Sequence record: OR983333.1
DNA length: 64,000 nt
DNA from: Escherichia phage 1-6af
Reading direction: 5' to 3' (one strand)
A model generated the notes under the pieces. It was not told where the DNA came from and ran no database searches. It worked only from the letters and a program-made list of their open reading frames with translations. The position numbers and the translations under genes were made by a program. This document shows positions 1 to 64,000 of this stretch, one piece after another. Numbering within the stretch: position 1 is the stretch's first letter; each line of letters starts with the position of its first letter.

Positions 1-1557
1 TCTGTAGACAAAACTGGCTATGTCTCAACTACTTCAGTAACTGGTAAATCTATTAAACTTACAGCTCTTCGCAAAGGTGAGATTAACATAACATGTTCTG
101 TCAGCCAAATGACACAAAGGGATTATGACGCGTTTGACGACTATCCTTGGTATCATGCTGTTATATCAAACTGTGCAGTTGCTACAACTCACTATGAAAC
201 ACCACAAGTAAAAGAATTCGAATCTGAACATTTTACTGATCTTCCGGGGTGGGGAGAACAAACAGTGGTAGATAGTGATGGGAATCCTTCAGTTAAGAAG
301 TTCAACTGGAAATGTGAAAGAGTTCGTTCTTTTAACAACAGGCTCTTTGCCCTGAATATGAGGGAATCAAATGCTTCTGGCGTTACAACTAACTACCCAC
401 TTCGTCTTCGTTGGTCTAATTTTGCTAATGAGAACAAAGCTCCTACACTATGGGATGACTTTGCCTATGATCGTTTAGTAACATCTGACTTAGCTTCGAA
501 CATAGTTGGGCAGACTGAGGCTCTGGAAAATGGTTATGCTGGTTACATTGATTTAGCAGACTCCAATGGCAGCTTGATTGATATCCTACCTCTTAAAGAT
601 TACTTGTTCGTTTACACGGAGTTTGAAACGTACATTGGTTCTCCGACTAATAACACGTATCAACCACTGATGTTCAAGAAACTCTTTAATGACTCTGGTA
701 TCCTTGCTCCTGAGTGTGCAGTTGAAGTAGAAGGTAGCCATTTCGTTGTTACTCAGAACGATGTGATCTTACATAACGGCGCAACTAAGAAGTCAATCGC
801 TTCCAACCGTGTCAAGAACATGCTGATTAATGAGATCTGTCTGGTCAACCCGTTAGCTACCAGAGTTCACTTACATCAAGATAAAAAGGAGGTTTGGATT
901 CTTTATGTAGGTCCGGGAGAGCCTAAGGAAAGTTATGCTTGTACTAAAGCTGCTGTATGGAATTACGAGTTTGATACTTGGTCTTTCCGTACTATCCCAT
1001 ATGCTCAGTGTATTGGTTTGGTTGATCCTCCTGTCCTTGAAAGGGGTCCAATTTGGGCTGACTTCCAAGAAATCACTTGGGATGACCCATCGATCAAAGA
1101 GCTTGTTTGGAGAAAGGATGCAACAAACTTCAGACAGAGGATTACGATAGTAGGTTCATTCTTGAGGGGATTCTACCAAGTGGATGTAGGCGCTCTTGAC
1201 TATTTCTATGACAGATTAAATGATGCTGTTATAGAGAAGCCTCTGGAAATGAGGTTGGAGAGGACTGGTATAGATTTTGATAATGTGACGAATGAGTGGA
1301 ATCAGAAGCATGTTAATAGATTCCGTCCTCAGACAACTGGCTCAGGCACCTATACCTTTGAAGCTGGAGGTAGTCAATTCTCAAATGAATATGGACACCC
1401 ACACACATCTAAGACTTATACAATCGGTGTTGACAGACATGTCTCGGTGAGACTGAACCATCCATACCTTTTCTATAATGTTATAGATAATGATGTTAAC
1501 AGTAATGCTGCTATCAATGGGTTAACGATAGAGTTTGCTGTTGGCGGACGGAGATAA
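1..1557 (+). CDS. virion structural protein (tail-associated), probably 5'-partial
   Basis: Frame open from window position 1 into the ORF whose first ATG is at 109; no in-frame stop and no SD before 109; Ig-like strand motif in first 36 codons; terminator follows. Confidence 0.5.
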   Translation, partial: SVDKTGYVSTTSVTGKSIKLTALRKGEINITCSVSQMTQRDYDAFDDYPWYHAVISNCAVATTHYETPQVKEFESEHFTDLPGWGEQTVVDSDGNPSVKKFNWKCERVRSFNNRLFALNMRESNASGVTTNYPLRLRWSNFANENKAPTLWDDFAYDRLVTSDLASNIVGQTEALENGYAGYIDLADSNGSLIDILPLKDYLFVYTEFETYIGSPTNNTYQPLMFKKLFNDSGILAPECAVEVEGSHFVVTQNDVILHNGATKKSIASNRVKNMLINEICLVNPLATRVHLHQDKKEVWILYVGPGEPKESYACTKAAVWNYEFDTWSFRTIPYAQCIGLVDPPVLERGPIWADFQEITWDDPSIKELVWRKDATNFRQRITIVGSFLRGFYQVDVGALDYFYDRLNDAVIEKPLEMRLERTGIDFDNVTNEWNQKHVNRFRPQTTGSGTYTFEAGGSQFSNEYGHPHTSKTYTIGVDRHVSVRLNHPYLFYNVIDNDVNSNAAINGLTIEFAVGGRR

Positions 1558-1561
1558 CAAC

Positions 1562-1590
1562 AAGGGGCTTCGTGCCCCTTTTATTGTTTT
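1562..1590 (+). terminator. intrinsic terminator
   Basis: AAGGGGC-ttcgt-GCCCCTT hairpin followed by TTTTATTGTTTT, directly after the stop at 1555-1557. Confidence 0.6.
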
Positions 1591-1600
1591 GGAGGAACTT

Positions 1601-2569
1601 ATGGGTGCAGGTGGTTTTCGTAAGAACACTGGTCGTAATAACACCACACTCCCGTACAACGTTGGGTTTCTCAATAATGTACAGGACACAGAAACATATA
1701 ACGTAGCCGTATATGACGAGCTACAGAAAGTTAGTACAGCTACTAACCAAATGTTCCAAGCTATTGATGAGATTCACGATGAGATTGATGTTCGTATCAA
1801 AGCTCTTCATGCGATGAATCTACAATTTGATGAGCTTGAGAATAGAGTTACTACAGAGATAGAGACAGCTATTGCAGATATCCAAACTCAGATGGGGAAC
1901 TTATCCACTGAAGATATTTGGGATAATTCTGTTCAACCTCCTGTAAAATTAGAAAGCACTGTATCTGGCTTTAAAACTAGTATTGAAGGTAACACAACTA
2001 AGATTCAAACGGTAGAAGGGATTGTTAACGACCAAGGTCAAGAGATCGCTTTAGTTCAGACAGAGATTCAAAATATCAACGGAAGCCTTTCTCAGTATAT
2101 GAAACTCTCTGAGTATGAAGCTACGTGGGGTGTTAACTCTACAATCAACGGAAAATATGCTGGGGTCAAGCTAACTAACAACGGAACAAACAGTCAATTC
2201 CAAGTAACAGCTAACAAATTTATTGTTGGTGATGGCAGCTCCGGTAACACTCCTTTTGTTTTTGAAAACGGTAGAGCGAAGATGGAGTTTGCTGACATAA
2301 AGAATGTCAACATTACAACTGCTATGATTGCTGACGCTAGAATACAGTGGGCACAAATTGATAATGTCAACATCACAAACGCACAGATTCAGAGTTTGTC
2401 TGCTAATAAAATTACCGCTGGTTCTATGAGTGGTACAAACTGGAGATTGACTGTTGGTGGTGATTTTGTTATGGGTGGTACTGGTGGTTCTCAGCTATGG
2501 ATGAATGGGAACAGGATAGATTTTTATGATGGAAGTGGTACACTCCGTATCAGAATAGGGAGTTGGTAA
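1601..2569 (+). CDS. tail fibre / receptor-binding-like protein
   Basis: ATG 1601 preceded by GGAGGA; coiled-coil N-terminus then repeated NVNIT-type motifs; ORF-track start 1535 overlaps the upstream gene and terminator. Confidence 0.5.
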   Translation: MGAGGFRKNTGRNNTTLPYNVGFLNNVQDTETYNVAVYDELQKVSTATNQMFQAIDEIHDEIDVRIKALHAMNLQFDELENRVTTEIETAIADIQTQMGNLSTEDIWDNSVQPPVKLESTVSGFKTSIEGNTTKIQTVEGIVNDQGQEIALVQTEIQNINGSLSQYMKLSEYEATWGVNSTINGKYAGVKLTNNGTNSQFQVTANKFIVGDGSSGNTPFVFENGRAKMEFADIKNVNITTAMIADARIQWAQIDNVNITNAQIQSLSANKITAGSMSGTNWRLTVGGDFVMGGTGGSQLWMNGNRIDFYDGSGTLRIRIGSW

Positions 2570-2570
2570 T

Positions 2571-3605
2571 ATGGCATATGGAATATGGACAACGCCAGTT
2601 GGACCGGGACCAGCTTCTCCGGCTGAGATTTTTATTGATAGTAATTCCACTTTCCCTCAATTCAAGAATAGGGTCAGTGGTAATTACAACTTTAATGGAG
2701 GTAGTAGAGATTTCCCTATTTCTGGATGGGATGGCTCAGGCCAAATTGTTGTAGTCCCAACCGGCTCTTTGTGTTGGCAATGGGAAGTCCCTCCTAACCT
2801 TGTCCCTGATGTGTATGTTGTAAATAACATAAGTATTGTGAATAACTCAACTTTTAGGGTTAGCATAAATATGAATCCCGGAAGTAACCCATTGTTTGAC
2901 GTGGCTTTCAATGTATATCAAATATGGCCTAGAGCTAATAGAAACTACGGGATAACCTTTTCAAACACAGCTGATTACTTCTCTATATCAGATGCTGGGG
3001 TTGTTGGTCAATGTATTTGGGCTTGGGAAGGAAACATTAATGGTTCTATGCAAATACCAGCCATCAGTGGTTTTGATATGTCAAGAGCTTCTGTGTTTGC
3101 TAACTGGTCTGGAGGGCAAGGTTTACTGTACGATGCAGGGAGTCGTAATATCAGAGTTTATCAAAACAGAACATACGACAATGGAAACAACAACCAAACA
3201 GGTACAATCAACAATGTGAGAGTTGCAGTGTTCTGTGATGGGGCTGGTGTTCCTACTCACAATGGTGGATTGAACATCTACTCACCTAATGGTTCTCAAT
3301 GTGTATTCTCTACTTACAGAACACCTTTTATGGTTGATCGCTTTATGGCTATGAGTGGAGGAGACACTGGACTATCCTATCCTATGATTCCTCTGACGAA
3401 TGGGGCTGGTTCAATTAGAGGCCAAGCTGGTAGTTGGTATTTCCAACACGCAAGATCTCATATAATGAACGGGTCTTCTTTTGGCACAGGGTATGGTCGA
3501 TATATGTTCCAGTGGAGTAGAAACTACGATATGGGTGGTGGTGGGGCTATCTCCCTTCAGGTTCCAGTACTAGATGCTAGGAAGATTTTTAGAAGCATAC
3601 AATAA
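2571..3605 (+). CDS. virion structural protein (putative fibre/adhesin component)
   Basis: Operon position among tail genes; Gly/Asn/Ser-rich beta-type composition. Confidence 0.35.
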   Translation: MAYGIWTTPVGPGPASPAEIFIDSNSTFPQFKNRVSGNYNFNGGSRDFPISGWDGSGQIVVVPTGSLCWQWEVPPNLVPDVYVVNNISIVNNSTFRVSINMNPGSNPLFDVAFNVYQIWPRANRNYGITFSNTADYFSISDAGVVGQCIWAWEGNINGSMQIPAISGFDMSRASVFANWSGGQGLLYDAGSRNIRVYQNRTYDNGNNNQTGTINNVRVAVFCDGAGVPTHNGGLNIYSPNGSQCVFSTYRTPFMVDRFMAMSGGDTGLSYPMIPLTNGAGSIRGQAGSWYFQHARSHIMNGSSFGTGYGRYMFQWSRNYDMGGGGAISLQVPVLDARKIFRSIQ

Positions 3606-3614
3606 GGAGAGCTT

Positions 3615-4397
3615 ATGGCAATTAGAATGGATATAGAAGAACTAGACCCGATGGTTCAACAGGCTTCAAAGAAGTATGGAATCCCAGCTGCTTTGATTCA
3701 TGCTGTAATCCAAAGAGAGTCTAGCGGACGTCCTAAGGTGGCTTCCGGAACTGGTCCTGTCGGTTTGATGCAGATCAGTAAAGGGTTAGCCAAAGACTAT
3801 GGTTACAAACTAGAAGATAGACTTGATCCAGCAAAGAATATCGACATGGGTGCTCGTTACATCAGAGACAACCTGAAAGCTTTTAATGGTGACGTTAAGA
3901 AGGCAATGGTCGGTTACTCAGAGGGAACTGGTGGTGCTAAGCAGATGTTCGCTGGTAAGAAAGGATTTACCCCTCAGGCTCTAGATTCAATGAACAACAA
4001 ACACTTTCTTCCTTTTTATGGTGATGCAGCTTCTCAGATTGCTAACCCTGTTGGAGCTTTGCAAGCTGTTCAACCAGTCAATCAGTTTAGTCCTGACTTA
4101 TTAGATAGAGAGAAGGCCGCACAAGCTCCGACTCAGGCAGAAATTGCTGCTTCTAAGACTGGTGCTTTAGGTGGCAATCCAGTAGAGTTTTACTCTGATG
4201 AAGCACAAGAAGGGGAAGATCAGAAGCCTCAACAGAACTTTGGTAATGCAGTATTAGGGGTAGCTGCTATGCTTGCTGGTAAACCTCCTACTTCTCAAAC
4301 AGTTCAGAGGGCAAGTGCACCACATGCGGCAGGTTCTCAGTACAGTCCACAAACACAAGCAGTGCTCAGACGTTTGGCTAGCATTGGTGTAAAGTAA
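3615..4397 (+). CDS. lytic transglycosylase (SLT domain), virion-associated
   Basis: SLT motifs IQRESSG ... GLMQI ... Y..G; AAGGAG RBS. Confidence 0.75.
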   Translation: MAIRMDIEELDPMVQQASKKYGIPAALIHAVIQRESSGRPKVASGTGPVGLMQISKGLAKDYGYKLEDRLDPAKNIDMGARYIRDNLKAFNGDVKKAMVGYSEGTGGAKQMFAGKKGFTPQALDSMNNKHFLPFYGDAASQIANPVGALQAVQPVNQFSPDLLDREKAAQAPTQAEIAASKTGALGGNPVEFYSDEAQEGEDQKPQQNFGNAVLGVAAMLAGKPPTSQTVQRASAPHAAGSQYSPQTQAVLRRLASIGVK

Positions 4398-4416
4398 TAA
4401 TCTTTAAGGAGGACTT

Positions 4417-5469
4417 ATGTCTTTATTTGGAAAATCAGCTTCTAGCAAAATCACAGTGGCCCCTTCCTCTCAGGTTGATGCCCTGCTGAAGCAGATTGTT
4501 GCTAATGCTCAGAATATGCAGAACAACGATCCGGGATTCATCTCCCAACAACTGGCTGGGTTTAATGGCAACCAACAAGGTGCTCTGAATAACTTAGCAG
4601 CTTCTACTACTCAGAAGCAATTGGCTGATATGTACACACCTCGTACACAGCAAGGGTTGGACCAATTAAACTCTCTTGCACAGCAGTATCAGAATATTGT
4701 CAACAGTGGTGGGGTTACAGCTGATGGTGTTAATAATTTTAGCAAAGGTTTGAACAATTCAGCTTTAGCTCAAGCTACTAGCAAAGCAGCTTCCAACGTA
4801 TCTCTCGGAAATGGTTCTGACTCAGGTTCTCTTCGTAGAGCTGCTGCTCAGGGTGCTGCTTTGAATGGTGCTAATACAAATCTATCTCGAACTATCAATG
4901 GAAAGAATATGGGAATTAATGCCCTTCAACAAGACCAAAACTTCCAGAGAGGCTTACTTGGTGCTCAGTTGGGGTTAGCTGGACAGAACCTTAATCTTGG
5001 TGCACAAGGTGTTCAGGCAACCCAACAAGCTATCCAGAATCAACTCTTGGCTGGTAATTTACAACAGCGACAAGATCAAGCTCAAGCTGACATTAATTGG
5101 CAGAATGCTATTGGCTCTAGGCAGTATGGGTGGAATCAGCTTAACAACCAGCTTAATGTATTAAACAGTGTAAGCCCAATGGCTGGGTACACAATTAAGA
5201 ATGCCGCTCCGGGTATTAACACAGGACAGCAGATTCTCGGTGCTGGTATCACTGGATTAGGTATTGCAGGTCGTATGGGTGCTTTCTCTCCTAACCAACA
5301 GACTCAGAATGCTTGGAGTTCCTATAACAACTCAGGTGGGCAATCTGGAATGGCTGGTCCTATGATTGGAGGTTCTAATCTTTCTCAACAGAAAGGTCAG
5401 TCTAACTGGTTATCCACAGCAGGTAGTAATATCTTAGGTGGTGTCTTAGGGGCATTCGGAGCAAACTAA
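4417..5469 (+). CDS. Gln/Asn/Gly-rich virion internal protein
   Basis: Low-complexity Q/N/G/A-rich ORF with AGGAGG RBS; paralogous to the next gene. Confidence 0.4.
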   Translation: MSLFGKSASSKITVAPSSQVDALLKQIVANAQNMQNNDPGFISQQLAGFNGNQQGALNNLAASTTQKQLADMYTPRTQQGLDQLNSLAQQYQNIVNSGGVTADGVNNFSKGLNNSALAQATSKAASNVSLGNGSDSGSLRRAAAQGAALNGANTNLSRTINGKNMGINALQQDQNFQRGLLGAQLGLAGQNLNLGAQGVQATQQAIQNQLLAGNLQQRQDQAQADINWQNAIGSRQYGWNQLNNQLNVLNSVSPMAGYTIKNAAPGINTGQQILGAGITGLGIAGRMGAFSPNQQTQNAWSSYNNSGGQSGMAGPMIGGSNLSQQKGQSNWLSTAGSNILGGVLGAFGAN

Positions 5470-5481
5470 AGGAGATTTAAT

Positions 5482-6450
5482 ATGGCTTTATTTGGAGGAG
5501 GGAATAGTAAAACTACTTCCCAAATGATTCGCCCTGAATACATTCAACAGTATATTGACCAGCTTAATAAGCAGATTGGTAATACCAGTTCAGGGGATTA
5601 TGTTTATCGAGATAATGTAGGGTTTAATAACAACCAGACGGAGGCACTTAATAACTTAGCACAATCTGGTGCTCTAGGAACTCTCTCACAGCAATATATG
5701 GATGCAGCAGGTCAAGGGTTAGGGTATCTGGATAATGCCTATAAAGGTTATCAGAGCCTCTCTGGACAAGGTGGGATTACTGGAGAACAGATCGGTGCTC
5801 TCGCTGGTCAACTGTATGATGACGATGCTGTGCAAGCAGCTATTACAGCTAATAATGAGCAGGTTCAACAGAACTTGGCACGTAATGCGCTTCCTCAGTT
5901 AGCTCAACAGTTTGCTGGTCAACAAGGCTCAGGTGCTCGTATGGCTAAGTCTTTTGCCCAAGGTGATGCTCTGAATCAGATGCAAGGGCAAGCAACAGAC
6001 ATTACCAATAGTGCCTATAACTCTGCTATTAGCCAAGCTGAAAGTATCCTCTCTGGTAATAGGCAGAATCAGGCAGCTGCTCTCTCAGGTCTTTCTAATA
6101 TTGGTTCTAACCTTTCTAACCTAGGTCAACAGGGTGCTAATTTGTCTCAACAGCAAATGATGAATCAATGGAATGCAGGGTTGCAGCAACAACAGCAACA
6201 ACAGAATGAATATGATAATGCCTACCAGAATGCTCAGAATGCAGCTAATTGGGGATGGCAGGATATCAACAACCAACTCGGTGCAGCAGGTGTACTTAAC
6301 GGCGCTCTCGGACAAACTACAACTACTAAAACATCTGGTGGCAAAGGTGGTTTCCTTGGTGGAGCTATGAGTGGTGCAGCAGCAGGTTCTTCCTTTGGGC
6401 CTTGGGGTGCATTAGCTGGGGGTGTAATCGGTGGGTTGGCTAGTACTTAA
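5482..6450 (+). CDS. Gln/Asn/Gly-rich virion internal protein (tandem paralog)
   Basis: Shares N-terminal pattern M(S/A)LFG...FNxNQ..ALNNLA with 4417..5469. Confidence 0.4.
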   Translation: MALFGGGNSKTTSQMIRPEYIQQYIDQLNKQIGNTSSGDYVYRDNVGFNNNQTEALNNLAQSGALGTLSQQYMDAAGQGLGYLDNAYKGYQSLSGQGGITGEQIGALAGQLYDDDAVQAAITANNEQVQQNLARNALPQLAQQFAGQQGSGARMAKSFAQGDALNQMQGQATDITNSAYNSAISQAESILSGNRQNQAAALSGLSNIGSNLSNLGQQGANLSQQQMMNQWNAGLQQQQQQQNEYDNAYQNAQNAANWGWQDINNQLGAAGVLNGALGQTTTTKTSGGKGGFLGGAMSGAAAGSSFGPWGALAGGVIGGLAST

Positions 6451-6463
6451 TTAGGAGATAAAT

Positions 6464-8119
6464 ATGCAACAGACAACTTACGCTCAGGTTAGAAGTCGTG
6501 ACCCGAGAAATACTTTCTATGGTGTTAATCCAGGAGCGGCTTCGGCCTCTCCTTATATGGCTAGACCGACTCAGACAGCAGACATTTCTATGTACCAACG
6601 TCCTGCTGTACCTTCATCTCTTGCGGGTCTTGTCTCTCAGGCAGAAGAAGATCAGAATGCTATGATTAATCCGGGATTCCAGCAACGTCTTATGGAACAG
6701 CAGAATCAAGGAACCCCTACCAGTCTTCAGGGTATTGATATTGGAGCACCAGCCCCTGTAGCGGCTAATCCTAACCTATCCACTGATCAAGGTTTACAAG
6801 ATGCAGGGCTTATGCCTAGTGACCCTCTTCCGGTAACACCTCCCCCTAAACCACTAGAAGCTGGTCCTATGGAGTTTACTCCTTCTCAGGTGGAACAGGC
6901 ACAAGGTGTGATTAACACTCTTGCTCAAGGACAAGACACTGGTGATGGAATGGCTGCTGCTACTCGTGCTAAAGATCAGGAACGTGTTAACAATGATATC
7001 TTGCAAGTTGCTAAAGCTAAAGACCCTTCAGAAGCTTGGAACAAACTACAGAAAGAACCGTTCTATCAGAACTCTAGTTTCTACACAGGTTTGATGGGTG
7101 TAGGTCTTTCAATCATGTCAGGTAAGTCTCCTATCGAAGCTTTCCAGATTGGTCAGGGAATGGCTAATCAAGATGAGACTAAGAAGCAACTGGAAGCTAA
7201 CCGTGATGCCCTGATTGAACAAGGTTTCTCTCAAGACTCGATCGCAGCTGCTATTGCTAACGGAGACCCTTCTCTGCTGAAGATGAAAGCTGTAGACCCT
7301 GCTCAGAAAGAAGCGTTGTATGCTGCTCGTGAAGAACGACAGAATGCTGAATGGGATAGACGTCAACAGATTCAAGAGCAGACTATGCGTGAGCGTGCTG
7401 AGGAAACTCGTCGAGCCGCTGAAGAAAGAGCTAATATGAACTTTGAACGTCAGAAAGAGTTGATTGGGTATCGTGATAAAGTTAAGGCTGAACGTGCTGA
7501 ACAAGCTGCTCAGAGTTTTAACTTTAACCCGAAAGAAGTTCGTCTTGCTCAGAATACAGCTGAAGGTACGGTTGCTAAGCAGTGGGCAGAGAAAGGTGGT
7601 CTGTTTAACCAGTCTAACAAAGACTTGGATTTGGCTGATAAGGCTGTTAAGGATAAAGACTATCAGACAGCTCGTTCTGCTTACATGCAGGCTATCATGA
7701 ACTCCGCAAGGGCTGAAATCGGTGCTACTCGTTCTCTTACCGAAGAAGATTTGGGGCACTTTGCAGAAGACCCATCAATCTTCATTCGTGTTGGCAACAA
7801 GTTTGCACTTAAATCTGGATGGCGTCCTACTGATTCTGCTCTTGCTTATGCTCGTAAGCAAGCTAACGTTGGTCACACCTCTGCAATGAAAGGTGTTGCT
7901 GATGCTAAGAGAGCTACGATTGAAGCTTACATCGGTTCTGGTATGGATAAGAAGAGAGCTACTGCATTGGTTAACCGTGCAATCCCTTCTGGCGGTTTCT
8001 ACGATCCTCTAGGTGTTTTCTCTGAACAAGCGGAAGAAGCAGTTGGTGGTGCAGCAACCAATCCTAAGCTTAATGGTGCTTTATCAGCTGTCGAAGACAC
8101 TAGCTGGTTCACGCAATAA
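6464..8119 (+). CDS. virion internal / ejection protein
   Basis: 551-aa ORF in structural operon; Pro-rich linker and Arg/Glu-rich coiled coil. Confidence 0.35.
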   Translation: MQQTTYAQVRSRDPRNTFYGVNPGAASASPYMARPTQTADISMYQRPAVPSSLAGLVSQAEEDQNAMINPGFQQRLMEQQNQGTPTSLQGIDIGAPAPVAANPNLSTDQGLQDAGLMPSDPLPVTPPPKPLEAGPMEFTPSQVEQAQGVINTLAQGQDTGDGMAAATRAKDQERVNNDILQVAKAKDPSEAWNKLQKEPFYQNSSFYTGLMGVGLSIMSGKSPIEAFQIGQGMANQDETKKQLEANRDALIEQGFSQDSIAAAIANGDPSLLKMKAVDPAQKEALYAAREERQNAEWDRRQQIQEQTMRERAEETRRAAEERANMNFERQKELIGYRDKVKAERAEQAAQSFNFNPKEVRLAQNTAEGTVAKQWAEKGGLFNQSNKDLDLADKAVKDKDYQTARSAYMQAIMNSARAEIGATRSLTEEDLGHFAEDPSIFIRVGNKFALKSGWRPTDSALAYARKQANVGHTSAMKGVADAKRATIEAYIGSGMDKKRATALVNRAIPSGGFYDPLGVFSEQAEEAVGGAATNPKLNGALSAVEDTSWFTQ

Positions 8120-8186
8120 GACCTAAGTCCTGCCTTCTATAATGTATATAGGGGGTAGGACATTTTTATTTATAAAAGGAGACGTT

Positions 8187-11100
8187 ATGGCTAACATTAA
8201 ACCGTGGGAAGAAGCTTCCAAAGCTCCTGCGTATCTGAATGCCTCTCCGGAGCAACAAGCTCAAATGAGAGAACAATATAAGGCAGCAGGTGGCTCTATT
8301 CCTGAGGAACAACCAGTAGCACAACCACAACAAGAAGAACGTGGTGCTATAGGTGAGTTTGCTCAAGGTGTGTCAAATGCTCTTCAATCTGGTGGTGCAA
8401 ATATTGCAGCTAGTGCTGCTAAAGGTATTGGTGGTTTAGTTGAGATTGGTGAGAATCTAGCTGGAGCACAAACTAGTTATGGTAAGCGTATCCAAGAGAA
8501 CTCTCAGAACCTTCTGAAAGAACGTATGGATAAGATTGAGGATGGGATTGGTAAAACTGTTGGTCAGTATGCTGGCGTTGCTGGTGATATTGGTATGACT
8601 GTTGCTAACCCATTGGCTGCTGCTGCTATCATCGCAGGTCGTGAGACAGGTCGTGCATATGCAGACCAAACCCCTGAAGAGGGAGAAGATAAATCTATTC
8701 TAGATGCGGCCTTAGTTGGTGGTGCTAACTATGCGGCTCAGAGAATTCTTCCGGGCGCTGTTGGTACAGCTGAGTCCACACTTGGACGTATCGGTCAGAA
8801 CGTTGCTAGTAACGCAGTGGCTGGTGCTAAAGGTGGCGCTCTTGTAGGTGCTGCTGAAGCTCAGAACAAGCATGGAGATGATACAACCTTTGCTAATGTA
8901 TTAGAGGGTGCTATCGAAGAAGGTGCTATGGGTGCTGCATTTGGTGGTGCAGTTGGTGGGGTTCATGGTTTGATTAGCCGTCCAGACTCTGCTGTCTTCA
9001 AGAATACTCCAGAGTATGCGAAGACTGATATTGCTGCTGATGACGAACTAATTCGCAGTGCTAAGAATATTGATGAATTGAAAGAAGCCTACTCTAAAGC
9101 TGAAACTGCTAACGCTGCTTCTGCTCTGAATCTTCTGGATGAGAATGGATTCCGTATTACAGATGCTGTTGCTGTAGATTCTCCTGCTGCTCAGCGTATC
9201 CTCAATACTGACCAAGCTCGCGCTGAGAAAGCTGCTTCCGTTCAGAAAGAACATTCCAACATTCCGGGCCTTAACCCTTTAGCTTCTCCTGCTAAAACTC
9301 GTGGTAAAGCATTCGCTGATAACGAGCACAACCAGAAGCAGGCTGTTGCTATGAAGGATGCAATGGCTGATTATACCAAAGACAACACGAAAGCTCTTAC
9401 AGATGTTCTAGATAATCTAGACCGTGAATTAACATCTCTCCGAGCTTCTGGTGATTTTACTGGTAGTCCGATTGATATTAAGAATCGTACACAAGCTGAC
9501 CGTGATTTCATTGATGCTTACAAGACTTTCTACAATGAAGCAAATCGATTCAAAGCTCGTGATGGTGAAGACTTTAATAACTTTGTAGAGAAAGCTGCTG
9601 AACTACAGAAGATGGCTGATAATGTTTCTCCAGAGATGAAGAAAGCTATCGGTGGGTTGAAGAAACTGAAAGGTATGCCTGAAGGTTTTAATCCTATCCA
9701 AGATGCTTACACTCTGAACAATACAGCTAAGTTCATGAGCAATCAAGACCGTGGTTGGACTTCCCTGACTGATGATGGATTCCGTGAGGCTTCTTCACCT
9801 AGTCTGGTAATGAATACTCTCGGTGCTGCTAAGTATGCTCTGAATCGCTTCTCTTCTCAGCGTGCTCGCTCTCAACGTGTTAAGCAACAAGAATCTAACA
9901 GTGAAGCTATCCGCTCTCTTGCTCGTGGTGATTTGGAAGTTGCTCGTGCTAAATCTACTGCTGATGAAGCTCGTGCTAAGATGGAAGAAGAACCAGTTGT
10001 TGATGACATTAAATTTAAGACGCAAAATGACGTGGAAACCGAACCGGTTCGGGAGTCTTCTTCTAGTACTGTGACAGAAGAAAATCCTCCTTCTTCTGCT
10101 CCTCAAGAAACTCCTCTTACAGCTCGTGATTTAGTTGCTCAAAGACGTGCTATCCGTCAGGCTGAACAGCGTCGTGCTGAAGAAGAGGCGTTGGCTGCTC
10201 AAGAAGCTCCGGTCGAACAAGCTCCACAGGCTGAACCTCTCCCTGCTCGCAACCCTTTAGAGGAGCGTCGTGCAATGGAACAGCAACGTGCTCAAGAAGA
10301 GGCCGCACAAGCTCCAGAACCAACCGTAGAGGAACCAACAGTCAAAGCTGAGCCATTACCTGCCCGTGCTCCTAAAGCTCCTAAGGAGGCTGTACAGGAT
10401 GTTAAACCGGCAAGTGGTGTAGAACGTTTAGCTGCTATGTCTAGTGCTGCCCGTCAGGCTACTAAAGATCGTGCAGAACGTTTTGCTCGTTCTCTGTACT
10501 CTAAGGCTGCTAAGGCTAAAGCTACCGCTGAAAACTTCTTGGCTTATAAAGGTGATCCTAAGGAATTGATGCGTCGTATTCGTCAGGAAGACAATGCTAT
10601 CAACACTGAACGTCATGAAGAAATGGCTCGTAACCAGCTGGCTTCACAGCAAGGTATTGCTACTGCTAAGAACAACACTGTACGAACTAATTTTGCTGAA
10701 TGGGTTAAGGAACGTGGTCTGCCAGAAGACATTGCTACTAAGGCATTACGTGCTGAAGAGAAAGGTTTAGGTGGGAACGTTACTAACTTGGATAGTCTGA
10801 AACGTCGTGCTGAAAGGTTGTATCAGAAGCAGCGTGAAGATGAGTTTGATAGATTGTATCAACAAGCTCTAGAAGAGAACAAAGCTTTCGATAATAAGAA
10901 TGCTCCTAAACTGGTTGACCAGAAGAAAGAGCTTCAGTCTGAGATTGATGCTTTGATTGATTCAGAACCTTTACGTCCTGCTCAGAAAGATGCTATGCGC
11001 AAGTTGATGAATGACTTTGTAGATGGAAAGTTTAAATCTTCAGAGAAAGCTGGTAGGGAAGAGGCTTTGGAAGTTGGTCAGATGAAGGATATTTGGGATG

Positions 11101-12608
11101 GGTTTATTAACACCTATAACAGAGAAGTGAATGCCTTCAACAAAGCCAACAAGAACTCTCAATACGAAGCTGCTGCTAAGCATTTACAGGCTCGTGAAGA
11201 ACGTCTTGCTACCCTCAGGAAAAAGGCTCAGGCTCGTTCGGATGCTAAAGCTGCTGTTGAGAATGAACGTAAAACCCTAGAGGCTATTGCAGCTCAGAAG
11301 AGTGAGATTGAGAAGATGATGGAAGGTTTACCTAAACCTGTTCGTGAGGCTCAGGAATCTCGTACATTGAAACAGTTGGCTGCTCACCACGATAAGAACT
11401 CTCCGGTTCCTCCAGAGAAGTTCCGTAGTTATATTGAACGTATTCACAACGCCGAGTCAGATTACCTTGATCGTCAGCGTCGTTTAACTGATGCAGAGGA
11501 AGATGCTCGTCAGGCTAAGTGGAATAAGATGTATGAGCAAGCGGAAGAGATGAACCGTAAGTTTGATGTGGACAAGAGAGTTAAGCGCAGTGAAGAGCTT
11601 AAAGCGGCCCAAGAGCGAGAGAATGACCTTATGGCAGTACAACGTCAACGTGATGACATTCATCGCCGTCTGATGCGTACTATGGAAGATAAGGGCATAT
11701 CTAGAGAGGATGCTGAAGCGTTTGCTGGTTCCTACATGGATAACCGTTATGCACTTCTCGAGAAGCCTATGACTCCAACTGAACATCAGAATGCTCGCTC
11801 TCGTATTGAGGCTGATGTTGAGAAGTTCGCTAAGAAGTACGAATCAATGACTCCTATCGAGAAAGAGATTGTTAAGGTTACTGGGGATACTGAAGGTAAG
11901 CTTGATAACTTGGATGCTGATACTAGGAAGGCTATTGAGGAGGCTCAGAAGGTTGACTCTGATATTAAGAAACTGCAAGAGGAAGAGTTGGAGATGGAGA
12001 AGATTCGTTCTGCTCTGCCTGACGATGAAAGATCTCAAGCAAATTCTGATATCTTGGAAAGCATTAAACAACAGGAAGAGGTCTTTGCTGATAAAGTAGA
12101 GAAAGCTTTCTTGAGTGGTAAAAGCTTGGATGAGTTGGCTAGTGTGGCTGAAGTTTTAGACAGGGTTCATGGTGCAGATAAGGCTGGTAACAACCGTCGC
12201 TTTGTACGTGCATTGCAGACTGCTGCTGAAAACAAGAAGAAGTATGGTGATAATCCAGTAGCTTGGTTTAGTGCTGATGATTATTCTGCTATTGCTAAAC
12301 TTGGTGCTTCTTCCGCAGGTGGTAACAAATCCAGAGCACTGGAGAAGATCTTTGGTTCTACAGCTGAACAGGCTAAGAGTAAGTTGCTTGGTAGGGATGA
12401 TGTAGCGAAGATGAGACGTGTAATTGAAGAGAACCCTGATATTAAGATTCCTTCTTACAAGACAACGAACCGTACTGAGTACTTGAAGTTCTTGGAGAAG
12501 TTTAATGACGAAGGGAAGCCGAAGATTAAACGTGGCTCATTGTCAGAGAAGCTTGAACGCAGTAAGCGTCAATCGAGACTCCGTGTAAGAGTTCGACCTA
12601 AGGAGTGA
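8187..12608 (+). CDS. large internal virion protein (ejection or tape-measure-like)
   Basis: About 1474 aa, Ala/Glu/Lys/Arg-rich coiled coil; ATG 8187 with AAAGGAG RBS (ORF-track start 8142 lacks an RBS). Confidence 0.45.
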   Translation: MANIKPWEEASKAPAYLNASPEQQAQMREQYKAAGGSIPEEQPVAQPQQEERGAIGEFAQGVSNALQSGGANIAASAAKGIGGLVEIGENLAGAQTSYGKRIQENSQNLLKERMDKIEDGIGKTVGQYAGVAGDIGMTVANPLAAAAIIAGRETGRAYADQTPEEGEDKSILDAALVGGANYAAQRILPGAVGTAESTLGRIGQNVASNAVAGAKGGALVGAAEAQNKHGDDTTFANVLEGAIEEGAMGAAFGGAVGGVHGLISRPDSAVFKNTPEYAKTDIAADDELIRSAKNIDELKEAYSKAETANAASALNLLDENGFRITDAVAVDSPAAQRILNTDQARAEKAASVQKEHSNIPGLNPLASPAKTRGKAFADNEHNQKQAVAMKDAMADYTKDNTKALTDVLDNLDRELTSLRASGDFTGSPIDIKNRTQADRDFIDAYKTFYNEANRFKARDGEDFNNFVEKAAELQKMADNVSPEMKKAIGGLKKLKGMPEGFNPIQDAYTLNNTAKFMSNQDRGWTSLTDDGFREASSPSLVMNTLGAAKYALNRFSSQRARSQRVKQQESNSEAIRSLARGDLEVARAKSTADEARAKMEEEPVVDDIKFKTQNDVETEPVRESSSSTVTEENPPSSAPQETPLTARDLVAQRRAIRQAEQRRAEEEALAAQEAPVEQAPQAEPLPARNPLEERRAMEQQRAQEEAAQAPEPTVEEPTVKAEPLPARAPKAPKEAVQDVKPASGVERLAAMSSAARQATKDRAERFARSLYSKAAKAKATAENFLAYKGDPKELMRRIRQEDNAINTERHEEMARNQLASQQGIATAKNNTVRTNFAEWVKERGLPEDIATKALRAEEKGLGGNVTNLDSLKRRAERLYQKQREDEFDRLYQQALEENKAFDNKNAPKLVDQKKELQSEIDALIDSEPLRPAQKDAMRKLMNDFVDGKFKSSEKAGREEALEVGQMKDIWDGFINTYNREVNAFNKANKNSQYEAAAKHLQAREERLATLRKKAQARSDAKAAVENERKTLEAIAAQKSEIEKMMEGLPKPVREAQESRTLKQLAAHHDKNSPVPPEKFRSYIERIHNAESDYLDRQRRLTDAEEDARQAKWNKMYEQAEEMNRKFDVDKRVKRSEELKAAQERENDLMAVQRQRDDIHRRLMRTMEDKGISREDAEAFAGSYMDNRYALLEKPMTPTEHQNARSRIEADVEKFAKKYESMTPIEKEIVKVTGDTEGKLDNLDADTRKAIEEAQKVDSDIKKLQEEELEMEKIRSALPDDERSQANSDILESIKQQEEVFADKVEKAFLSGKSLDELASVAEVLDRVHGADKAGNNRRFVRALQTAAENKKKYGDNPVAWFSADDYSAIAKLGASSAGGNKSRALEKIFGSTAEQAKSKLLGRDDVAKMRRVIEENPDIKIPSYKTTNRTEYLKFLEKFNDEGKPKIKRGSLSEKLERSKRQSRLRVRVRPKE

Positions 12609-12616
12609 TAAAAGAA

Positions 12617-12657
12617 AAGCCCTCAAGGAGAAATCCAAGAGGGCTTTATTTGTTTCT
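12617..12657. terminator. terminator at convergence of rightward and leftward blocks
   Basis: AGCCCTC / GAGGGCT stem followed by TTTATTTGTTT, at the point where the plus and minus gene blocks converge. Confidence 0.5.
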
Positions 12658-12971
12658 AAGTTTTAAAAACCATCAAATTCGTCATACATCCCAATTCTCT
12701 TCAGAAGTCTGGATGTTCATCTTCAAAGCATCCTGAGATGCCTCCGTAGAACCAATCTGATTTACTACCAAGAATAACAACTTCTTCATTCATATAACCC
12801 CCTAGATTGTGTTTATAAAATTAATAAGCTTCTCTTCACTTTCATCAAAAGCTTTTCCAGCTGCTTCCATCTCCCAAGTGTCGGCGTTGTTGATAAAACT
12901 CTGAGCTTCTAATAGGTCGTGGATTAAGTCGAAGAGTTTATTTTTATCTGCTTGTGTGATCATGTCAGTTC

Positions 12972-13199
12972 CTAGATTAAATCGTAATACTGAATAATAT
13001 CAGAGAGTTTGAACTCTCGAATCTCATCTTTCTCTACATCTATTGCTGTCATAATCCAACAAGGTTTGCCACCGTTATGAAAACGGGAGCTAGCAACGGA
13101 GGTTCGGAGTGGAATAACGGACCGGTCAGCAACCTCGCCTCTCCAATTGCGATAGCGAAAGCGAAGCACTTGTTGCGTAGATTTTTGATCATCACTCAT
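12972..13199 (-). CDS. hypothetical protein
   Basis: ATG 13199 overlaps the stop of the HNH gene (ATGAGTGA); the open frame extends to 13334. Confidence 0.35.
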   Translation of the reverse strand: MSDDQKSTQQVLRFRYRNWRGEVADRSVIPLRTSVASSRFHNGGKPCWIMTAIDVEKDEIREFKLSDIIQYYDLI

Positions 13200-13593
13200 T
13201 TCCTTTTTTGAATTGTTTTCTTGCATCATTCTCTTCTTTTGTTTTAATCTTATGACAAGGGTCTTTACATAGAACCTGAAAACCTTCTTTCTCACACAGA
13301 GCACGAGAGATGATTTCATCCCAAGTTGCTTCATGATCTAAGGGAACTATAGGCTCTATGTGGTCAATAGCCATATCCTTTACAGGGTGGTCAGAACCAC
13401 ACATGGCACATTTAAAGTGCATTGCCAGTCTTCCTGTCTTCGGATTAATCTTCTGCTCTGTCTTGGCGTCTGCTAGTGCATCGAACATGGGCTTCCACTT
13501 TCTAGTCAGAGAACGAATCCCTGACTTGATGAAAGAGTTGTAACGAGCTTCAGTCCACATTCCACTACAGCGAGTCTTCTCAGACTTCGCCAT
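13192..13593 (-). CDS. HNH homing endonuclease
   Basis: CxxC ... DHIEP ... C..CH zinc/HNH motifs. Confidence 0.7.
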   Translation of the reverse strand: MAKSEKTRCSGMWTEARYNSFIKSGIRSLTRKWKPMFDALADAKTEQKINPKTGRLAMHFKCAMCGSDHPVKDMAIDHIEPIVPLDHEATWDEIISRALCEKEGFQVLCKDPCHKIKTKEENDARKQFKKGNE

Positions 13594-13759
13594 AATCAGC
13601 TTCTTCCCAAACTCGTTTGTTTACACGATGACTCACTTTGCCCTCACGAGGAATACGACCAGTTCGCTGATCAAACAGTTGATGTTTAATCTTTTGATCT
13701 TTACGAGATTCACGATTGGATGAGTTTTCATCATATGAACGATAATCAAATTTACCCAT
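13580..13759 (-). CDS. hypothetical small protein (59 aa)
   Basis: Below ORF-track cutoff; ATG 13759 with AAGGA RBS; hand translation. Confidence 0.3.
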   Translation of the reverse strand: MGKFDYRSYDENSSNRESRKDQKIKHQLFDQRTGRIPREGKVSHRVNKRVWEEADYGEV

Positions 13760-13772
13760 TATAATATCCTTA

Positions 13773-14615
13773 TTACCAAGATTTATCTAACCATGTCCAG
13801 TCGAACAGGTCTTCCGGAGCCTGACCAACAAAGAGCAGCCGAGCATTCTCAAGCATCTTCTCTTCATCTTCAGTATCGAACTTCTTATAGTATTCCATTC
13901 GTACTATATGATACATGGTCCACTTATCTGTAACACCAGCCAACAATTTAGCTGCTGCCTTCTTCCCTATTCCTTGACGTCGAAGCTGAAGCTTACCGCC
14001 CCACATAACTTCTTTACGTTCCCCACATCCGGGGATATTATCCGTACCATCTCCAATCAACATTTGATAGAAGAAGTTTTGCCATGAGACTAAATCGGAT
14101 ACATAGTGAGGAGGAACTTCTTTCTGTCTTTCTCCACAAGCCCAGCGATAATGCCATCCGGGAGTTATCAACAAATCCTTGTCTCTAGTACAGATGATAG
14201 TATTCTTATCCCTACGTTGTCTTTCAGCTAGTGCATCATCAGCTTCTCTCCCAAAGACCTCAATGTATTCGTACTTGGCTTTAATGTAATCACCAACGTT
14301 TTGCCAGTGAAAAGGTCTTTCTCCGGGAGGTCTGTTTGCCTTGTAGTCTTGCTGCTTAGCAACATCAAAACGGAAGTTACCGCCTTCGCTGAAGTAGAAC
14401 ACAACCTTACTGCAACCTGAGCGAGCAATGATTGTATCTATCTTGTACTGAAGTCGTTCAATCATGAAATTGTAATCAACTGGAACACGTCCTGTGTCAA
14501 GAAAGGGATGCTCCTGAGTAAGAGCACCCACTTCATATCGAAGAACGTCAGCATCCACTATAGCAACTTCAGGGAGCTTAACTTCTTCCATAAATATCAT
14601 CCTGAGCTTGAGCAA
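13773..14615 (-). CDS. 5'-3' exonuclease / flap endonuclease (FEN, RNase H-like)
   Basis: C-terminal GDGTDNIPG motif and acidic DKD cluster typical of phage FEN. Confidence 0.7.
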   Translation of the reverse strand: MLKLRMIFMEEVKLPEVAIVDADVLRYEVGALTQEHPFLDTGRVPVDYNFMIERLQYKIDTIIARSGCSKVVFYFSEGGNFRFDVAKQQDYKANRPPGERPFHWQNVGDYIKAKYEYIEVFGREADDALAERQRRDKNTIICTRDKDLLITPGWHYRWACGERQKEVPPHYVSDLVSWQNFFYQMLIGDGTDNIPGCGERKEVMWGGKLQLRRQGIGKKAAAKLLAGVTDKWTMYHIVRMEYYKKFDTEDEEKMLENARLLFVGQAPEDLFDWTWLDKSW

Positions 14616-15467
14616 TAATCCAATCTAGATCTGAGACTGCTGATTCGATGGTTGAGTCATTAAACAGTAGATATGTTTTTCTCTGTTCGCCTTCAATATA
14701 TGAACGAGAGTCTCCATCAAAAGAGCAACCATCTCTAAGAACTTGGACAACTTGGACATGGAAATTCTTTTCTAGTTCTCGTACCTCTGCATCAAAACCT
14801 CCGTCAGTAAACACGACAATATCATCCTGACCTAGCCCTTCTTGTTTGATACTTTTTACAGCAAGATTCCCCATATGATTGTTGCCAAACATAGGTTTTA
14901 AGAAGTCTTCACTTGTAGAAATCATCAAATCTCTTACAGACTTCCCTCCCCATTCTGGTCTATGTTTTTCTTTCCATTCACGATCTTCATAGCGTGCTAG
15001 AAAATTTTCTAGAGGTATTCCTAGTGCAGCAGCAGCTACTCTGTACATTGGCTCCTTGAAGGATTTGGTTGAATATCCGTGGTGGTATGAATGGGCATTG
15101 ACCCAAGCATTGGCTATCGTATCTTTACCACAACCCGGAGGCCCATTAAGAATTACTACTAAAGGCTTATAGTGGGAATCTCCCACCATATTGGTCAGTG
15201 CTGGATTGCCTTGAGATTCCATTTCTAATTGCTCCGTGTGGTCATGTGAGTAATCTACTGGAGAAGTTTTGTTACCAGTAACTTTAGGTAAAATCGCTCT
15301 AGTTGTTTCTACGTATCTACCGCCATCAACATTGATTTGAAACTCTACAAGTTCATTCTGTAATTCATACCCTGATAAGTTGGATAGCTCCTCCAACTCA
15401 TCTCTGACGAAATTTAAATGTTTGATTTTAATTGCAAGAGCTTTCTTTAAAGCTTTTACCTCTTCAT

Positions 15468-15477
<10 letters not shown>
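14578..15477 (-). CDS. P-loop deoxynucleoside monophosphate kinase-like protein
   Basis: GPPGCGKDT P-loop and FTDGGFDAE / VQVLRDG motifs resembling T4 gp1; about 100-aa N-terminal coiled-coil extension. Confidence 0.5.
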
Positions 15478-16963
<1,486 letters not shown>

Positions 16964-16964
<1 letters not shown>

Positions 16965-17224
16965 TATTTTATTCCACGTTCTTTCAGAGCTTCTAACAAT
17001 CCATTGTGATTGGCAGCACATTCTGTGTACTGGTCCTGATACCACTCCAATGTAGTGGCTAGTGCTTTTCCTTGAGCACTCTCTAAAAGAGGTAGGTCAA
17101 CCCTACATTCAGCTTTTAGGTTTGTTGGTAAGGGCATTGATTGCCTGCTGTTGTCGCTCATTGAACAAGCTGACATACTCATCACTAGCGCAGACATTAT
17201 AAAAAACTGGTTTAGTTTTCTCAT
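16964..17224 (-). CDS. o-spanin (Rz1-like lipoprotein) candidate
   Basis: Signal/lipobox-like MSALVMSMSAC, Pro-containing periplasmic segment; overlaps the 3' part of the i-spanin ORF in another frame. Confidence 0.4.
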
Positions 17225-17459
17225 AATGCATCTCTTTATAAACGGTTTCCGTGTTCTTCTTCCAGTTAGATAAACCGGTAAGAACTCTCTGAGCAACTTC
17301 ATCAGCTGCTCTATTTCTTTCAATCTCTAACTCTTGTTGATGTTTCTCTTTATCCAGATTACTACTGTCTGTTTGGTACTCGTTAAACTTCATACCACCA
17401 AAGAACACAAGAGCTGAGAAAACGATAAACCCTAAGTTATCACTTAATGTGTTTTGCAT
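17109..17459 (-). CDS. i-spanin (Rz-like) candidate
   Basis: N-terminal TM helix then coiled coil; ATG 17459 with GGAGA RBS. Confidence 0.45.
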   Translation of the reverse strand: MQNTLSDNLGFIVFSALVFFGGMKFNEYQTDSSNLDKEKHQQELEIERNRAADEVAQRVLTGLSNWKKNTETVYKEMHYEKTKPVFYNVCASDEYVSLFNERQQQAINALTNKPKS

Positions 17460-17470
17460 GTTGTCTCCAA

Positions 17471-17495
17471 CGAAAAAAGCCACCCGGAGGTGGCT
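17471..17495 (-). terminator. intrinsic terminator
   Basis: GCCACC-tccg-GGTGGC hairpin followed by TTTTTT on the minus strand. Confidence 0.55.
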
Positions 17496-17517
17496 AAGCT
17501 ATAACAAGGAGAGTTAT

Positions 17518-17931
17518 TTATATGAATTTCTGCATACCTTTGATACGAGGGTTATCATCACCAACTCTCGATTTACAGTAAGCGATAAAAGATTCAGTAT
17601 TGAGGTTATCTTTTTGGGAACCCCACTGAAGGTTGTCTGCTCTATTGTTGCTCGGATTATCATCCAGATGCATAACAACAGCGTTAGGAAAAGGTTTATC
17701 ACCGTGAAAAGTCTCACACACTAAGATATGAATCCTTTTCTTAAACTTTCTTTTCTTGTTTACAAACACCATTCTTCCATCTTTCTCTCTATATCCGCTA
17801 TATGGTTTTCCTACGAAAAGCCTAACTCCACCATTATTCATTATGGCTGTGAAAGGCTTAATCTTAACTCTACCAAAAGATGATACGGAAAGGAAATCAT
17901 AATAGGGATGATCTTTCCAGACTTCTTCCAC
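17518..17931 (-). CDS. HNH homing endonuclease
   Basis: HxxxxN...N HNH core (HLDDNPSNNRADNL). Confidence 0.7.
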   Translation of the reverse strand: MEEVWKDHPYYDFLSVSSFGRVKIKPFTAIMNNGGVRLFVGKPYSGYREKDGRMVFVNKKRKFKKRIHILVCETFHGDKPFPNAVVMHLDDNPSNNRADNLQWGSQKDNLNTESFIAYCKSRVGDDNPRIKGMQKFI

Positions 17932-17940
17932 TATTTATCC

Positions 17941-18687
17941 TCAAAATGGGCTATCGTTGTCGTCTTCATAAGTAGAAGCAGGCTCTTTATCAATCGTAGG
18001 GATTGAAGGAGTAGCTTCTTTCTGATCTGTTTCAGAAGCACGAGTAATTTCACGACCAGCCAGAGGCATGTTCTTAGCGTCATTAGCTTGAGTAAGCAGG
18101 TTGCGCTGGAACGGGAACATCAGTTGATAGGATGCTACGTTCTCATCGGTTTCAGCATACGGTTCGAAGAATACCAGAGGACTACGAGCTTCACCAACTG
18201 CTGCACGATATTTGGTTGGGATTGGAGAAATGGTCTTGATGGAGTTTTTAACTTCACCAGCTTTGTTAGTGTAAGAGTTAACCAGAATGTTAACAGGCTG
18301 ACCTAACAGAACATCCTTGAACCAAGACAGATCACCTTTCAGTGCTTGAATACTTGGGTCAATCATCTTGCAAAGATCAAGAATACCAGAGTTCTTAGCT
18401 CGTGGGTTTACATCATAGCTCTTGAACTGGCAAGCCGGACGTGGTTCTAATGCCTTACCATCGGAATCTTTACCAGTAGCATCAACACCAATCAGCTCGA
18501 AAGCTAAATCCATACGGAAAGCCGGATTCTTAGGAGTTACTGCTTTGGTCTTCGGGTCAATCCAAGGGTCACGATTGTGAACACCCAAACCTACTACACG
18601 AACGATACGTGCTTCGTACTCACCATCAGGGATTACATCGTAGTTGGATTTACGGGAAGAAGTTGCGATAGTTGGAATCATAGACAT
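17941..18687 (-). CDS. single-stranded DNA-binding protein
   Basis: Acidic C-terminal tail ending DDNDSPF (SSB-type); sits in replication block; AAGGAAAT RBS. Confidence 0.55.
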   Translation of the reverse strand: MSMIPTIATSSRKSNYDVIPDGEYEARIVRVVGLGVHNRDPWIDPKTKAVTPKNPAFRMDLAFELIGVDATGKDSDGKALEPRPACQFKSYDVNPRAKNSGILDLCKMIDPSIQALKGDLSWFKDVLLGQPVNILVNSYTNKAGEVKNSIKTISPIPTKYRAAVGEARSPLVFFEPYAETDENVASYQLMFPFQRNLLTQANDAKNMPLAGREITRASETDQKEATPSIPTIDKEPASTYEDDNDSPF

Positions 18688-19103
18688 ATTTTAATTTCCT
18701 TATTTAATTTGAAAGATTGTTGCTCTCTTTGAGCGGTTATGTATAGTATACATTACGCTTATACCGATAAGAGTACTATATAATATAAGTATCTTTGGTA
18801 GTAGATATAACACACTAGTAATGTATATATTGTATAGCTGATAAAGTTATTGCAGGCTTGTATATTGGGCAATTCACAGAATCCCTTGCAAGTACCGAAG
18901 GGCAGGAGCCACCTGCGAGATAAAAATAGAGAATTAAGGAATCCTTGATTTAGGTTGTAGGGACTCCTAGGGACTTTGATTCTCTATTTAAAAGAATATT
19001 AATTACTTATTACCTAAATAATTAACTAACTTACTTAAACCAAATTCAAGAACAATAGATAAAAAGATTATTCCTAAGAAAGCTAAAAAGTAAAGGATAT
19101 AAG
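18688..19103 (-). promoter_or_regulatory. AT-rich intergenic control region upstream of the SSB gene
   Basis: 416-bp ORF-free AT-rich region with short inverted repeats (AGAGAAT ... ATTCTCT). Confidence 0.3.
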
Positions 19104-19352
19104 TTACCATTCAAGTAAACCTTTAAAGTTAGATTGTTCTACTATCCTCTGATAGTGAAGATTAGAATCAGCTTGTTTCTTTAACATCTCATTATATTGA
19201 TCTCTGATAGAGTCTTTATAAACTACAGGTTCTTTAAATAATGAGATCTTGTTCTTTTCTTCTTTCATCGAAAACCTTCCTAATCTCTTGCAGAGAAACA
19301 GCTTTATAATTAATTTGCTCCATTGATGTACAGAAATATCTCCAATCATCAA
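19104..19352 (-). CDS. hypothetical protein
   Basis: ORF in operon; 5' end overlaps the upstream gene, start may be internal. Confidence 0.3.
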   Translation of the reverse strand: MMIGDISVHQWSKLIIKLFLCKRLGRFSMKEEKNKISLFKEPVVYKDSIRDQYNEMLKKQADSNLHYQRIVEQSNFKGLLEW

Positions 19353-19737
19353 TTACATGATTATGGGTATGAGCATAAATATTAAACTTCCCTCTCATTT
19401 CATCAGTGTGAATAGGAATATGAGTTACCCAAAACTCTTTATATTTATAATCACCAGAGATTCTACGGAAGACTTTCATCATATCAGGGAGAAGTTCTAA
19501 CCTGTCATGGTTCCCTAAGACTAGATGCTTCTCTCCTTTTACTTCAGCGATGATATCAAGGGCATACTTTTCAAACACCCAATCACCGGTAAAGAATATT
19601 TTGTCTCGCTTAGTTACATGATCAAATGCAGCTAGAATTGCTTTGTCATGTTCTTCGATGGTTTTAAATTGCTTACGAAAACTACAGATGTTGCGATGAC
19701 CTAAGTGACCATCTCCTGCAAAATAAACTTCAGCCAT
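19234..19737 (-). CDS. calcineurin-like metallophosphoesterase
   Basis: GDGHLGH ... GDW ... GNHD metallophosphatase motifs. Confidence 0.6.
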   Translation of the reverse strand: MAEVYFAGDGHLGHRNICSFRKQFKTIEEHDKAILAAFDHVTKRDKIFFTGDWVFEKYALDIIAEVKGEKHLVLGNHDRLELLPDMMKVFRRISGDYKYKEFWVTHIPIHTDEMRGKFNIYAHTHNHVIDDWRYFCTSMEQINYKAVSLQEIRKVFDERRKEQDLII

Positions 19738-19746
19738 AAAGACCTC

Positions 19747-19962
19747 TTAGATAGTACACCCATCACAAGTTAAGTCACCTAGCAGGGATAGGGAAAGTAA
19801 TCTGGATTGCTCATCACTATATAGTTGATCAATCTCTTCTTTAAGTTTTGCCAACTCAATGAAATTGATAAGTTGACCATGTTCGAGACAGTCTGTTTTT
19901 AGTATAAATAAAACTTCAGCGTCTGTTGAATCTTCACTTGAATATTTATCAATGTATTCCAT
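19747..19962 (-). CDS. hypothetical protein
   Basis: Acidic 71-aa ORF with C-terminal CDGC; operon context. Confidence 0.35.
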   Translation of the reverse strand: MEYIDKYSSEDSTDAEVLFILKTDCLEHGQLINFIELAKLKEEIDQLYSDEQSRLLSLSLLGDLTCDGCTI

Positions 19963-20117
19963 TTTTACTCCTATTAATTATGACCAAGATTTAGCTTTTA
20001 CTTCGACGTATGTTTTAACTTCACCTTTCAAGACTTCCTGAGAAGCAATTGCACTTTCCTCAGAGTGATGTACAACGGTGATCTCTTTCTTTCCAATCTT
20101 ATAAGTGTGAATCCAAA

Positions 20118-20318
20118 TCATACTTCTTCCTCATATTCCCAATTTCTTTCATAATATCCAGAGTTGTAGTTTAGGGCGCACTTCTCAGCCTCTTCTATGT
20201 CGTCAGTGTTTAGGATATTTACCCACCCTCCAACTTCATCAAAACCTTCTTCTTCTTCGTTAAACCATACACTATACTTTTTCATCGAGAAGTTCTTCCC
20301 CAATCTTTTACATAGCAT
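20118..20318 (-). CDS. hypothetical protein
   Basis: Acidic 66-aa ORF; operon context. Confidence 0.35.
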   Translation of the reverse strand: MLCKRLGKNFSMKKYSVWFNEEEEGFDEVGGWVNILNTDDIEEAEKCALNYNSGYYERNWEYEEEV

Positions 20319-20454
20319 CGACCGTTAACCCACTTTGTCTCTGACTTAAACTCTTGAGACAATCTCACTTCACAGTCTTCTCTACTGGCATCTCCTCCGA
20401 TATCAATCAGATACAGGAATAGAGCTATACCTAAAGCCCAAAGAATTATCTTCT

Positions 20455-20847
20455 TCATCGAATCACCAAAGGCTCTTCAGAGTACACAGGAGCGGCTATT
20501 TCTACAGGAGGTGCTGCCCTAAGGTCATTAAGTCTTACACCCTTCAGCATCCCATCTAGGTGGTCCTTTTGGGGGATTCCAACAGGGAAGTCGTCAATCC
20601 AGATATCTACAAAGAAACCTAGCTGCCGACATACCTCATCCTTCTGTACACCATTGCAAAAGATGATAGGAATTTGCAAACACTCTGCATCAATCTTAAT
20701 GTCGTGATTATCATACCCATTAGGCTCTGCAAAGCGATAAGTTACAAAACGTACATCATAACCTTTGGCTTGCATTAATGCCACCACAGAGCGCCACAGC
20801 TTTTTATCTGAGGTGTAAGTGTCATCGTAATCTAAACCAATATTCAT
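20455..20847 (-). CDS. HAD-like phosphatase (nucleotidase-like)
   Basis: N-terminal IGLDYDDT (DxDxT) and WIDDF motifs. Confidence 0.45.
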   Translation of the reverse strand: MNIGLDYDDTYTSDKKLWRSVVALMQAKGYDVRFVTYRFAEPNGYDNHDIKIDAECLQIPIIFCNGVQKDEVCRQLGFFVDIWIDDFPVGIPQKDHLDGMLKGVRLNDLRAAPPVEIAAPVYSEEPLVIR

Positions 20848-20863
20848 ATCTAAATCCTTTAGA

Positions 20864-20888
20864 CAAGAAAAGCCGCCCGAAGGCAGCT
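20864..20888 (-). terminator. intrinsic terminator
   Basis: GCTGCC-ttc-GGGCGGC hairpin followed by TTTTCTTG on the minus strand. Confidence 0.5.
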
Positions 20889-20894
20889 TCTTAT

Positions 20895-21092
20895 TTAACT
20901 GTTCACTTTAGCTTCAAGTGTTTCATTTTCAATACTCAAGTCAATCACTACACCAGTAAGCTCAACGACTGCTTGGCGAAGGGCATCTTTACCCATAGAG
21001 TGTACTTGAGATAAGAAGAAAGCTTTACCTTCTTCAGTGGATATGGTTTCTTTCAGTTCAGTTGCAGTCATTCTTTTTCTCTCTCTTTCCAT
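20895..21092 (-). CDS. hypothetical protein
   Basis: 65-aa ORF; operon context. Confidence 0.35.
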   Translation of the reverse strand: MERERKRMTATELKETISTEEGKAFFLSQVHSMGKDALRQAVVELTGVVIDLSIENETLEAKVNS

Positions 21093-21248
21093 AATTCAGC
21101 CAGTTCTAAATAATATTGTGCTTCATCAGCACGTCCTTGTTCACTACAGATGGCGCTTTGACGATAACACCAATCCGATGGCATCTCTTCCACTTCAATC
21201 TCCTTGTTACGAACCAATCAATAAGAATAGTTCATTCGTCTTATTTAT

Positions 21249-21440
21249 TCACTCTGCCAATGCAGGTATCTCTAATCTCTTAATTGTGAATGCTTTGTCT
21301 GGAAACTTTCGAACTAGCTCCGCTGCTTTGCTAATTGCTAAGTTCTCTGTTTCAAAGATACAGAATTGACTATTCAGCGCGGTAATAGTGGAGCCACCAC
21401 TGAAGATGGCCCAAGATTTATAATAATCACGAACACTCAT
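21249..21440 (-). CDS. hypothetical protein
   Basis: 63-aa ORF starting right after the polymerase C-terminal exon. Confidence 0.35.
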   Translation of the reverse strand: MSVRDYYKSWAIFSGGSTITALNSQFCIFETENLAISKAAELVRKFPDKAFTIKRLEIPALAE

Positions 21441-21448
21441 AACCCACC

Positions 21449-21601
21449 TTAGTGCGTATGCATCCAGTTAAGTCCAATCTGACAATCAGATGCCAGAGGA
21501 CATTCCATGTTCAAGTACTCACCAGCTTTCTTAACGCAAAGCTCAGTGTGCTCTTTGAGTTTCTGTACATCGTTACGATTAACTGAGAACTGGCCCTCAT
21601 C
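21449..21601 (-). CDS. DNA polymerase (family A) C-terminal exon / segment
   Basis: Hand translation DEGQFSVNRN ... GLNWMHTH*; continues exon 1 as ...VIDMH|DEGQ..., restoring an HDE motif-C-like sequence and a T7-like C-terminal ...G.NW...H. Confidence 0.6.
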   Translation of the reverse strand, partial: DEGQFSVNRNDVQKLKEHTELCVKKAGEYLNMECPLASDCQIGLNWMHTH

Positions 21602-22208
21602 CATTTATGTTATTCCCAAATTACTTCGGGTATCGGACTATATCATAACAGCATAGCTAATTTGCTGTTGTTGGCGCTTCGAGGGTTTCCCTGTTAACCC
21701 CCTACTCCCGCAGGATAGTCTCTACACTTTCCACTTTCGAATCCATCTACAAGCGATTCCAAAGCTCACACCAAACCTTTCTGCAAGAGCAACACCAGTG
21801 CATTCATTGTTAAGCCAGAACTCTTTAGCAGCATTCTGTCTTTCTCTGTTTCTGCCAGTGTTTGACTCGATAGCATGTGCACTACCTTCTAAGATTTCTA
21901 GATGGTCAGTATTGCAACAAGCTCTATTCTTGCATTTATGGTTAACTTCATAACCGTCAGGGATGTTTCCAAATTTCTCTTCCATGACGTATCTGTGATA
22001 CATGACCCATTTGCCATTTATCATTTTTCGAAAGTAACCATCTTTATTTAGTTTGTGTGAGATAGGGATGATACATCCTGTGCTAGTTGTTTCTAGCACT
22101 AGATCTTTCTTAGCCATATCACCTCCTAATAGCTTAGCTCGGTATTGCCCTCAACTTAATGGTCGGGTTTCACCGAGTTCACCAACTTTTACATGCACAA
22201 TGAAGTTT
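21602..22208 (-). mobile_element. putative group I intron carrying an HNH homing-endonuclease ORF
   Basis: Exon 1 ends ...AUGCAU; intron nt 11-16 GUGCAU can pair with it (P1) giving a U.G at the splice site; intron ends in G; reading frame is restored across the junction. Confidence 0.5.
21722..22117 (-). CDS. HNH homing endonuclease (intron-encoded)
   Basis: HNH motif YEVNHKCKNRACCNTDHL; own AGGAGG RBS; lies inside the polymerase interruption. Confidence 0.7.
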   Translation of the reverse strand: MAKKDLVLETTSTGCIIPISHKLNKDGYFRKMINGKWVMYHRYVMEEKFGNIPDGYEVNHKCKNRACCNTDHLEILEGSAHAIESNTGRNRERQNAAKEFWLNNECTGVALAERFGVSFGIACRWIRKWKV

Positions 22209-23900
22209 ATGCATATCAATTACCTTAGCACAACGAACCCCATCCCTCTCAATCCACTTGTTAAGGAACATCATAGCATATTTCATAACAACAGCACCAG
22301 CACATTGCAGGAGTGTGTTAAGGGCTTTATGAACCATAACTTTACCAGTGGCATCTCGTCTCATTGTAATCTTACGACCATCAACACCAATCAAGTATCC
22401 TTGAGCAGCCTTTTCTGTCATACGATCAATGAGGATTGCAATACATGGGTTCTCTGCCAAGAAACGTGCTCGCATCACTGAACCTTCGTCAGCCCCACCA
22501 CCTACAATTGAACCAAGCTTAGCATCGCCAGCACCGTAGTTGAATGCATAGATAAACGTTTTAGCGTTGTCACGAGTAGGAAGACCAGCAAGTTTCTGGT
22601 TGTGGGAGTGGATATCACCTTCAAGGAGAATATCACGATACATAATAGCAGAAGCTAAACCACGTTCTGCCAGAGCTTTCTTAGCTGGGTTGTTCTCTTC
22701 AATTGCCTCAGCAAGCATATCCCTACACTCTTTAATGAGGTAGTGAGCGAGCATACGAAGTTCAAGCCCAGAACCATCATACCCTAAGAATACTTCTTTA
22801 CCAGCGGGTATGTAATATTTGTAAGCACCTACAGGTTTGTCTTTCTTCCCCGGTTTACCTTTCTCATAAATTACGTTAGTACCTTTTCGTATATAACAAC
22901 CATCAGGAACAACGTTAGTAATAACGAAAGGACGAGAATGATCACTGTCTGAGTTATAGTCAGACTCAAACAAACTGCGACACTCGTGACCAAACAAACC
23001 ACGGGAGGGAATATTAACCACGATACGATGTTTGAATCGAAAAGTCGGCGTAGCGCAGCTGTTAGCTTCTGCCGAAAGTTTACCATCTTCGCGTTCCTTT
23101 GCTATGAGTCCACTGATAAGACCTAGCCTGTGAGCCGCTACAACGCGTCTCTTAAGCAAACTTCCGACACTCCCTAGCTCACCCCCTAACCCTTCTTCAA
23201 GAGTCTCCTCGAGGTTTGTAGGAGCTGTAGGCCACTTGTTTGAAGTGGCTAGTGCTTTCTTAATCTCATCAAACGTTACAGGATTACGTCGATTCGGGTT
23301 TAATCCCAAACCAAACACGTAAGCCTTCATATAGTTCTTAGTTTTAAACCTAAAATGCTTTTCTAAGAACTTCTTAATATCAGCGTCAACCATCTCGGCT
23401 GTCTGCTTCTGCTTAGCATTTCCTCGCATCCAAGCAGTATACCATGCTTGGTATGTTCCATACTTTCTCATATCTTTCTTAATTTCGAAAGTATTCCAAG
23501 GCTTCTTAGATACGTTAAACTCTGGAGGAAGAAAGCCCTCATCCATAAGAGCTTCTTTAACTCGTGCATCTTTCGATGGGTCAAAGTCTACGTATTCGAC
23601 ACAGGTGAAAGCTCCACCAATGTCTTCTCTCTTCAGCCCAACTCTATCACAATAGGCTTGAGGCCACTTCTGCAAAGCTCCAGACTTCTTAAACGGCTTC
23701 ATATAAGTAGAGCCATCTAATCTCATCTTAGGTAAGAGAGGAATCAACTCTCTGTCAATATTAACAATAATCTCTTTAAGGAGGTGAACATACCACCGAG
23801 CATTTCTTCGGTTGAAACTCACTCCGTGCTTTGCTTGCTTAGAGATTATATCAGCGACAGTCATCTCTGTCAAAAATGGAAGAGCGTCCGGGTTGCTCAC
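22209..23900 (-). CDS. DNA polymerase family A, polymerase-domain exon 1
   Basis: Motif A YDGSGLELRMLAHY and motif B RDNAKTFIYAFNYGAGDAKLG; the open frame runs 10 codons into the intron to a stop at 22179. Confidence 0.8.
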
Positions 23901-23916
23901 TTTATACTCCTTTAAA

Positions 23917-24339
23917 TTATTGGTAAAGTAAATCTGTAAATGCTTGGTTATCTTCTACTACATTCAACATGGTGGCTTCATCACTATAAGCCCTAACCGT
24001 CCCGTTGACAACTGTCCAAGGAGGAGGTGGAGGTGGTGCATGGTTAGCCCTAGCTTCACGAGGTTGCTCTCGTACTAAATGAGCCACAACCCTTTGGTTA
24101 GCGACTTCTTCTCTTTCTCGGATAGCTCTTTGGATGTAAGCCAGCTTCATACCCCAAGCTTCTTCAAACTCTTGAGGGTGTTTATCACTGATAACCACAT
24201 ATTGACGTTCAGGAATACCAGATCGAATCTCCGATAATAATTCATGGAACAGATCTAGTTCGTGCTCAGTGAGATTCATTTCGATATCATCCCACTTAAG
24301 AACTAAGAAACGGTTTTGGTGTCTAGCTGGTAATGGCAT
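23917..24339 (-). CDS. hypothetical protein
   Basis: 140-aa ORF with poly-Pro stretch; operon context. Confidence 0.4.
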   Translation of the reverse strand: MPLPARHQNRFLVLKWDDIEMNLTEHELDLFHELLSEIRSGIPERQYVVISDKHPQEFEEAWGMKLAYIQRAIREREEVANQRVVAHLVREQPREARANHAPPPPPPWTVVNGTVRAYSDEATMLNVVEDNQAFTDLLYQ

Positions 24340-24342
24340 AAC

Positions 24343-24618
24343 TCAACCTTTTGGGAATGGCATTAAAGATTCCATAGCAGATTTAATTTCGTTATTGATT
24401 CGTGAGTCACGATAAGAGATAAACTTACCTTTGCTATCACGTAACATCACATTAGTTCTGGCTGTTAAATGAGGGAGTAATGTAATACTGGTTGGGATAG
24501 TATCAATCCCTACAGAACATCTGTCAATAGTTTTGCTTTCAGTTAACAAATAAGACCAAGTCTGCTCTGGATGGTTGGGGTATGTGTCTCGAATCTGTAC
24601 CATAGCTAACTTATTCAT
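24343..24618 (-). CDS. hypothetical protein (tandem paralog A)
   Basis: Shares ARTNV.LR...GKFISY....PFPKG with 24620..24877. Confidence 0.4.
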   Translation of the reverse strand: MNKLAMVQIRDTYPNHPEQTWSYLLTESKTIDRCSVGIDTIPTSITLLPHLTARTNVMLRDSKGKFISYRDSRINNEIKSAMESLMPFPKG

Positions 24619-24619
24619 G

Positions 24620-24877
24620 TTAAACTCCTTTAGGGAATGGGATGAGGTTTTCTACTGCAACACGATATTCTTTCTCTACATCTTTATTCTTATAAGAAAT
24701 GAATTTCCCATCAGCCCCACGGAGGATTACATTAGTACGAGCTGTTTTTGGATTATGACCAATCTGGTTTGCAATTAGGCTGATGTTGTGTTTGACATCA
24801 TGGTTATTAGTGAATTTCCACTTAGCCAGACGGTTAGTCCAAACATCAATGATAGTTACGGTTTTTACAATAGACAT
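24620..24877 (-). CDS. hypothetical protein (tandem paralog B)
   Basis: Paralog of 24343..24618. Confidence 0.4.
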   Translation of the reverse strand: MSIVKTVTIIDVWTNRLAKWKFTNNHDVKHNISLIANQIGHNPKTARTNVILRGADGKFISYKNKDVEKEYRVAVENLIPFPKGV

Positions 24878-24910
24878 AATTATTACCTAAGAAGTTTAAT
24901 TTGGTTTATA

Positions 24911-24940
24911 TAAAAGAAAAGGCCACCCAAGTGGGCAGCC
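24911..24940 (-). terminator. intrinsic terminator
   Basis: GGCTGCCCA-ctt-GGGTGGCC hairpin followed by TTTTCTTTT on minus; near-identical to the terminator at 25157. Confidence 0.5.
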
Positions 24941-24958
24941 TATTGTACTAGAACTGGA

Positions 24959-25144
24959 TTACTCTTCGATGACATTTAATAACAACTTCTGACGGACAAC
25001 TCTTCTCACATATCTATGCTCTTTTTTAATACCGAGAGCACGCTGTCGAACTGAACGCCTGTTTTTGTATTTGTCACACGGATATTTGTCATGACCGGGG
25101 CAGCAATTTCCAGGGTTGATAAAATTGATAATTTCTCTCTTCAT
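24959..25144 (-). CDS. small basic Cys-rich protein
   Basis: 61-aa ORF with CCPGH...C motif, flanked by two near-identical terminators. Confidence 0.4.
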   Translation of the reverse strand: MKREIINFINPGNCCPGHDKYPCDKYKNRRSVRQRALGIKKEHRYVRRVVRQKLLLNVIEE

Positions 25145-25156
25145 CTAATTGCCCTT

Positions 25157-25185
25157 TAATGAAAAGGCCACCCATTTGGGTAGCC
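25157..25185 (-). terminator. intrinsic terminator
   Basis: GGCTACCCA-aat-GGGTGGCC hairpin followed by TTTTCATT on minus. Confidence 0.5.
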
Positions 25186-25190
25186 TCATG

Positions 25191-25508
25191 TTATGATGAG
25201 CTTAAAGCTCCTTTGCGTGCTCCAGCTGCTTTTCCAGCTCGATCACCACTTTTGCCGCCGTTTGAACGGTTTGAGCTGACTGATTCAACACGTAAGTTGC
25301 TTGACGCATTAGAACCTCCAGACTTGACAGCTCGTTTGTGTCCAACGTCTTTACCTCTGACAGCAGCTTTTCCATCGCGCTTTTCAACGATGCGACGTGC
25401 ACGGTGGCGCTGAGCATCTCCGCTCTTGCTCCCAATTCCCGTTTCACCGCGCTTGATCGCAGTCCTTCTTTCTTGTGCATAATCTCTTTTTCCTACATGA
25501 TCTGCCAT
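25191..25508 (-). CDS. basic low-complexity protein (frame uncertain)
   Basis: ATG overlaps the HNH stop (TAATG) with AGGAGA RBS; an alternative overlapping frame 25202..25480 encodes a helical protein. Confidence 0.3.
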   Translation of the reverse strand: MADHVGKRDYAQERRTAIKRGETGIGSKSGDAQRHRARRIVEKRDGKAAVRGKDVGHKRAVKSGGSNASSNLRVESVSSNRSNGGKSGDRAGKAAGARKGALSSS

Positions 25509-25837
25509 TAGATTTCTCCTGATTCTCTTTGATTAAAGGTGTGGATGGCGTGGCAATTAGCACACAATATCCTGCACTTCCTCATCTCTTCTTTTACTTG
25601 AGATAAAGATCTGGTGTGCCCTTTGGAGAGTTCGAATGACTTAGTTAATGGATTTAAATGATCAAACTGAAGAGCAGATGCGTGGCCCTTAAAGCCACAC
25701 TCAGAGCATCCATAGAATGTTTTAACTCTACGAATAAAAGCTAGTTGCCTAACTCTTCTTCTCTCGTTATCTGCCTTTCTCTTATCTCTATTTCCTGGGT
25801 CGGCCCATCTACACGAGTCATTGCAAAACCTCTGCAT
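25508..25837 (-). CDS. HNH homing endonuclease
   Basis: CSECG ... FDHLNP ... CANCH zinc/HNH motifs. Confidence 0.65.
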   Translation of the reverse strand: MQRFCNDSCRWADPGNRDKRKADNERRRVRQLAFIRRVKTFYGCSECGFKGHASALQFDHLNPLTKSFELSKGHTRSLSQVKEEMRKCRILCANCHAIHTFNQRESGEI

Positions 25838-25952
25838 TATATACTTCGTTACAAATGGTACCTTACAGGTTTCACATTCCTTGTGGTAGGTTGCTATTTG
25901 GACCTCCTACTCAGTGTAAATAAAACCCTCTTCTATCATTGACTTTTGAGTA

Positions 25953-26132
25953 CTAATCACTCCACCCTCCCGGTGGTTCAAAATTTTCTTGAACATCCAG
26001 AACCTCTACATCATCACTCAGGTAGGTACTCTTGCCAAAACCTAAAAGCCAGCGAGCTTTATCAATATCTTTATAAAAATTAAGAGCTGCACTACCATCA
26101 TAACACTCACGAACTATAATACCGATTTTCAT
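25953..26132 (-). CDS. hypothetical small protein (59 aa)
   Basis: Below ORF-track cutoff; start overlaps the PhoH stop (TAATG); hand translation. Confidence 0.3.
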   Translation of the reverse strand: MKIGIIVRECYDGSAALNFYKDIDKARWLLGFGKSTYLSDDVEVLDVQENFEPPGGWSD

Positions 26133-26872
26133 TAACTGTTTACCTTTTCCATTGCTTTAACAATCGCCTTACAGAAACCAGAACGAACAATATCATCTGA
26201 CTCACCGTCTACAATCTCAGCGAACTCATACAGATCATGTTCATCAATAAAATTAGTAGCCCAAGTTAGGCCACTCTCACGACCACGCATATCATGCTGG
26301 TTAGTATCACCCATGCAGAACAGCTGAGAGGTTTCTCCCAATCGAGTCATGATTGAGAAGGCTTCATCTTTAGTGGTGTTCTGGAACTCATCAACAATAA
26401 CAATAGCATCATTGAAAGAACGACCACGGAGATATTCCAGAGGTACAAATTCAATGTTACCATTTCCGATTTGGCATTCATAGAATCCCTTACCGTATCG
26501 CTGAGTAATAACATCAATGATAGGCATCAGGTAGGGTTCAAACTTCTCGCGCATTCCTCCCGGAAGTAACCCAAGAGAGTTACCCATGCCGACCGAAGGG
26601 CGACTCAGAATGATCTTCTGAATCTTACCGCTTTTCAGTGCATCAATAACCGTGGAAGTGATTACAAAGGTCTTACCACAGCCCGCAGGAGCATCTGTGA
26701 ACACAACTTGTTTAGTCTTGATAGCATTGAGTAGCTCAGACTGAAACTGGTTCTGAGGGACTACAGGCTTTGCTAAAACCACCTCTTCATACTCTCGCTT
26801 ACCTTTACGAGTAACAAGTGCTTCTCGACGAAGGTCTTTCCGTGATTCTTTCCGTGATTGACGACGACTCAT
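26132..26872 (-). CDS. phoH: PhoH-like ATPase
   Basis: Walker A APAGCGKTF and PhoH-like architecture. Confidence 0.75.
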   Translation of the reverse strand: MSRRQSRKESRKDLRREALVTRKGKREYEEVVLAKPVVPQNQFQSELLNAIKTKQVVFTDAPAGCGKTFVITSTVIDALKSGKIQKIILSRPSVGMGNSLGLLPGGMREKFEPYLMPIIDVITQRYGKGFYECQIGNGNIEFVPLEYLRGRSFNDAIVIVDEFQNTTKDEAFSIMTRLGETSQLFCMGDTNQHDMRGRESGLTWATNFIDEHDLYEFAEIVDGESDDIVRSGFCKAIVKAMEKVNS

Positions 26873-27054
26873 TTACGCTCTCCAATTTCTTCGTAATGAC
26901 ACTCAGTAGTTAAGCAGTCTTTACAGATTGCTGTATAAACCCTGACGTTAGTAAATCGTTTGTTCTTCCCTTTGGTTGGAGAGCCTTTGGCAAGCTCTCT
27001 GATAACCTTGTTACTTAAATGAAGGTTTGTTCCTTCACATTTAGAGCACTTCAT
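26869..27054 (-). CDS. zinc-ribbon protein
   Basis: CSKCEG ... CKDC Cys pairs. Confidence 0.4.
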   Translation of the reverse strand: MKCSKCEGTNLHLSNKVIRELAKGSPTKGKNKRFTNVRVYTAICKDCLTTECHYEEIGERK

Positions 27055-27062
27055 TGTTTACC

Positions 27063-27308
27063 TCAGAAATTATAAGGGTCATAATCAAGAGAATCAAACC
27101 CATAATCTGAGCTATTAAGGTATCGGCGCTTTAATCCGAAATCTTCGTAGTGAGGTTTTCCAGGAACAGTTTTGCCTTTGGTTATGTTCGTTACTTGACT
27201 AGAAGAGAAAAGGTGAACCCCTTCAGAAGTCCTAGCAGAAGATTTTTCTCCTTTCTTAACCACTTTTCCTTTTTTGGCCCATCCTTCGAATGTTCTATAT
27301 TGCATCAA
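27063..27308 (-). CDS. hypothetical protein
   Basis: 81-aa ORF; operon context. Confidence 0.35.
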   Translation of the reverse strand: MMQYRTFEGWAKKGKVVKKGEKSSARTSEGVHLFSSSQVTNITKGKTVPGKPHYEDFGLKRRYLNSSDYGFDSLDYDPYNF

Positions 27309-27314
27309 AACTCC

Positions 27315-27515
27315 TTACCACAATGTCCATTCAGTAAGGGACCACAGAGAGTCCCCTATGTGGGTGTTGTCATGTCGGATGAGATCTTTGATTTTATCAA
27401 CATCAGTCAAGTGAGTTACATTCAAGATATCCTCAACATCTGGAACATGTTTGAATATGGCAACAATGTTATTACCATCATCAGAAAACTCCTCAAGCAC
27501 ATAAACTACACTCAT
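27315..27515 (-). CDS. hypothetical protein
   Basis: 66-aa acidic ORF; operon context. Confidence 0.35.
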   Translation of the reverse strand: MSVVYVLEEFSDDGNNIVAIFKHVPDVEDILNVTHLTDVDKIKDLIRHDNTHIGDSLWSLTEWTLW

Positions 27516-27835
27516 GCGACATTAGCCTCTTTATGAAGTCTATAAATAGCTGTCGCCATGCAAGCAACAGCCTCGTTGTGTGGGAGGTGCATCCCTGTAG
27601 AACCATCCCAATCTTTGAACTCACTGTCAAAGACTCCGGTAGGCTCTGGATACAGAGCTTGCAGCTCCACTAGATCGTTAGCAACTTGTTGCCATTTATC
27701 GTCAGACCAGATAGGGTCATCCAACCAGTAATACAAATAGGAATGGATGATCAATTGCCTTCTGTGCCGATTAATTACTTCAGCGGGACTTATCTCACTT
27801 CCATTTGAAGTCCTAAATGTATTACTGTCAATCAT
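27512..27835 (-). CDS. hypothetical protein
   Basis: 107-aa ORF; start/stop overlap with neighbours. Confidence 0.35.
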   Translation of the reverse strand: MIDSNTFRTSNGSEISPAEVINRHRRQLIIHSYLYYWLDDPIWSDDKWQQVANDLVELQALYPEPTGVFDSEFKDWDGSTGMHLPHNEAVACMATAIYRLHKEANVA

Positions 27836-28038
27836 TACGAAAATTCCCGTTCTGTTAAAGAGTGCTGAACTTCATTATCCGGAGACCAAACCTTTTCTCC
27901 ATTTACCAATTTCTTAGCATCTTCATCTGAAGCACAATCTAAAGCAGGATTATCAGGTGTTGGCTTCTTTGGAAATCTTTTCCAAGTCCAAAAATATCCG
28001 TCATCGTCTTGGCAACCAAGAGTCCACAAAGTTTTCAT
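27835..28038 (-). CDS. hypothetical protein
   Basis: 67-aa ORF; operon context. Confidence 0.35.
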   Translation of the reverse strand: MKTLWTLGCQDDDGYFWTWKRFPKKPTPDNPALDCASDEDAKKLVNGEKVWSPDNEVQHSLTEREFS

Positions 28039-28053
28039 TTCACAACCTTAAAT

Positions 28054-28296
28054 TTAAATGTTGTTGGGTGAGAATAATTCCACACAGTCAAGCATGTAGT
28101 AGGAGTAACCAAAGGGTTTGGCTGTTAAGTTGGAAACCATTTTATCAAAAAGGGATTGAGAAACATCCTCTTCTACTCCAACATCCTCAAGCTGCTGCTT
28201 TGTAGGATAGTCAGTGAAAGAGCAAAGAATTTCTGTATCCTCTCCTCTGTCTGCATCCTCAACACGACTCAGAATCCAAATATTCTTCCTAACCAT
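28054..28296 (-). CDS. hypothetical protein
   Basis: 80-aa ORF; operon context. Confidence 0.35.
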   Translation of the reverse strand: MVRKNIWILSRVEDADRGEDTEILCSFTDYPTKQQLEDVGVEEDVSQSLFDKMVSNLTAKPFGYSYYMLDCVELFSPNNI

Positions 28297-28297
28297 T

Positions 28298-28954
28298 TTA
28301 ATTCTCCAAAGTTTTCTTCAGAGCTGCCCACGAGATTGGGTAGAGCTTAGCCATCTCTTCATCTACGGATTTAGCAAACACTCGAACTTCATATTGAGCG
28401 TGAGAGGATAGTCGCTGACGGCACAACTCAAACCAGCCATACAAAGAACCAGTCCACACCCACTCAGTGATCATCCCCTGAGGAAGAACAAATCGAGCTT
28501 GCTCTGGTGCAATAAATTCAATCAACTTATCATATGCTGCTAAAGAAGCTTCATATGCATCATTAATCAACATTAATGCTTCAGCTCGCTCTCCGTCGAT
28601 GAGTTGAATCCCTGAACCTGCATGGAGGTCCGAAGGTCTCGCAAAAATCTCTTTAGGGATGAAGACTTCAACTGCTCCATCTTTATACCGCCGGGACATT
28701 TCGTTCCACGAGAATCCAACCTGATGCTTTCCCAGCTGTCTCGCAATTGCGATAGGTGCTTTGCATCGGAAACTGACTTGCGGGTGTCGGAATGGAGTAC
28801 AGTGTTTTTCCCGTGCAAGGAAGTTGATAAGTTTTGTGTCTCTCTCATTTAAGTCACCTTCTCGAACAACACCGAAAGATACTCTAGCTGCATTGACTAC
28901 AGATTTGTCACTTCCCATAGCTTCGATTAATGTTGCTTGTAGTTGTTCATTCAT
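28298..28954 (-). CDS. thyX: flavin-dependent thymidylate synthase ThyX
   Basis: Matches ThyX along its length by eye: AARVSF, HCTPF.H...F.CKAPIAIARQ, SRRY, SHAQYEVR. Confidence 0.9.
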   Translation of the reverse strand: MNEQLQATLIEAMGSDKSVVNAARVSFGVVREGDLNERDTKLINFLAREKHCTPFRHPQVSFRCKAPIAIARQLGKHQVGFSWNEMSRRYKDGAVEVFIPKEIFARPSDLHAGSGIQLIDGERAEALMLINDAYEASLAAYDKLIEFIAPEQARFVLPQGMITEWVWTGSLYGWFELCRQRLSSHAQYEVRVFAKSVDEEMAKLYPISWAALKKTLEN

Positions 28955-28969
28955 CCGTGAATATCCTTA

Positions 28970-29245
28970 TTATTTATTGCTCAGGGCTGTATCCAAAAAA
29001 GCTTTCAGGTTTGCTTCAGTCTGCATACCAGAGAGGCTGTAGTGTGCACCACTGTTACGGTCAGGCACAACGAAAGCAGGGATGCTTCGTACACCATACT
29101 TAACAGCTTGCTCACGACCATCACCTTCAAGGATGTTAATCTCTTCCACTTCTACATCAAACTCCTTAACAACCTTCTCAAAGGTAGGAGCCATTGCTTT
29201 ACATGGAGCACACTGATCACTATAAAACTTAATTACTTTAGACAT
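28970..29245 (-). CDS. thioredoxin/glutaredoxin-like protein
   Basis: CAPC redox motif in a thioredoxin-fold-sized protein with cis-Pro-type IPAF segment. Confidence 0.65.
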   Translation of the reverse strand: MSKVIKFYSDQCAPCKAMAPTFEKVVKEFDVEVEEINILEGDGREQAVKYGVRSIPAFVVPDRNSGAHYSLSGMQTEANLKAFLDTALSNK

Positions 29246-29253
29246 GTAAATCC

Positions 29254-29433
29254 TTATGCAGTCAGGAGGTGAAGCAGGAATGGGATAACAACAGCTATGA
29301 TAACCATGATGGTTGATGCTGTTTGAATCTCACCTTTCTTATCAGGGGTTTCTTCAATAAGCTTCCCAGAAGCCCAATAAATACCACCACCAATAAAGAT
29401 AGCCCAAATACCCCATACGATTGCTGATAACAT
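29254..29433 (-). CDS. small membrane protein (2 TM helices, 59 aa)
   Basis: Below cutoff; ATG 29433 with AAGGA RBS; hand translation; the ORF-track frame 29295..29567 is probably a shadow. Confidence 0.35.
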   Translation of the reverse strand: MLSAIVWGIWAIFIGGGIYWASGKLIEETPDKKGEIQTASTIMVIIAVVIPFLLHLLTA

Positions 29434-29493
29434 ATATCTATATCCTTATAAATAAGTTCGCCCCACCTCGGGTTAGGAGACAGGGCGGAGGTT

Positions 29494-30057
29494 TTAGTAA
29501 GACACATCACCACTTGAATGGGACATGTTGCTCTTGACGAAGTAGCAATACTTGCCAAGACCTTCATTAATTTCTTGAAGCATACTCTGATCGACAGGGT
29601 AGGTGGCTAAATCACCATCAAACTCATCCATCTTCTCAATAATACACATCAAGGTCATGCACATATCAGAGAGCATACCGTCCATGTCTAGATCAGCATT
29701 ACCCTCTGAGAACCAAGCATGAGAGAGGTAGTTAGCTGCTGTAGCATCCACTTTAACACAGTGGTAACGCATACGTTCAGCAATACGATCTCCTACCTGT
29801 CGTGCGTAATCTTCCAGCTCATCAAACATACCATGAACACCTTGAAATCCTGCACCAGAGACGTTCCAGTGGTAGTTTTTAGCTTTGATATGCAAGAGTT
29901 CCATGTTAGCTTGTAAGCAGCTCAGGATGTGTTCTAGGCTGTTTCCACTAATCATACCCTGCATTGTTTCAAGGCGAGAGATTGATAGGTCGGACCGGTC
30001 TAACATGCTATAACTGTCACGACCGATCTCAGGTAAATCAAAAACATTCTTATGCAT
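29494..30057 (-). CDS. Dps-like ferritin-fold protein
   Basis: Dps signature region HIKAKNYHWNVSGAGFQGVHGMFDE...IAER; start at Met 30057 with GGAG RBS (ORF track extends to 30096). Confidence 0.6.
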   Translation of the reverse strand: MHKNVFDLPEIGRDSYSMLDRSDLSISRLETMQGMISGNSLEHILSCLQANMELLHIKAKNYHWNVSGAGFQGVHGMFDELEDYARQVGDRIAERMRYHCVKVDATAANYLSHAWFSEGNADLDMDGMLSDMCMTLMCIIEKMDEFDGDLATYPVDQSMLQEINEGLGKYCYFVKSNMSHSSGDVSY

Positions 30058-30379
30058 TTGGGTTTTCTCCATCCAGTTCAACTGAGTTAGCAACATTACG
30101 TGCGATATTATCCATTACCTGCTGAGTAATTACGATGCAGTTCTGTGGGTCTACTGACTTAGAACGCCCCATTTCAGGGTCATACACCTTAACTCGCTTA
30201 GCAGTTGAACCTGTAACCTGAAGAACCTTCAACAGATATCCCTGATTACCAATAGACCAAGCAACAACATCACGATTCTTGATAAAGCGACCAAGCATAT
30301 CACGATGATAAAACTGTTGCATCACCTTGGATTTTGTAATCTCTTCAGTGGGCGGGGCCACTTTACTCAAATCTAACAT
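30050..30379 (-). CDS. hypothetical protein
   Basis: 109-aa ORF; operon context. Confidence 0.35.
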   Translation of the reverse strand: MLDLSKVAPPTEEITKSKVMQQFYHRDMLGRFIKNRDVVAWSIGNQGYLLKVLQVTGSTAKRVKVYDPEMGRSKSVDPQNCIVITQQVMDNIARNVANSVELDGENPNA

Positions 30380-30451
30380 AACTCTCTCCTGTAAAATACA
30401 AATTCTTGTTGTACTCTATATACATTTGAGAGTTACCATATCTACTACCAA

Positions 30452-30661
30452 TCAGTAATAAATTACTTTAGACATAAAAGAACCCGAGTTAGGGTCTTCG
30501 TACCAGCGATGAATGTCAGCACTTTTAACTGTTCCAATTAAAGTTTTCATCTTCTTCTTAGCAATACGAGCATCTTTACGGGTGTCAAATAATTTGATAT
30601 TATCTTTACCTAGATGGTGTCCATCTTCCCAAACAACACGAACAGCCCATATCTTTTTCAT
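30452..30661 (-). CDS. hypothetical protein (tandem paralog)
   Basis: Shares MxxxWxxxxxW start and xYY/HY end with 30661..30855. Confidence 0.4.
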   Translation of the reverse strand: MKKIWAVRVVWEDGHHLGKDNIKLFDTRKDARIAKKKMKTLIGTVKSADIHRWYEDPNSGSFMSKVIYY

Positions 30662-30855
30662 TAGTAATGTACCTTTCCGCTGATATAAACACGACCAGAG
30701 GAATACTCTCTGGCCTTATGAATGCTAATACTCTTAGTTAAGTCCATATTGAACATAGACTTTTTAAACTCTCGAGCTTGTTGGCGGGTAGGTAGTGCAG
30801 TCATAGTCATACCACCTGATGCCCACTTAATCTTCGCTAACCAGAATTGTCTCAT
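30661..30855 (-). CDS. hypothetical protein (tandem paralog)
   Basis: Paralog of 30452..30661. Confidence 0.4.
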   Translation of the reverse strand: MRQFWLAKIKWASGGMTMTALPTRQQAREFKKSMFNMDLTKSISIHKAREYSSGRVYISGKVHY

Positions 30856-30908
30856 TTATCTTTCATCCACATTAAAGGAGAGATGAAGTCTACTTCTCAT
30901 AGACTTCG

Positions 30909-31379
30909 CTAGGAGTTTTGCCTCTTCAAGAGTTTTACTCCATACACAGACTCACGTTTACCATCTTTTTGAACAGATACACAGAACGTCCCGCCCTTCT
31001 CTTGGTAGACATTCTTAACTCCTAGCTTGTTATCAACCCTTGTCTTAGCATTCTGACTGTTCTCAGAGTGAGAGCACTTTCTCAGGTTAGTTTCTTCTAG
31101 GTTTTCTCTGTTACCATCGGCATGATCTATTTGATATTCATCCGATAAATCCTCACCAGTATAAAGAACAAAAAGAATCCTATGATTATGGACACGAACT
31201 CCTCCTAAGGGAATTTGATAATACCCATCTTTTGTGAGCTTGCCATCAGGTTTACCTACTATATCATTAGCAAACTTACTAGGCTTCCTTTTCCAAGAAA
31301 GCCCTGAAGGGGATGACATGTCTATATTAAAGAGATCAACTACTTCATCATAGCATATCAGCATGATTTGTTCCACCAA
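30909..31379 (-). CDS. HNH homing endonuclease
   Basis: HNH motif YQIDHADGNRENL...N. Confidence 0.65.
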   Translation of the reverse strand: MVEQIMLICYDEVVDLFNIDMSSPSGLSWKRKPSKFANDIVGKPDGKLTKDGYYQIPLGGVRVHNHRILFVLYTGEDLSDEYQIDHADGNRENLEETNLRKCSHSENSQNAKTRVDNKLGVKNVYQEKGGTFCVSVQKDGKRESVYGVKLLKRQNS

Positions 31380-31902
31380 AAGCTTTTGTTGGCCCTTGTT
31401 GGTTATTGTATGAACCTTTAGTTGCGTAGCTATCCTCTTCCGAGGATGAGTGTTTAAAGAATTCCATCTGACCGATACGCATTCCCGGCTTGATCAGCAG
31501 AGAGTGGTGCTGTAGGACGTTCTTGAATTCCATAGTTAACTGACTGCCATGCCAACCACCGTCAGCATGACCAGCGTGCATGTGCTCTAAGAAGCAACGA
31601 CCGACAGTAGATCGTAGCATGAAGTCACAGCTAATGTTGTCTGGAAGGTTGAATGTCTCCACTGTATGAGCTAAGAAACACTCACCCGGTTTGATCACCA
31701 ACCCTTCCTCTGGAATCATAACCTCATTGAAATTAGGGGATTCTTTAGCAGAGATATCAACAACCCCATTAGCTGCACCTTCCATCAGAACACGATCTCC
31801 AATACGAACATCAATGCTGGAGGAATTAACAGCTGAGTGTGGTGCATCAATAACACCATCATCAATTAATTTATGTAACTCTGGGCTTCCTAGTAAACTC
31901 AT
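31348..31902 (-). CDS. dcd: dCTP deaminase
   Basis: Length about 184 aa and C-terminal KGSYNNQQG resemble bacterial Dcd. Confidence 0.7.
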   Translation of the reverse strand: MSLLGSPELHKLIDDGVIDAPHSAVNSSSIDVRIGDRVLMEGAANGVVDISAKESPNFNEVMIPEEGLVIKPGECFLAHTVETFNLPDNISCDFMLRSTVGRCFLEHMHAGHADGGWHGSQLTMEFKNVLQHHSLLIKPGMRIGQMEFFKHSSSEEDSYATKGSYNNQQGPTKAFGGTNHADML

Positions 31903-31911
31903 TCTTATTCC

Positions 31912-33225
31912 TTAGTTATTTGTTTCCATGTCAAAAGAGATTCCACGACCCGCTTCATCGGCAAACCGAACTGTACGGGTTTGAGGTTCTAATACTTCAG
32001 GGTTGTTGGCAATAAAGCGATCAGCGAGATTATCTACCACATCTTGGGCCACACCTTCATCAGTCCACACAGCCCTAACAGGTGCGTTGATATCACCAAC
32101 AGCAAAACCCTGACCAGAGAACTGGTGACGGCTAACAGTCAAGCCGTTTGATCGACCACGAGAAGGACTAGACATCCATTGCTCCATAGAATCACTTGTA
32201 ATACCAAGAGCTTCTTCAAAAGATGTTCTACGAGAAGAGCTTAGATTTCGTGCTTCATTTGCTCGACGTCTTGTAGGGGCTACAAACACCCCTTCAATTG
32301 CATTGTGTCGGTTAGGTTCGTCTTCTCTACCAAGCAGATCACCACCTGTATTAGTTGTTAAATTTGTCAACCCTTCAGACCAATACGCATGAATCTGACC
32401 GGAACCGTGAAGACTAGACATAATCTGAATCTCTTCATAAGGGATTCCAAAAAATCGACTCATGTCTCGGTTAACACAATATAGAGCACTTGTTGTATCC
32501 TCAATAAGAGCAACCTGACCTATTTCATTAACAAGATGACTGACTGGCTGAGGTGTAGGAAGGTATCGAGTTTGGGCCATATATTGATATGCAACAGATG
32601 GGGCTGAGAATCTTAACACTTGTGAATTAGGCCACTTTTTGTGAACGTATCTGATTTCACGACTAGAAACAACCACAGGGCAAGGGGCGGTCATAGCTAA
32701 ATACCCATGAGGGGTCATGAATAAGTTGTCAAGAGTCATCGCACCACGGCACATCATAGGAAAGTTATCCAATACCTCTTCGATAGAAGTAGGATAATTA
32801 AACATGAATTGGATACGAACCCCATTCCACTGAAACTCAATAATATCAGTGAATGTTAATTGAGAACCCCCAGCATAGGATTCGTTTGTAGCTTCAGCAA
32901 GAAGAGATGAATACTCAATATCTTGAGACTCAAGCCACTCTTTAACGTTACTTTCAACTTCTCGTCCGAGATCTTGCCACTGCTCATGACGGATGAAAGT
33001 ATTTCGAGTTCTTGGGGCCTGTCCTCTGACAATAAAGATATCAATGTCATGCGGAGCTGTGTTATTAAGCACAGCATCACGAATAGCCCCACCAGTGATG
33101 ATAGGACAAATACAGTCTGGAATCAAGTTGTTGTTAATCAGCTGTTCAATGAAGTGACGACCAACAGTGATATCCGGTTGTTGAGCAACCTTATCTTCAA
33201 TTCGGTTAATCGGGATAACAATCAT
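31912..33225 (-). CDS. Pol-beta-superfamily nucleotidyltransferase (CCA-adding enzyme / poly(A) polymerase-like head)
   Basis: GGAIRDAVL...DIDIFI NTase motif; Ser/Arg-rich C-terminal half; ATG 33225 overlaps upstream stop. Confidence 0.5.
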   Translation of the reverse strand: MIVIPINRIEDKVAQQPDITVGRHFIEQLINNNLIPDCICPIITGGAIRDAVLNNTAPHDIDIFIVRGQAPRTRNTFIRHEQWQDLGREVESNVKEWLESQDIEYSSLLAEATNESYAGGSQLTFTDIIEFQWNGVRIQFMFNYPTSIEEVLDNFPMMCRGAMTLDNLFMTPHGYLAMTAPCPVVVSSREIRYVHKKWPNSQVLRFSAPSVAYQYMAQTRYLPTPQPVSHLVNEIGQVALIEDTTSALYCVNRDMSRFFGIPYEEIQIMSSLHGSGQIHAYWSEGLTNLTTNTGGDLLGREDEPNRHNAIEGVFVAPTRRRANEARNLSSSRRTSFEEALGITSDSMEQWMSSPSRGRSNGLTVSRHQFSGQGFAVGDINAPVRAVWTDEGVAQDVVDNLADRFIANNPEVLEPQTRTVRFADEAGRGISFDMETNN

Positions 33226-33226
33226 T

Positions 33227-33784
33227 TTACATTTTCCAATATAATGAAGGTGGGTCGTAAGGGTCAAATCCTGTGATTTCACACAAGAAAAGATAAACCT
33301 TAACAGTTAAGTTAACGTCCTGTTCACAATAAGTAAACATATCTTCAGTGAAAGCATCCCATGCTTCCTCTTGCTCACCATAATCGCCCTTAAGTTCTCC
33401 TAAGAACTCACCCCACTGCTTCAAACCATGACCCCTTGGGCCACGTCTAGGGTCGCCTTTCGGATACTCAGGACTGTCACCAATACGGTCAGGTTTAAGA
33501 TATCGACTAAGACATAAAGTGTCAAAGACGTTAAAATTATATTTAATCAAAGAGGGATACATCTTCTTCAGAGCAGGTAAGTCGAAGTCAATAATATTAT
33601 GACCCACGAGCACATCTGCTTCTGTCAGTTTACGAATCCCGTCTTCGATTTGGTGAGGCCGATAGCCCCACCTTTCACCAGTTTCAACATCGAAGATATA
33701 AATACACCATACTTTAGTTATGTCATCGTACAGTGCATTACTCTCGATATCGAATGCAAACACTTTCTTCTTTTTCTTTACCAC
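33227..33784 (-). CDS. 3'-5' exonuclease (family-A polymerase exo domain encoded as a separate gene)
   Basis: Exo I FDIESNAL, Exo [14 protein letters not shown], Exo III-like YCEQDV, matching the T7 polymerase N-terminus. Confidence 0.8.
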
Positions 33785-35568
33785 GGTGAAGCTCCATCTG
33801 CTTGGTTGACGAGAGAAGCTGCATCCTCTCCATTAGTTAAAACGAATGGATTATCTTCATCAACTTCAAAGTCTTCCCTCTCTACAAGTCTACCGGTTTC
33901 ACTGATATACTTAGTATAACAGACACCTGTCTGACCGTAGTTGCGTTCTTTCAGTAATCGAATGACTGAGAGGTTCTTAGCTAAGCCGTCAGCTTGCTTG
34001 TCACGCTCAAAACCAATGATACACTGACACCAACGCATAAGAGAACGAGAGCCAGTGAACTGCACTTCACGTACCTGTCCACCTTCTTCATGAGGAGCAC
34101 CACCTGCCGGAGCATTAAGGTGAGATAACACGAAAGCGGTAAAGTCTAGTTCTTTACACATACCAGCAAGCTCGGAAGCAATCTTACTGATTTCAGTGTT
34201 AATCTCTGAAGGGGTTAAATGAGACACCAGAGCGGTAATGTTATCAAGGATGATGAACTTACACTGGTTTTCAACTACCCAGAAACGAATACACTGTTTA
34301 ATGTCTTCCCACTCATTCTGTCCGAAGTTGTCATACAAGAAGAATTTGTCTGCATAACGAAGTGCTTCATTACGCAAATCCTCCTCATCATATTCAACAT
34401 CGGGTCGGTGGAAAGGAATTGATGCTGACTTACCAGCAATGTTCTTAACAGACATGCCTACCTTCTCTTCCAAGAAGAAGCCACCTCCATTAAAACCATG
34501 CTCTAAGCACAGATGAGCAACCAGCTCGTGAGCAATGAGTGTTTTACCACTACCAACCCCACCACCAATTGCTACCACCTCTCCCCATCGAATACCGAAG
34601 GTCATCTCATTCAGAGTCTTCCACGGATATGGGATACCCCACTCCGCTTTCTTCAGAGCATCATCAAGGCAATCAAAGATTGTTACAGCTCCAGCAGGAG
34701 ATTCCCGCTTTGCTGAATACTTGAGAATGTTGAATAACTCTTGACCACGACCAGACAGAAGCATATCATTCGCATCCTTAATCTCTTTCTCCACACCGTT
34801 GTATGGGAAGGTTCCTTTAGGGATACGAGCAAACTTGACATGAGGGAATAAAGAACGACCTTTTGTTAAAGCTATCTCACCTGCATCATCGTTGTCCATG
34901 CAGAGCACAACCTCCTCAAAACCATTTACGAAGTCTCGATTACGAGACAACACAGAAGAGATTGAACCTGCACCGAACGGTAAAGAAACACAGGCTGGTT
35001 TAATGTTTGTTGCATTTGTAAAAGCTGTAAGGACATGGAAACCAGACATACAAGATAGCGGGTCTTCAAAAATGAAGAGCTTCTTGTTGTACACATCTCC
35101 ACGTTGAGCTTGTGCCATACCAAATAAATCTGCTTCTTTCACACTGCCGACATAATAAAACTTCTTATTATCTAGCAGCTTAACCTCGTAACCAACAATG
35201 TTTCCATCACGTTCGCGAGGAAAGAAGTAGCTGTCTGGAGTCTGACCGTCAGTTTGACTGAGGCCAATACGACACTCAAAACGCTCTGATACAGCTTTTG
35301 GGATTAAACGTCGAGTAAGCTCTCCCTGAGGAAGCTCTAAGCAATCATCTAAGACTTCTCTCAACTCTTCAGGGGATAACTCTTTTCTCTCGTTTGGAGT
35401 AGGTGTAGTGCCCTTTTCGAACACTTCGTAATTCCCACAACGGTTACAACTTCCCCACTCCTCACCTGTCTCTTCGTTACGGAAGAGAATCATGTGGTTG
35501 TGGGTTTTATCACGACCATGAGAGATACATTCCTTACAACCTGTGTCTCCCAAAATGATCTTTGACAT
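33778..35568 (-). CDS. DNA primase-helicase (T7 gp4-like)
   Basis: N-terminal zinc ribbon, [16 protein letters not shown], helicase Walker [10 protein letters not shown] and Walker B IILDNI. Confidence 0.85.
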
Positions 35569-35594
35569 GCTCTTCCTCCTTGGAATCCTTGAGC

Positions 35595-35798
35595 TTAGTA
35601 GAACGAACGAATTTCATCCCACACTTGTTCCTGTTCTTTCCTATAAAAAGAAAGTTGGGTCTTGAACATCTCCACTGATGATTCAAAGTTTTTGGTTTGT
35701 GCAGCTTCAACGAAACGTTCATGTCGGTTGATTTTGCACCGTAGCATTAAATACTTGGCTTCAAGTCTCCGAAGAGCCTGCCTTTTCTCAAGATTCAC
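35595..35798 (-). CDS. hypothetical protein
   Basis: 67-aa helical ORF; a second overlapping frame 35534..35722 exists. Confidence 0.3.
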   Translation of the reverse strand: MNLEKRQALRRLEAKYLMLRCKINRHERFVEAAQTKNFESSVEMFKTQLSFYRKEQEQVWDEIRSFY

Positions 35799-36207
35799 TT
35801 TTCAGATACTCTGACCAGTCGCCAGATTCAACCAGAACGTCTTGTTCTTCGTCGATGTGATAAATCCAAGCGATAACAGTTTCACCTGAGTCCATCTTAA
35901 CAGCAATCTGAGTACGCTGATAGAAGCTGTCTTCAGGGCTATGTTTGTTGTAACCTTCCAGACGGTCATACGGACCTTCCAGACCTGCTTTGTCAGTAGC
36001 AAACACTTCTACACGAACAGGCTTATTATTATTGCTGTGTGTGAGAGAGATGCTTGGGAAGTAGGAACCACCATAACGGAACAGATCGAAGTTGTCTTCA
36101 GTCCAACCTTCACCAATTGACTTAGCACCAGCTCGGTCATTAACTAAATAGTTAGCTTGACCACGACGAAGAGAACCATAAGTTGCTACGTAAATTACTT
36201 CTGACAT
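35788..36207 (-). CDS. GGCT/AIG2-like (gamma-glutamyl cyclotransferase fold) protein
   Basis: N-terminal YGSLRRG and ...AWIY pattern of the AIG2/GGCT family. Confidence 0.65.
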   Translation of the reverse strand: MSEVIYVATYGSLRRGQANYLVNDRAGAKSIGEGWTEDNFDLFRYGGSYFPSISLTHSNNNKPVRVEVFATDKAGLEGPYDRLEGYNKHSPEDSFYQRTQIAVKMDSGETVIAWIYHIDEEQDVLVESGDWSEYLKSES

Positions 36208-36276
36208 TATCTATACCTTTGTTGGTTTGTTTAGTTTATCCGAACTAGCCTCCTCTTTCGAAGAGGCTAAAGCAGA

Positions 36277-36462
36277 TTACTCTGTAATAAAGATTTTGAT
36301 TACGCCACAGATCGCTGCACTTTCAAACACTGCAATAGCTTCACTTCCTTGAAAGAAGGCCACTTTGCCATCAGTGAAGTTAAACATATCAGCATCGAGG
36401 TCCATAGCTCGCATTTCACCAGCTGCATTGGTATCTTTAAACAGAACTTTATACTTATTCAC
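36277..36462 (-). CDS. hypothetical protein
   Basis: 61-aa ORF inside the ligase operon. Confidence 0.35.
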   Translation of the reverse strand: MNKYKVLFKDTNAAGEMRAMDLDADMFNFTDGKVAFFQGSEAIAVFESAAICGVIKIFITE

Positions 36463-36707
36463 AGATAGGTCACTCCTTTGTCTTGTTGTGCTTCAGTGAT
36501 GATACGTTCTACACATTCCATAGAATACTTATCACCACGTTTCAGGAAAGTTACAATTGCAGAGAATTGATTACCAATCATTCGCTGATTAGTAATACCC
36601 CACTCCTCACACAATTTACGCAACTCTTTACGAGAGCCTACAATAAGAGGCTCTTTTTGTTCTATCATTCCATTTTGTACTAGATCTTCCAATGAAAACA
36701 TATCCAT
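36459..36707 (-). CDS. hypothetical protein
   Basis: 82-aa ORF; start/stop overlap. Confidence 0.35.
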   Translation of the reverse strand: MDMFSLEDLVQNGMIEQKEPLIVGSRKELRKLCEEWGITNQRMIGNQFSAIVTFLKRGDKYSMECVERIITEAQQDKGVTYL

Positions 36708-36713
36708 ATATCC

Positions 36714-37910
36714 TTAGTAGTTTACAACAGTGCCATCATTCAGGGTAATGCTATTAATCTGCAACACACGACCAAGCTGACGATCACTAATTGGAGCATT
36801 CCAGCCAGAGCGGTAGAAGTTACGACCGCAGAAGAAAACAATTACGTTACTTGCTACAGTTGAACCGTTTTCAGGATGCTTGATGTTAGCGATGTAATAA
36901 CCACGACGCAGATTACGACGGGTGATCGGGGTGATCTCTAACCCTTGCTCTTCAACTTGCATCGTTTCAGGAACAGGTTCCGAAGATTCTTCAGCAACTG
37001 GCTCAGCTGTTAATGCAAAGTTCTCATCATCTGCTGATTCAGCAAATTCTTCTTCCGCTTCTTCAACAGGCAGTTGGTAAGCAACACGATAGTCAGGTTC
37101 AACACCAGAGAAGCTCTTAACAAACTCAACGATATTGTGAGTGTAAGTCTCCAGAGTTGTACCAGTCAGTCCCGGAGCTGTATTTACTTCCAGAACCCAA
37201 GCGTTATTCCCTTTACTAATCAGATCAACAGCACCGAAGTTTAAGCCCAGAGCAGATACAGCTTTGTGAGCTTGAATCAGAACTTGATCAGGAGGAGCTT
37301 CAGTGAATGCGTTAGAATAAACCCAACCAGTGTGATGGTTACGAATATCTTCACGGTAGCTTTCCAGTTCACGATATCCATTACGACGAATCTTCTTCTG
37401 AACGTAAGTGATAACACCTTCAAACACATGAACACGCCATTCACGACGTGGGCCTTGAATACCTTTCGTATACAGAGGAGCACTTGCAACACCTTCTCCC
37501 GGAAGACGAACGGTGATACCTTCACCAGAGTGACCAGTTAAGGTTGCACGTTCATAAACAATTTCGGTTCGGTTCCAGTTCAGAGCTAATTCGTGATCGA
37601 TAGTGTATTCAACAGTCTTAACTTCAGCCAAACGCAATGCGTTGAACGCTGCAATCTTGTTAGCCGCTCGGTTCAGAGCTTCAACAGGGTTCAATACGGT
37701 TGCACCACCAAAGAAAGAAGCATCATAACGGCGGTTGCCATAGTTTACAACAATATCACCAGCTCGAGAACGATAACGAGAGCCTTCTGATACCAAAGAC
37801 ATTACGTTAGCATTTAAGCGGAGTTCCTGAATCTTAGTATTAATTGCAGAAGTAAGTTCACGAACTGAATCGGAAGGGCCATAAGGAAGAACACGGATAC
37901 GAGTAGTCAT
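36714..37910 (-). CDS. RimK-like ATP-grasp ligase
   Basis: ATP-grasp motifs EWRVHVFEG and FGAVDLI...WVLEVNTAPGL; acidic linker and C-terminal extra domain. Confidence 0.75.
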   Translation of the reverse strand: MTTRIRVLPYGPSDSVRELTSAINTKIQELRLNANVMSLVSEGSRYRSRAGDIVVNYGNRRYDASFFGGATVLNPVEALNRAANKIAAFNALRLAEVKTVEYTIDHELALNWNRTEIVYERATLTGHSGEGITVRLPGEGVASAPLYTKGIQGPRREWRVHVFEGVITYVQKKIRRNGYRELESYREDIRNHHTGWVYSNAFTEAPPDQVLIQAHKAVSALGLNFGAVDLISKGNNAWVLEVNTAPGLTGTTLETYTHNIVEFVKSFSGVEPDYRVAYQLPVEEAEEEFAESADDENFALTAEPVAEESSEPVPETMQVEEQGLEITPITRRNLRRGYYIANIKHPENGSTVASNVIVFFCGRNFYRSGWNAPISDRQLGRVLQINSITLNDGTVVNY

Positions 37911-37912
37911 TG

Positions 37913-38137
37913 TTAGATACCTTTAAGTTTAAGAATTTCGTTACGAGTTTTTTGAATCTGAGCTTCAATTTCGAAGTAGTCGTTGAACGCATCGTTCTCT
38001 ACTTCATCGGATGGTGCATCAATCAGACCGAAAGCGAACGGATACAGCTTTCGCTGCTCCGTTACTAATTCGATATGAACTCCCATATAATACTGTAGGA
38101 GAGTGATCTTTGGTTTCTTAGGAACCAGATTTGACAT
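37913..38137 (-). CDS. hypothetical protein
   Basis: 74-aa ORF in the ligase operon. Confidence 0.35.
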   Translation of the reverse strand: MSNLVPKKPKITLLQYYMGVHIELVTEQRKLYPFAFGLIDAPSDEVENDAFNDYFEIEAQIQKTRNEILKLKGI

Positions 38138-38351
38138 GAGGTTCTACCTTAATGCCTTTGATTTTTACATAATCAGCAAGCACGTTGTTGATCACCGTTG
38201 GGAAAGGAACCTCAACCTGTGTTTCAAGTACTTGACCAATACCAGCTTGCATCCACTTTTGGATTGCACGAAGGTTATCACATCCTGTGCTCGTCATCGG
38301 GATACGTCGAGTAGTTACAACGTTATCCAGCATCATCTTACGAATTTCCAT
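38118..38351 (-). CDS. hypothetical protein
   Basis: 77-aa ORF in the ligase operon. Confidence 0.35.
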   Translation of the reverse strand: MEIRKMMLDNVVTTRRIPMTSTGCDNLRAIQKWMQAGIGQVLETQVEVPFPTVINNVLADYVKIKGIKVEPHVKSGS

Positions 38352-38353
38352 AC

Positions 38354-40384
38354 TTAACCTCTATTCAATGAACATTTAGGAGAATTACAATAAACTTGAT
38401 TCATAGAACCAAGCGTACAACTTTCAGCATCGCGCCACGGAATCTGCTTAAAACACTCTGAGCAGTATCCAAGGGTTGACCACATGGCTTTGGTGAAGTC
38501 AGTGCTTCGGTTTCCGTCGAAGCTGACAACAGTTTTGCGGAGAGTTGTTCGTGATTCAGGAAACACACCTGCTTTCTCAGCAGGTTCCTCCTTTTTTGGC
38601 TTAGTTGAGATTGCAAAAATACTGTTGCTACGTTTCTCAACATAAGCATCAACAACATCCTCCAGAGTGATGCCTGTCTGTTTCGCTGAGGAAGGTAATA
38701 CAGTCATACGACCAATCATATCTTCAGTTACACGTAAAGCAAACTCAGGACGACGGGCGTTTGTTGTATCTGTTGCTTTAATCCATACATAACCATCTTT
38801 GATCGTAGCATTAGATACTTTCTTCTTTACCTCTACAGCGCAGGCTTTACAGATATCTTCACCGCGAAGACGACTAAGTTCATCATCGAACTCATTCTCT
38901 GTTTTAACTTCACCACAGATTTCACAAACACCAATAGGAGTCTCCTCCTCTTCTTCCTCTTTAGGTTTAGTCAAACCTTCCAGACATTCAGGATGCCAGT
39001 AGCACTGATATGCGAAGACTGCTTTAGGTGCATCCTTCCAATCAATGTGTTTGTCACAACCACCACAATCACCATGAGAATGTGCTTCCCAGAATTTACG
39101 AGTGATAGTAACGCCATTCTTGTTGACGAAACTATCATTCATGTCAAAAGGGATATCATCATCAAAGTCAGCAGTAGTAGACTCAGGCTCCTTTTTCTCC
39201 AGAGATGGGTCAACAAAACGACCTGCTGTGATCACTAAGCGAACCATAGCATTAACTTCGGAGATACAGGATACTGTCCCACGGTAAACAATTTTAGGGT
39301 CTTTCAGGGCATCCTGATAAGCCTTAATATCTACGTTATGGACATCACCTTCGATATACTCTTGAGATTTCTCATCGTAGATATAACCAATCATCTTACC
39401 ACGAGAAGGAACAGCACCAGCAGTTGCATAAGGAACAAACTCATGCGGAGTGATTTCCACAGTCATATCGCGGCGAATATCAATGTTTCGATCACTTGCG
39501 ATTTTGTTTTGACTTACCACTGCGTTTCTTCGACGAACATCTGCCGCTGTCACTCCCGGCTTCGTGTCGTAGGGATTGCTTGTACTGCTTTTTGAGGAAC
39601 TTTGATAGTTGCTTTGGCTGTAGTTGTTCGAGTAATAACTGCCCCAACGATTGGCTACCGTAAAAACCGGAAGCTCGTGGGCGACCTCTTCAACCAGAGT
39701 CATGCCGTTGTTTGACATATCAAAGATATACTCTGTACCAACTTTACATTCAAAATGCTCGTCAATACGGTTCTTATGAGACTTAGAACGCTTCAGAATC
39801 CACATCAACATATCTTCTTCAGAAGCACCAAACCAATCTCTGTTACAACGTGCGAGGTGGAAAGGACGCTCTTCGTTACGAATGATATGAAGGCGGTTAT
39901 CAGAAGCATCATGCCAGATTAAGGTGAAAGCACCATCCAGCTTTTGAATAGTCTCTGCTGCACCGATAGTGTTAATAGAGTGGCAGATGTTCTCGCTGTC
40001 TACCTCGAAGCTTTTGCTGTCAGGTAACAGATCTTGGTCCATCAAGGTTCCATTATGAACCAGAGTGATGTTACCATGTTGGAAAGGATGGGCGTTCTTG
40101 GCGTTAACTGCACCTTTCGTTGCATGACGACTGTGACCAACAATCCATGAAGGTGCTACAGTGTAAGCTGTTTCACCAGTGGTGTGCTTCTTGTACTCAT
40201 CTTGTAGGATGAATGCGAAAGAAGGAAGAGCTTCTTTATAAGTGAAGACTTCCTTAGTGCTTTTACGCTGACCAAAGATACCGGAGGAATGTTGTCCTCG
40301 GAATACTCCAGCATAAAAGAGTTGGTTGAATACGTCTAAATCAGTGCTTGACAGATTACCGCCAGCTAATACGATGCCACAAAT
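38354..40384 (-). CDS. class-II (Ntn) glutamine amidotransferase-domain protein with non-canonical start
   Basis: Upstream of the ORF-track start the same frame encodes (I)CGIVLAGG...FRGQHSSGIFG...GHSRHATKG...HNGTL; the catalytic Cys codon follows ATT; no ATG/GTG/TTG between an in-frame TAG (40388-40390) and 40045. Confidence 0.65.
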   Translation of the reverse strand: MCGIVLAGGNLSSTDLDVFNQLFYAGVFRGQHSSGIFGQRKSTKEVFTYKEALPSFAFILQDEYKKHTTGETAYTVAPSWIVGHSRHATKGAVNAKNAHPFQHGNITLVHNGTLMDQDLLPDSKSFEVDSENICHSINTIGAAETIQKLDGAFTLIWHDASDNRLHIIRNEERPFHLARCNRDWFGASEEDMLMWILKRSKSHKNRIDEHFECKVGTEYIFDMSNNGMTLVEEVAHELPVFTVANRWGSYYSNNYSQSNYQSSSKSSTSNPYDTKPGVTAADVRRRNAVVSQNKIASDRNIDIRRDMTVEITPHEFVPYATAGAVPSRGKMIGYIYDEKSQEYIEGDVHNVDIKAYQDALKDPKIVYRGTVSCISEVNAMVRLVITAGRFVDPSLEKKEPESTTADFDDDIPFDMNDSFVNKNGVTITRKFWEAHSHGDCGGCDKHIDWKDAPKAVFAYQCYWHPECLEGLTKPKEEEEEETPIGVCEICGEVKTENEFDDELSRLRGEDICKACAVEVKKKVSNATIKDGYVWIKATDTTNARRPEFALRVTEDMIGRMTVLPSSAKQTGITLEDVVDAYVEKRSNSIFAISTKPKKEEPAEKAGVFPESRTTLRKTVVSFDGNRSTDFTKAMWSTLGYCSECFKQIPWRDAESCTLGSMNQVYCNSPKCSLNRG

Positions 40385-40463
40385 TTTCTAATCCACCTGA
40401 AGGGTAAACCCTTTCATCTAATTAACCTTTAAATTGTGCCCCTTTGTCAGAGGCACCCATTGA

Positions 40464-41567
40464 TTACAGCGCTTGTTCTAACTGATTTTCCAGATGGTCT
40501 GGAATGTACCCTGTGATATTGCTATCACTGTGACCTGACTCACGTAGTAAGTCAAAAATAGCACGGATACGTTGTTCTGGAGCGTGTCTTACTTGAGATA
40601 GGTCTGCTGTACGAAGCATAACCAAAATCTCTTGATACAAGTTGTTAGCGTTCCCTCGGACATAACCAAGGAATCCATAGAAGTCTGACATAAGACGCAA
40701 GTCAACAAGAACATCTCCGTTGGAGTTGGTTCGACGTAAACGAATACGACCAGACTGTTCTACTTCATGAGAACGACAATACAAAACATCACGGGCCATA
40801 CAATAACCTGAATGCAAATCCGATTCATCCAGATTGTAATCCAGAGGAAGGTAAGGAAGCATTGGGGCAAATCGTACAGTATTTAAATGCTCAACAAACT
40901 GATCGTTGCTCATATCTGCGTTATCTAAAGCCAGCTTCTTCAGCATCAAGAAGCGGTTAACCAGATTGAGAAGTTGACCACGTTTCCACTTAGGCTCGCT
41001 GATACGGAACTCAATCGAACCGTATTGGGCAAGTGGCAGAAGGTTCAGGGATGTATACTTATCCCATGAACGAACCAGACGGTTGAAGAACTCTTCACCA
41101 TCGTAGTTAAATGCGTCAGAGGCATTCATTACCTGTGCTTGTACCACTGCAAACGCAGGGCAGAAATTGCTACGGTAACGATGGTAGCCTGAGCACTTGA
41201 ACAACATCTTTTCGTAGAAGGTCCAAGCGAGAATGGTTTTCTTGAGGATATTACTATCAGCATCCCTCATATCCATATGAACGTGAGTAGAGCAACGCCA
41301 AGTCCCCTCGGCGTGCGATTCAGCTACTGCTTCACTCAGGTTGTTGATAGCGTCTAACAACTCCTGTCCGTTGTAAGGTCGTGAACATACCATTTCACAA
41401 CCATTACGCAGGGAACCATCCTCTGTACAATCCCACATATCTGCTTCGATATGATCGGAACCTTCGAGTTCAAGTTCAATACCGACACCGCACTGAAGTG
41501 CAATTGAACTATGCGCCTCAGTTAAACGTCCTTCTCGATATCCAAAAGTTTGCGCTACAGTTGTCAT
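40464..41567 (-). CDS. GS/GCS2-like carboxylate-amine ligase (amidoligase)
   Basis: GIELELEG and STHVHMD motifs resembling the YbdK/GCS2 family. Confidence 0.6.
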   Translation of the reverse strand: MTTVAQTFGYREGRLTEAHSSIALQCGVGIELELEGSDHIEADMWDCTEDGSLRNGCEMVCSRPYNGQELLDAINNLSEAVAESHAEGTWRCSTHVHMDMRDADSNILKKTILAWTFYEKMLFKCSGYHRYRSNFCPAFAVVQAQVMNASDAFNYDGEEFFNRLVRSWDKYTSLNLLPLAQYGSIEFRISEPKWKRGQLLNLVNRFLMLKKLALDNADMSNDQFVEHLNTVRFAPMLPYLPLDYNLDESDLHSGYCMARDVLYCRSHEVEQSGRIRLRRTNSNGDVLVDLRLMSDFYGFLGYVRGNANNLYQEILVMLRTADLSQVRHAPEQRIRAIFDLLRESGHSDSNITGYIPDHLENQLEQAL

Positions 41568-42181
41568 AACGAATCCACCAACGTAATATTATAATTGCTA
41601 AGGTTTTCAGAGATGTGATGAAAATGCTCCAGAAGTCGCATCGGTTGCTGACCGTAAGAGTCACGAGGTGCTTCCAGATCTACTTGTCCTACCAGTGCAC
41701 CTTTATAATGCACCTTACCATCCGTAGGGTTGATGTAAATGTAACGAGTAACCAATCCATCAAATTCAGGATTGAACAGACTGTAAACCATTTCACCAGA
41801 GATCGAACGACCAATCCCAGGAGCGTTTCGAATCTTGTTACCCATCAAACCCTTCGCTCTCTGACGAACAGGGTTGATGTGAGTCCAGCTTACAGTGTTA
41901 CCGTTATGGAACAGATAACCAACATCAGGCGATTCAAGAATCAAGGTTGGGTCGAACACTGGAATATTCATCGTAGTGTTTCGAAGATTCCCTTGCTCAT
42001 TCTTGTACCACTGCTCTACAACAAAGTACAAAGCCTGTTCTGCTTCGTGAGAGAAGTCATCGCTGCGGAAGTTACCGCTCTGCTCAACACCAATCACAAA
42101 ACACGGAAGGTTGATATTGCCTGCCCGTTTAGCAATCCATGTACCATTATAGTAATGAGAAAAATCAGCTACTAAGCTCAC
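41564..42181 (-). CDS. hypothetical protein (ligase operon)
   Basis: 205-aa ORF; start/stop overlap with neighbours. Confidence 0.4.
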   Translation of the reverse strand: MSLVADFSHYYNGTWIAKRAGNINLPCFVIGVEQSGNFRSDDFSHEAEQALYFVVEQWYKNEQGNLRNTTMNIPVFDPTLILESPDVGYLFHNGNTVSWTHINPVRQRAKGLMGNKIRNAPGIGRSISGEMVYSLFNPEFDGLVTRYIYINPTDGKVHYKGALVGQVDLEAPRDSYGQQPMRLLEHFHHISENLSNYNITLVDSL

Positions 42182-42190
42182 GATAACCTC

Positions 42191-42997
42191 TTATGCTACC
42201 TGAAGGAGTTTGATCTGCTGGTCAGCTTCTTTAACGTTGTTCCCGTTAATGATTTCATGAAGCTTCTCAATCGGAAGGCGAGAGTGCAATGCCATCAGAG
42301 TGGACATATCACACTGCTGAACAACCTTGTCAACCTGATCGTAAACAAACTTACGGTTTTCACGATCACTAATCCAGAAGTTAGACAGAGAGCGGTATTC
42401 AATACCATAGTCTTTATAACGGATTGCAGATGCTTTACCGTAGAGTTCTTTACGGCGAGTATCTTTGTCCATAATTACTGCTGGGAGAGACAGGAAGTAG
42501 TCACACAGCACACCAAGCATCATCTGAGTTTGCAAAGTGATATCCAAAGCACCAACTACACCAAGATGTACGTGACCACCGGCAGTACGAAGCCCCTTAT
42601 TCTGGGAAGTCGGGGATGGGTTCTTCTGACCAGTGAAGGCGTTGAAATCAGGAGTGCACCCGAAGATGAACGCTGATTCATTAAAGGTCTTCATCTCTTC
42701 TTCAGTGAAGATGTGAGAGCTAACACCAGGAGCTGTTTCCATGTCCAGTTTGTTCAGGACATTATTGGTGAGATCAATACCACGTTGCATGTTATCGTTA
42801 AACGCTTCAAAACCGCTCTGTGGGTCAATATCAAACTCAGCCAATACGTTGTCCTCTTGGAGACGAACATCCTTAGCCAGAGCGATCTTATCGTCCTTAG
42901 AGCAGCCTAATAAACCGGCTACAGAAGTGATGATACCATTGCTAGTACGAACAAACATTTCAGGGTCAGAGCCGATAAGGAATTTGCGCTTAGTCAT
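42191..42997 (-). CDS. amidoligase-like protein (second GS-like paralog)
   Basis: N-terminal GSDPE and GGHVHLG motifs. Confidence 0.5.
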   Translation of the reverse strand: MTKRKFLIGSDPEMFVRTSNGIITSVAGLLGCSKDDKIALAKDVRLQEDNVLAEFDIDPQSGFEAFNDNMQRGIDLTNNVLNKLDMETAPGVSSHIFTEEEMKTFNESAFIFGCTPDFNAFTGQKNPSPTSQNKGLRTAGGHVHLGVVGALDITLQTQMMLGVLCDYFLSLPAVIMDKDTRRKELYGKASAIRYKDYGIEYRSLSNFWISDRENRKFVYDQVDKVVQQCDMSTLMALHSRLPIEKLHEIINGNNVKEADQQIKLLQVA

Positions 42998-43961
42998 TGT
43001 AATACTCCACTAGTTCAGAAAAGAGAGATGAGATTGTGTTACCAACTTCTTCAAGAGTAAGACCGGAATCTGCTCCAGTTCTCTGAATCAGTCGGGCTGT
43101 AAAGTTTTGTACTGTAATGTTTCCCAACTTGTCATCTATTGTTTCACGTTTGTGACCATAACAGTTGGACCAGAGTCTTAACCACTCTGACATTGTTTCA
43201 TACTCGTCTGGGTCTTGATCTTTAGCACGAGCAAATCTTCGTAAGGCATCTTGGTTATGGTTACGAACATAACCATGCCCGTTGTCGCCAACACCGAAGG
43301 GGTTTTGAACCCATACTTGTTTCGTGTATTCATCAGAGTCAACAACCAAAGGAAGGAATGCTGCTGCTGACATATTGTTGTTAATAACAATAGAGGTGCT
43401 CTCGCTACTCCCATTGGCTCTTCCTCGTTGAGACCATCCACCGAAGAAGTCACGACCCAACCCAGCTAACACTAGAGCGATGCCGATGCGTTTACGCTTA
43501 AGCCACTCTTCCCTGTCTTCAATTCCTTCTGCTAGGAAATCCATTCCACGATACTGCCCTTCCAGAATGCTACGGAAGAGCATGAGTCCTGTGAAGATCT
43601 GATCTGCTGGATGCTCACGAAGGTTGACAGCAACACTATTCGCTGAAGTGATCGTAAATACGTCACGATAGCAAGACATGGAGTTCATAATGTCTGCTGT
43701 TTCAACCAAATTCTTTTCAATATCAGATGTAACATGACCATGAAAAGAGTGAGTCCAGTAATTCAACATCTCCAGTTGCAAGTTGATATCACGGTTGAAG
43801 CGACGATAGCGCCCTTCTTCCGTGATAACTTCACCATTAATGTCATTTACACACTGGCCTTGCATGTAGTTGTGGATACCGAAGCACCCACGACCTAAGA
43901 ACTTCTGTTCCCCTAAATCCTGTTGAAGATTCTGAGGTACGATCGTTGTGGAGATTGACAT
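42990..43961 (-). CDS. hypothetical protein (ligase operon)
   Basis: 323-aa ORF; overlapping start/stop. Confidence 0.4.
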   Translation of the reverse strand: MSISTTIVPQNLQQDLGEQKFLGRGCFGIHNYMQGQCVNDINGEVITEEGRYRRFNRDINLQLEMLNYWTHSFHGHVTSDIEKNLVETADIMNSMSCYRDVFTITSANSVAVNLREHPADQIFTGLMLFRSILEGQYRGMDFLAEGIEDREEWLKRKRIGIALVLAGLGRDFFGGWSQRGRANGSSESTSIVINNNMSAAAFLPLVVDSDEYTKQVWVQNPFGVGDNGHGYVRNHNQDALRRFARAKDQDPDEYETMSEWLRLWSNCYGHKRETIDDKLGNITVQNFTARLIQRTGADSGLTLEEVGNTISSLFSELVEYYND

Positions 43962-43971
43962 AACTAACCTT

Positions 43972-45171
43972 TTATTTTCCTAAAAATAATCCGCTCATAA
44001 CACCATCCCACTCAGAGGATGGAATCACTGAATACTCCGAACTTTGGTCCAGAGTTCCACTACTAAATCGCTGAACAATGTTGTAGATGTTGAACAGGTC
44101 TTTAGCCTCGGCACGAATGCCATATACTAATTTATTTGCTGTTCTTTCATCTTTAGAGACACGACGAGCAAAGTTAACCAAAAGGTTATCACATTTCAGG
44201 ATTTCTGATTCACTCTCTACTAGATCGGGGTGCATTACTGGCAAGAACATTGAGTTGTTAACTCGCAATTCTGCTGTTTCGTCGTTCTCATAATGAATCC
44301 ACTTAAAGTCTTCATCACGGAAGTGACCGCATCCATCTCTGTATGACTGTTGACGCCAAGGCACTTGAAATGCTTCAGCGTATTTATCAGCCATACCAAC
44401 TGTAAATAGCGACGCTGGGAAGATACAAGCATCCCAATCATTACCAACCAGAGTTGCTTTCGTTTCACCCAAGAGGTTAGTGTAAGTGCTAACCATTCGT
44501 GAGTAAACATAAGCCTGAAGGATTGTCCAGCCTTCAACCAACCATTTGTGGAGGAAGGTTTCAACTTGACTCTCTTCATCTTCACAATAGAAGGTTCGAT
44601 CTAACATCAAATAGAATAGACAACGATCAGCAGGAACATTTTCAGTTGCTACCCCCATAAAACCTTTATCGTGCCAGCGTAAACAGGAGGGACGATCTTT
44701 GTCCACAAATGCTTCCATAGCTTCCAGTACAGCACGAGGTGTGGTTCGATGTTCAGGGTTTTTGTCGTTCCAACGTTCAATGTTATTCTTAGGGGGCGTG
44801 TCTTCATCTTCATACGAACACCAACTTAAAGCTTCAGCTACATGCTTTTCATCACGCCAACTTCTAAAGCCTAACATCTTCATATGAGTTCCAGAGTTCC
44901 AGATATGCTTGATTTTACACATATCCATCTCTCGGCTTAACAGGAACTCTTCCCCATCAGCACTACGAACGTTAGATTCTTCATGCCACACTCGAACGTG
45001 CATATTCCATCCATGAGTTGCCTCATACATGTTAGGGTCGAAGTAGTCATCATATTCTTCGTCGTCTTCATCAACGCCACCATTATAGTTGCGAAGCTGA
45101 AGGAACCCATAACAAGGAGGACTAACCGTTAAAACATTACCTTCAGTATCTTCTAATGTTACTGGAAACAT
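43972..45171 (-). CDS. hypothetical Trp-rich acidic protein (ligase operon)
   Basis: 399-aa ORF; operon context. Confidence 0.4.
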   Translation of the reverse strand: MFPVTLEDTEGNVLTVSPPCYGFLQLRNYNGGVDEDDEEYDDYFDPNMYEATHGWNMHVRVWHEESNVRSADGEEFLLSREMDMCKIKHIWNSGTHMKMLGFRSWRDEKHVAEALSWCSYEDEDTPPKNNIERWNDKNPEHRTTPRAVLEAMEAFVDKDRPSCLRWHDKGFMGVATENVPADRCLFYLMLDRTFYCEDEESQVETFLHKWLVEGWTILQAYVYSRMVSTYTNLLGETKATLVGNDWDACIFPASLFTVGMADKYAEAFQVPWRQQSYRDGCGHFRDEDFKWIHYENDETAELRVNNSMFLPVMHPDLVESESEILKCDNLLVNFARRVSKDERTANKLVYGIRAEAKDLFNIYNIVQRFSSGTLDQSSEYSVIPSSEWDGVMSGLFLGK

Positions 45172-45182
45172 TATACCAACCT

Positions 45183-45545
45183 CTATTGGTTTTTAATTAA
45201 CTCAATCGACTTACGGATATAAAGAATATCTCGGAAGTTTCGATAGTTGTTCATAAATTGATGCTTCTGGAACTCAGCTTCTTCCAGAGCTTTCTTTGCT
45301 TCTGCGTAGTTTTTACGGGCAAGATGTACAACCCGCTCTGGTAACACGTTTGCACGATGGATTAGATACTTATGAGCTTTCATGTTACTTTGCTCACGAG
45401 CAATCTTACCTTTAGCAACCTTGATACCATTTGCAATCCAAGCAAGTTCTTGCTCAAGCTCATCGTTGGACATTCCACCGAGGTTTGATGCAACCTTGTT
45501 CAGAGTTTCAATATTAACGTTGCCCTTGATGGGACGTGTATTCAT
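45183..45545 (-). CDS. hypothetical protein
   Basis: 120-aa helical ORF, first gene of the ligase operon. Confidence 0.4.
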   Translation of the reverse strand: MNTRPIKGNVNIETLNKVASNLGGMSNDELEQELAWIANGIKVAKGKIAREQSNMKAHKYLIHRANVLPERVVHLARKNYAEAKKALEEAEFQKHQFMNNYRNFRDILYIRKSIELIKNQ

Positions 45546-45547
45546 AC

Positions 45548-45700
45548 TTACTCCTGTTGTTTACACTCGTCAATAACCCACTGATAAGTGGATTGCCCAG
45601 AAAAGAAACACTGAATAAATCCAGATGTTCTCTGCGTTACCAGTGCTAGTGCACAAATCACTACCGCTGCTGCTAGCAGTTTTAAATCTAATTTAGACAT
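45548..45700 (-). CDS. small signal-peptide-like protein (50 aa)
   Basis: Below cutoff; ATG 45700 with GAGG RBS; hydrophobic N-terminus; hand translation. Confidence 0.3.
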   Translation of the reverse strand: MSKLDLKLLAAAVVICALALVTQRTSGFIQCFFSGQSTYQWVIDECKQQE

Positions 45701-45926
45701 ATTTCCTCTCGTTGAATTTAAAAAAGGACTCTCCGAAAAGAGTCAAGCTTTAAATACAAAAAGATATTACCCAATATCTGTGGATAACCTGCTCTTAAAA
45801 TATCTATCCGACGGATGTTCGAGGAATGTTCCTCTCCCTAGCATCGGCCCCATACGGGAAATATATTAAGATTAGGTTAGTTGAGTCAGAATAACTCACA
45901 TAGCCCTCCGAAGAAGGCTATAGGTG

Positions 45927-46160
45927 TTACTCGCCTTTCTTAGCACGGTCTTTGGCAGTCTTGCCAGTGCGGATGCGGTGTGAAACGTTAACCAGAGTGC
46001 CACCTTCAACTACAGTAACGCTCTTGTTTTTAGCCAGATCAAACACAGTCTTCTCTGTGCCGCCCAAGCGAATTTGCTTAGGCTCACTGAAGGTTTGGGT
46101 TGATTTAGATTGGAACTGGAATGGTTGACGGATTGCATCAATTGCGCTTACTTTAGACAT
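45927..46160 (-). CDS. hypothetical protein
   Basis: 77-aa basic ORF with AAGGAA RBS. Confidence 0.4.
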   Translation of the reverse strand: MSKVSAIDAIRQPFQFQSKSTQTFSEPKQIRLGGTEKTVFDLAKNKSVTVVEGGTLVNVSHRIRTGKTAKDRAKKGE

Positions 46161-46266
46161 AGGGGAAATTCCTTAAAAAGTCATGGCTGCGTAGAGGGAA
46201 TTCCCTACGCAAATTGGGCCGCCCACAGAGAGGCGTCATAGTACTAAAAGGAGGAGAGAAGAAGGC

Positions 46267-46383
46267 TTATTTAGCTACCTTTTTCTGTCCATTTACGAAC
46301 CAGATAATTGAACCATCAGGCTGTCGTTGACCGAAGCCTTTCTGGTTAATCATATCGTCATAAGAATATGCTTTACGTCTCAT
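46267..46383 (-). CDS. hypothetical small protein (38 aa)
   Basis: Below cutoff; AGGAAAA RBS; hand translation. Confidence 0.25.
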   Translation of the reverse strand: MRRKAYSYDDMINQKGFGQRQPDGSIIWFVNGQKKVAK

Positions 46384-46394
46384 TTGTTTTCCTA

Positions 46395-46607
46395 TTAACA
46401 GGCGTAGTTACTTAGATACACATGCCGATCTCTCAGCACCTCACCAAGAAAAGATTTGTAATCTTCTGTTATGTCAGAATAAAACTTCTCTTTAGCTTCT
46501 TCCTCAGACACTTTCCACAACTTAGAAAGTTGGTTGAACAATACTTCCTCAGAGGAGAACAGTAGGTATGCATTCTGGATGAGTATATCTTTCTCTTCTT
46601 GAGTCAT
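46395..46607 (-). CDS. hypothetical protein
   Basis: 70-aa ORF; operon context. Confidence 0.4.
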   Translation of the reverse strand: MTQEEKDILIQNAYLLFSSEEVLFNQLSKLWKVSEEEAKEKFYSDITEDYKSFLGEVLRDRHVYLSNYAC

Positions 46608-46614
46608 AGATCAC

Positions 46615-46863
46615 CTATGAAGTTAAAATAATCTCAGCCTTAATAAACTTCTCACCAACAACCATATCTCCAGACACAGGACGAACTTCTCCAGTTCCTA
46701 AGTTAACAGCTCCAGCAGGTTGACAACCTATGCTCTTAGCTGTCAGCATGTAAATCTTTTGAAGATGGCACTCTTGGAGAGTGAACACATCTGACATGTT
46801 TAGATCTTTAACACGGAGGACTGTTTCCTCTTTGCTCTTAACTTTAATATGAATAGTGCTCAT
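46615..46863 (-). CDS. small beta-rich protein (paralog family member)
   Basis: About 80 aa; shares a loose motif with the family described in findings. Confidence 0.4.
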   Translation of the reverse strand: MSTIHIKVKSKEETVLRVKDLNMSDVFTLQECHLQKIYMLTAKSIGCQPAGAVNLGTGEVRPVSGDMVVGEKFIKAEIILTS

Positions 46864-46865
46864 AA

Positions 46866-47111
46866 TTACTCCTGAACCACTGACATACGAATCATTTCAA
46901 CCTGAGTATCACTTTTCATAACACCCAGAACACCAGTCATAAGATTAACTGTAGTAATCCAACCTTCTTCGACAGAGATCTTATTGGATACATTGGTAAC
47001 TCGCATATAATACTGAGGCGATGCTAAACCTTGTTGGATTACGAAAGGGTTTCCGGGAATAATTGTATCCAGTGAAACAGTTTTATCTTTAATCTTGGGA
47101 AGGATCTTCAT
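46866..47111 (-). CDS. small beta-rich protein (paralog family member)
   Basis: LxxIPGNPF motif; tandem with neighbours. Confidence 0.45.
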   Translation of the reverse strand: MKILPKIKDKTVSLDTIIPGNPFVIQQGLASPQYYMRVTNVSNKISVEEGWITTVNLMTGVLGVMKSDTQVEMIRMSVVQE

Positions 47112-47359
47112 TATGTGTTATCCACCAAAAGTTCTGCTGACACAGGAACAACTCGGCACCAGATAGAAGGTGCTGTTACGTTACCATCGGATAAACGAAG
47201 GGTAATTGCTCGATCAGAGTTAACGGTTACATTAGGACTTTCAGACACAGACCCTTTAACATAGAGAGTAGCACTCTCAGGGAATTTAAATACTGCTCCG
47301 CTGGGAAGGGAGTTGATATCAACCGTGGTCACTTCTTCTTTCTTGTGAGTAATCTTCAT
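47111..47359 (-). CDS. small beta-rich protein (paralog family member)
   Basis: INSLPSGAVF motif; ATGA overlap with neighbour. Confidence 0.45.
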   Translation of the reverse strand: MKITHKKEEVTTVDINSLPSGAVFKFPESATLYVKGSVSESPNVTVNSDRAITLRLSDGNVTAPSIWCRVVPVSAELLVDNT

Positions 47360-47367
47360 ATTGATTC

Positions 47368-47679
47368 CTATTTAAGTTTGAGGCTAATATTAAGGTGCAT
47401 ACATGCCCTGTTCTGTACAGCAGCATAGCTTCTACCGAGCATGTCAGCCATTCTCTGAATAGACATGAACCCAGCATTACGGATAAGGAACTGGTCTTCT
47501 TCTTCAGACCATTTAACTCGGATTGAAGCTCTTGATATTCCGAATTTAGTGCAAGCTGTATTAACTGCATTCTCCGTTACATTCATAATCTGAGCAACTT
47601 CTTTAACCGAGTACTCTTTGATTAGTCTCCGAAGATTTTCAATCTGCATCGGAGTCCATATAGTTCTTCGTGCTTTCAT
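47368..47679 (-). CDS. HTH DNA-binding protein (two tandem HTH-like repeats)
   Basis: Two repeats of W..E......S..E.A.....AV pattern (sigma region-4 / Myb-like); GGAGG RBS. Confidence 0.45.
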   Translation of the reverse strand: MKARRTIWTPMQIENLRRLIKEYSVKEVAQIMNVTENAVNTACTKFGISRASIRVKWSEEEDQFLIRNAGFMSIQRMADMLGRSYAAVQNRACMHLNISLKLK

Positions 47680-47706
47680 ACATCCTCCAATTAGATATTA
47701 TTCGAT

Positions 47707-47853
47707 TTGGTTACAGGTGTAGGATTCGAACCTACGCTCGGACTCCCTAGCCATCACCAAAGGAATGCATCCAATGGGCATACGGTCATTTGACCACGGG
47801 CGACTGCTTTACCGTAGGCTCTGCATTAGTGAGCCTCATAAGCTATACCTGTA
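47707..47853 (-). other. tRNA-like element of non-canonical length
   Basis: Minus strand reads GTAGG-TTCGAAT-CCTAC (T-arm), ACCTGTA, A, CCA; the only complementary 5' acceptor (TACAGGT) lies about 147 nt upstream, so no standard cloverleaf. Confidence 0.3.
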
Positions 47854-47982
47854 ACTAATTGCCAGGGATTCCACCTGGCTCCATCTGTTTTTAAAGTCAC
47901 TCAGATATCGTCCGGACTCTTTGCTGAGGGCCGTACAGGCTACTTCAAGTAACTGCTGTAAAGATTATTCCACAGCTTACCA

Positions 47983-48081
47983 CGATGAGGAGGTGCCTCA
48001 TCAGGAGAGTACACTAGCTCTGGGCCACGCCGTAGATATCGGCCTCCCTTCTACAGCTAATCAGCTAGTGTACTCTCCTGA
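47983..48081. repeat. nested inverted repeats (7-bp hairpin plus 20-bp perfect inverted repeat with 43-nt spacer)
   Basis: GATGAGG-aggtg-CCTCATC, then ATCAGGAGAGTACACTAGCT ... AGCTAGTGTACTCTCCTGAT. Confidence 0.6.
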
Positions 48082-48327
48082 TAATTTATAAATAGGGGGA
48101 GGGGACGAATCCTCCCTTATCCTATTAATTAGTATTGCATGTAAGATCTAACAATCGGTTGCCTTTGTAGGAATAAGCGTTATGCTAATCCAGCACTAAA
48201 CTCCCGCCCCCTTAGTGGGCTGGGTTATTAAAGGGTAACGCCCTTATGGGCTAGTTACATGAATGTTAGTTTGATAGGAGATCTGAAGTCCTATCTCAAA
48301 GGACTCTCGTAAGAATCCTTCACGATA

Positions 48328-48459
48328 TTACTTATTCATCTCTCGTCGGCTATCTCTCCAAGCCAACCAAGTGTAGGTTTTCAGTTCTTCAAAGTCTTCT
48401 GGAGAGAATAGATACTCTTTGAAGGTATCACCAAACCACTTTAAAAATTCTTCAGTCAT
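48328..48459 (-). CDS. hypothetical small protein (43 aa)
   Basis: Below cutoff; hand translation; weak AAGAGA RBS. Confidence 0.25.
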   Translation of the reverse strand: MTEEFLKWFGDTFKEYLFSPEDFEELKTYTWLAWRDSRREMNK

Positions 48460-48468
48460 AATATTCTC

Positions 48469-48642
48469 TTAGCAAGACTGGTCACACGGCTGATCACCGC
48501 ATGTTTTACAAATTACTGGTGAATAACTACAGGCAGGGTAGACAGAAACCCCATCCCATGTCTCACACCCACAATCAGGACATGTGCCGTTTGATTCCAT
48601 GTCATCATCGTCATCTACTTCACCGCCACCAAAACAACTCAT
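48469..48642 (-). CDS. small Cys-rich zinc-binding protein (57 aa)
   Basis: Below cutoff; ATG 48642 with AAGGAG RBS; CPDCGC ... CKTCGD..C pattern; hand translation. Confidence 0.4.
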   Translation of the reverse strand: MSCFGGGEVDDDDDMESNGTCPDCGCETWDGVSVYPACSYSPVICKTCGDQPCDQSC

Positions 48643-48651
48643 ACAGGCTCC

Positions 48652-48873
48652 TTAGTAAACTAAACCTATAGCCTTTGCATCGGGCTGAGGGACTACCTTT
48701 GCGCTAGGGCGATAACCATCCACTGAACCATTCCAAAGGTTGACACAGGTAATATACCCATCGTCTATGATGTCTGTTTTAATCCAGAAGTGTTTATCAT
48801 GACCAAAGATACTTCCGTTTGGCAGCGTGGACAGTTCAGCGGTTTTAAGTGACTGCTTAGAGTCTAGTTTCAT
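48652..48873 (-). CDS. small beta-rich protein (paralog family member)
   Basis: LSTLPNGSIFG..KHFWI motif. Confidence 0.45.
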   Translation of the reverse strand: MKLDSKQSLKTAELSTLPNGSIFGHDKHFWIKTDIIDDGYITCVNLWNGSVDGYRPSAKVVPQPDAKAIGLVY

Positions 48874-48880
48874 AATAACC

Positions 48881-49129
48881 TCAATTATCGTAGCATGTAT
48901 TCCAATACATGTAGTTAACGTACGTTCTCGGTTTGATTCCGTACATGATGAAGTGAGTCTTCTTGATCCTTTCCTTCAGCGTGTAATAAAGGCCATCACT
49001 GAAGTTACCAATCTTTACTTGGAAGCGTAAGGAGCGAGCATCCATTCGAAGCATGGAGATTAGCTGTACCCTACTACCTCCAGCCATCTCTTCAAGAAGC
49101 TTCTTTGTATTCCAATAATGAGCTGTCAT
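48881..49129 (-). CDS. hypothetical protein
   Basis: 82-aa ORF; operon context. Confidence 0.35.
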   Translation of the reverse strand: MTAHYWNTKKLLEEMAGGSRVQLISMLRMDARSLRFQVKIGNFSDGLYYTLKERIKKTHFIMYGIKPRTYVNYMYWNTCYDN

Positions 49130-49130
49130 A

Positions 49131-49412
49131 TTACCACTCCTTACCGGTTGTTGTTACAGAACCACCACACCACTGTGCATCTGACAAGGTTTTAGTTTCC
49201 TCATCTACTGCTGCACCGTTCAGGCATGAGATACCACTGTAACGCATATCAATTTCACCAGAAGGAACCTTCTCACCTTTGTGCCAGCGAGAAACACAAA
49301 CACCTTCCACTGCTACTGCACACCATCCATCAGGACGGCTCTGTACGCAGCCTGTAAGGGCTATGCAGACAAGGAAGATACATATTAAGGATATTACACC
49401 ACCCCATGACAT
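49131..49412 (-). CDS. lipoprotein
   Basis: Signal peptide with lipobox LTGC from internal Met; GGAGG RBS; ORF track extends to 49469 over the palindromic element. Confidence 0.45.
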   Translation of the reverse strand: MSWGGVISLICIFLVCIALTGCVQSRPDGWCAVAVEGVCVSRWHKGEKVPSGEIDMRYSGISCLNGAAVDEETKTLSDAQWCGGSVTTTGKEW

Positions 49413-49420
49413 AACACACC

Positions 49421-49510
49421 TCCAAGAGCCTCTAGCGAGGATGACAGGGTTCGAACCTGCATACTCCAATTACTTCTTTAACGACCGCTTAGAAGGCGGG
49501 GAAGATACAT
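49421..49510. repeat. palindromic tRNA-like intergenic element
   Basis: 13-bp perfect inverted repeat TCTAGCGAGGATG ... CATCCTCGCTAGA enclosing GGTTCGAACC and a CCGC-CTTCTAA-GCGG stem-loop (minus sense). Confidence 0.45.
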
Positions 49511-49525
49511 CCTCGCTAGAAGCTC

Positions 49526-49966
49526 TTATTTATTATTGAAACCCTTGCTCCAGTAATACTTACCGTTGCAAGACCTACTACAAAAATGGTTTTGGTTTTC
49601 TTTGTGGACCTTGTTACCCCTTCTCTCAAAAGATGTGCCACAATTACTACAAATCAAAGTAATGACCACACCCTTAGGTCTGTTCTCTAAGGTCTTCTTT
49701 AGGTGATCATTTGTGCTTAGAATCTGAAGGTTAGATATCTCATCATTGGTTGGATTTTGATCAACATGATCTACCTCTTCCTCCGCAGTAAGATACCTCC
49801 CTACATGGCAAGACATTAAATACCTTGCATAAGAGATCGTAGTCCTATCTGTGTTAGAATTGAATAGGTCAACACGCCTCCTCCCATCCTTACTTGTCCT
49901 TAAATACCCCAACCTCCAGTCATTGATGAAGGGGTATTCCAACTCTATTTTCAATACCACCTCCAT
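49526..49966 (-). CDS. HNH homing endonuclease
   Basis: HNH motif EEVDHVDQNPTNDEISNL...NDH plus C-terminal zinc ribbon. Confidence 0.65.
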   Translation of the reverse strand: MEVVLKIELEYPFINDWRLGYLRTSKDGRRRVDLFNSNTDRTTISYARYLMSCHVGRYLTAEEEVDHVDQNPTNDEISNLQILSTNDHLKKTLENRPKGVVITLICSNCGTSFERRGNKVHKENQNHFCSRSCNGKYYWSKGFNNK

Positions 49967-49989
49967 TGAGCTAAGGGTGCTAGATTTGT

Positions 49990-50199
49990 TTAACTAAAGA
50001 TACGAATGGCTACATCGTGACCAATATGACCGGGAACTTTATGCTGTTCTATTTTCAAACAGTGTTTACAGATACGAGATACACGAGATTCTTTTCTCTC
50101 GACCGGAGTGTCTTTAGCGTGGGTGATATGTAGGTTCTCAGTGATCACCCACTCGTGTTTACATCCAGAATCTTCGGGCTTTTTCTTACGAAAGAACAT
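49990..50199 (-). CDS. small zinc-ribbon protein (tandem paralog 1)
   Basis: MFFRKKKP...CKHEW...CKHC; start at internal Met of ORF 49990..50241. Confidence 0.4.
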   Translation of the reverse strand: MFFRKKKPEDSGCKHEWVITENLHITHAKDTPVERKESRVSRICKHCLKIEQHKVPGHIGHDVAIRIFS

Positions 50200-50207
50200 A
50201 ACACCCC

Positions 50208-50372
50208 TTAGATCAGATCTGTTTTCTTGTGCAGACCACACACTTTACAGCGAGAGTAGATACGCAACCCTTGTCGCTCTCTGTCAGTAAGTTTATTTGT
50301 GATCGTCAGTTCATAAGTATGAAGATCTTCCCACTCATGGAAATGAAAGAAGCGTTTGAACCATTTGATCAT
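50208..50372 (-). CDS. small zinc-ribbon protein (tandem paralog 2, 54 aa)
   Basis: Below cutoff; hand translation MIKWFKRFFHFHEW...CKVCG. Confidence 0.35.
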   Translation of the reverse strand: MIKWFKRFFHFHEWEDLHTYELTITNKLTDRERQGLRIYSRCKVCGLHKKTDLI

Positions 50373-50381
50373 AATGATTCC

Positions 50382-50543
50382 TTAGATTACATCACGATGA
50401 CTAACATCACCACACACCTTACACTGAATAACGTAACGTGTGCCCTTGTCGTTATTCCCATCTGAATCTGTATAGACCAGAGGGCGAGTATTAATAATCT
50501 TCCAATCATGACAATGAAAGACACGCTTTAGCCACTTGAACAT
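50382..50543 (-). CDS. small zinc-ribbon protein (tandem paralog 3)
   Basis: MFKWLKRVFHCHDW...CKVCG from internal Met; the N-terminal 58 codons of the ORF-track call look non-coding. Confidence 0.35.
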   Translation of the reverse strand: MFKWLKRVFHCHDWKIINTRPLVYTDSDGNNDKGTRYVIQCKVCGDVSHRDVI

Positions 50544-50550
50544 ATTAACC

Positions 50551-50802
50551 TCAAGCACAAGCAGGGAGAGTGATGATTTTATACTGACCATCAAACTCAC
50601 TAAACAAACCCAAGAATGTAGGACTGTACGTACCAGTGCAAACAAACTCATCAAACAATGCGTTATAGCTAGGCTTAATCTTCCAAGCCCATACATAACC
50701 CATCTTGTCAATTGCAATGTAACGAGTGTTCAGAGGAACAGTCATCATCACACCGTCAACTTCGATCACTTTAGTGATTGGTGCAGCTTGAAAGTTTTTC
50801 AT
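50551..50802 (-). CDS. hypothetical protein
   Basis: 83-aa ORF; operon context. Confidence 0.35.
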   Translation of the reverse strand: MKNFQAAPITKVIEVDGVMMTVPLNTRYIAIDKMGYVWAWKIKPSYNALFDEFVCTGTYSPTFLGLFSEFDGQYKIITLPACA

Positions 50803-50984
50803 ACTTTACCTTTGATAAAAATATCATTACCACAGACACAGCATGAACGAACAACAGTAGCGCCACGCTGAACGATACGAACCTCTTCCTTAACCAGATT
50901 AATACGAGCACCGCAGCAAGGGGAGTTGACATAAGAGTAACCAGCTTGCGTATGTTTTATTGTTTGCTTAGACATTTTATTCAA
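50799..50984 (-). CDS. zinc-ribbon protein
   Basis: CCG ... CCVCG Cys clusters. Confidence 0.4.
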   Translation of the reverse strand: MNKMSKQTIKHTQAGYSYVNSPCCGARINLVKEEVRIVQRGATVVRSCCVCGNDIFIKGKV

Positions 50985-51321
50985 GATCTCTCAGTTGTTC
51001 AGCCATTTGTTCGCATTCGTTGATGCAGAAAGCTTCTGTTCTTGGAACCCCGTTAGGGTTGAACCGTGTCTTATCACCTGCATGGGCACAATCAAATCCG
51101 ATTGTATTTAAACCACCCATCTCTTCAAGGGTGTCTTGCCATGTGACACCACCATGAACACTTACATAACAAACCTTTTCCTTTCCGTTATATCCGGTGA
51201 AGTTTTTATGTTTTAAGCTGTCTGGTAGCTCTACATATCCACAAAAATGGGAGTCGTTCATGTGCATAATCACAGCACGAAGACCTGATTTAGTGACCCA
51301 ATCTTTAACCATGCGTCTCAT
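50977..51321 (-). CDS. hypothetical protein
   Basis: 114-aa ORF with His/Cys/Asp-rich segments. Confidence 0.4.
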   Translation of the reverse strand: MRRMVKDWVTKSGLRAVIMHMNDSHFCGYVELPDSLKHKNFTGYNGKEKVCYVSVHGGVTWQDTLEEMGGLNTIGFDCAHAGDKTRFNPNGVPRTEAFCINECEQMAEQLRDLE

Positions 51322-51365
51322 ATAAGCACCTCTTGTTAGTTTAAGTAAGAGTTGTCCCTTAATTA

Positions 51366-51393
51366 AAACAACAAAGGCCGCCCGAAGGCAGCC
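51366..51393 (-). terminator. intrinsic terminator
   Basis: GGCTGCC-ttcg-GGCGGCC hairpin with T-rich runs on both sides. Confidence 0.5.
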
Positions 51394-51402
51394 TTTTATT
51401 TA

Positions 51403-51543
51403 TTAACTGTTATACGTCCAACCACCTTGCTTGTTACGAATGGCTGACATTGCATGAATCCAAAAGCCTTCCAGTTTCAGAGCACCGTTAGCTACTGCAT
51501 CCATACGTTCAGGGCGGTTCATACGTTTGGTTGATACTTTCAT
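51403..51543 (-). CDS. hypothetical small protein (46 aa)
   Basis: Below cutoff; hand translation. Confidence 0.3.
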   Translation of the reverse strand: MKVSTKRMNRPERMDAVANGALKLEGFWIHAMSAIRNKQGGWTYNS

Positions 51544-51901
51544 ACCTATCTCTCTTTGTTAGTGGAGGCATTATTGCCAGTTGATATAAGGAATAGCCCT
51601 AGTCAGTAGACTAATCCTGACCGCGTACTCATTGCCGACCTTCTCTGCCTAAGAGTTCAGGTTCTAGAGCTATCTCTTATTCCAACTGGTGAAGACTCCC
51701 TACCCCTAGGAAGTCTCCTGAATCCCAAACTAATACGTACCCCTACATATCAGAAAGTCTTTCGAAAATTAACAGGTTTTAGTCTAGCACCGGATGTTCG
51801 AGCAAGCTCTCCCTAGCGGTGTGGCATATGCCTGAATTAATAAGTTAATGAGGAACACCCTCACATAGCCCTCTGATAAACACAAGGGCTATAAGTCGGT
51901 G

Positions 51902-52120
51902 TTACTTTTGAGTCAAATACAAATCAGGGCGAGGCATAACAGTGGTTGATGGATTGAAATTACCAACATAACCAGTGCTTAGATTGGCAGCCCTGCGTAG
52001 TCCATTAGAGAGATCATCATCTAGCATCAGCCAGAATTTTTGATCATAAGAGAAAACATCTCCCCCTTTAAGATCTTCCACATTTGCATATTTAGGAGTC
52101 TCAACTACTTTAATTTCCAT
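51902..52120 (-). CDS. small beta-rich protein (paralog family member)
   Basis: VEDLKGGDVF..QKFWL motif. Confidence 0.45.
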   Translation of the reverse strand: MEIKVVETPKYANVEDLKGGDVFSYDQKFWLMLDDDLSNGLRRAANLSTGYVGNFNPSTTVMPRPDLYLTQK

Positions 52121-52378
52121 CTACTTACCCTTGTTGGTAATAATAACATCATGAAGAAGAACAATCTTGCTTTTCGAGCTAAGCTTAAGGACTTGCTTAT
52201 TTGTCAGACTGAGGACGACACAACCACCATCAGAAGGCTTGGTCTCTTCAATCTGTGGGGTAAATAGCTGAACAACCATGTAGAAATCTGTTCGTGTTTC
52301 CCTGATTTGGAATACATCTCCAAGTTTGAGATCACCAACACACAAAGACGGTTCCTTTACTTCAAGATTAATCTTCAT
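52121..52378 (-). CDS. small beta-rich protein (paralog family member)
   Basis: VGDLKLGDVF...FYMV motif. Confidence 0.45.
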   Translation of the reverse strand: MKINLEVKEPSLCVGDLKLGDVFQIRETRTDFYMVVQLFTPQIEETKPSDGGCVVLSLTNKQVLKLSSKSKIVLLHDVIITNKGK

Positions 52379-52604
52379 CTTTAGCCTCTATATTGGTTAT
52401 GTGGAGATCACTGCGTACTTGGCAGACTTCATCTCGTTTAATAGGAATGAGCTTTCCAGTTACCACATCAACACAGTTCACATAATTTTCTGCGTATAGA
52501 CTGTCAGTTCTAATGTAAAAGAACCCTTTAGACTCAAACAGAACCCCCGGCTTCATGTTATTTAAGCGAAGCATTGTACGATCGGATTTAATATTAACTT
52601 TCAT
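52368..52604 (-). CDS. small beta-rich protein (paralog family member)
   Basis: LNNMKPGVLF..GFFYI motif. Confidence 0.45.
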   Translation of the reverse strand: MKVNIKSDRTMLRLNNMKPGVLFESKGFFYIRTDSLYAENYVNCVDVVTGKLIPIKRDEVCQVRSDLHITNIEAKDED

Positions 52605-52606
52605 CT

Positions 52607-52888
52607 TTAATCCACCTTATTGGTAAGTCGAGCATTATCAACTACCTGAACAACAGTATCTTTTCTCAACATTGTTATTCTATCCGAAGTGAGATCTACT
52701 ACTACCCTTTCATCAGACTTCCAACTAGCTGAATAAACGGTTGAGGAATCTAGCTTTACTGTAAGATATAATTTATTTTTAGGTGGCACAGTTTCAAAAA
52801 CACTTCCCACCTTCAGATCTTTCAGCTGCTTGACTACAGGGGCTGTATTAATATCATGCTTCATTGTTAATCTCCTGCTGCTTAGCAA
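52607..52888 (-). CDS. small beta-rich protein (paralog family member)
   Basis: LKDLKVGSVF...LYLTV motif. Confidence 0.45.
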   Translation of the reverse strand: MLSSRRLTMKHDINTAPVVKQLKDLKVGSVFETVPPKNKLYLTVKLDSSTVYSASWKSDERVVVDLTSDRITMLRKDTVVQVVDNARLTNKVD

Positions 52889-53150
52889 TAGCTACTCGCA
52901 AGTCTTCATTAGCACGAGCAAGGCGTAATACTTCATTGTTGAGGTTCTGAAGACGCTTGTTTCTGTCCTCTACTTGCATAATAAGATCGTTAAGTGTTAC
53001 TTTAACTTTCTCATTATACATCTCATCCACTCGAACTAGGGATTTATACATTCTCTCCCAGCTTGCTGCTTTGTTTCTGAGAATAATAAATCCTAGAACG
53101 CTGATAGTTAAACAGCTTACAAAAAGGAATTTATATACTTCTAAAGTCAT
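52854..53150 (-). CDS. membrane-anchored coiled-coil protein
   Basis: N-terminal TM helix then heptad-rich coiled coil. Confidence 0.4.
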   Translation of the reverse strand: MTLEVYKFLFVSCLTISVLGFIILRNKAASWERMYKSLVRVDEMYNEKVKVTLNDLIMQVEDRNKRLQNLNNEVLRLARANEDLRVAIAKQQEINNEA

Positions 53151-53350
53151 ATTATTTTACCCTTTATCAGAGATTAAAAGTAATATTATTTAAGTAAGTT
53201 ATATTTAGTAAACTTATTTTCTAAGAAATTTTCAAAGGGTCTATATACAGAGCATTACCCATAGTTCCAGAATACTGCCATCTTTTTCAATAAATTTACT
53301 AAGTGGTTGGTTTATAAAGGAATTTAGTTTGTCAAATCTGGCACTAGTGA

Positions 53351-53740
53351 TTATTCCCTAGAGCTATTATCGAACACTAAATCACCACAATACATAGGAT
53401 TGGCATACCATTTTGGCACCCCTTCGCTCTTACTCTGAAAGTAAGTCCCACTATACAGCGGAACATAATTCTTCTTAAGGGCACGTTTAGCTAACCGCTC
53501 GCTTTCTCCAATGGCTTGCTTAGTCATCGGATTTTTATCACGAATCAGCTTTACATAACGTTTATAAGGTTTCTCCTGTTTTAATAGTACCGGAATCCAC
53601 TCAAACTGGTTCTTTTGTCTTATCACCTGTTCAGCGGTCAGTTTTCGTTGGGCCATTCTATTTATCACGGTATCCGCAACTAAAGCCTTACATGCGGTTG
53701 GCTGATTCCCTGCCTCATAATAAATAGTCAATGTCAACAT
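53351..53740 (-). CDS. SleB-like cell-wall hydrolase (endolysin candidate)
   Basis: N-terminal TIYYEAGNQP...ALVADTVINRM resembles the cell-wall hydrolase (SleB-type) family. Confidence 0.5.
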   Translation of the reverse strand: MLTLTIYYEAGNQPTACKALVADTVINRMAQRKLTAEQVIRQKNQFEWIPVLLKQEKPYKRYVKLIRDKNPMTKQAIGESERLAKRALKKNYVPLYSGTYFQSKSEGVPKWYANPMYCGDLVFDNSSRE

Positions 53741-53787
53741 TAGCTGGGCCGTTGTTATCAGAACTTGCTACCTCCTGTTTTACGGGC

Positions 53788-53816
53788 ATAAAAAAGCCCC
53801 AGCCGTAGCCGGGGCA
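53788..53816 (-). terminator. intrinsic terminator
   Basis: GC-rich hairpin GCCCCGGC / GCTGGGGC followed by TTTTTT on minus. Confidence 0.5.
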
Positions 53817-53875
53817 AACCTGAAAGCAACACATGACCGTTGCTATAAATACACTCGCAAATGCACTTACAGCAA

Positions 53876-53900
53876 CGCAAAAAGCCGCTCAAAGGCGGCT
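53876..53900 (-). terminator. intrinsic terminator
   Basis: AGCCGCC-tttga-GCGGCT hairpin followed by TTTTTGCGTT on minus. Confidence 0.45.
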
Positions 53901-53956
53901 ATGCGGAAGCTTCAAATGGGGAGAGGGCACGACGCTACAGAAAGAGCGTCATAGTA

Positions 53957-54130
53957 CTAAAAAGAGAGGCTATTGGAGAGGTTACTTATTGCCTTCCTTA
54001 ATGCCTTGTTTTCTTGTTTAACCAATTCGTTTTCTTCTTGCAAGGATGCTACCAGATGGACCAGAACATCAACTACTGCATCACCTTGCCGCATCTCTCT
54101 GACTTTATTTAGAATCTCTGAATAAATCAT
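53957..54130 (-). CDS. hypothetical small coiled-coil protein (57 aa)
   Basis: Below cutoff; ATGA overlap with upstream stop; its stop lies inside a conserved motif. Confidence 0.3.
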   Translation of the reverse strand: MIYSEILNKVREMRQGDAVVDVLVHLVASLQEENELVKQENKALRKAISNLSNSLSF

Positions 54131-54570
54131 TTTACCCTCGCCTCTTTGATGGGGTCAATGTATTTCTCAACGCCCCATTTATGTTTACTATCTGCGTAGA
54201 AAACATCAGGCGCACACTGACTTGTCTTAGGGAATGCTTGCGGGTCTTTCGTGCTACCTTTAAACTTCTGCTTACCACGGGTGCGACCATTACAGAAGAT
54301 TTCTAACTTCTTCTCTTCTTCTGTTTTAGCGCCCCCGCTCTGTAACAAAGAACGTTTATGATCAGCTAACAACAACGCATCAGCACGATGGACACGATGG
54401 CCTACACGTTTTGCCACACTAGAAGGAACATGGGATTCAGCTTCAGCCTTTGCAGCACGACGTTTTAAACTACGCTTACTAACGTGATTGGTTGCCTTTG
54501 GCTTCTCTTTCTCCAATTCAGAAATAGAAAAACAACGACCGCCCTTCATGCTGATTTTAGATTTAGCCAC
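54127..54570 (-). CDS. basic protein, unknown function
   Basis: 147-aa Lys/Arg-rich ORF in a locally GC-richer block. Confidence 0.4.
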   Translation of the reverse strand: MAKSKISMKGGRCFSISELEKEKPKATNHVSKRSLKRRAAKAEAESHVPSSVAKRVGHRVHRADALLLADHKRSLLQSGGAKTEEEKKLEIFCNGRTRGKQKFKGSTKDPQAFPKTSQCAPDVFYADSKHKWGVEKYIDPIKEARVK

Positions 54571-54639
54571 AATCTTATTCCTTTCAGTGATAAGTTATAT
54601 CGGGCAAGCCCATCAAGGCGATAGGCTTGAACAAATAAC

Positions 54640-54849
54640 TTAATCAAGTAAACTAAACGATTTCCAACTACGTAGAAGGATTGTACCGTCATCCATAGTT
54701 ACACACAACTTTAGTAGTTTCTTATTGGCACTACTCACCGTTGTAATTCGTCCGGTTGTGCATTTACCTTTGTTGCTGTAAAGATATACAACACGACGAC
54801 CTAACAGTCGGGAGGGAGCTTTCTTAAACTCTGAAATATTAGTGATCAT
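54640..54849 (-). CDS. hypothetical protein
   Basis: 69-aa ORF; ATGA overlap with upstream gene. Confidence 0.35.
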   Translation of the reverse strand: MITNISEFKKAPSRLLGRRVVYLYSNKGKCTTGRITTVSSANKKLLKLCVTMDDGTILLRSWKSFSLLD

Positions 54850-55070
54850 AATGCTTGATACCTTTGGATGTGTTCAATACGGGTGGATTGAGCAAAGGAC
54901 GCTTTAACAGCCATTTTTCTAACTTCTTCTTTACGCTGATTAGCGTGTACAGTATCCCAATGATTGTCATCACGTTGGCGCTGTAATATCTTACTACATT
55001 TGCGATGGTTTCCCGTGCTGCGATGTTTCTCACAAATAGGACACTTACCAAAATTGCTACTGAATATCAT
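54846..55070 (-). CDS. basic zinc-finger protein
   Basis: CPICEKH...C motif; 4-nt overlaps with both neighbours; preferred over alternative frame 54839..55051. Confidence 0.35.
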   Translation of the reverse strand: MIFSSNFGKCPICEKHRSTGNHRKCSKILQRQRDDNHWDTVHANQRKEEVRKMAVKASFAQSTRIEHIQRYQAL

Positions 55071-55294
55071 TTTCTTAATCCCAACTTTCTTAAGATACGG
55101 CCTAACGTTGTTTCTTGCGTGATAATATAGCTGATCGCTTCACGTTCCAACGTCTCAATCTTCATTGGAGACGGATACCATTCACCGGTAATAACACATT
55201 TACATTCAACGCCATACTTTTTAGATAGGCGGTAATGTTGACCGTTGACAAGATTCCTATAGATCGTGGTATGTGTAATTAACATGATCGTCAC
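55067..55294 (-). CDS. hypothetical protein
   Basis: 75-aa ORF; operon context. Confidence 0.35.
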   Translation of the reverse strand: MTIMLITHTTIYRNLVNGQHYRLSKKYGVECKCVITGEWYPSPMKIETLEREAISYIITQETTLGRILRKLGLRK

Positions 55295-55396
55295 CTTTGA
55301 TTAGATTCTTTGATTAATGCACTGAATCAATGCACTGATAAAAGAAAAGGCGCTACCCGTTAAGATAGCGCCTTATGCTTATTTGAATTGTCTTAC

Positions 55397-56305
55397 TTAT
55401 GCCGCTTGGCGTGCCGCCATAATTTCAGCCGCTTTACGCAATACTTCTTCCTCTTCTGCTTTCGCCGCTTGTTCGGTACGGGTAGCAACCGTTGAAGAGA
55501 TACGACTGCGCAGTCCTTCTAACTTCTCCTGCATAGCTGCGATAGTCTTTTCCATTTCATCAGCGTATGAATCGAGGGATTCTAATTCCTTGCTTGATGC
55601 GTTCATCAGATAGTCATCGGAGATCGCTACCGTTGAGGCCGTTACTTTCTTGATGAGTGAGTCGAAAGACTTTTTAACCTTGCCGACTTCTTCACTTAAG
55701 GCGATAGTATTATCGCTAGTAGCGCCGTTGCGCTCATCAGCCAGCAATTTGGCTTCGATACGGATTGCATTCAAGCGTTCAACTAAAGCGTAAATATCCT
55801 GATTAAAATCTTCCTTGTTTTTCGCAGGTATTTGCAGGTGTGCCGCTACGTTGTCATTGCAACCCTTGTAAAAGTTAGGGTTATCGACTTCAATTTCACG
55901 ACCGAGGGCAAAATTTTCGAAAGCATTTGACCAGCGAGCTCGATTTTGTTCCATTTTGGCCTTAATTTGCGCTTCTTTCGCATCTTCTTTCGCTTTCGCT
56001 TCACCTTCCAGATTAATCCACTTTTTACGACCGTTTGCCGCATCAGTGTTAAACTTGATAGGAGTTAAGAAAGTAATTGCAGTGGCAATAACATCCATAT
56101 CACGGAAACGTTCAGTTAACAAGAAGTCAACCGCCGCCTGCAATACGTCCAGCTTCTTACCATTACTGCGGAAGTGCTGTAAGTGCCCTAACAGGAAGTT
56201 AGAAACATCTTGTTTGATCGCCGCGTTATTACTGCGAATGTTGTTAGCCAGAGCATTAAAACCGGATTCGTTAACCAGAGTAAAGATTTTAGCCATGATA
56301 TTCAC
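55397..56305 (-). CDS. hypothetical coiled-coil protein
   Basis: 302-aa helical ORF; AAAGGTGAA RBS. Confidence 0.45.
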   Translation of the reverse strand: MNIMAKIFTLVNESGFNALANNIRSNNAAIKQDVSNFLLGHLQHFRSNGKKLDVLQAAVDFLLTERFRDMDVIATAITFLTPIKFNTDAANGRKKWINLEGEAKAKEDAKEAQIKAKMEQNRARWSNAFENFALGREIEVDNPNFYKGCNDNVAAHLQIPAKNKEDFNQDIYALVERLNAIRIEAKLLADERNGATSDNTIALSEEVGKVKKSFDSLIKKVTASTVAISDDYLMNASSKELESLDSYADEMEKTIAAMQEKLEGLRSRISSTVATRTEQAAKAEEEEVLRKAAEIMAARQAA

Positions 56306-57118
56306 CTTTCAATTGTAAGGGCGCTATTGCCCCGCTCTCTATGAGCTTGTTTAAGTCACTATTAACTTAACTATAACCACTCGTTGTTAAGTAGTTATAG
56401 GTAAGCGGGGCGGTCTTATCAGGAGTTAACCTTGCCGCCCCCTTATCCGTGATGTTTCATCTGGTATCTTTAATTAGTCGCTATAAACGAAGCCGACCTG
56501 ATAGCGATGATCAATCATCACAATAAGGCTGTGTGTCCGACTCTAATTAGTTACATTATTGTAACCGTCGGCAATATCGTCCACTTTGCTTTCGCTCTCG
56601 CCTATCCTTTTATATCAGCTCTCTATCGCTAGTCATCGCCCACTACGGGATACTATTGCGAAAGAGTCACTAACCGCCTAATATTCCGACGTTTTATATC
56701 TTTCAGCGAGTTTACTACATTACCCGACTATGTACTTTCATCATAAGATGAATCTCAAGCCGTTCACATCGTAAACGTTCACACTAAACCTTATTGTTAA
56801 ATAGCAATTTGCCACTTTTAACCACTCCCCGCCGCCCTCAATTGGGCGTTAATTCGTCGGGATTGCCTACCCTGATTAACTTCTTTCACTGTAGCGCCTT
56901 GTTAGCGATGACCGCCGCTACCCTTAACCGTGGGCGATTAGCTTAAGCCTTTGCGTGCACTCAATGAATCCGTTTACCAGTGGTGACGTTTCCAGTAAGG
57001 GAATGTAAAACTGTTTACCCTGATAATTTAGGGAGTTTTACGCCGTTTTATCTGGTATGCTTTCCGATGGTTATTATCATCCAGCATATTCAACCGATAT
57101 AGGAGAATGTTTAAATTA

Positions 57119-57743
57119 TTAAAGAGCGGTAAATCTATCAGTGTGCTTTCTCACACTATGCAACTGTTAGCCGTTGTTACGCTTTCCTTAAGCGGTGATT
57201 TGCTTAAGTGATGCTCATTATGAATCATGTTGTTTTCGCTGTCAACCGCTTTTTAATCTTTTTTCGTCGTTCCCGCTATTGGGAGGATATATCAATCAGC
57301 TTTATTTGATTGAAGATTAAGCGGTGATGCTTAACTTATGATTCATATTGTTAAAGAGCGTTAGCCTTTTAGAGTGTCTGCTAATCACTGTCACATTTAA
57401 GGCTTACTTATTCATTAACGGGCCGCCTACACCCGAACTACTCGCTGCACTATGTGCCACTTTTCCCGCGATACGTTGATTTGGGAACTTGTTAGCGGTG
57501 TATCTGCTAACTTGTGGTTAGTATGGACTACTTTAACCACGTTTGCAACTCTTTTTATCATCTTCTTTTAATTCCTTTCCCTTATCTCGCGTGAATCTAT
57601 GCGAAAGGGCAAGATGATAAGTTTTTAAAGAGCGGGATTTTTTAAGTCATCGCTGACTATGCTCACTATATATCAGGCTGTTTTCGGTGTCAATACTCTT
57701 TTTGAGAATATTTTCACTTTCTAACCTGATTTTTAAAGAGCGG
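57119..57743. repeat. dispersed TTAAAGAGCGG repeats inside a 1.8-kb ORF-free region
   Basis: Copies at 57119, 57351, 57625, 57733 (plus strand) and an inverted GAGCGGGGCAAT copy at 56326-56338; also TWAGCGGTGW-like repeats. Confidence 0.45.
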
Positions 57744-58076
57744 GGCAATTTCTTGCCTTGTATGTTTTACATCGTACCCGATGAAATGAAGTATACGCTA
57801 ATCAGATGAGATTGCAATAGGGTAAAGCAAATTATTTTAAACTTTTTCACTATAGGAAGGTAAAAGAGCAGGCGCACGCGATACATCATAGAAAACGGCT
57901 TGTAAAGCGATATTTAGCGGCCTAAAACGCATCACAACGAGCTAAAAGGGAGTAAGGCATACACTCACCTCATAAAAGAGAAAAGCCTCACTAGGAGGCT
58001 TACAGGAAGGATTAGAGAATCAGATAGATTATGACCATAGGCATGACTACGGCACAATACAGAAGAAAGATTAAGC

Positions 58077-58442
58077 CTATGGATTTACACATTGACCGTT
58101 ACCGGATGCCATTTCATTCATAGACTCATCAAAGAGCGTCAACGATGAGCGCATCAAGTGATCGACCGTAATTTGCTTACCAGTGGTTTCATTTACCAGT
58201 TGAATAGTTTTATCATATGATTGTACATGATCGAAATCATTTACATGTAAAATAATAACTTTAGGTGACTTTTTACCAGTGTCATAGTTTTCTACAATAT
58301 AGGTGCACTGTAAACCGTCAACCGTAGCAGGGGAGAACGTTGCAGCCTTAACGCTACCCATAGCTGACAGCAGGACACCTAACAGGAGAACGACAAGGAA
58401 GAAGCCTACAATCGTTTTAACGACGAATTTAATAAACCACAT
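58077..58442 (-). CDS. membrane-anchored periplasmic protein (superinfection-exclusion-like candidate)
   Basis: N-terminal TM/signal anchor then soluble domain; early-operon position. Confidence 0.4.
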   Translation of the reverse strand: MWFIKFVVKTIVGFFLVVLLLGVLLSAMGSVKAATFSPATVDGLQCTYIVENYDTGKKSPKVIILHVNDFDHVQSYDKTIQLVNETTGKQITVDHLMRSSLTLFDESMNEMASGNGQCVNP

Positions 58443-58640
58443 AGCAATTAACCTTTAATATTGAGATTAAGCAAATCGAGAGCGGCAACAATCAGTAAAT
58501 AGTTTAAAGAAATGAAGCCCACGACAAACAAAAACAAAAACAGCACAACAGACCTTAAAGAACGTAAGAATAAAGCATGTCAGCGACGAATAACGCCACT
58601 GTAACAACGAACAAGCAACGCCAAAAATAATCATGAATCA

Positions 58641-58895
58641 TTAGTTGCCTTTACCCTTAAATAGTGCTACTCTGAGCAGTTCGATTTCTTCCAGCGATAA
58701 GAGAATCCGACGTTGCGCCAAATACTGACCAGCTAGGAGGGTATCCATGATCAAAGCAACAGCGGGAAAGCTCACCGTCTTAATATTATCGCCGACAATA
58801 AACAAGATTAGACACTTGTCAGAGTCATCAGTATATGAGAAATCAATCTCACCATAATTGTGAGTCGGAATAGTAAAGCTATGCTCTTTAGTCAT
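58641..58895 (-). CDS. hypothetical protein
   Basis: 84-aa ORF; 8-nt overlap with upstream gene. Confidence 0.4.
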   Translation of the reverse strand: MTKEHSFTIPTHNYGEIDFSYTDDSDKCLILFIVGDNIKTVSFPAVALIMDTLLAGQYLAQRRILLSLEEIELLRVALFKGKGN

Positions 58896-59139
58896 GTATC
58901 AATCTTTCACTTAACAGGTTAGCCAGTGACAAATCACCTTTGATATAGATGTCACGAAAATCAGCACGGGTAATTTCAAGGCCAGCAAATTTCAACCATT
59001 TTTTAGCTGACTGAAAATCCATTTTGCAAAAAGTGATAATAGGCACGATAAGCTGACCATCAAGCGTATTAAACATGATAGCAGTATCGCCAACAAAACA
59101 AGAAAAGTCGTTAGATAATTCAACTTCTTTAATAGCCAT
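58888..59139 (-). CDS. hypothetical protein
   Basis: 83-aa ORF; operon context. Confidence 0.4.
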   Translation of the reverse strand: MAIKEVELSNDFSCFVGDTAIMFNTLDGQLIVPIITFCKMDFQSAKKWLKFAGLEITRADFRDIYIKGDLSLANLLSERLIHD

Positions 59140-59175
59140 TATTTATACTCCCAAAAGATTGGCAAATTAATTTAT

Positions 59176-59667
59176 TCACTTACTAGCCTTAATGCAGTTG
59201 GCTAAATTAACGTGAACAGTATAAACAGCGTTGTCAGCGTTATTGTAAACAGTTGTGGCGATCATCGACTCATTAACCGGACCATAACTCACAAGATTAG
59301 TAACGGCTTTAACGTCTTCATAACGTTGTACAGTGCCAAATGTCACCATATCCATATCGTTATCGGTACGCTTAAGCACCAAATCACTGTTAGGCTGATT
59401 ATCTAGCGTTTTAGATTGAAAGAGAACGCCATCATTAGTAACGTTGCTAAATTTCATCTTTAACACGATGGAAGTGCCATCACTATCAGCACCGTTACAA
59501 ATCATCCAACCCTTATTGATGGAACTAGAGAAGACACTAGCCGCATCAGTTGCAGGAGTAGGACTAGCGATAGCCTTATCAGAAAGAGATGTGACCAGTG
59601 CACTAACACCAATCGCTGCAACTAGTGCATAACTTGCCAGATTAACTACCTGCATTGCTTTAGCCAT
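59176..59667 (-). CDS. secreted protein with signal peptide (first gene of leftward block)
   Basis: Signal peptide with AIAS cleavage-like site; GGAG RBS. Confidence 0.45.
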   Translation of the reverse strand: MAKAMQVVNLASYALVAAIGVSALVTSLSDKAIASPTPATDAASVFSSSINKGWMICNGADSDGTSIVLKMKFSNVTNDGVLFQSKTLDNQPNSDLVLKRTDNDMDMVTFGTVQRYEDVKAVTNLVSYGPVNESMIATTVYNNADNAVYTVHVNLANCIKASK

Positions 59668-59860
59668 TTCGTTACTCCTTAGATAGATTCAGTCAACTGT
59701 CATCAACTATATATTAAAGGAAAAGACTGTCAACCATCTATTTTCTAACTTTCTTGCATCCTACTGAAAACTAAAGGAATTTAATTTACTAAACTTTCCA
59801 TACTCAGAGAATCAGCTTACTTCTTATTGTTACTTTATAACACTACGGGTAACAGACCAA

Positions 59861-60330
59861 CAGACCAGGACAAACGGGGATACAACAACCGCAGGACAGA
59901 CCACGGGGAAACATGCAAGATAGTGCGGTAATAATATACCACTTAAATAATTGTATAACTCAAACATCAAAGACCATTCGCTACGCTCATGTACGCTGAA
60001 AAAAGAAAGTAATAAAAGAATATAATAACTGTTAATTACTATCTTTCCACTTAATTAATACATACATCATTATTGCACTCATAATCATTACTATTGAAAC
60101 TATTTACACTCAAACTATGGGGGGAATGCGACGCTAACGCTGCCATTGGAACGGTAACAATACGGTATTATTAGACCTGTTATGATTGTGCCTGTACTAG
60201 TTTATACAGTGCTAGCCTTTCTCTCACTCTTTAAAGGGGTACTAAATAAACGGGTAGGTAATGTATTGGGTAGTATACACGGGGGAATAATTACGGGGAG
60301 TAGGCACGGGGAAAGGTGGAACATGTAAAG
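59861..60330. repeat. CACGGGGA(A) and CAGACCA repeat cluster flanking an AT-rich core
   Basis: ACGGGGA at 59874, 59903, 60279, 60293, 60306; CAGACCA three times at 59853-59901; 300-bp AT-rich core between; divergent gene orientation on both sides. Confidence 0.5.
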
Positions 60331-60453
60331 GGAAGGTAAAGGCATTGCCAATAACCCTTTTTTAAATGAGGACTCCCCCTTTTTAGGAAACGCGCGGGAA
60401 GCGGCTAGCCCCACTCGGTCAAATCAGAATTTTAAACTCTTATATATAAGAAT

Positions 60454-60660
60454 ATGCCCCAACTTTATGTTGTGGATTTAAGCTTAAGAGAGGACTTAAT
60501 GAATCTAATTAAAGTATTTAGACGGATGAAGTGTAAGCACAATTACTATCTTCTTCGTAAAGCTTACGGGGATGAAAGAATACATGGTTTGTATCTATCA
60601 ACATGGAAGTGTAAGGAATGTGGTAAGTTGAGATTCAGTACGTGGGTGGATAAGCCTTAA
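60454..60660 (+). CDS. small zinc-ribbon protein
   Basis: CKHN ... CKECG Cys pairs; first rightward gene. Confidence 0.4.
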   Translation: MPQLYVVDLSLREDLMNLIKVFRRMKCKHNYYLLRKAYGDERIHGLYLSTWKCKECGKLRFSTWVDKP

Positions 60661-60874
60661 CGTGACATGGCCTTTATGGGGGTGCCTTAACATGAAGTCC
60701 CCTTTATGTCTTAACTTTATCAGAGGGATTTATGACTGAAGATGAATATGGTAGCTTCTCTGAAGAAGACTACGAAAATGAATACAGGTATGCTCGCGGG
60801 TGTCAATGTGAGGGTGCCTTTACGGGTAGGTCTTATGATGTGCCCTTTATACTCTTATTCAGAGGAGAAGAATT

Positions 60875-61141
60875 ATGAATTTAGTATTAGACTTTTTATC
60901 AGAGTTGATTCCACGGTTCAGAACGGAGAAATGTGCCTTCATTAAAGAATCCTCTGATAAGTATGGAGATGGTGAGATGATGGAACTCACTTGCATTGGT
61001 CGTCTGGTTGACTTAGGTGATGAAACAGATTTCGATGTTACGATGGATGTTAGCAGTTTAGGTTGGTTATTCTTCAGAGCATTCGTATCGTACAAATATG
61101 AAACATTTAAAGATTACAGCAAGGGAGGGACAGATGAATAA
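60875..61141 (+). CDS. hypothetical protein
   Basis: 88-aa ORF with AGGAGAAGAA RBS. Confidence 0.35.
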   Translation: MNLVLDFLSELIPRFRTEKCAFIKESSDKYGDGEMMELTCIGRLVDLGDETDFDVTMDVSSLGWLFFRAFVSYKYETFKDYSKGGTDE

Positions 61142-61766
61142 TAAAATAATCGCAGTTAATATGGAAGGTGTTTATGGAGGTAGCTTCCCTTCTGGTTCTC
61201 CTTTCCACACTAAAGCGATGGACCTTAACGAGTATAATTCACAGCTGTGTCGCTCTGGCTGTAGCTTACAACGTTTAGAAACTATGGGAAATGTTTCAGG
61301 ATTGGCTGTACAAGATTTATATAGTGGAAGTATTCTTAAACCAAATATTACGGAGAACAAAAACATGTTAGATTTGATTCATACTACTCGCCCTAACTCT
61401 AAAACTAAATCAGCACCATCTACTCTGGAAGTAGTTGAGTATGAGTCTACTAAACATGATCACCTCCCTGACTATGCTCGTGCAATGATTGAGATGATTG
61501 AAGAAGCTGAATATGAAATGCTCCATGATTACATTACCTCCAAAGATGAATGGCATCGTGATGTTCGAATCGAAGAAGATGGTACAGAAATAATTACGTG
61601 GATTCATAAGAGTGAGCTAGTAGACGACGCACTGCGAGACTACGAAAAATTTTTGGTCGACGGCTCTATTCTTTTAGAGGAAGAGAAGGGTGTAGAACTT
61701 CCGTGGGAAGGTGAGACGATTGCTCTAGGTAAGATGTTTAACCTGTCCGTTGGTGATTGTAAGTAA
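61134..61766 (+). CDS. hypothetical protein
   Basis: ATG 61134 preceded by AAGGGAGGGA; ORF-track start 61098 lacks an RBS. Confidence 0.4.
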   Translation: MNNKIIAVNMEGVYGGSFPSGSPFHTKAMDLNEYNSQLCRSGCSLQRLETMGNVSGLAVQDLYSGSILKPNITENKNMLDLIHTTRPNSKTKSAPSTLEVVEYESTKHDHLPDYARAMIEMIEEAEYEMLHDYITSKDEWHRDVRIEEDGTEIITWIHKSELVDDALRDYEKFLVDGSILLEEEKGVELPWEGETIALGKMFNLSVGDCK

Positions 61767-61822
61767 TATTTGCCTCCATTGGGAGGCTTTTTGTGTTGTT
61801 GATAATGTAGAAGGAGTATAAA

Positions 61823-62296
61823 ATGTTTGGAGAAAACGGAGAACTCACGCCTGCACAGGTAGCTGAGATTACAGGAAGATTACCCGGAGTAACGGAAGAA
61901 CTTGAAGGCCGTGGTATGAACCCAAGCAATGGGAAGTTTCAAAAGGGAAATAAATTCGGACGACCCAGAGGTAGTAGAGGTAAACTGACACAATTAATGT
62001 TGGACCGTGTTGCTGCAAGTCATTTGTCTCCTGATGAAGTGTTAATTCAAATTTACGAAGATCCTAATATTCCACCTGATCTTAGATTCAAGGCTGCATC
62101 AAAAGTTGCAGATCTGGTATATCCTAAGGCGGCCTCTGTTGAAGTTAAGATTGAGGAAGAGAATGTAATCAACGAAGAATCATTGAATGCACAAATCAAG
62201 GACTTCTTGACTGGAGCACTTGGTATCGACGTTATGCCTCCAGAAGAAGACAACTCTGAGGACGCTGAAAAGGGGGAGGAAGCGGACGAGAGTTAA
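61823..62296 (+). CDS. putative terminase small subunit
   Basis: 157-aa ORF immediately upstream of terL with basic N-terminal region and acidic C-terminus; assignment by position only. Confidence 0.3.
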   Translation: MFGENGELTPAQVAEITGRLPGVTEELEGRGMNPSNGKFQKGNKFGRPRGSRGKLTQLMLDRVAASHLSPDEVLIQIYEDPNIPPDLRFKAASKVADLVYPKAASVEVKIEEENVINEESLNAQIKDFLTGALGIDVMPPEEDNSEDAEKGEEADES

Positions 62297-62457
62297 GTAA
62301 AGGAAACAGGGAGCTGTCGAAGAACATCTGATTAGCAATCTGAGGATTGTTATAGTTTTATTGCCACGATGTTCTTTTACAGTGTACCCTTGTAGTGGAG
62401 AGGGGAGGTTCTTTGACGAAGGGACTTTCCCTTTTCTATTTTTAAACTGGAGGAAGT

Positions 62458-63999
62458 ATGTCATTAGATAAACAAATTTATGAAGCTCTAACTGGTAACA
62501 ACCTTAGTGTAGACGAAAAGAAAGCACTATTGAATATGTTGAAAGAGCGTGACCAATGGAGGAAGTATAATAGGATTTTGTCTTTCAAGGCGTACGACTT
62601 CCAAAAGAAATTTTATGCAGCAGGATTGAAGCATCGCTTTAGATTCTTGTGTGCAGCGAACCGTGTTGGTAAATCTTACAGCGAGGCATATGAGTTTGCT
62701 TGTCATGTCACAGGTCGCTACCCAACTTGGTGGACAGGATATAAATTTAAAAGACCTATCTTAGCATGGGCAGTTGGTATTACAGGGGATTCCACAAGGA
62801 AAGTATTGCAAAAGGAATTGTTTGGTACACCTATCGGAAAGGATACAAACTTATTGGGGACAGGTGTCATTCCTCGTGATGCTATCGTCATTGACACGAT
62901 AGAACGAGATGGTAACAAACTTCAAATCGTACAAATTAAACATCAAAATGAGAGAGGAGAATTTGACGGTTTAAGTACATTAGAATTCCGTTCAACCCAA
63001 CAGGGTGAACACACATTGATGGGTGCGACAGTTGACTACATTTGGTTAGACGAAGAAGATCCATACGAGTCTATGGCTATATTCGCACAGTGCGTCACAC
63101 GTACACTCACAACTAAAGGTCTAGTTACAATTACAGCTACACCAGAGAACGGTTTAACGGAACTGGTAGATAAATTTATGAAAGGTGAAGGGGATGAGAA
63201 CACAGGTTCTCTATATTTCCAGAATGCTTCTTGGTGGGATGCTCATGTAGACCTAGGTGGACATATCACTGACCAAGATATAAAAGATATGACTGAAGGT
63301 ATTCCAGCGTGGCAATTAGAAATGCGTTCGAAAGGTATGCCATTGTTAGGAAGTGGTTTGATATATGATGTATCGGATGACACAATTAAATGTGAGCCAT
63401 TCGAAATTCCCGATACGTGGAAACGTGTCTGTGCAATTGATATTGGTATTGATCACCCAACTGCTGCTGTTTGGACAGCTTACGACGCAAACACGGATAC
63501 TATCTATGTTTACGACTCATATAAAGAAGGTGGCTTTACTCCAGTGTATCATGCTCCAGCTATTAATGGTCGTGGTCAGTGGATTCCTGTCATCCTACCG
63601 CACGATGCGGACAATATTGAGAAAGGTAGTGGCTCATCTGTTGCTCAATTCTATAAGAATGCAGGGGTTAACGTACAGAGTGAGACCTTCTACAACAAAA
63701 TTGGAATGGATGGTAAAAAGAACTTCTTTGTAGAACCGGGAATCACAGATATCCGAGAAAGAATGATGAGTGGACGCTTTAAAATCTTTAACACAGCCGC
63801 TAACGCTAAGCTATTCGAAGAGAAAGCTAGATATCACCGTAAGGTTGGTAAGATTATTAAAGAATATGATGACTTAATGGATGCAATGCGCTATTCAGCG
63901 TGCTCTGTTACACATCGTGGTCGCTCTAAACATGATGTTAGCTACGGAAGTGCTTCTCTGTATGAGGCAAACGTAAGCAGATGGAATCAGAGTTACTAA
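62458..63999 (+). CDS. terL: terminase large subunit
   Basis: Walker A AANRVGKSY, Walker B YIWLDEED, C-terminal RNase-H-like nuclease segment AIDIGIDHPTAA. Confidence 0.8.
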   Translation: MSLDKQIYEALTGNNLSVDEKKALLNMLKERDQWRKYNRILSFKAYDFQKKFYAAGLKHRFRFLCAANRVGKSYSEAYEFACHVTGRYPTWWTGYKFKRPILAWAVGITGDSTRKVLQKELFGTPIGKDTNLLGTGVIPRDAIVIDTIERDGNKLQIVQIKHQNERGEFDGLSTLEFRSTQQGEHTLMGATVDYIWLDEEDPYESMAIFAQCVTRTLTTKGLVTITATPENGLTELVDKFMKGEGDENTGSLYFQNASWWDAHVDLGGHITDQDIKDMTEGIPAWQLEMRSKGMPLLGSGLIYDVSDDTIKCEPFEIPDTWKRVCAIDIGIDHPTAAVWTAYDANTDTIYVYDSYKEGGFTPVYHAPAINGRGQWIPVILPHDADNIEKGSGSSVAQFYKNAGVNVQSETFYNKIGMDGKKNFFVEPGITDIRERMMSGRFKIFNTAANAKLFEEKARYHRKVGKIIKEYDDLMDAMRYSACSVTHRGRSKHDVSYGSASLYEANVSRWNQSY

Positions 64000-64000
64000 A

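What the first reader, a model, noticed from the sequence alone, without database searches (positions are those of the whole stretch)
49421..49510. Palindromic tRNA-like element between the lipoprotein gene and an HNH gene
A 13-bp perfect inverted repeat encloses GGTTCGAACC (T-loop-like, but itself palindromic) and, in minus sense, a CCGC-CUUCUAA-GCGG stem-loop with the shape of an anticodon loop (U33, UCU, A37). No D-arm can be drawn, so I do not call it a tRNA. It may be a degenerate tRNA, a terminator or a protein-binding palindrome.
Basis: seen in the sequence. Interest (0 to 1): 0.45.

Follow-up and report, generated by a model that had tools for sequence, protein, structure and literature searches.

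The report
Rewired arginine tRNA gene in phages
The flagged palindrome is a gene for an unusual arginine tRNA in which the D-arm is replaced by a differently wired three-base-pair helix; it belongs to a family found in many unrelated phages, which standard tRNA finders and annotations mostly miss.

Summary
On the minus strand a 20-bp leader/trailer-plus-acceptor stem (49424-49443 / 49508-49527) encloses a T arm and a CUUCUAA anticodon hairpin, and there is no canonical D arm. It is not a degenerate tRNA, a terminator or a protein-binding palindrome. The window is a Kuravirus (phiEco32-like coliphage). The element sits exactly where relatives carry a canonical tRNA-Arg(UCU). It belongs to a family of at least 62 distinct sequences from Kuravirus, phi92-like phages, Vequintavirinae, jumbo Asteriusvirus, Sugarland-like Klebsiella phages, and Vibrio, Streptomyces and many uncultivated phages, usually inside tRNA arrays. 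All four helices covary. This includes a new 3-bp helix that pairs the strand before the anticodon arm with a strand after it (62/62 paired at each pair, 17 haplotypes). A D-loop-like AAUUGGA motif lies where the variable loop should be. Every member has an arginine anticodon (UCU 60, CCU 1, ACG 1). The best explanation is a functional tRNA-Arg with a rewired core that reads AGA, a codon the phage uses heavily. The window copy is the CCA-less subtype, embedded in a long processing stem. I found no published description and no dedicated Rfam family. Expression and charging are untested.

The parts
49436..49514 (-). Body of the non-canonical tRNA-Arg(UCU), from 5' G1 (49514) to discriminator G (49436)
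   Evidence: Rfam tRNA 29.7 bits. Family covariance model R1 gives 98.2 bits, E = 3e-24, over 49514..49433.
49508..49514 (-). Acceptor stem, 5' strand (GAGGAUG)
   Evidence: Pairs with 49437-49443. All 7 acceptor pairs show double changes across the family, 99.1% of cells paired.
49505..49507 (-). U8-A9-U10 connector, invariant UAU
   Evidence: UAU in 62/62 family members. This segment was not constrained by the IMG/VR search patterns.
49501..49504 (-). 5' strand of the D-stem-replacing helix (CUUC)
   Evidence: Pairs with 49473-49476 (GAAG). Alignment columns 11-13 with 40-42 are paired in 62/62 sequences, with 2, 4 and 3 pair types. The window also forms the optional 4th pair.
49484..49500 (-). 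Anticodon arm: stem CCCGC/GCGGU (first pair C.U), loop CUUCUAA, anticodon UCU at 49491-49493
   Evidence: All five stem pairs show double changes. The anticodon is TCT in 60/62, CCT in 1 and ACG in 1, and was unconstrained by the search patterns.
49477..49483 (-). Conserved 7-nt bulge CGUUAAA between the anticodon stem and the 3' strand of the new helix
   Evidence: Consensus C-R-U-Y-A-A-N across the family.
49473..49476 (-). 3' strand of the D-stem-replacing helix (GAAG)
   Evidence: See 49501-49504.
49461..49472 (-). D-loop-like connector UAAUUGGAGUAU (candidate A14, A15, G18, G19, A20 and U48 equivalents)
   Evidence: Invariant apart from U/C at one position. This conservation is partly forced by the search pattern, but it is also seen in the blastn-derived members L004-L012. 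The assignment to canonical positions is inference.
49444..49460 (-). T arm: stem GCAGG/CCUGU, loop UUCGAAC
   Evidence: 4 of 5 pairs show double changes. Pair 55-71 is GC 27 / GU 19, which fixes the strand.
49437..49443 (-). Acceptor stem, 3' strand (CAUCCUC)
49515..49527 (-). 5' leader strand of the extended stem (AAGAGCUUCUAGC). Its outer two bases lie in the HNH stop codon (49526-49528).
   Evidence: 12 of 12 positions pair with the trailer.
49424..49436 (-). 3' trailer strand of the extended stem (GCUAGAGGCUCUU). There is no encoded CCA: CUA follows the discriminator.
   Evidence: It is followed 1 nt later by the GGAGGUG Shine-Dalgarno sequence and the ATG (49410-49412) of the lipoprotein gene.
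49526..49966 (-). HNH endonuclease gene immediately upstream (neighbour, probably a mobile insertion)
   Evidence: Pfam HNH_3. 67% identical to the Bas91 homing endonuclease that sits upstream of a canonical tRNA-Arg. Absent from Bas94 and MN05 at this slot.
49131..49412 (-). Phage lipoprotein gene immediately downstream (neighbour that marks the syntenic slot)
   Evidence: Pfam Phage_lipoprotein, E = 1.7e-36. The same gene (MSWGG...) follows the canonical tRNA-Arg in MN05 and Bas91.

Best explanation
The element is a gene for a structurally non-canonical but functional arginine tRNA (anticodon UCU). It is transcribed on the minus strand as part of the HNH-tRNA-lipoprotein message. Shown by comparison: a 7-bp acceptor stem, a 5-bp T arm and a 5-bp anticodon arm are kept, but there is no D arm. 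Instead, 3-4 nt just before the anticodon arm (CUUC) pair with 3-4 nt that follow a conserved 7-nt bulge after the anticodon arm (GAAG). A conserved D-loop-like UAAUUGGAGUAU then leads into the T arm. Inferred: the short helix stacks on the anticodon stem like a D stem, but with its two strands in swapped order. The GG of the connector would contact the T loop at the elbow, the following A would play the role of A20 (the main ArgRS determinant), and U8/A and A/U would mimic the 8-14 and 15-48 pairs. The molecule would then still form an L shape that host ArgRS, EF-Tu and the ribosome accept. It would supply decoding of AGA (and AGG), which the phage uses about six times more often than E. coli does. 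Also inferred: in this window the gene is the CCA-less subtype. A 13-bp leader-trailer duplex continues the acceptor stem and probably serves to fold and excise the tRNA from the polycistronic mRNA (RNase III and/or RNase P plus 3' trimming). The host CCA-adding enzyme would then add CCA, as is known for CCA-less T4 tRNAs.
For: (1) Synteny. Relatives MN05 and Bas91 carry an ARAGORN-confirmed canonical tRNA-Arg(tct) in exactly this slot, just upstream of the same lipoprotein gene. HC-25922 carries a second rewired allele directly followed by the last ~34 nt of the Bas91-type canonical gene, which indicates gene replacement.
(2) Family. There are 62 distinct 82-nt members from INPHARED and IMG/VR phages of many lineages. 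Model R1 scores the window copy at 98.2 bits, whereas canonical tRNAs score at most 30.
(3) Covariation. 94.6% of cells are paired, 19/21 pairs have double changes, and the covariation score is 0.795 against 0.19 for shuffles (0/500 reach it) and at most 0.17 for slid controls. The new helix is paired 62/62 at each of its 3 pairs, with 17 haplotypes, and these pairs are among the top mutual-information pairs.
(4) Identity. Anticodons are UCU x60, CCU x1 and ACG x1, all arginine and all with C35, although the search patterns did not constrain them. The discriminator is G or A in 60/62. This matches the Arg identity set A20, C35, U/G36, A/G73 (PMC9976931).
(5) Context. Members lie inside tRNA arrays. 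In the one array read closely (phi92-like, L004) the spacing and the sigma-70-like promoter look like those of the neighbouring tRNA. 40/62 encode CCA. Arrays that hold a member lack a canonical tRNA-Arg(tct) in all but one of 45 loci scanned. For example, Antha has 15 tRNAs and no other Arg, and L022 has 23 canonical tRNAs including Arg(acg) but no Arg(tct).
(6) Demand. AGA is 12.3 and AGG 5.4 per 1000 codons in the window's ORFs. My own knowledge puts E. coli at about 2 and 1.
(7) Strand. G.U pairs occur only in minus sense.
Against: There are no expression, processing or aminoacylation data for any member. Nearest-neighbour folding does not predict the 3-bp helix: it appears in the MFE of 1/62 members, and the proposed structure lies on average 3.7 kcal/mol above the MFE, so it must rely on tertiary contacts. 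The 3D equivalences (A14, A15, G18, G19, A20, U48) rest on invariant positions, which cannot covary and were partly fixed by my search patterns. The window copy lacks CCA, its discriminator is buried in a 20-bp duplex that overlaps the HNH stop codon, and its first anticodon-stem pair is C.U (also unpaired in 11/46 members). ARAGORN rejects it and the Rfam tRNA score is only just above threshold. One locus (L037) carries both a canonical tRNA-Arg(tct) and a rewired one, so the two are not strictly exclusive.
Confidence: 0.75

Rival explanations
1. A non-decoding tRNA mimic: an RNA that keeps the acceptor, T and anticodon arms to bind ArgRS, a modification enzyme or an Arg-tRNA-directed host nuclease (decoy), or to act as a primer or processing punctuation, without delivering arginine on the ribosome.
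For: The core is non-canonical. ARAGORN fails and the Rfam score is marginal. About a third of members, including the window copy, lack CCA and have the discriminator paired. Phage tRNAs have been proposed to counter host tRNases, including the Arg-specific colicin D (PMC10264068).
Against: The three anticodons seen share only arginine identity, not one loop sequence. 40/62 encode CCA and sit in ordinary tRNA arrays, where they fill the otherwise empty Arg(UCU) slot. The element replaces a canonical tRNA-Arg(UCU) in kuraviruses. The 7/5-bp acceptor/T geometry needed by EF-Tu and RNase P is strictly kept.
Confidence: 0.12
2. A degenerate remnant (pseudogene) of the canonical kuravirus tRNA-Arg, damaged by the neighbouring HNH insertion.
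For: It lies in the canonical tRNA-Arg slot next to an HNH gene. It has no D arm and no CCA.
Against: It is not derived from either kuravirus canonical allele. The same 82-nt architecture occurs in 62 distinct sequences from unrelated phages, with compensatory changes and invariant loops. The window copy scores as high as the best members (98.2 bits). Bas94 has it without the HNH gene.
Confidence: 0.03
3. The long palindrome is primarily an mRNA or DNA signal: a terminator, an RNase III processing or stability hairpin between the HNH and lipoprotein cistrons, or the recognition or homing site of the HNH endonuclease. On this reading the tRNA-like interior is incidental.
For: A 20-bp duplex spans from the HNH stop codon to 1 nt before the lipoprotein Shine-Dalgarno sequence. 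HNH genes lie within 9-176 nt of family members on the same strand in 8 loci. The homology between Bas94 and the window breaks inside the leader.
Against: No U-run and no terminator call. The interior is far more conserved than the stem, and 40/62 members have no extended stem at all. The stem arms covary, and a G.U pair argues for RNA pairing rather than a DNA site. A processing role for the stem is compatible with the tRNA reading and is part of it.
Confidence: 0.1

Closest known systems
Canonical bacterial and phage tRNA-Arg(UCU), e.g. E. coli argU and the tRNA-Arg of kuraviruses MN05 and Bas91
   Same: Same genomic slot in kuraviruses. Same anticodon loop CUUCUAA, 7-bp acceptor stem, 5-bp T arm with UUCGAAY loop, G/A73, and a GGA motif like G18-G19-A20.
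   Different: There is no D hairpin between positions 10 and 25. The anticodon arm directly follows the 5' strand of a 3-bp helix, whose 3' strand lies after a 7-nt bulge. The D-loop-like sequence lies 3' of the anticodon arm, where the variable loop should be. The length is 79 nt plus CCA. ARAGORN misses it.
D-armless mitochondrial tRNA-Ser(AGY) and other truncated metazoan mt-tRNAs (PMC4013460, PMC9427863)
   Same: A tRNA that works without a canonical D arm. The helix carrying the anticodon is extended.
   Different: Those are organellar, shortened and sequence-eroded. They have lost the G18-G19/T-loop elbow contacts and need co-evolved mitochondrial factors. This family is longer than a standard tRNA, keeps a conserved D-loop-like motif and a canonical T loop, occurs in phages of bacteria, and would have to use unmodified host machinery.
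Bacterial tRNAs with novel cloverleaves (8/4 and 9/3 allo-tRNAs, tRNA-Sec; PMC5389517, PMC7609411)
   Same: Naturally occurring non-canonical tRNA architectures found by sequence mining, some of them in phages.
   Different: Those change the lengths of the acceptor and T stems but keep the order of the four arms. Here the 7/5 branch is canonical and the connectivity of the D region is changed.
Permuted and split tRNA genes of archaea and red algae (PMC3218864)
   Same: Segments of the tRNA appear in an unusual order in the gene.
   Different: There the mature tRNA is a normal cloverleaf, made by splicing or circularisation at bulge-helix-bulge motifs, and the 3' half precedes the 5' half. Here the 5' and 3' acceptor strands are in normal order, no BHB motif is present, and the altered order would persist in the mature RNA.
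CCA-less T4 tRNA precursors and RNase III processing hairpins in phage polycistronic RNAs (own knowledge: RNase BN/Z and the CCA-adding enzyme are needed for some T4 tRNAs; T7 R1.1-type sites)
   Same: A tRNA embedded in a phage transcript without an encoded CCA, flanked by a long duplex of about two helical turns.
   Different: Here the duplex is a direct continuation of the acceptor stem, and it is found in only 10 of 46 family members. Processing has not been tested.

Membership tests
tRNA (Rfam RF00005; canonical cloverleaf) | Score at or above the curated gathering threshold of the family model | tested here: met
   29.7 bits against a gathering score of 29, so met only marginally, with the D arm deleted in the alignment.
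tRNA (canonical cloverleaf) | 7-bp acceptor stem contiguous with a 5-bp T stem and a 7-nt T loop UUCRANY | tested here: met
   GAGGAUG/CAUCCUC; GCAGG-UUCGAAC-CCUGU. 99.1% of cells are paired in both helices across the family.
tRNA (canonical cloverleaf) | 5-bp anticodon stem with a 7-nt loop, U33 and a purine at position 37 | tested here: met
   CCCGC-CUUCUAA-GCGGU. The first pair is C.U in the window. Five covarying pairs across the family.
tRNA (canonical cloverleaf) | D arm: a 3-4-bp stem closing an 8-11-nt loop between the acceptor and anticodon arms | tested here: not met
   Only 7 nt (UAUCUUC) separate the acceptor and anticodon stems. Rfam aligns 4 nt in place of 15 and ARAGORN gives no call.
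tRNA (canonical cloverleaf) | Variable region of 4-5 nt, or a class II hairpin, between the anticodon and T arms | tested here: not met
   23 nt: a 7-nt bulge, the 4-nt 3' strand of the new helix and a 12-nt D-loop-like connector. No hairpin is supported by covariation.
tRNA (functional definition) | Mature 3' CCA, aminoacylation and use on the ribosome | not testable with these tools
   CCA is not encoded in the window (CUA). It is encoded in 40/62 family members. No expression or charging data are available.
Arginine-accepting tRNA (E. coli ArgRS identity set: A20, C35, U/G36, A/G73; PMC9976931) | C35, U36 or G36, and A or G at position 73 | tested here: met
   Window: UCU anticodon and G73. 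Family: C35 in 62/62, position 36 is U or G in 62/62, position 73 is G/A in 60/62.
Arginine-accepting tRNA | A20 presented in the D loop next to G18-G19 | tested here: inconclusive
   An invariant GGA lies in the connector UAAUUGGAGUAU. Whether it occupies the position of A20 in three dimensions is inference.
Rewired phage tRNA-Arg family defined here (model R1) | UAU connector, 3-bp helix of columns 11-13 with 40-42 flanking the anticodon arm, C-R-U-Y-A-A-N bulge, UAAYUGGAGUAU connector, Arg anticodon | tested here: met
   98.2 bits, E = 3e-24, full length. All listed features are present.
Intrinsic (Rho-independent) terminator | GC-rich hairpin with a short loop, immediately followed by a U-run | tested here: not met
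   The consensus scan finds none at the element. The 64-nt interior is structured and the minus-strand tail is UUGGAGGUG.
D-armless mitochondrial-type tRNA | D arm replaced by a short unpaired connector, with loss of the conserved elbow nucleotides | tested here: not met
   A covarying replacement helix and a conserved GG-containing connector are present.
Permuted tRNA gene | 3' half encoded upstream of the 5' half, joined through a processed intervening sequence (BHB motif) | tested here: not met
   The acceptor 5' and 3' strands are in normal order and pair directly.
tmRNA, YrlA or viral TLS | Match to the curated covariance models | tested here: not met
   No Rfam match other than tRNA up to E = 10. 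ARAGORN finds no tmRNA.

The most novel reading that the evidence does not exclude
This would be a previously unrecognised natural tRNA architecture outside organelles. It would be an arginine tRNA whose D-stem strands are swapped in order, so that the anticodon arm emerges from the position of the D loop and the D-loop nucleotides sit in the position of the variable loop. It would still be charged by host ArgRS and used by host ribosomes. On this reading it spreads between unrelated phages as a small cassette, often together with HNH homing endonucleases. It would be favoured because the rewired core escapes a host (or phage) nuclease or modification system that recognises canonical Arg tRNAs.
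Probability: 0.2. Interest if true: 0.92.

Novelty: new variant of a known kind. Interest (0 to 1): 0.8.

Why it matters
If these RNAs are charged and used, they show that bacterial ArgRS, RNase P, EF-Tu and the ribosome tolerate a tRNA whose core connectivity is rewired, not merely truncated as in mitochondria. That would bear on what really defines a tRNA, and it would offer a natural scaffold for orthogonal tRNA design. There are practical consequences too. ARAGORN misses the gene in 44 of 45 loci scanned, and most of the public phage records whose annotation I looked at leave it unannotated or call it 'tRNA-OTHER', 'tRNA-Undet' or a wrong isotype. Phage tRNA repertoires and codon-usage analyses are therefore likely to undercount tRNA-Arg in these phages. 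The repeated replacement of a canonical tRNA-Arg by this form, and its frequent HNH neighbours, make it a tractable case of tRNA gene mobility in phages.

Tried and rejected
- ARAGORN on the window found no tRNA or tmRNA.
- An Rfam scan of the whole window at gathering threshold, and of the region at E up to 10, found only the marginal tRNA hit.
- Single-sequence folding of either strand gives the long stem and the T hairpin but not the anticodon hairpin or the new helix. It is misleading here.
- RNAalifold proposed a GUUA/UAAY hairpin (columns 33-36 with 43-46) in place of the new helix. I rejected it as unsupported: its only variation is one-sided or pair-breaking (A.C x4, C.A x4) with no compensatory change. 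It cannot be excluded as a tertiary or pseudoknot element.
- Pairing of CUC with the second GAG (in UGGAGU) is rejected, because that GAG stays invariant while the 5' strand varies.
- The pattern GTAAYTGGAGTNNNNNNNNTTCRANNC had a spacing error and returned only 5 chance matches.
- The search for related loci with the SSBI34 HNH protein found only distant HNH relatives with no family member nearby. The HNH association could therefore not be tested from the HNH side.
- The genome-contig scan gave 9 hits, all on MAG contigs. 4 loci hold real members (L069 with two divergent copies, L070, L071, L075) and the rest are chance matches. I take the family to be phage-borne.
- Six literature searches, one of them with the conserved sequence itself, and checks of three papers (PMC7609411, PMC9976931, PMC10264068) found no description of this architecture. 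The library is incomplete, so prior description cannot be excluded.

Full report
**Observation**

The repeat finder gives one inverted repeat with arms 49424-49443 and 49508-49527 (20 nt, 95% complementary, 64 nt apart). Read on the minus strand the sequence is:

AAGAGCUUCUAGC | GAGGAUG UAU CUUC CCCGC CUUCUAA GCGGU CGUUAAA GAAG UAAUUGGAGUAU GCAGG UUCGAAC CCUGU CAUCCUC G | CUAGAGGCUCUU

The single mismatch of the repeat is a G.U in this sense and a C.A in the other. The stretch folds much better than shuffles (-44.4 kcal/mol, z = -4.99). Rfam's tRNA model matches 49514..49436 (-) at 29.7 bits (gathering 29), with the D arm reduced to 4 nt and 20 extra nt in the variable region. ARAGORN reports nothing in the whole window. 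The neighbours are as stated: an HNH_3 protein gene (49526-49966) upstream and a Phage_lipoprotein gene (49131-49412) downstream, all on the minus strand. The outer pairs of the stem overlap the HNH stop codon. The lipoprotein Shine-Dalgarno sequence starts 1 nt after the stem.

**Where the window comes from, and what sits at this slot in relatives**

The region is 99.9% identical to Escherichia phage 1-6bf and 99.7% identical to FH3, which are kuraviruses (phiEco32-like, about 77 kb). In MN05 and Bas91 the same position, just upstream of the same lipoprotein gene, holds a canonical tRNA-Arg(tct) that is both annotated and found by ARAGORN. The flagged element therefore occupies the tRNA-Arg(UCU) slot. 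Kuravirus-like phages show at least four states at this slot:
- a canonical gene without an HNH gene (MN05);
- an HNH gene plus a canonical gene (Bas91);
- an HNH gene plus the window-type element (1-6bf, FH3, Bas93), or the element without an HNH gene (Bas94);
- a second allele of the element, 81% identical (HC-25922, TH42).

In HC-25922 the element is followed directly by the last ~34 nt of the Bas91-type canonical tRNA-Arg. The element therefore replaced the 5' two-thirds of a canonical gene.

**A family in unrelated phages**

Sensitive blastn with the 116-nt element hit 145 phage records. They include:
- phi92-like Justusliebigvirus;
- Vequintavirinae (SSBI34, A73, Mydovirus KB57, Proteus phage Mydo);
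- jumbo Asteriusvirus;
- Sugarland-like Klebsiella phages;
- an Ounavirinae record;
- a Vibrio phage;
- Streptomyces Karimacvirus.

Two IMG/VR pattern scans added many uncultivated phages. A scan of 185,579 bacterial and archaeal genomes gave only 9 hits, all on MAG contigs, of which 4 loci hold real members. I take the family to be phage-borne. In total I collected 62 distinct 82-nt sequences. A few records call them 'tRNA-OTHER' or 'tRNA-Undet'. One calls it tRNA-Val(aac). Of the records I looked at, most leave it unannotated or overlay a hypothetical ORF.

**Structure**

On a 46-sequence MAFFT alignment (A1) I counted pairs for a named structure.
- 94.6% of cells are paired, against 63.6% in shuffles.
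- 19 of 21 pairs carry double changes.
- The covariation score is 0.795, against 0.19 for shuffles (0/500 reach it) and at most 0.17 for any slid register.

The acceptor, anticodon and T helices behave like those of any tRNA. The new feature is a short helix between columns 11-13 (right after the invariant U8-A9-U10) and columns 40-42 (after a conserved 7-nt bulge C-R-U-Y-A-A-N that follows the anticodon arm). In the 62-sequence set these three pairs are formed in 62/62 sequences:
- pair 11-42: CG 61, UA 1;
- pair 12-41: UA 39, AU 11, GC 10, CG 2;
- pair 13-40: CG 48, UA 7, GC 7.

There are 17 helix haplotypes, and these pairs are among the highest mutual-information column pairs. A fourth pair (14-39) forms in 16/62 sequences, including the window (C-G). 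RNAalifold instead draws a GUUA/UAAY hairpin, but its variation is only one-sided or pair-breaking. Thermodynamic folding does not find the 3-bp helix (1/62 MFE structures; +3.7 kcal/mol on average). Support for it is therefore comparative only, and it probably depends on tertiary contacts. T-stem pair 55-71 is GC 27 / GU 19, which fixes the transcribed strand.

**Reading of the architecture (inference)**

In a canonical tRNA the order is 8-9, D-stem 5' strand, D loop, D-stem 3' strand, 26, anticodon arm, variable loop, T arm. Here the order is U8-A9-U, helix strand, anticodon arm, 7-nt bulge, helix strand, U-AAUUGGAG-UAU, T arm. The short helix can stack on the anticodon stem as a D stem does, but its strands are in swapped order. 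The strand that continues into the anticodon stem would take the geometric place of positions 22-25. The strand that precedes the D-loop-like segment would take the place of positions 10-13. The segment AAUUGGA resembles the D loop of E. coli tRNA-Arg (AGUUGGAUA, from my own knowledge). It would place A/A at the 14/15 positions (partners U8 and the invariant U just before the T stem), GG at 18/19 for the elbow contact with the T loop, and A at position 20. All of these positions are invariant, so they cannot be tested by covariation. Columns 43-54 were also partly fixed by my search patterns, although the blastn-derived members show the same motif.

**Function**

Three points argue for a working arginine tRNA and against a relic or decoy.
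1. Identity. The anticodon was not constrained by any search, yet it is UCU in 60 members, CCU in one (Vibrio phage, L012) and ACG in one (L095). All are arginine and all have C35, and position 73 is G or A in 60/62. The Arg identity set is A20, C35, U/G36 and A/G73 (PMC9976931).
2. Context. Members sit in tRNA arrays. In the phi92-like array (L004) the element has a TTGACA-17-TATAGT promoter upstream, much like the tRNA next to it. 40/62 members encode CCA. Among 45 loci scanned with ARAGORN, only one (L037) also has a canonical tRNA-Arg(tct). Large arrays such as L022 (23 canonical tRNAs) and Antha (15 tRNAs) otherwise lack this isoacceptor.
3. Demand. The window's ORFs use AGA at 12.3 and AGG at 5.4 per 1000 codons, which is 31% of Arg codons. 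From my own knowledge this is several-fold above E. coli.

No transcript, charging or ribosome data exist, so function is inferred.

**The palindrome itself**

The family splits cleanly into two subtypes. In 10 of 46 distinct sequences, 11-12 of the 12 positions outside the acceptor stem are paired (leader with discriminator and trailer), and none of these encodes CCA (GCUA, GCAA, ACAA or GCAU instead). All CCA-encoding members show only chance-level pairing. The window belongs to the stem subtype, as do the Vequintavirinae SSBI34 and A73 and an Ounavirinae record. The stem arms differ in sequence between phages but keep pairing, with G.U pairs, so selection acts on RNA. Together with the acceptor and T stems, the duplex gives about two helical turns. 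I infer that it insulates and excises the tRNA from the polycistronic mRNA (RNase III and/or RNase P, then 3' trimming and CCA addition). The precedent is the CCA-less T4 tRNAs that need RNase BN and the CCA-adding enzyme (own knowledge). No sigma-70 promoter or intrinsic terminator is predicted at the element.

**HNH neighbours**

With four HNH proteins taken from such loci as tblastn queries, nearly every hit lies next to a tRNA-Arg gene. Across the 79 loci (684 kb) that hold a family member, every hit lies 9-176 nt from the rewired tRNA, on the same strand. This covers eight loci: downstream in L005, L011/L031, L020, L039, L047 and L075, and upstream in the window type (L002). One further hit lies next to the canonical gene of Bas91. 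The only hit next to no tRNA-Arg gene is a weak one (E about 7e-4) in L080, a locus that was fetched with the HNH protein itself. The queries were chosen from tRNA-adjacent genes, so this is suggestive rather than a controlled test. The reverse search found nothing useful. Together with the replacement scar in HC-25922, it fits spread of the gene as a small cassette by homing-type recombination.

**Comparison with what is known**

By Rfam's threshold the element is (just) a tRNA, but it fails two defining cloverleaf features: the D arm and the variable region.
- It differs from D-armless mitochondrial tRNAs, which are shortened and have lost the elbow nucleotides (PMC4013460, PMC9427863).
- It differs from 8/4 and 9/3 allo-tRNAs, which change stem lengths but not arm order (PMC5389517).
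- It differs from permuted tRNA genes, whose mature product is a normal cloverleaf (PMC3218864).

Six full-text searches, one of them using the conserved 13-mer, and a 2020 review of non-canonical tRNAs turned up no description. Rfam 15 has no dedicated family.

**Verdict**

I classify the element as a new structural variant of a known kind (tRNA). The caveats are that the literature library is incomplete and that function is inferred. Why the core is rewired is unknown. Escape from Arg-tRNA-directed nucleases, in the spirit of PMC10264068, is a speculation that I could not test.

Noticed in passing
window 47700-47860 (-), inside a ~650-nt ORF-poor stretch 47680-48330: A second tRNA-like RNA candidate of about 150 nt. 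A 9-bp terminal stem (GUUACAGGU/ACCUGUAAC) is contiguous with a perfect T arm (GUAGG-UUCGAAU-CCUAC, 47719-47735). The 3' strand of the stem runs into the CCA that follows (...ACCUGUAACCA), and there is about 100 nt of structured interior. No Rfam or ARAGORN hit. It is conserved at 93-100% identity in 12 kuravirus records and is not annotated as an RNA in any of them (a hypothetical ORF overlaps it in one).
   Followed up: partly
L001 (Bas91) ~2125-2245 (-); L079 (HC-25922) ~1335-1450 (+): Downstream of the tRNA-Arg slot these relatives carry another ~115-nt tRNA-like element (GGGCUA...UUCUGG-UUCGAUU-CCAGA-UAGUCC-A-CCA) with an acceptor-like stem, a T arm and CCA. It is not annotated and ARAGORN does not call it.
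   Followed up: no
L079 (HC-25922) 1194-1330: The rewired tRNA-Arg is followed directly by the last ~34 nt (T arm, acceptor 3' strand, CCA) of the Bas91-type canonical tRNA-Arg. This is a scar showing that the rewired gene replaced part of a canonical one.
   Followed up: yes
L005 3115-3474, L039 1814-2167, L047 6882-7142, L075 5480-5722, L020 613-921, L011 1085-1594: HNH endonuclease genes, several of them mutually related (50-56% identity to the SSBI34 protein), lie 9-176 nt downstream of rewired tRNA-Arg genes on the same strand, in phages of different lineages. This suggests a mobile tRNA-HNH cassette.
   Followed up: partly
L095 ~579-660 (+) (IMG/VR contig 2974665086_000001, 139 kb); L012 998-1079 (Vibrio phage 1.170.O): Family members with other arginine anticodons: ACG (loop CUACGAA, replacement helix UCC/GGA) and CCU (loop CUCCUAA). 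The architecture therefore appears tied to arginine rather than to a single anticodon.
   Followed up: partly
L069 2103-2182 and 1458-1543 (+): Two divergent copies on one MAG contig. One has a 3-nt bulge in place of the 7-nt one and a 14-nt connector (69 bits). The other has a disrupted T/acceptor end (47 bits) and is possibly a decaying copy.
   Followed up: no
L007 565-639, L016 262-337, L068 1770-1845: ARAGORN reports 'tRNA-???' genes with two-base anticodons (ga, ga, tg) in phage tRNA arrays that also hold the rewired tRNA-Arg. These are further odd tRNAs that I did not examine.
   Followed up: no
L010 995-1073 (Streptomyces phage Yaboi): The family member there is annotated as tRNA-Val(aac), which is evidently a mis-folded call. 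The covariance alignment gives anticodon UCU, discriminator A and no CCA.
   Followed up: partly

What the first reader, a model, noticed from the sequence alone, without database searches (positions are those of the whole stretch)
51543..51901. Conserved intergenic module, copy 2
Second copy of the module above: hairpin ATAGCCCT-CTGATAAACACA-AGGGCTAT at 51865-51892 and CACCG-GATGTTCGAG-CAAGCTC-TCCCTAG-CGGTG at 51788-51821. Stems differ from copy 1 but pairing is maintained.
Basis: seen in the sequence. Interest (0 to 1): 0.5.

Follow-up and report, generated by a model that had tools for sequence, protein, structure and literature searches.

The report
New structured RNA in coliphage early operon
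The flagged intergenic stretch encodes a real, apparently undescribed folded RNA element, kept in two to three copies per genome and shared by three families of enterobacterial phages, whose function is unknown but probably concerns how the long early transcript is continued, ended or cut.

Summary
The window is a Kuravirus (phiEco32-like) coliphage whose early genes lie on the minus strand.

The finding is the 358-nt gap between the phi32_113 and phi32_112 homologues. Its first 125 nt (51904-51780, minus strand) form a structured RNA. It consists of hairpins H1 and H2, then a three-way junction made of closing helix Pc, hairpin H3 and hairpin H4. H4 carries an invariant 7x7 internal loop, CUAGGGA/GAACAUC.

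A paralogue lies at 45929-45801 and a relative without H4 at 48330-48226.

In 40 distinct sequences, 99.5% of predicted pairs are standard pairs and 12 of 21 pairs show compensatory changes. Slid controls give 30-44% paired.

G-U pairs and UUCG, CUUG and GNRA tetraloops point to RNA of gene sense.

The module is the best-conserved segment of its locus. It occurs next to unrelated genes in Kuravirus, Suseptimavirus, Moazamivirus (7-11) and Citrovirus-like phages. Rfam and the literature searches gave nothing.

Function is inferred only. I favour a gene-independent, cis-acting element bound by some factor through the H4 loop. It would govern read-through of the intrinsic terminators downstream, in the manner of put or nut sites (about 0.3). 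RNA processing or stability, and a trans-acting ncRNA, are close rivals.

The parts
51780..51904 (-). Copy 2 of the module (the finding). It runs from the UAA stop of the upstream ORF through hairpin H4 and the UAGA tail.
   Evidence: cmsearch 123.3 bits, E 2.8e-28. It is 85-100% identical in 98 phage records. It is the most conserved segment of the locus.
51865..51892 (-). H1: AUAGCCCU / 12-nt loop / AGGGCUAU.
   Evidence: Eight pairs, 100% paired in 40 sequences, 5 of them with two-sided changes once distant members are included.
51850..51862 (-). H2: GAGG / GUGUU / CCUC.
   Evidence: Read from the sequences. The fourth pair is G-C here, U-A in copy 1 and C-G in SU7 copy 1. The stem is longer in 7-11 (GAGUUA/UAACUC) and has a different sequence in L044 and VR7901. 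MAFFT misaligns this region, so there are no formal counts.
51844..51849 (-). Pc 5' strand (AUUAAC) of the closing helix.
   Evidence: It is complementary to GUUAAU at 51768-51773. The SU7 copy 2 MFE fold forms the equivalent AAUUAAC/GUUAAUU helix around H3 and H4. Support is weaker than for the copy-1 type.
51823..51832 (-). H3: GGC / AUAU / GCC.
   Evidence: Pair types GC:21 CG:18 UA:1 and CG:27 GC:13. Variants seen are CCC-GUAU-GGG, GCC-AUAU-GGC and GCC-GUAU-GGC.
51788..51821 (-). H4. P1 is CACCG/CGGUG. The invariant internal loop is CUAGGGA (51810-51816) opposite GAACAUC (51793-51799). P2 is GAG/CUC with a CUUG loop (51800-51809).
   Evidence: Four of six P1 pairs have two-sided changes. 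Loop residues are invariant except one coupled A/C-G/A position.
51768..51773 (-). Pc 3' strand (GUUAAU).
51544..51779 (-). Second structured domain of the copy-2 gap. It has two hairpins with UAGGGGUA tops (51733-51750 and 51691-51718) and a CUAGGGCUAU at about 51602. It ends at the ribosome-binding site of the 46-aa ORF.
   Evidence: Conserved across Kuravirus and Suseptimavirus with covarying stems seen by eye in the alignment. There are 5 UAGGG within 215 nt, against about 0.3 expected.
51403..51543 (-). 46-aa ORF, the phi32_112 homologue, immediately downstream of copy 2.
   Evidence: PHROG 13305, function unknown. A homologue is annotated in 7-11 as gp135.
51373..51396 (-). Intrinsic terminator after the 46-aa ORF. 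It is the first terminator downstream of copy 2.
   Evidence: A 10-bp stem with a UUCG loop and a U-rich tail.
45801..45929 (-). Copy 1 of the module. H1 is 45899-45922, H2 45882-45898, H3 45849-45858 and H4 45808-45847.
   Evidence: cmsearch 136.5 bits; fold.
45785..45879 (-). Copy-1 three-way junction. Closing helix Pc (UAACCU..UCUUAA at 45866-45879, paired with UUAAGA..AGGUUA at 45785-45805) encloses H3 and H4.
   Evidence: RNAalifold on 14 copy-1-type sequences, with a compensatory A-U to U-A change in 7-11-like phages. Single-sequence MFE folds of six lineages give the same junction.
45721..45744 (-). Intrinsic terminator 57 nt after copy 1 (GACUCU-UUUCGG-AGAGUC, then C and U6). It is conserved together with the module in Kuravirus, Suseptimavirus and 7-11-like phages.
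   Evidence: It is annotated as a terminator in the 7-11 and SU7 records.
48226..48330 (-). A third, H4-less relative (c3'). Its order is GUAAUAUC, H1', H2', AAACUAAC, then GUAAC / H3' (GCCC-AUAA-GGGC) / GUUAC.
   Evidence: A weak cmsearch hit of 13.7 bits. The gap folds with z = -3.6. A close homologue with a changed H1' stem is in phage PKM.Lu.22.1 (18.6 bits).

Best explanation
SHOWN. The region encodes a structured RNA of gene sense (minus strand), about 125-160 nt long. It has two tandem hairpins (H1, H2) starting within about 0-20 nt of the upstream stop codon. These are followed by a three-way junction of closing helix Pc, hairpin H3 and hairpin H4. H4 carries an invariant symmetric 7x7 internal loop. 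No conserved promoter lies upstream, so it is transcribed as part of the long early polycistronic mRNA. It is kept at the same genome positions in two to three diverged paralogous copies, and its neighbouring genes differ between phages. INFERRED. Because it is independent of particular flanking genes, yet each copy is kept separately at its own place, it most likely acts in cis on the transcript or transcription complex that carries it. It would be recognised through the invariant H4 loop by one common factor: host RNA polymerase, a Nus-type factor, an RNase, or a phage protein. MY COMMITTED GUESS. It is a terminator read-through (processive antitermination) signal that works like HK022 put or lambda nut. 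Once transcribed, the folded RNA, alone or with a bound factor, stays with the elongating polymerase. The polymerase then passes the intrinsic terminators just downstream: 57 nt after copy 1, about 110 nt after c3', and after the small ORF following copy 2. Transcripts that lack the signal would stop there. Confidence that this is a genuine conserved structured RNA is about 0.95. Confidence that it acts in cis and independently of the flanking genes is about 0.6. Confidence in the antitermination mechanism itself is about 0.3.
For: Structure. 99.5% of 828 cells pair, and 12 of 21 pairs have two-sided changes, against 0-4 in slid controls. Strand and RNA nature. Recurrent U-G pairs (UG:16, UG:21 and GU:4) would be A-C mismatches on the other strand. 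The sense fold is more stable in 32 of 39 sequences. Loops are the RNA-type tetraloops UUCG, CUUG and GUAA. Constraint. The module is 93.5% identical on average to the window across 14 relatives, against 65.5% for the upstream ORF and 84.4% for the downstream ORF. Gene independence. At least seven different upstream contexts abut the same module 5' edge. Downstream lies a small membrane protein in Kuravirus but an endolysin in 7-11. Unrelated ORFs flank it in L044 and VR7901. Link to terminators. The copy-1 module and its terminator are conserved as one block from Kuravirus to 7-11, while the flanking coding DNA is unalignable. The sense-strand terminators at 51396, 48116 and 45744 each follow a module. 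No sigma70-like promoter above chance lies after the copy-1 terminator, so I infer that phi32_90 and the genes beyond it depend on read-through. Need. [quoted passage not shown] 7-11 carries the module but has no sense-strand BoxA in the 45 kb searched.
Against: There is no experimental evidence of any kind. Known put and nut sites lie close to their promoters, whereas these modules lie kilobases into the operon. Two strong sense-strand terminators (53815, 53900) lie upstream of copy 2. Kuravirus already has four consensus BoxA sites next to its early promoters, which may account for antitermination without this RNA. The module's own linker (CUCAUUAAC) is not a consensus BoxA. Copy-2-type units in L044 and VR7901 have no terminator, or only a weak terminator-like hairpin, after them. 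The near-perfect sequence conservation of the copy-1 terminator stem fits an RNA whose 3' end is that terminator (an sRNA) at least as well. No N-like or Q-like protein was identified next to the module.
Confidence: 0.3

Rival explanations
1. An RNA processing and stability 'punctuation' site, working like the RNase III sites between T7 early genes. A host RNase (RNase III on the coaxial Pc-H4 stack, or RNase E nearby) would cut the polycistronic RNA at the module. The upstream mRNA would be left with protective 3' hairpins (H1, H2) and the downstream mRNA with a structured 5' end.
For: It is intercistronic and starts right after stop codons. It occurs in several copies per genome with a conserved internal loop and covarying stems, as T7 R-sites do (established knowledge of T7). 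It has very stable UUCG/CUUG-capped hairpins. It is independent of the flanking genes.
Against: H4 alone (5-7 bp, a 7x7 loop, then 3-5 bp) is shorter than the roughly two helical turns RNase III needs. The AU-rich linker that might have been an RNase E site is mostly paired in helix Pc. Simple stabilisers do not need a 125-nt, five-helix architecture with invariant loop residues. In VR7901 the 3' side of the loop differs.
Confidence: 0.25
2. A trans-acting stable non-coding RNA. Copy 1 plus its terminator would be a 3'-UTR-derived RNA of about 205-220 nt. It would titrate or guide a host or phage protein through the repeated UAGGG-containing loops.
For: The module and terminator travel as one highly conserved block between distant phages in different gene contexts, and the terminator stem sequence itself is conserved. 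There are five UAGGG motifs in the copy-2 gap, and UAGGGGUA hairpin tops recur in VR7901, as in protein-sponge RNAs.
Against: There is no conserved promoter of its own. Paralogous copies with diverged helices are kept at fixed syntenic positions, which is expected for cis elements rather than for redundant trans RNAs. Copy-2-type units have no terminator directly after them. No extended similarity to any E. coli sequence was found.
Confidence: 0.2
3. A riboswitch-like or protein-dependent attenuator. Binding to the three-way junction would stabilise helix Pc, sequester its 3' strand (AAGAGC), and so allow the copy-1 terminator to form.
For: The order is aptamer-sized junction, then terminator, then ribosome-binding site. 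The Pc 3' strand AAGAGC is complementary to GCUCUU in the 5' arm and loop of the terminator in some Kuravirus genomes (read).
Against: The alternative pairing is only 4-6 bp and is not conserved in 7-11 or in the window. Downstream genes are unrelated between phages. Copy-2-type units lack the terminator. The family is narrow and phage-only, which is unlike metabolite riboswitches.
Confidence: 0.06
4. A DNA-level element: a recombination hot spot or cassette boundary (like T4 PeSL), a DnaA-bound site, or an origin.
For: Gene content changes exactly at the module's 5' edge in different phages, and EcoN5 has a tandem duplication that includes copy 1. A perfect DnaA box, TTATCCACA, at 45779-45787 is invariant in all copy-1-type units, including pSal-SNUABM-01.
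Against: Compensatory changes, G-U pairs and RNA tetraloops point to a single-stranded RNA of one sense. Half of the 'DnaA box' is the Pc 3' strand. There is one box, not a cluster. Copy 2, L044 and VR7901 lack it. No promoter signal is above chance. Mosaic boundaries at any conserved sequence are a by-product of homologous recombination.
Confidence: 0.07

Closest known systems
HK022 put RNAs (putL, putR)
   Same: Folded RNA elements present in two diverged copies within a phage's early operons. They lie upstream of terminators and act (for put) in cis on the polymerase that made them. Pairing is maintained between the copies. No dedicated protein gene is evident.
   Different: Put is about 70 nt with two stem-loops and sits just downstream of the promoters. 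This module is 125-160 nt with five helices, including a three-way junction, and lies kilobases into the operon. The function of the module is untested.
Lambda-type nut sites (boxA + boxB) and rrn BoxA antitermination
   Same: A cis RNA signal in an early operon. The same phage has four consensus BoxA elements near its early promoters. The module linker CUC-A-UUAAC loosely resembles GCUCUUUAAC.
   Different: The linker fails the BoxA consensus GYTCTTTAANA, and part of it is paired in H2 and Pc. There is no boxB-like hairpin with a conserved loop, because P2 and H1 loops vary freely. No N-like protein was found.
T7/T3 early-region RNase III processing sites
   Same: Intercistronic position, several copies per genome, a conserved internal loop between covarying helices, and independence from particular genes.
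   Different: T7 sites are single irregular hairpins of about 50-60 nt. Here the conserved unit is a multi-helix domain, and the loop-bearing hairpin is short. Cleavage has not been shown.
3'-UTR-derived enterobacterial sRNAs
   Same: Copy 1 lies directly after a stop codon and ends at a conserved intrinsic terminator, as such sRNAs do.
   Different: There is no evidence of a discrete RNA species, no obvious single-stranded seed, and copy 2 has no adjacent terminator.
T4-type PeSL (promoter-early stem-loop) cassette boundaries
   Same: Repeated intergenic elements in an early region made of many small ORFs, with gene content changing at the element.
   Different: PeSLs are an early promoter plus a simple stem-loop. 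This module has no supported promoter, and its elaborate RNA fold shows covariation.

Membership tests
Any Rfam 15 family | A covariance-model score at or above the family's gathering threshold. | tested here: not met
   Whole-window cmscan gave only a borderline tRNA at 49436-49514. Permissive scans (E up to 10) of both gaps and of the c3' gap gave only chance-level hits of 10-20 bits against thresholds of 36-219.
BoxA / nut-type antitermination site | A match to the gamma-proteobacterial BoxA consensus GYTCTTTAANA (PMC5725501). | tested here: not met
   The four perfect matches in the window are all at 57117-57741, and none is in the modules. The module linker reads CCTCATTAACT or ACTCAACTAAC.
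BoxA / nut-type antitermination site | A boxB-type hairpin with a conserved loop, bound by an N-like arginine-rich protein encoded nearby. | tested here: inconclusive
   Hairpin loops (P2, H1) vary freely, and the conserved residues are in an internal loop instead. The neighbouring 46-aa protein has a basic N-terminus (KRMNRPER) but no Pfam hit and only PHROGs of unknown function.
HK022 put RNA | Sits in an early operon upstream of terminators and occurs in two diverged copies that keep the same fold. | tested here: met
   Copies lie at 51780-51904 and 45801-45929 within the early gene block. Sense-strand terminators are at 51396 and 45744. Compensatory differences between the copies are shown.
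HK022 put RNA | A two-stem-loop architecture of about 70 nt directly downstream of the promoter, and protein-independent modification of RNA polymerase. | not testable with these tools
   The architecture clearly differs (five helices, 125-160 nt). No put sequence or model was available for comparison. Activity needs in-vitro transcription.
T7-type RNase III processing site | An irregular double-stranded hairpin of about two helical turns, cut by RNase III at its internal loop. | tested here: inconclusive
   H4 spans 5-7 bp, a 7x7 loop, then 3-5 bp. It reaches two turns only if stacked on Pc. Cleavage cannot be tested here.
Riboswitch / transcription attenuator | Mutually exclusive terminator and antiterminator pairings conserved across members, and association with a consistent gene function. 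| tested here: not met
   The candidate antiterminator AAGAGC/GCUCUU is 4-6 bp and is not conserved in 7-11 or in the window. Downstream genes are unrelated between phages.
   H1 is followed by GUGAG and then H2. The scan reports terminators at 51396 and 45744, not at H1 or H4.
tRNA / tRNA-like gene | A cloverleaf detected by ARAGORN or by the Rfam tRNA model. | tested here: not met
   ARAGORN found nothing in the window, and there is no tRNA hit in the modules.
Kink-turn / tandem sheared G-A motif (for the H4 loop) | A three-nucleotide bulge next to tandem G-A/A-G pairs. | tested here: not met
   The loop is symmetric (7x7) with no bulge. A tandem GA/GA next to P2 is possible, and its A/C-G/A variation (A-G, C-A, A-A) suits a non-Watson-Crick pair. 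But VR7901 replaces GAA by UCAC.
phi32 gp36 (phage sigma) promoter | The single element tAATGTAtA (PMC8948821). | tested here: not met
   There are no matches with up to one mismatch inside either module.
DnaA-dependent origin | A cluster of DnaA boxes next to an AT-rich unwinding element. | tested here: not met
   There is one perfect box at 45779-45787 and no others within kilobases. It is absent from copy-2-type units.

The most novel reading that the evidence does not exclude
The module is a self-sufficient RNA that, once transcribed, reprograms E. coli or Salmonella RNA polymerase to ignore intrinsic terminators without any phage protein. It would be a second, structurally unrelated class of put-like RNA. 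That would also answer the open question of how 7-11 and phiEco32-type phages carry early transcription across tens of kilobases.
Probability: 0.12. Interest if true: 0.85.

Novelty: new variant of a known kind. Interest (0 to 1): 0.6.

Why it matters
Kuraviruses and their relatives, such as ES17, SU10 and the 7-11 group, are studied as therapeutic phages and as models of phage control of host transcription through a phage sigma factor and gp79.

Their early genes are read as very long polycistronic transcripts that cross several strong terminators. The published work on 7-11 says the antitermination strategy is unknown (PMC8948821).

A conserved, well-folded RNA with an invariant recognition loop, kept at fixed positions just ahead of terminators in three phage families, is a concrete and mutable candidate for that missing control element.

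Whatever its role, it is a clean new RNA family with enough covariation to enter Rfam. It also marks places where annotators currently call spurious small ORFs, for example Bas88_0102/0103 and Bas89_0106/0107.

Tried and rejected
1. BoxA inside the module. The linker only resembles BoxA. The consensus search hits four other sites and none in the modules.

2. Phage-sigma promoter tAATGTAtA. It is absent from the modules.

3. Sigma70 promoter in the module. Copy 1 has a 9-of-12 match (CTGACT-18-TATATT), but promoter-like hits in the region are not above shuffles and this one is not conserved in copy 2.

4. Protein coding. Only a 33-aa TTG ORF overlaps copy 2. Relatives differ by 1-nt and 4-nt length changes (124, 125 or 129 nt).

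5. Mimicry of a host RNA. There was no BLAST match of copy 1 in 5,426 E. coli genomes. This test is insensitive to short motifs.

6. A wider family search with a relaxed pattern (TATG..GCTAGGG..AACATCCG) in IMG/VR. It returned only known members plus chance hits inside coding regions. The soil metagenome hits (L029, L030, L035, L036, L039) and the Moorena hit (L045) are also chance.

7. A second copy in 7-11 near its phi32_112 homologue. None was found, even with the filters off.

8. A pseudoknot between the invariant UCCACAG after Pc and the H1-H2 junction. It gives only 4 bp and is not conserved in 7-11 (checked by eye on the sequences).

9. The 5' leader pairing with the P1 3' strand in copy 2 (UAACACCG/CGGUGUUA). 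It is not possible in copy 1.

10. The two J. Mol. Biol. papers on phiEco32 transcription (PMC3275717, PMC2587145) are not held, so mapped 5' ends could not be checked.

Full report
WHAT THE WINDOW IS. The stretch around the finding is 99.8% identical to Escherichia phages 1-6bf and FH3, and 85-97% identical to about 100 phiEco32-like phages. These belong to Kuravirus and Suseptimavirus in the Gordonclarkvirinae. The many small early genes lie on the minus strand. The finding (51543-51901) is the 358-nt gap between the homologues of phi32_113 (51902-52120) and phi32_112 (51403-51543). 'Copy 1' is the 226-nt gap 45701-45926, upstream of the phi32_90 homologue.

THE OBSERVATION. Both hairpins are at exactly the stated coordinates. 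The shared cores GCTAGGGAGAG, CTCGAACATCCG and AGGGCTATGTGAG each occur twice in 64 kb, only at these two loci. Both gaps fold far better than shuffled sequence, with z = -3.4 and -4.8.

ANATOMY, READ ON THE MINUS STRAND.
- The module begins at or just after the upstream stop codon (UAAC or UGAC).
- H1 is UAUAGCC..GGCUAUG, at 51865-51892.
- H2 follows after two nucleotides (GAGN..N'CUC, 51850-51862).
- A linker carries a conserved YUAAC.
- H3 is a 3-bp stem closed on an RUAU loop (51823-51832).
- H4 follows directly (51788-51821). It has a 5-7 bp stem P1, a symmetric internal loop CUAGGG(A/C) opposite (G/A)AACAUC, and a short stem P2 (GAG/CUC plus 0-2 pairs) capped by freely varying loops such as CUUG, GUAA and ACAU.
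- The linker pairs with sequence 3' of H4 to form closing helix Pc. H3 and H4 therefore sit on a three-way junction.
- Pc is UAACCU..UCUUAA / UUAAGA..AGGUUA in copy 1, and AUUAAC/GUUAAU in copy 2.
- RNAalifold on copy-1-type sequences predicts Pc and shows a compensatory A-U to U-A change in 7-11-like phages.
- Single-sequence MFE folds of six lineages give the same junction.

COVARIATION.
- RNAalifold on a MAFFT alignment of 36 unique sequences recovered H1, H3 and H4 unaided.
- On that alignment 99.6% of cells are standard pairs. Eight of 21 pairs have two-sided changes. Sliding the 3' partner by 1-3 columns drops pairing to 31-46% and two-sided changes to 0-3 pairs.
- With distant members added, using an alignment fitted to the model, 12 of 21 pairs have two-sided changes and 99.5% of cells pair.
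- P1 exists as CCGAUG/CGUCGG, CACCG/CGGUG, UCGGUG/CGCCGA, AUAGCG/CGCUAU and CAGCG/CGCUG.
- H3 exists as CCC/GGG, GGC/GCC and GCC/GGC.
- The number of independent events is smaller than the cell counts suggest, because there are only a handful of lineages. Even so, there are at least about ten.
- H2 also covaries by eye (G-C, U-A and C-G at its fourth pair, with different sequences in L044 and VR7901). MAFFT misaligns it, so I give no formal count.

WHICH STRAND AND WHICH MOLECULE. Recurrent U-G pairs would be A-C mismatches on the plus strand. The sense fold is more stable in 32 of 39 unique sequences, with mean MFE -39.2 against -35.0 kcal/mol. Loops are the classic RNA tetraloops UUCG, CUUG and GNRA. 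The functional form is therefore RNA of gene sense, or formally single-stranded DNA of that sense.

CONSTRAINT AND DISTRIBUTION.
- Across 14 relatives the module averages 93.5% identity to the window. The upstream ORF averages 65.5%, the rest of the gap 82.8% and the 46-aa ORF 84.4%.
- Exact-core scans and the covariance model found two copies per Kuravirus or Suseptimavirus genome. EcoN5 has three, through a tandem duplication.
- One copy is present in Salmonella phage 7-11 and its relatives: pSal-SNUABM-01 and metagenome contigs L022 and L038 (Moazamivirus, Grimontviridae).
- More distant versions occur in a Citrovirus-like contig binned with a Flavobacterium MAG (L044, 65 bits) and in Klebsiella phage KpnP_VR7901 (Zobellviridae, 37 bits).
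- It was not found in GAP52 (40-76.6 kb), Pecta or CVT22 (22-47.6 kb).
- A third, H4-less relative lies at 48226-48330 in the window and in phage PKM.Lu.22.1.
- Rfam has no matching family. Four literature searches found no description. The SU10 and 7-11 genome and transcription papers do not mention it.

CONTEXT THAT BEARS ON FUNCTION.
- No conserved promoter precedes the module. Upstream genes differ between phages right up to its 5' edge. It is therefore made as part of the early polycistronic RNA.
- According to the SU10 paper, that RNA starts at three sigma70 promoters in the large spacer upstream.
- Downstream genes also differ. They are a 50-aa membrane protein in Kuravirus, an endolysin in 7-11, and unrelated small ORFs in L044 and VR7901. 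This argues against a gene-specific operator or riboswitch.
- In the copy-1 type, the module is followed by an invariant AGGUUAUCCACAG and a strong intrinsic terminator. All of this is conserved as one block from Kuravirus to 7-11, while the flanking coding DNA is unalignable.
- In the window, each of the three modules precedes a sense-strand terminator. The distances are 57 nt, about 110 nt, and 384 nt with the 46-aa ORF in between.
- The rest of the copy-2 gap is a second conserved structured domain. It has two UAGGGGUA-topped hairpins, and five UAGGG in 215 nt. A similar hairpin follows the module in VR7901 and L044.

MECHANISM.
- What is shown is a conserved, folded, gene-independent RNA element with an invariant internal loop, kept in separate copies at fixed operon positions. 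Diverged paralogues kept separately at syntenic sites point to a cis role. The invariant loop points to one common binding partner.
- I commit, at about 0.3, to terminator read-through control in the manner of HK022 put or lambda nut. This would answer the need, stated for 7-11, for an undefined antitermination strategy. It would also explain why a strong terminator sits in mid-operon directly behind the element.
- Against this, the modules are far from the promoters, and two terminators precede copy 2. Kuravirus also has four consensus BoxA sites by its early promoters that may suffice, and some copy-2-type units lack a clear terminator.
- An RNase processing and stability site (about 0.25) and a trans-acting, terminator-ended ncRNA or protein sponge (about 0.2) fit nearly as well.
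- A riboswitch-type attenuator (about 0.06) and DNA-level roles (about 0.07) are unlikely, for the reasons listed under the rival explanations.

VERDICT. It is a new RNA family of a known general kind: cis-acting structured elements in phage early operons. It has strong comparative support and no known function. Interest 0.6.

Noticed in passing
window 57117-57741 (minus strand): Four perfect matches to the BoxA consensus GYTCTTTAANA lie on the early-gene strand within 625 nt, and there are none elsewhere in 64 kb (0.6 expected; 0 of 100 shuffles reach 4). Most lie shortly downstream of a sigma70-like promoter (for example TTGACA-N17-TATAGT at about 57690-57660 and TTGACA-N17-CATAAT at about 57245-57215; no promoter was identified upstream of the box at 57349-57359) in the ORF-free early leader. 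This suggests Nus-factor/BoxA antitermination of Kuravirus early transcription. I found no mention of it in the papers I could read. It is absent from the sense strand of 7-11 (45-89.9 kb).
   Followed up: partly
window 49436-49514 (minus strand), next to ORF 49526-49966: Relatives carry an ordinary tRNA-Arg(UCU) at this position. The window instead has a variant with a different acceptor stem, no D-arm and an extra insert of about 18 nt. It is embedded in a stem of about 19 bp (AGAGCUUCUAGCGAGGAUG / CAUCCUCGCUAGAGGCUCU). Rfam tRNA scores 29.7 bits, just over threshold, and ARAGORN finds nothing. It lies directly beside an HNH-endonuclease-like ORF that phiEco32, SU7 and EcoN5 lack at this position.
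   Followed up: partly
window about 47700-47860 (minus strand): A tRNA-like 3' half (GUAGGUUCGAAUCCUAC then ACCUGUAAC-CA) has an acceptor strand that pairs with GUUACAGGU about 140 nt upstream. It lies in a 648-nt gap free of ATG-initiated ORFs of 38 aa or more, and also contains GCUAGGGAG. No tool calls it a tRNA. Similar orphan T-arm/acceptor sequences lie in the 710-nt gap downstream of 7-11 gp135 (L040 about 37150-37300).
   Followed up: no
window 48092-48327 (minus strand); L042 4552-4654: A third structured intergenic unit shares the 5' half of the module (leader, H1', H2', AAACUAAC, H3') but has no H4. It is followed by CACUAA-GGGGGCGGGAG-UUUAGUG and a terminator-like hairpin at 48097-48116. 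It is conserved, with a changed H1' stem, in the Grimontviridae phage PKM.Lu.22.1.
   Followed up: partly
window 45779-45787 (minus strand): A perfect high-affinity DnaA box, TTATCCACA, lies within the invariant AGGTTATCCACAG between copy 1 and its terminator. It is kept in every copy-1-type unit from Kuravirus to 7-11 and pSal-SNUABM-01. AGGUUA is explained by helix Pc. The invariant UCCACA(G) is not explained.
   Followed up: partly
window 51601-51815 (minus strand): UAGGG occurs five times in 215 nt, against about 0.3 expected. The sites are the H4 loop, two hairpin tops reading UAGGGGUA, one within the 3' arm of the second of those hairpins, and CUAGGGCUAU, which repeats the H1 3' arm AGGGCUAU. 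A UAGGGGUA hairpin also follows the module in Klebsiella phage VR7901.
   Followed up: partly
L012 (EcoN5) 13211-15932: A tandem duplication of about 1.5 kb carries two small genes, copy 1 of the module, its terminator and the following genes. EcoN5 therefore has three full modules.
   Followed up: no
L046 (Peptococcaceae MAG contig) and L044 (Flavobacterium MAG contig): Both look like phage contigs mis-binned into bacterial MAGs. L046 carries a Kuravirus-type copy 1 with its flanks. L044's nearest relatives are Citrovirus phages of Enterobacterales. L044 also encodes a run of small paralogous proteins that all end in (D/E)EENE.
   Followed up: partly
window 51784-51885; L010 9025-9293; L011 9026-9349: Small ORFs annotated in some GenBank relatives (Bas88_0102/0103, Bas89_0106/0107) lie inside the structured RNA gap and are probably spurious calls.
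   Followed up: no

What the first reader, a model, noticed from the sequence alone, without database searches (positions are those of the whole stretch)
56306..58076. 1.8-kb region with no ORF of 60 aa or more on either strand, full of dispersed repeats
The surrounding genome is tightly packed and the base composition here is not strongly AT-skewed, so absence of long ORFs in all six frames is unexpected by chance. The region has four direct TTAAAGAGCGG copies (57119, 57351, 57625, 57733) on the strand opposite to the neighbouring genes, an inverted copy just upstream of the gene at 56305, several TWAGCGGTGW-like repeats and small hairpins such as GGCAAtttcTTGCC. Candidates: replication origin with iterons, a cluster of promoters driving small plus-strand RNAs, or a set of very small ORFs.
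Basis: seen in the sequence. Interest (0 to 1): 0.7.

Follow-up and report, generated by a model that had tools for sequence, protein, structure and literature searches.

The report
Large structured RNA behind boxA array
The gene-free 1.8 kb of this phiEco32-like coliphage is built like a ribosomal-RNA operon: several host-type promoters, each followed by the host's rRNA antitermination signal (boxA), lead into a conserved, intricately folded non-coding RNA of about 0.8-0.9 kb that matches no known RNA family.

Summary
The window is a Kuravirus (phiEco32-like) podophage. The ORF-free gap and its repeats are real, but the repeats make sense only on the minus strand, the strand of the neighbouring genes.

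TTAAAGAGCGG is the reverse complement of boxA (GYTCTTTAANA), the NusB/NusE site of E. coli rRNA leaders. The window's only four perfect matches lie at 57117-57741. Each follows a small hairpin, and they alternate with near-consensus sigma-70 early promoters.

Downstream, 57210->56318 is a roughly 890-nt RNA. It is as conserved as the adjacent gene, nearly indel-free and shows no codon periodicity. Its fold has 233 base pairs in 35 helices, 98.9% of them kept across 20 phages, and 77 pairs show compensatory changes. G-U pairs outnumber A-C mismatches 516 to 17, which assigns the fold to the gene-sense strand. Rfam has no match.

The layout (promoter/boxA array, RNA, then the gp124 homologue) persists in relatives whose gp124 is only 47-50% identical.

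Most likely, early transcripts recruit the host rrn-type antitermination complex. This would let RNA polymerase cross a long untranslated stretch and help the RNA fold. What the RNA does is unknown.

An iteron origin, small plus-strand RNAs and small ORFs are not supported. I found no published description, but the two original phiEco32 papers could not be read.

The parts
57983..58001 (-). Intrinsic terminator ending the upstream early mini-operon (AAGCCTCCTAGTGAGGCTT followed by a U-run)
   Evidence: Found by the terminator scan. The SU10 record annotates the same element as a terminator, and it is listed in SU10 Table S2.
57790..57817 (-). Weak promoter-like site P0 (TTGCAA-16-TATACT, 9/12) upstream of boxA #4
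   Evidence: phiEco32, SU10 and Paul carry TTGACA-16-TAATAT at the equivalent place.
57744..57757 (-). BoxB-like hairpin GGCAA-GAAA-UUGCC (GNRA loop) directly 5' of boxA #4.
   Evidence: The stem is lengthened or covaries in O18-011 and MN05.
57731..57741 (-). boxA #4 (GCTCTTTAAAA)
   Evidence: Perfect match to GYTCTTTAANA.
57665..57693 (-). Early sigma-70 promoter P1 (TTGACA-17-TATAGT, 11/12); predicted start near 57658
   Evidence: It equals the SU10 early promoter 'ttgacaccgaaaacagcctgatatatagtgagcatagt' located between CDS120 and CDS121.
57645..57658 (-). Hairpin AGUCA-GCGA-UGACU (GNRA loop) at the 5' end of the P1 transcript, upstream of boxA #3
57623..57633 (-). boxA #3 (GCTCTTTAAAA)
57347..57546 (-). 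Variable segment present in about half of the relatives. It holds a weak promoter-like site (TTGCAA-17-CATACT, 57548->57520), the hairpin GUUAGC-AGAUACACC-GCUAAC (57511->57491) and the hairpin UUAGC...GCUAA (57384->57361).
   Evidence: Gap fraction 0.41-0.55; sequence read; TWAGCGGTGW copy at 57492.
57349..57359 (-). boxA #2 (GCTCTTTAACA), followed by the hairpin UUAAGC-AUCACC-GCUUAA (57334->57317)
   Evidence: In SU7, PAS59, EK010 and TH43 a TTGACA-16-TAGAAT promoter sits 17 nt upstream of this boxA.
57217..57245 (-). Early sigma-70 promoter P3 (TTGACA-17-CATAAT, 11/12); predicted start near 57210. It is conserved in all relatives at about 905-925 nt from the ATG.
   Evidence: It equals the SU10 promoter 'ttgacagcgaaaacaacatgattcataatgagcaca'.
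57187..57208 (-).
   Evidence: PAS59 and TH34 have a different hairpin sequence at the same place.
57140..57157 (-). BoxB-like hairpin AGUGUG-AGAAAG-CACACU, 12 nt 5' of boxA #1
   Evidence: Three of its seven pairs covary (helix 3).
57117..57127 (-). boxA #1 (GCTCTTTAATA) within an invariant 30-nt block. In many relatives the sequence is GCTCTTTAACAATTTA, identical to the E. coli rrnH boxA and its flank.
56818..57115 (-). Structured RNA, domain I (about 298 nt). It is closed by a long-range helix whose 5' strand begins 2 nt after boxA #1.
   Evidence: Helices 4-14. The closing helix covaries, including in the distant relative far39.
56799..56817 (-). Inter-domain hairpin (AAGUGGCA-AAU-UGCUAUUU)
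   Evidence: Helix 15.
56520..56797 (-). Structured RNA, domain II (about 278 nt). It is closed by a 15-bp long-range helix and includes the subdomain 56724->56585 modelled as R1.
   Evidence: Helices 16-26. Covariance-model hits and covariation in distant relatives.
56318..56519 (-). 3' series of hairpins of the structured RNA.
   Evidence: Helices 27-35.
55397..56308 (-). Shine-Dalgarno AAGGUG (56308->56303) and the gp124-homologue ORF (ATG at 56296; 299 aa; unknown function). The ORF always lies directly downstream of the RNA.
55347..55374 (-). Intrinsic terminator directly after the gp124 homologue, which would end a discrete transcription unit of RNA plus gp124
   Evidence: SU7 annotates a terminator at the same place.

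Best explanation
The gap is the control and leader region of an early transcription unit built like a ribosomal-RNA operon. All of it reads on the minus strand. The steps below are marked as shown, inferred or uncertain.

1. Host sigma-70 RNA polymerase starts at three to four tandem early promoters. This is shown by sequence and agrees with the SU10/phiEco32 literature.

2. Each nascent transcript soon displays a small hairpin followed by a consensus boxA, the same order as boxB-boxA in E. coli rrn leaders. I infer that this recruits NusB/NusE(S10) together with NusA, NusG and SuhB. The elongation complex would then resist Rho and could cross 0.9-1.45 kb of untranslated RNA.

3. Immediately after the last boxA, the transcript folds into a conserved multi-domain RNA of about 800 nt (about 890 nt from the proximal start). 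It has 35 helices, and several pair positions 280-300 nt apart. The fold is shown by covariation. That the boxA-tethered complex helps these long-range helices form, as proposed for pre-rRNA, is an inference.

4. Transcription continues through the gp124 homologue to an intrinsic terminator (inferred).

5. The RNA's own role is not established. I judge it most likely a functional RNA in its own right, made first in infection and possibly working with gp124 or a host factor. I think it less likely to be a mere spacer or a simple mRNA leader.
For: Identity of the phage and prior knowledge. The window is 99.8% identical to Kuravirus 1-6bf. The SU10 paper places three sigma-70 early promoters in this spacer, 'like phiEco32'. 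The window's equivalents score 11/12.

boxA. The consensus GYTCTTTAANA comes from Baniulyte et al. 2017. The window has four perfect matches, all minus strand and all within 625 bp, against 0.6 expected in 64 kb. All 22 related loci fetched at that stage have 3-6 matches, at least three of them on the gene-sense strand in the spacer, and more distant relatives keep 2-3 with no antisense copy upstream. The match to the E. coli rrnH leader runs for 16-18 nt (CTGCTCTTTAACAATTTA). Nearly every boxA in the 17 genomes examined has a predicted hairpin within about 0-15 nt upstream, and boxAs alternate with promoters.

The RNA. The left 1050 bp of the gap is about 90% identical and nearly indel-free. 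It has no codon periodicity. The consensus fold has 233 pairs in 35 helices. Of all sequence-by-pair cells, 98.9% form a pair, against 34-47% when the partners are slid by 1-3 columns. Compensatory changes occur at 77 pairs, against 5-12 in slid controls and 34 +/- 3 in shuffles (0 of 500 shuffles reach 77). The covariation score is 0.243 against 0.03-0.06. G-U cells number 516 and A-C cells 17, which makes the fold specific to the gene-sense strand. The single-sequence folding energy is -277.6 kcal/mol against -228 +/- 7 for shuffles, z = -7.3.

Conservation at distance. Contigs whose gp124 homologue is 47-71% identical keep a 1.4-3.4-kb gene-free region with the same layout. A profile search finds the RNA there. 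A covariance model of one subdomain finds one copy per genome. With these sequences added, 22 of 31 pairs covary.

Background. rrn elongation complexes hold the nut-like element and chaperone long-range RNA pairing (review PMC8632103). In 2022 the antitermination strategy of the related phage 7-11 was called 'to be defined'.
Against: No transcript data were available. The transcription starts, the continuity of the RNA with the gp124 mRNA and the RNA's stability are all inferred.

Binding of NusB/NusE and resistance to Rho were not tested. The RNA is G-rich relative to C (215 G against 169 C) and heavily folded, so it may be a poor Rho substrate even without boxA.

Covariation cannot distinguish RNA from single-stranded DNA of the same strand.

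The sequences are related, so counts of compensatory changes overstate the number of independent events. The slid-partner controls address this only in part. Alignment A4 was fitted to the model and therefore leans towards it.

The most distant clade retains only part of the fold when aligned without regard to structure (52-56% of pairs), and the covariance-model hits there are weak.

The gp124 model gives no functional clue.

Savalia 2008 and Pavlova 2012 could not be read, so a prior description cannot be excluded.
Confidence: 0.75

Rival explanations
1. The folded RNA is only a cis-acting 5' untranslated region. It would stabilise the early mRNA against 5'-end-dependent decay or gate translation of gp124, and would have no function as a separate RNA.
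For: The RNA ends about 10 nt before the Shine-Dalgarno sequence of gp124 and always lies next to that gene. A terminator follows gp124, so the two appear to form one unit. In the close clade a CAAUUG just 5' of the SD could pair with the conserved CAAUUG loop. 5'-terminal hairpins follow the promoters.
Against: About 800 nt, 35 helices and multi-domain long-range pairing, conserved where gp124 itself has diverged to 47-50% identity, is far more than known leader functions need. The SD-proximal CAAUUG is not conserved in the distant clades. The conserved unpaired blocks lie far from the ribosome-binding site.
Confidence: 0.3
2. It is a transcription-primed replication origin. A structured pre-primer RNA from the early promoters would form an R-loop and prime DNA synthesis, as with ColE1 RNA II or the T4 and T7 origin transcripts.
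For: Strong promoters feed a non-coding, G-over-C-rich transcript (plus-strand GC skew falls to -0.26; base counts). The origin of these phages is unmapped. RNA II is also a conserved folded RNA.
Against: Nearly the whole 800 nt is committed to intramolecular helices maintained by covariation, which works against hybridising with the template. There is no adjacent AT-rich unwinding element or DnaA box. Cumulative GC skew shows no turning point here. boxA/Nus complexes are known for making structured RNA and for resisting Rho, not for priming.
Confidence: 0.08
3. The hairpin-plus-boxA modules are lambda-type nut sites that need a phage-encoded N-like antiterminator protein rather than the host-only rrn-type complex.
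For: Three of the four window boxAs have a GNRA-type hairpin next to them, like lambda boxB. Module 2 has a hairpin downstream of boxA, as in nut. Three hairpins share a CACC loop motif that could be a protein-binding site.
Against: The boxAs are full rrn consensus, identical to rrnH over 16-18 nt, unlike lambda's degenerate CGCUCUUA (from my own knowledge). The hairpin usually lies 5' of boxA, which is the rrn order. No candidate protein is encoded upstream: the mini-operon products have no Pfam hits, and the mini-operon is absent from Bas92-type and distant relatives that keep the array.
Confidence: 0.1
4. It is a double-stranded-DNA element: a replication origin with iterons or an array of binding sites for a DNA-binding protein.
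For: Four direct copies of an 11-mer and further dispersed repeats sit in a gene-free region near a genome end.
Against: There are no tandem arrays and no DnaA boxes. The repeat equals the host boxA and is strictly on one strand in every relative. Conservation is explained by strand-specific base pairing.
Confidence: 0.03
5. The region encodes very small proteins missed by the 60-aa cut-off.
For: ORFs of 25-50 aa exist on both strands. Some records annotate 55-66-aa ORFs in the variable upstream part.
Against: Substitutions show no three-base periodicity (0.43/0.42/0.41 against 0.28/0.19/0.79 in gene 124). The annotated small ORFs differ between genomes and lie in the variable promoter part, not in the conserved RNA.
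Confidence: 0.02

Closest known systems
E. coli rRNA operon leader (tandem P1/P2 promoters, boxB-boxA-boxC antiterminator, rrn antitermination complex)
   Same: Both have tandem strong sigma-70 promoters, a hairpin followed by a consensus boxA (16-18 nt identical to rrnH), and then a long untranslated, highly structured RNA. In both, long-range helices begin right after the antiterminator.
   Different: This unit sits in a lytic phage. It has four promoter/boxA modules instead of one leader plus one spacer boxA. No boxC was identified. The RNA has no similarity to rRNA. It is followed by a protein gene rather than tRNA or 23S rRNA.
Lambda nutL/nutR sites (boxA plus boxB, N protein and Nus factors)
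   Same: Both are phage early transcripts that carry boxA next to a small GNRA-like hairpin to obtain processive antitermination.
   Different: Lambda boxA is degenerate, and boxB lies downstream and binds N. Here boxA is full consensus, the hairpin usually lies upstream, no N-like gene was found, and the phage is virulent.
boxA upstream of other non-coding or untranslated RNAs (Salmonella CRISPR arrays, PMC7665894; suhB leader, PMC5725501)
   Same: boxA is used to protect a long untranslated transcript from Rho.
   Different: Those cases have a single boxA in bacterial chromosomes. Here there is a multi-copy array in a phage, ahead of a single large folded RNA.
Large ornate bacterial and phage-associated RNAs (GOLLD, ROOL, OLE)
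   Same: The size class is similar (0.6-0.9 kb). All have many covarying helices, are associated with phages and have unknown biochemical function. Here a conserved self-complementary loop hints at possible self-association.
   Different: There is no Rfam match to any of them. The host range differs: virulent E. coli podophages. This RNA is physically fused to an mRNA and preceded by boxA. Multimerisation is untested.
T7 early region (A1, A2, A3 promoters near the leading genome end)
   Same: Both have a cluster of strong host-RNAP promoters within a few kb of the genome end that carries the early genes. Here the cluster lies 2.3-4.1 kb from the right end.
   Different: T7 has only a short leader with RNase III sites before gene 0.3. 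It has no boxA and no large structured RNA.
ColE1 RNA II and T4 origin transcripts
   Same: Both involve a promoter-driven, folded, non-coding RNA in a gene-free region.
   Different: Those RNAs hybridise to the template to prime replication. Here there is no evidence of an origin, and the RNA is almost fully engaged in internal pairing.

Membership tests
rrn-type BoxA antiterminator | Sequence matches the gamma-proteobacterial boxA consensus GYTCTTTAANA | tested here: met
   Four perfect matches against 0.6 expected in 64 kb. There are 3-6 matches in each of 22 related loci and 2-3 in distant relatives. Identity with the E. coli rrnH boxA plus flank runs for 16-18 nt. The consensus is from PMC5725501.
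rrn-type BoxA antiterminator | Lies on the transcribed (sense) strand, downstream of a promoter, in untranslated RNA | tested here: met
   All copies are on the minus strand. In the window two of the four lie 25-83 nt downstream of the predicted starts of 11/12 sigma-70 promoters; across relatives each promoter is followed by a boxA 17-190 nt downstream. The promoters are listed for SU10 and phiEco32. The starts themselves are predicted, not mapped.
rrn-type BoxA antiterminator | A boxB-like hairpin immediately upstream of boxA | tested here: met
   A hairpin is predicted within about 0-15 nt upstream of nearly every boxA in 17 genomes (a few are weak, -0.8 to -2.5 kcal/mol). The stems vary or covary, and the loops are often GNRA. 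The rrnH leader shows the same order.
rrn-type BoxA antiterminator | A boxC element downstream of boxA | not tested
   No search was made for the GU-rich boxC. In the phage the sequence after boxA #1 (UUUAAAC...) enters the closing helix of domain I instead.
rrn-type BoxA antiterminator | Binds NusB/NusE and confers Rho-resistant elongation | not testable with these tools
   This needs binding assays, ChIP of NusB or SuhB, nus mutants, or bicyclomycin experiments.
Lambda-type nut site | boxA followed by a boxB hairpin that binds a phage N protein; an N-like gene is present | tested here: not met
   The hairpin lies 5' of boxA in most modules. The upstream proteins have no Pfam hits and carry only unknown-function or doubtful PHROG labels. 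The upstream mini-operon is absent in relatives that keep the array. A divergent N-like protein cannot be excluded.
Any curated RNA family (Rfam 15, including GOLLD, ROOL, OLE, group I/II introns, RNase P, tmRNA, 6S, rRNA) | Covariance-model score at or above the family's gathering threshold | tested here: not met
   No hit in the region at gathering thresholds. At E-value up to 5 there were only scattered chance-level hits of 13-21 bits. No tRNA was found.
Structured non-coding RNA (generic) | Base pairs maintained by compensatory substitutions beyond controls, strand-specific, with no coding signal | tested here: met
Iteron-type replication origin | Closely spaced direct repeats (iterons) with an adjacent AT-rich region and DnaA boxes | tested here: not met
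   No tandem repeats and no DnaA box in the region. The repeat spacing is 108-274 bp. The lowest GC in the gap is 0.34.
Protein-coding small ORFs | Three-base periodicity of substitutions and a conserved reading frame | tested here: not met
   Variable-site fractions by phase are 0.43/0.42/0.41, against 0.28/0.19/0.79 in the neighbouring gene.

The most novel reading that the evidence does not exclude
The RNA of about 0.8-0.9 kb is a new class of large 'ornate' functional RNA. A virulent coliphage makes it first in infection by hijacking the host's rRNA-style transcription and folding machinery. It then acts in trans, as an RNA or as an RNP with gp124 or a host factor, in host takeover or counter-defence. 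It may self-associate through its invariant self-complementary CAAUUG loop. Its multiple consensus boxAs on abundant early transcripts could also draw Nus factors away from host rRNA synthesis.
Probability: 0.35. Interest if true: 0.9.

Novelty: new variant of a known kind. Interest (0 to 1): 0.8.

Why it matters
Large, intricately folded bacterial and phage RNAs such as GOLLD, ROOL and OLE are among the least understood RNAs, and most occur in organisms that are hard to manipulate. This candidate sits in virulent E. coli phages that are now available on K-12 derivatives (BASEL phages Bas86-94), so deletions, compensatory mutants, RNA-seq, pull-downs and cryo-EM are all straightforward.

It would also be a clear case of a lytic phage copying the host's rRNA antitermination signal. 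That gives a concrete, testable answer to how the early transcripts of phiEco32-like phages escape Rho across a long untranslated stretch. In 2022 the transcription strategy of the related phage 7-11 was still described as needing an antitermination mechanism 'to be defined'.

In practical terms, about 100 deposited genomes leave this 1.8-2 kb blank, or fill it with doubtful small ORFs.

Tried and rejected
- Known RNA genes. A tRNA scan and Rfam at both gathering and permissive thresholds found nothing in the region.
- Long-range boxA helix. I considered a helix between boxA #1 (CCGCUCUUUA) and the 'inverted copy' UAGAGAGCGG near the gp124 start. I rejected it as the preferred pairing. Four of 20 genomes (O18-011, MN05, NJ01, Bas92) carry an A-to-C change that would put a mismatch in the middle of that helix but falls in the loop of the local hairpin GCUC-AUAGA-GAGC. 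PAS59 shows a compensatory change for the local hairpin.
- Spurious pairs. RNAalifold pairs that involve the untranscribed promoter (A1 columns 18-53) were removed before counting.
- Homologues elsewhere. IMG/VR returned the same five known genomes whether searched by protein or by DNA pattern. The single metagenome scan returned only close relatives of 87-94% identity plus one unrelated bacterial boxA, L035.
- Salmonella phage 7-11. It has no boxA, no comparable gap and no model hit.
- Host similarity. The RNA has no similarity in 5,426 E. coli genomes.
- Neighbouring proteins. Pfam gave nothing, and PHROGs gave only unknown-function families or doubtful labels. The gp124 AlphaFold model (pLDDT 72) is helical and coiled-coil, with no significant PDB match.
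- Origin features. There are no DnaA boxes or tandem repeats.
- Literature. Savalia 2008 and Pavlova 2012 are not held. Searches for phiEco32, Kuravirus or Gordonclarkvirinae together with RNA, non-coding or boxA terms found no description of the RNA or of the boxA array.
Full report
**What the window is.** The 4.4 kb around the finding is 99.8% identical to Escherichia phage 1-6bf and 88-96% identical to dozens of Kuravirus (phiEco32-like, Gordonclarkvirinae) podophages. In phiEco32 the same gene-free stretch lies between genes 124 and 125 (72787-74730), and in SU10 between CDS120 and CDS121. By homology, the right physical end of the phiEco32 genome maps to window position ~60406. The region therefore lies 2.3-4.1 kb from the genome end that carries the early genes.

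**Checking the observation.** No ORF of 60 aa or more lies in 56306-58076; the longest is 50 aa. That alone is only mildly unusual, because 16% of dinucleotide shuffles of the gap also lack such an ORF. The repeats are real and non-random:
- TTAAAGAGCG occurs exactly four times in 64 kb, all here and all in one orientation.
- TWAGCGGTGW occurs three times against 0.25 expected.
- The inverted copy and the GGCAAtttcTTGCC hairpin are present.

The gap is unannotated in almost all of 97 related records. Yet its left 1050 bp is about 90% identical and nearly indel-free across three genera, as conserved as the neighbouring gene.

**It is not coding.** In gene 124, variable sites fall 0.28/0.19/0.79 across the three codon positions. 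In the gap they fall 0.43/0.42/0.41, at roughly half the third-position rate. The DNA is therefore under constraint, but not as protein.

**The right-hand part is a promoter and antiterminator array on the minus strand.** The SU10 paper states that, as in phiEco32, three sigma-70 early promoters lie in this spacer and a terminator ends the upstream mini-operon. The window has the terminator at 58001->57983. It has 11/12 promoters at 57693->57665 and 57245->57217, plus weaker sites.

The published gamma-proteobacterial consensus is GYTCTTTAANA. Four lines of evidence support the assignment:
- The window's only four perfect matches are these four, all on the minus strand within 625 bp, against 0.6 expected.
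- All 22 related loci fetched at that stage have 3-6 matches, at least three of them on the gene-sense strand in the spacer.
- The E. coli rrnH leader reads CTGCTCTTTAACAATTTATCA. Many phage copies read CCGCTCTTTAACAATTTAAAC, and one distant relative shares 18 consecutive bases with rrnH.
- Nearly every boxA in the 17 genomes examined has a predicted small hairpin, often with a GNRA loop, within about 0-15 nt upstream. boxAs alternate with promoters. This is the boxB-boxA order of rrn leaders.

The TWAGCGGTGW repeats are hairpins with a CACC-containing loop. Two of them sit at the predicted 5' ends of transcripts.

**The left-hand part is a large structured RNA.** I aligned the minus strand of 20 genomes (A1) and obtained a consensus fold with abundant compensatory change. 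After removing pairs that involve untranscribed promoter DNA, 233 pairs in 35 helices remain. The statistics are as follows:
- 98.9% of sequence-by-pair cells form a pair, against 34-47% when partners are slid by 1-3 columns.
- 77 pairs show changes on both sides, against 5-12 in slid controls and 34 +/- 3 in shuffles (0 of 500 shuffles reach 77).
- The covariation score is 0.243 against 0.03-0.06.

There are 516 G-U cells and only 17 A-C cells, so the fold belongs to the gene-sense strand. The single-sequence folding energy has a z-score of -7.3.

The architecture, in window coordinates on the minus strand, is:
- boxA #1 at 57127->57117;
- domain I at 57115->56818, closed by a helix that starts 2 nt after boxA;
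- a hairpin at 56817->56799;
- domain II at 56797->56520;
- a hairpin at 56519->56506, then the 3' hairpin series, ending at 56318;
- the Shine-Dalgarno sequence and the ATG of the gp124 homologue at 56296.

An intrinsic terminator follows that gene at 55374->55347.

**Breadth.** gp124 homologues and the RNA co-occur in the same 97 phage records. A protein search found more distant gp124 homologues of 68-71% and 47-50% identity. Every contig carrying one has 1.4-3.4 kb of gene-free DNA upstream. That DNA holds 2-3 promoter-boxA modules, with the last boxA 870-936 nt before the ATG and no antisense boxA. A sequence profile of A1 detects the RNA there.

A 33-sequence alignment shows a conserved core of unpaired or loop blocks, while the stems change completely. 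One example is the hairpin with the CAAUUG loop. A covariance model of the 140-nt subdomain (56724->56585) finds one copy per genome. It hits the intermediate clade strongly and the farthest clade weakly, and finds nothing in phage 7-11. On that alignment, which is fitted to the model, 22 of 31 pairs covary. Salmonella phage 7-11 has neither boxA nor the RNA.

**Mechanism.**
- *Shown.* The promoters, boxAs, hairpins and the RNA fold exist, lie on one strand and are conserved.
- *Inferred with good support.* Nascent boxB-boxA recruits the host Nus complex, as at rrn operons. This makes RNA polymerase resistant to Rho over 0.9-1.45 kb of untranslated RNA. Because boxA stays tethered to the polymerase, it also favours formation of the long-range helices. 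The 5' strand of the first such helix begins 2 nt after boxA, which parallels the proposed delivery of the pre-rRNA leader strand to its distant partner.
- *Why a host-only complex is more likely than a lambda-N-like one.* The boxAs are full consensus. No candidate protein is encoded upstream. Relatives that lack the upstream mini-operon keep the array.
- *Not established.* The function of the RNA. Its size, multi-domain fold and conservation, which is deeper than that of the adjacent protein, suggest a functional RNA rather than a simple leader. A purely cis-acting role for gp124 expression remains a serious alternative.

**Rivals.** A transcription-primed origin cannot be excluded without marker-frequency data. 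It fits poorly with an RNA almost fully engaged in internal pairing. There is no AT-rich element, DnaA box or skew inflection here. A double-stranded iteron origin and small ORFs are contradicted. Pairing between boxA and the 'inverted copy' near the gene start was examined and is not favoured.

**Comparison and novelty.** The array passes every sequence-level test for an rrn-type antiterminator. Binding and function could not be tested. The RNA matches no Rfam 15 family and has no similarity in E. coli genomes. I found no paper in the searchable library describing either element in these phages. A 2022 paper from the group that characterised phiEco32 transcription calls antitermination in the related phage 7-11 undefined.

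I classify the finding as a new variant of known kinds: boxA-protected non-coding transcription, and large ornate RNAs. It could turn out to be a new RNA class.

Noticed in passing
window 49436-49514 (-): Rfam tRNA model hit at 29.7 bits, just above the 29-bit gathering score. ARAGORN reported no tRNA anywhere in the window.
   Followed up: no
window 58077-58442 (-) and 58888-59139 (-): The 121-aa and 83-aa early proteins are labelled 'terminase' and 'polymerase' in RefSeq records and PHROGs. They have no Pfam hit and are far too small, so the labels look like propagated mis-annotation. The 121-aa protein begins with a hydrophobic, signal-like segment.
   Followed up: partly
window ~60100-60406: The right physical end of phiEco32 aligns to window ~60406. 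Gene orientation and GC skew switch near 60100. The deposited sequence is therefore circularly permuted relative to phiEco32, and the window spans the junction of the genome ends.
   Followed up: partly
window 57347-57546: A segment of about 200 nt inside the promoter/boxA array is present in only about half of the relatives. The number and spacing of promoter-boxA modules vary between genomes (3-5), whereas the RNA downstream does not.
   Followed up: partly
window 56839-56844 and 56310-56315: The loop CAAUUG of one hairpin is invariant in 31 of 33 RNAs while its stem changes completely. It is self-complementary, so it could form a kissing or dimerisation contact. A second CAAUUG lies just 5' of the gp124 Shine-Dalgarno sequence, but only in the close clade.
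   Followed up: partly
window 56714-56720 (-): An unpaired AUGUAGU is invariant in all 33 RNAs. It resembles the core (AATGTA) of promoters recognised by the phage sigma factor gp36. Most genomes, however, have TATGTA here, and no promoter has been reported at this position.
   Followed up: no
L016 (Bas92) and L038-L048 (Logan contigs): The 67-69-kb Kuravirus clade and the distant relatives lack the upstream early mini-operon (the homologues of genes 125-128). In the distant contigs the gene-free stretch upstream of gp124 is about 3 kb, of which roughly 1.6 kb beyond the array is unexplained and may contain the genome terminus.
   Followed up: partly
L035 (metagenome contig ORMF011721194.1) 315-336: An unrelated bacterial contig carries ATACCGCTCTTTAACAATTTAAAT in an intergenic region. 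This is probably a chromosomal boxA of another bacterium, not a phage relative.
   Followed up: no
window 55397-56296 (-), gp124 homologue: This 299-aa protein is always adjacent to the RNA. Its AlphaFold model (pLDDT 72) is mostly long helices and coiled coil with a small beta element. It has no significant PDB fold match and no Pfam family.
   Followed up: yes
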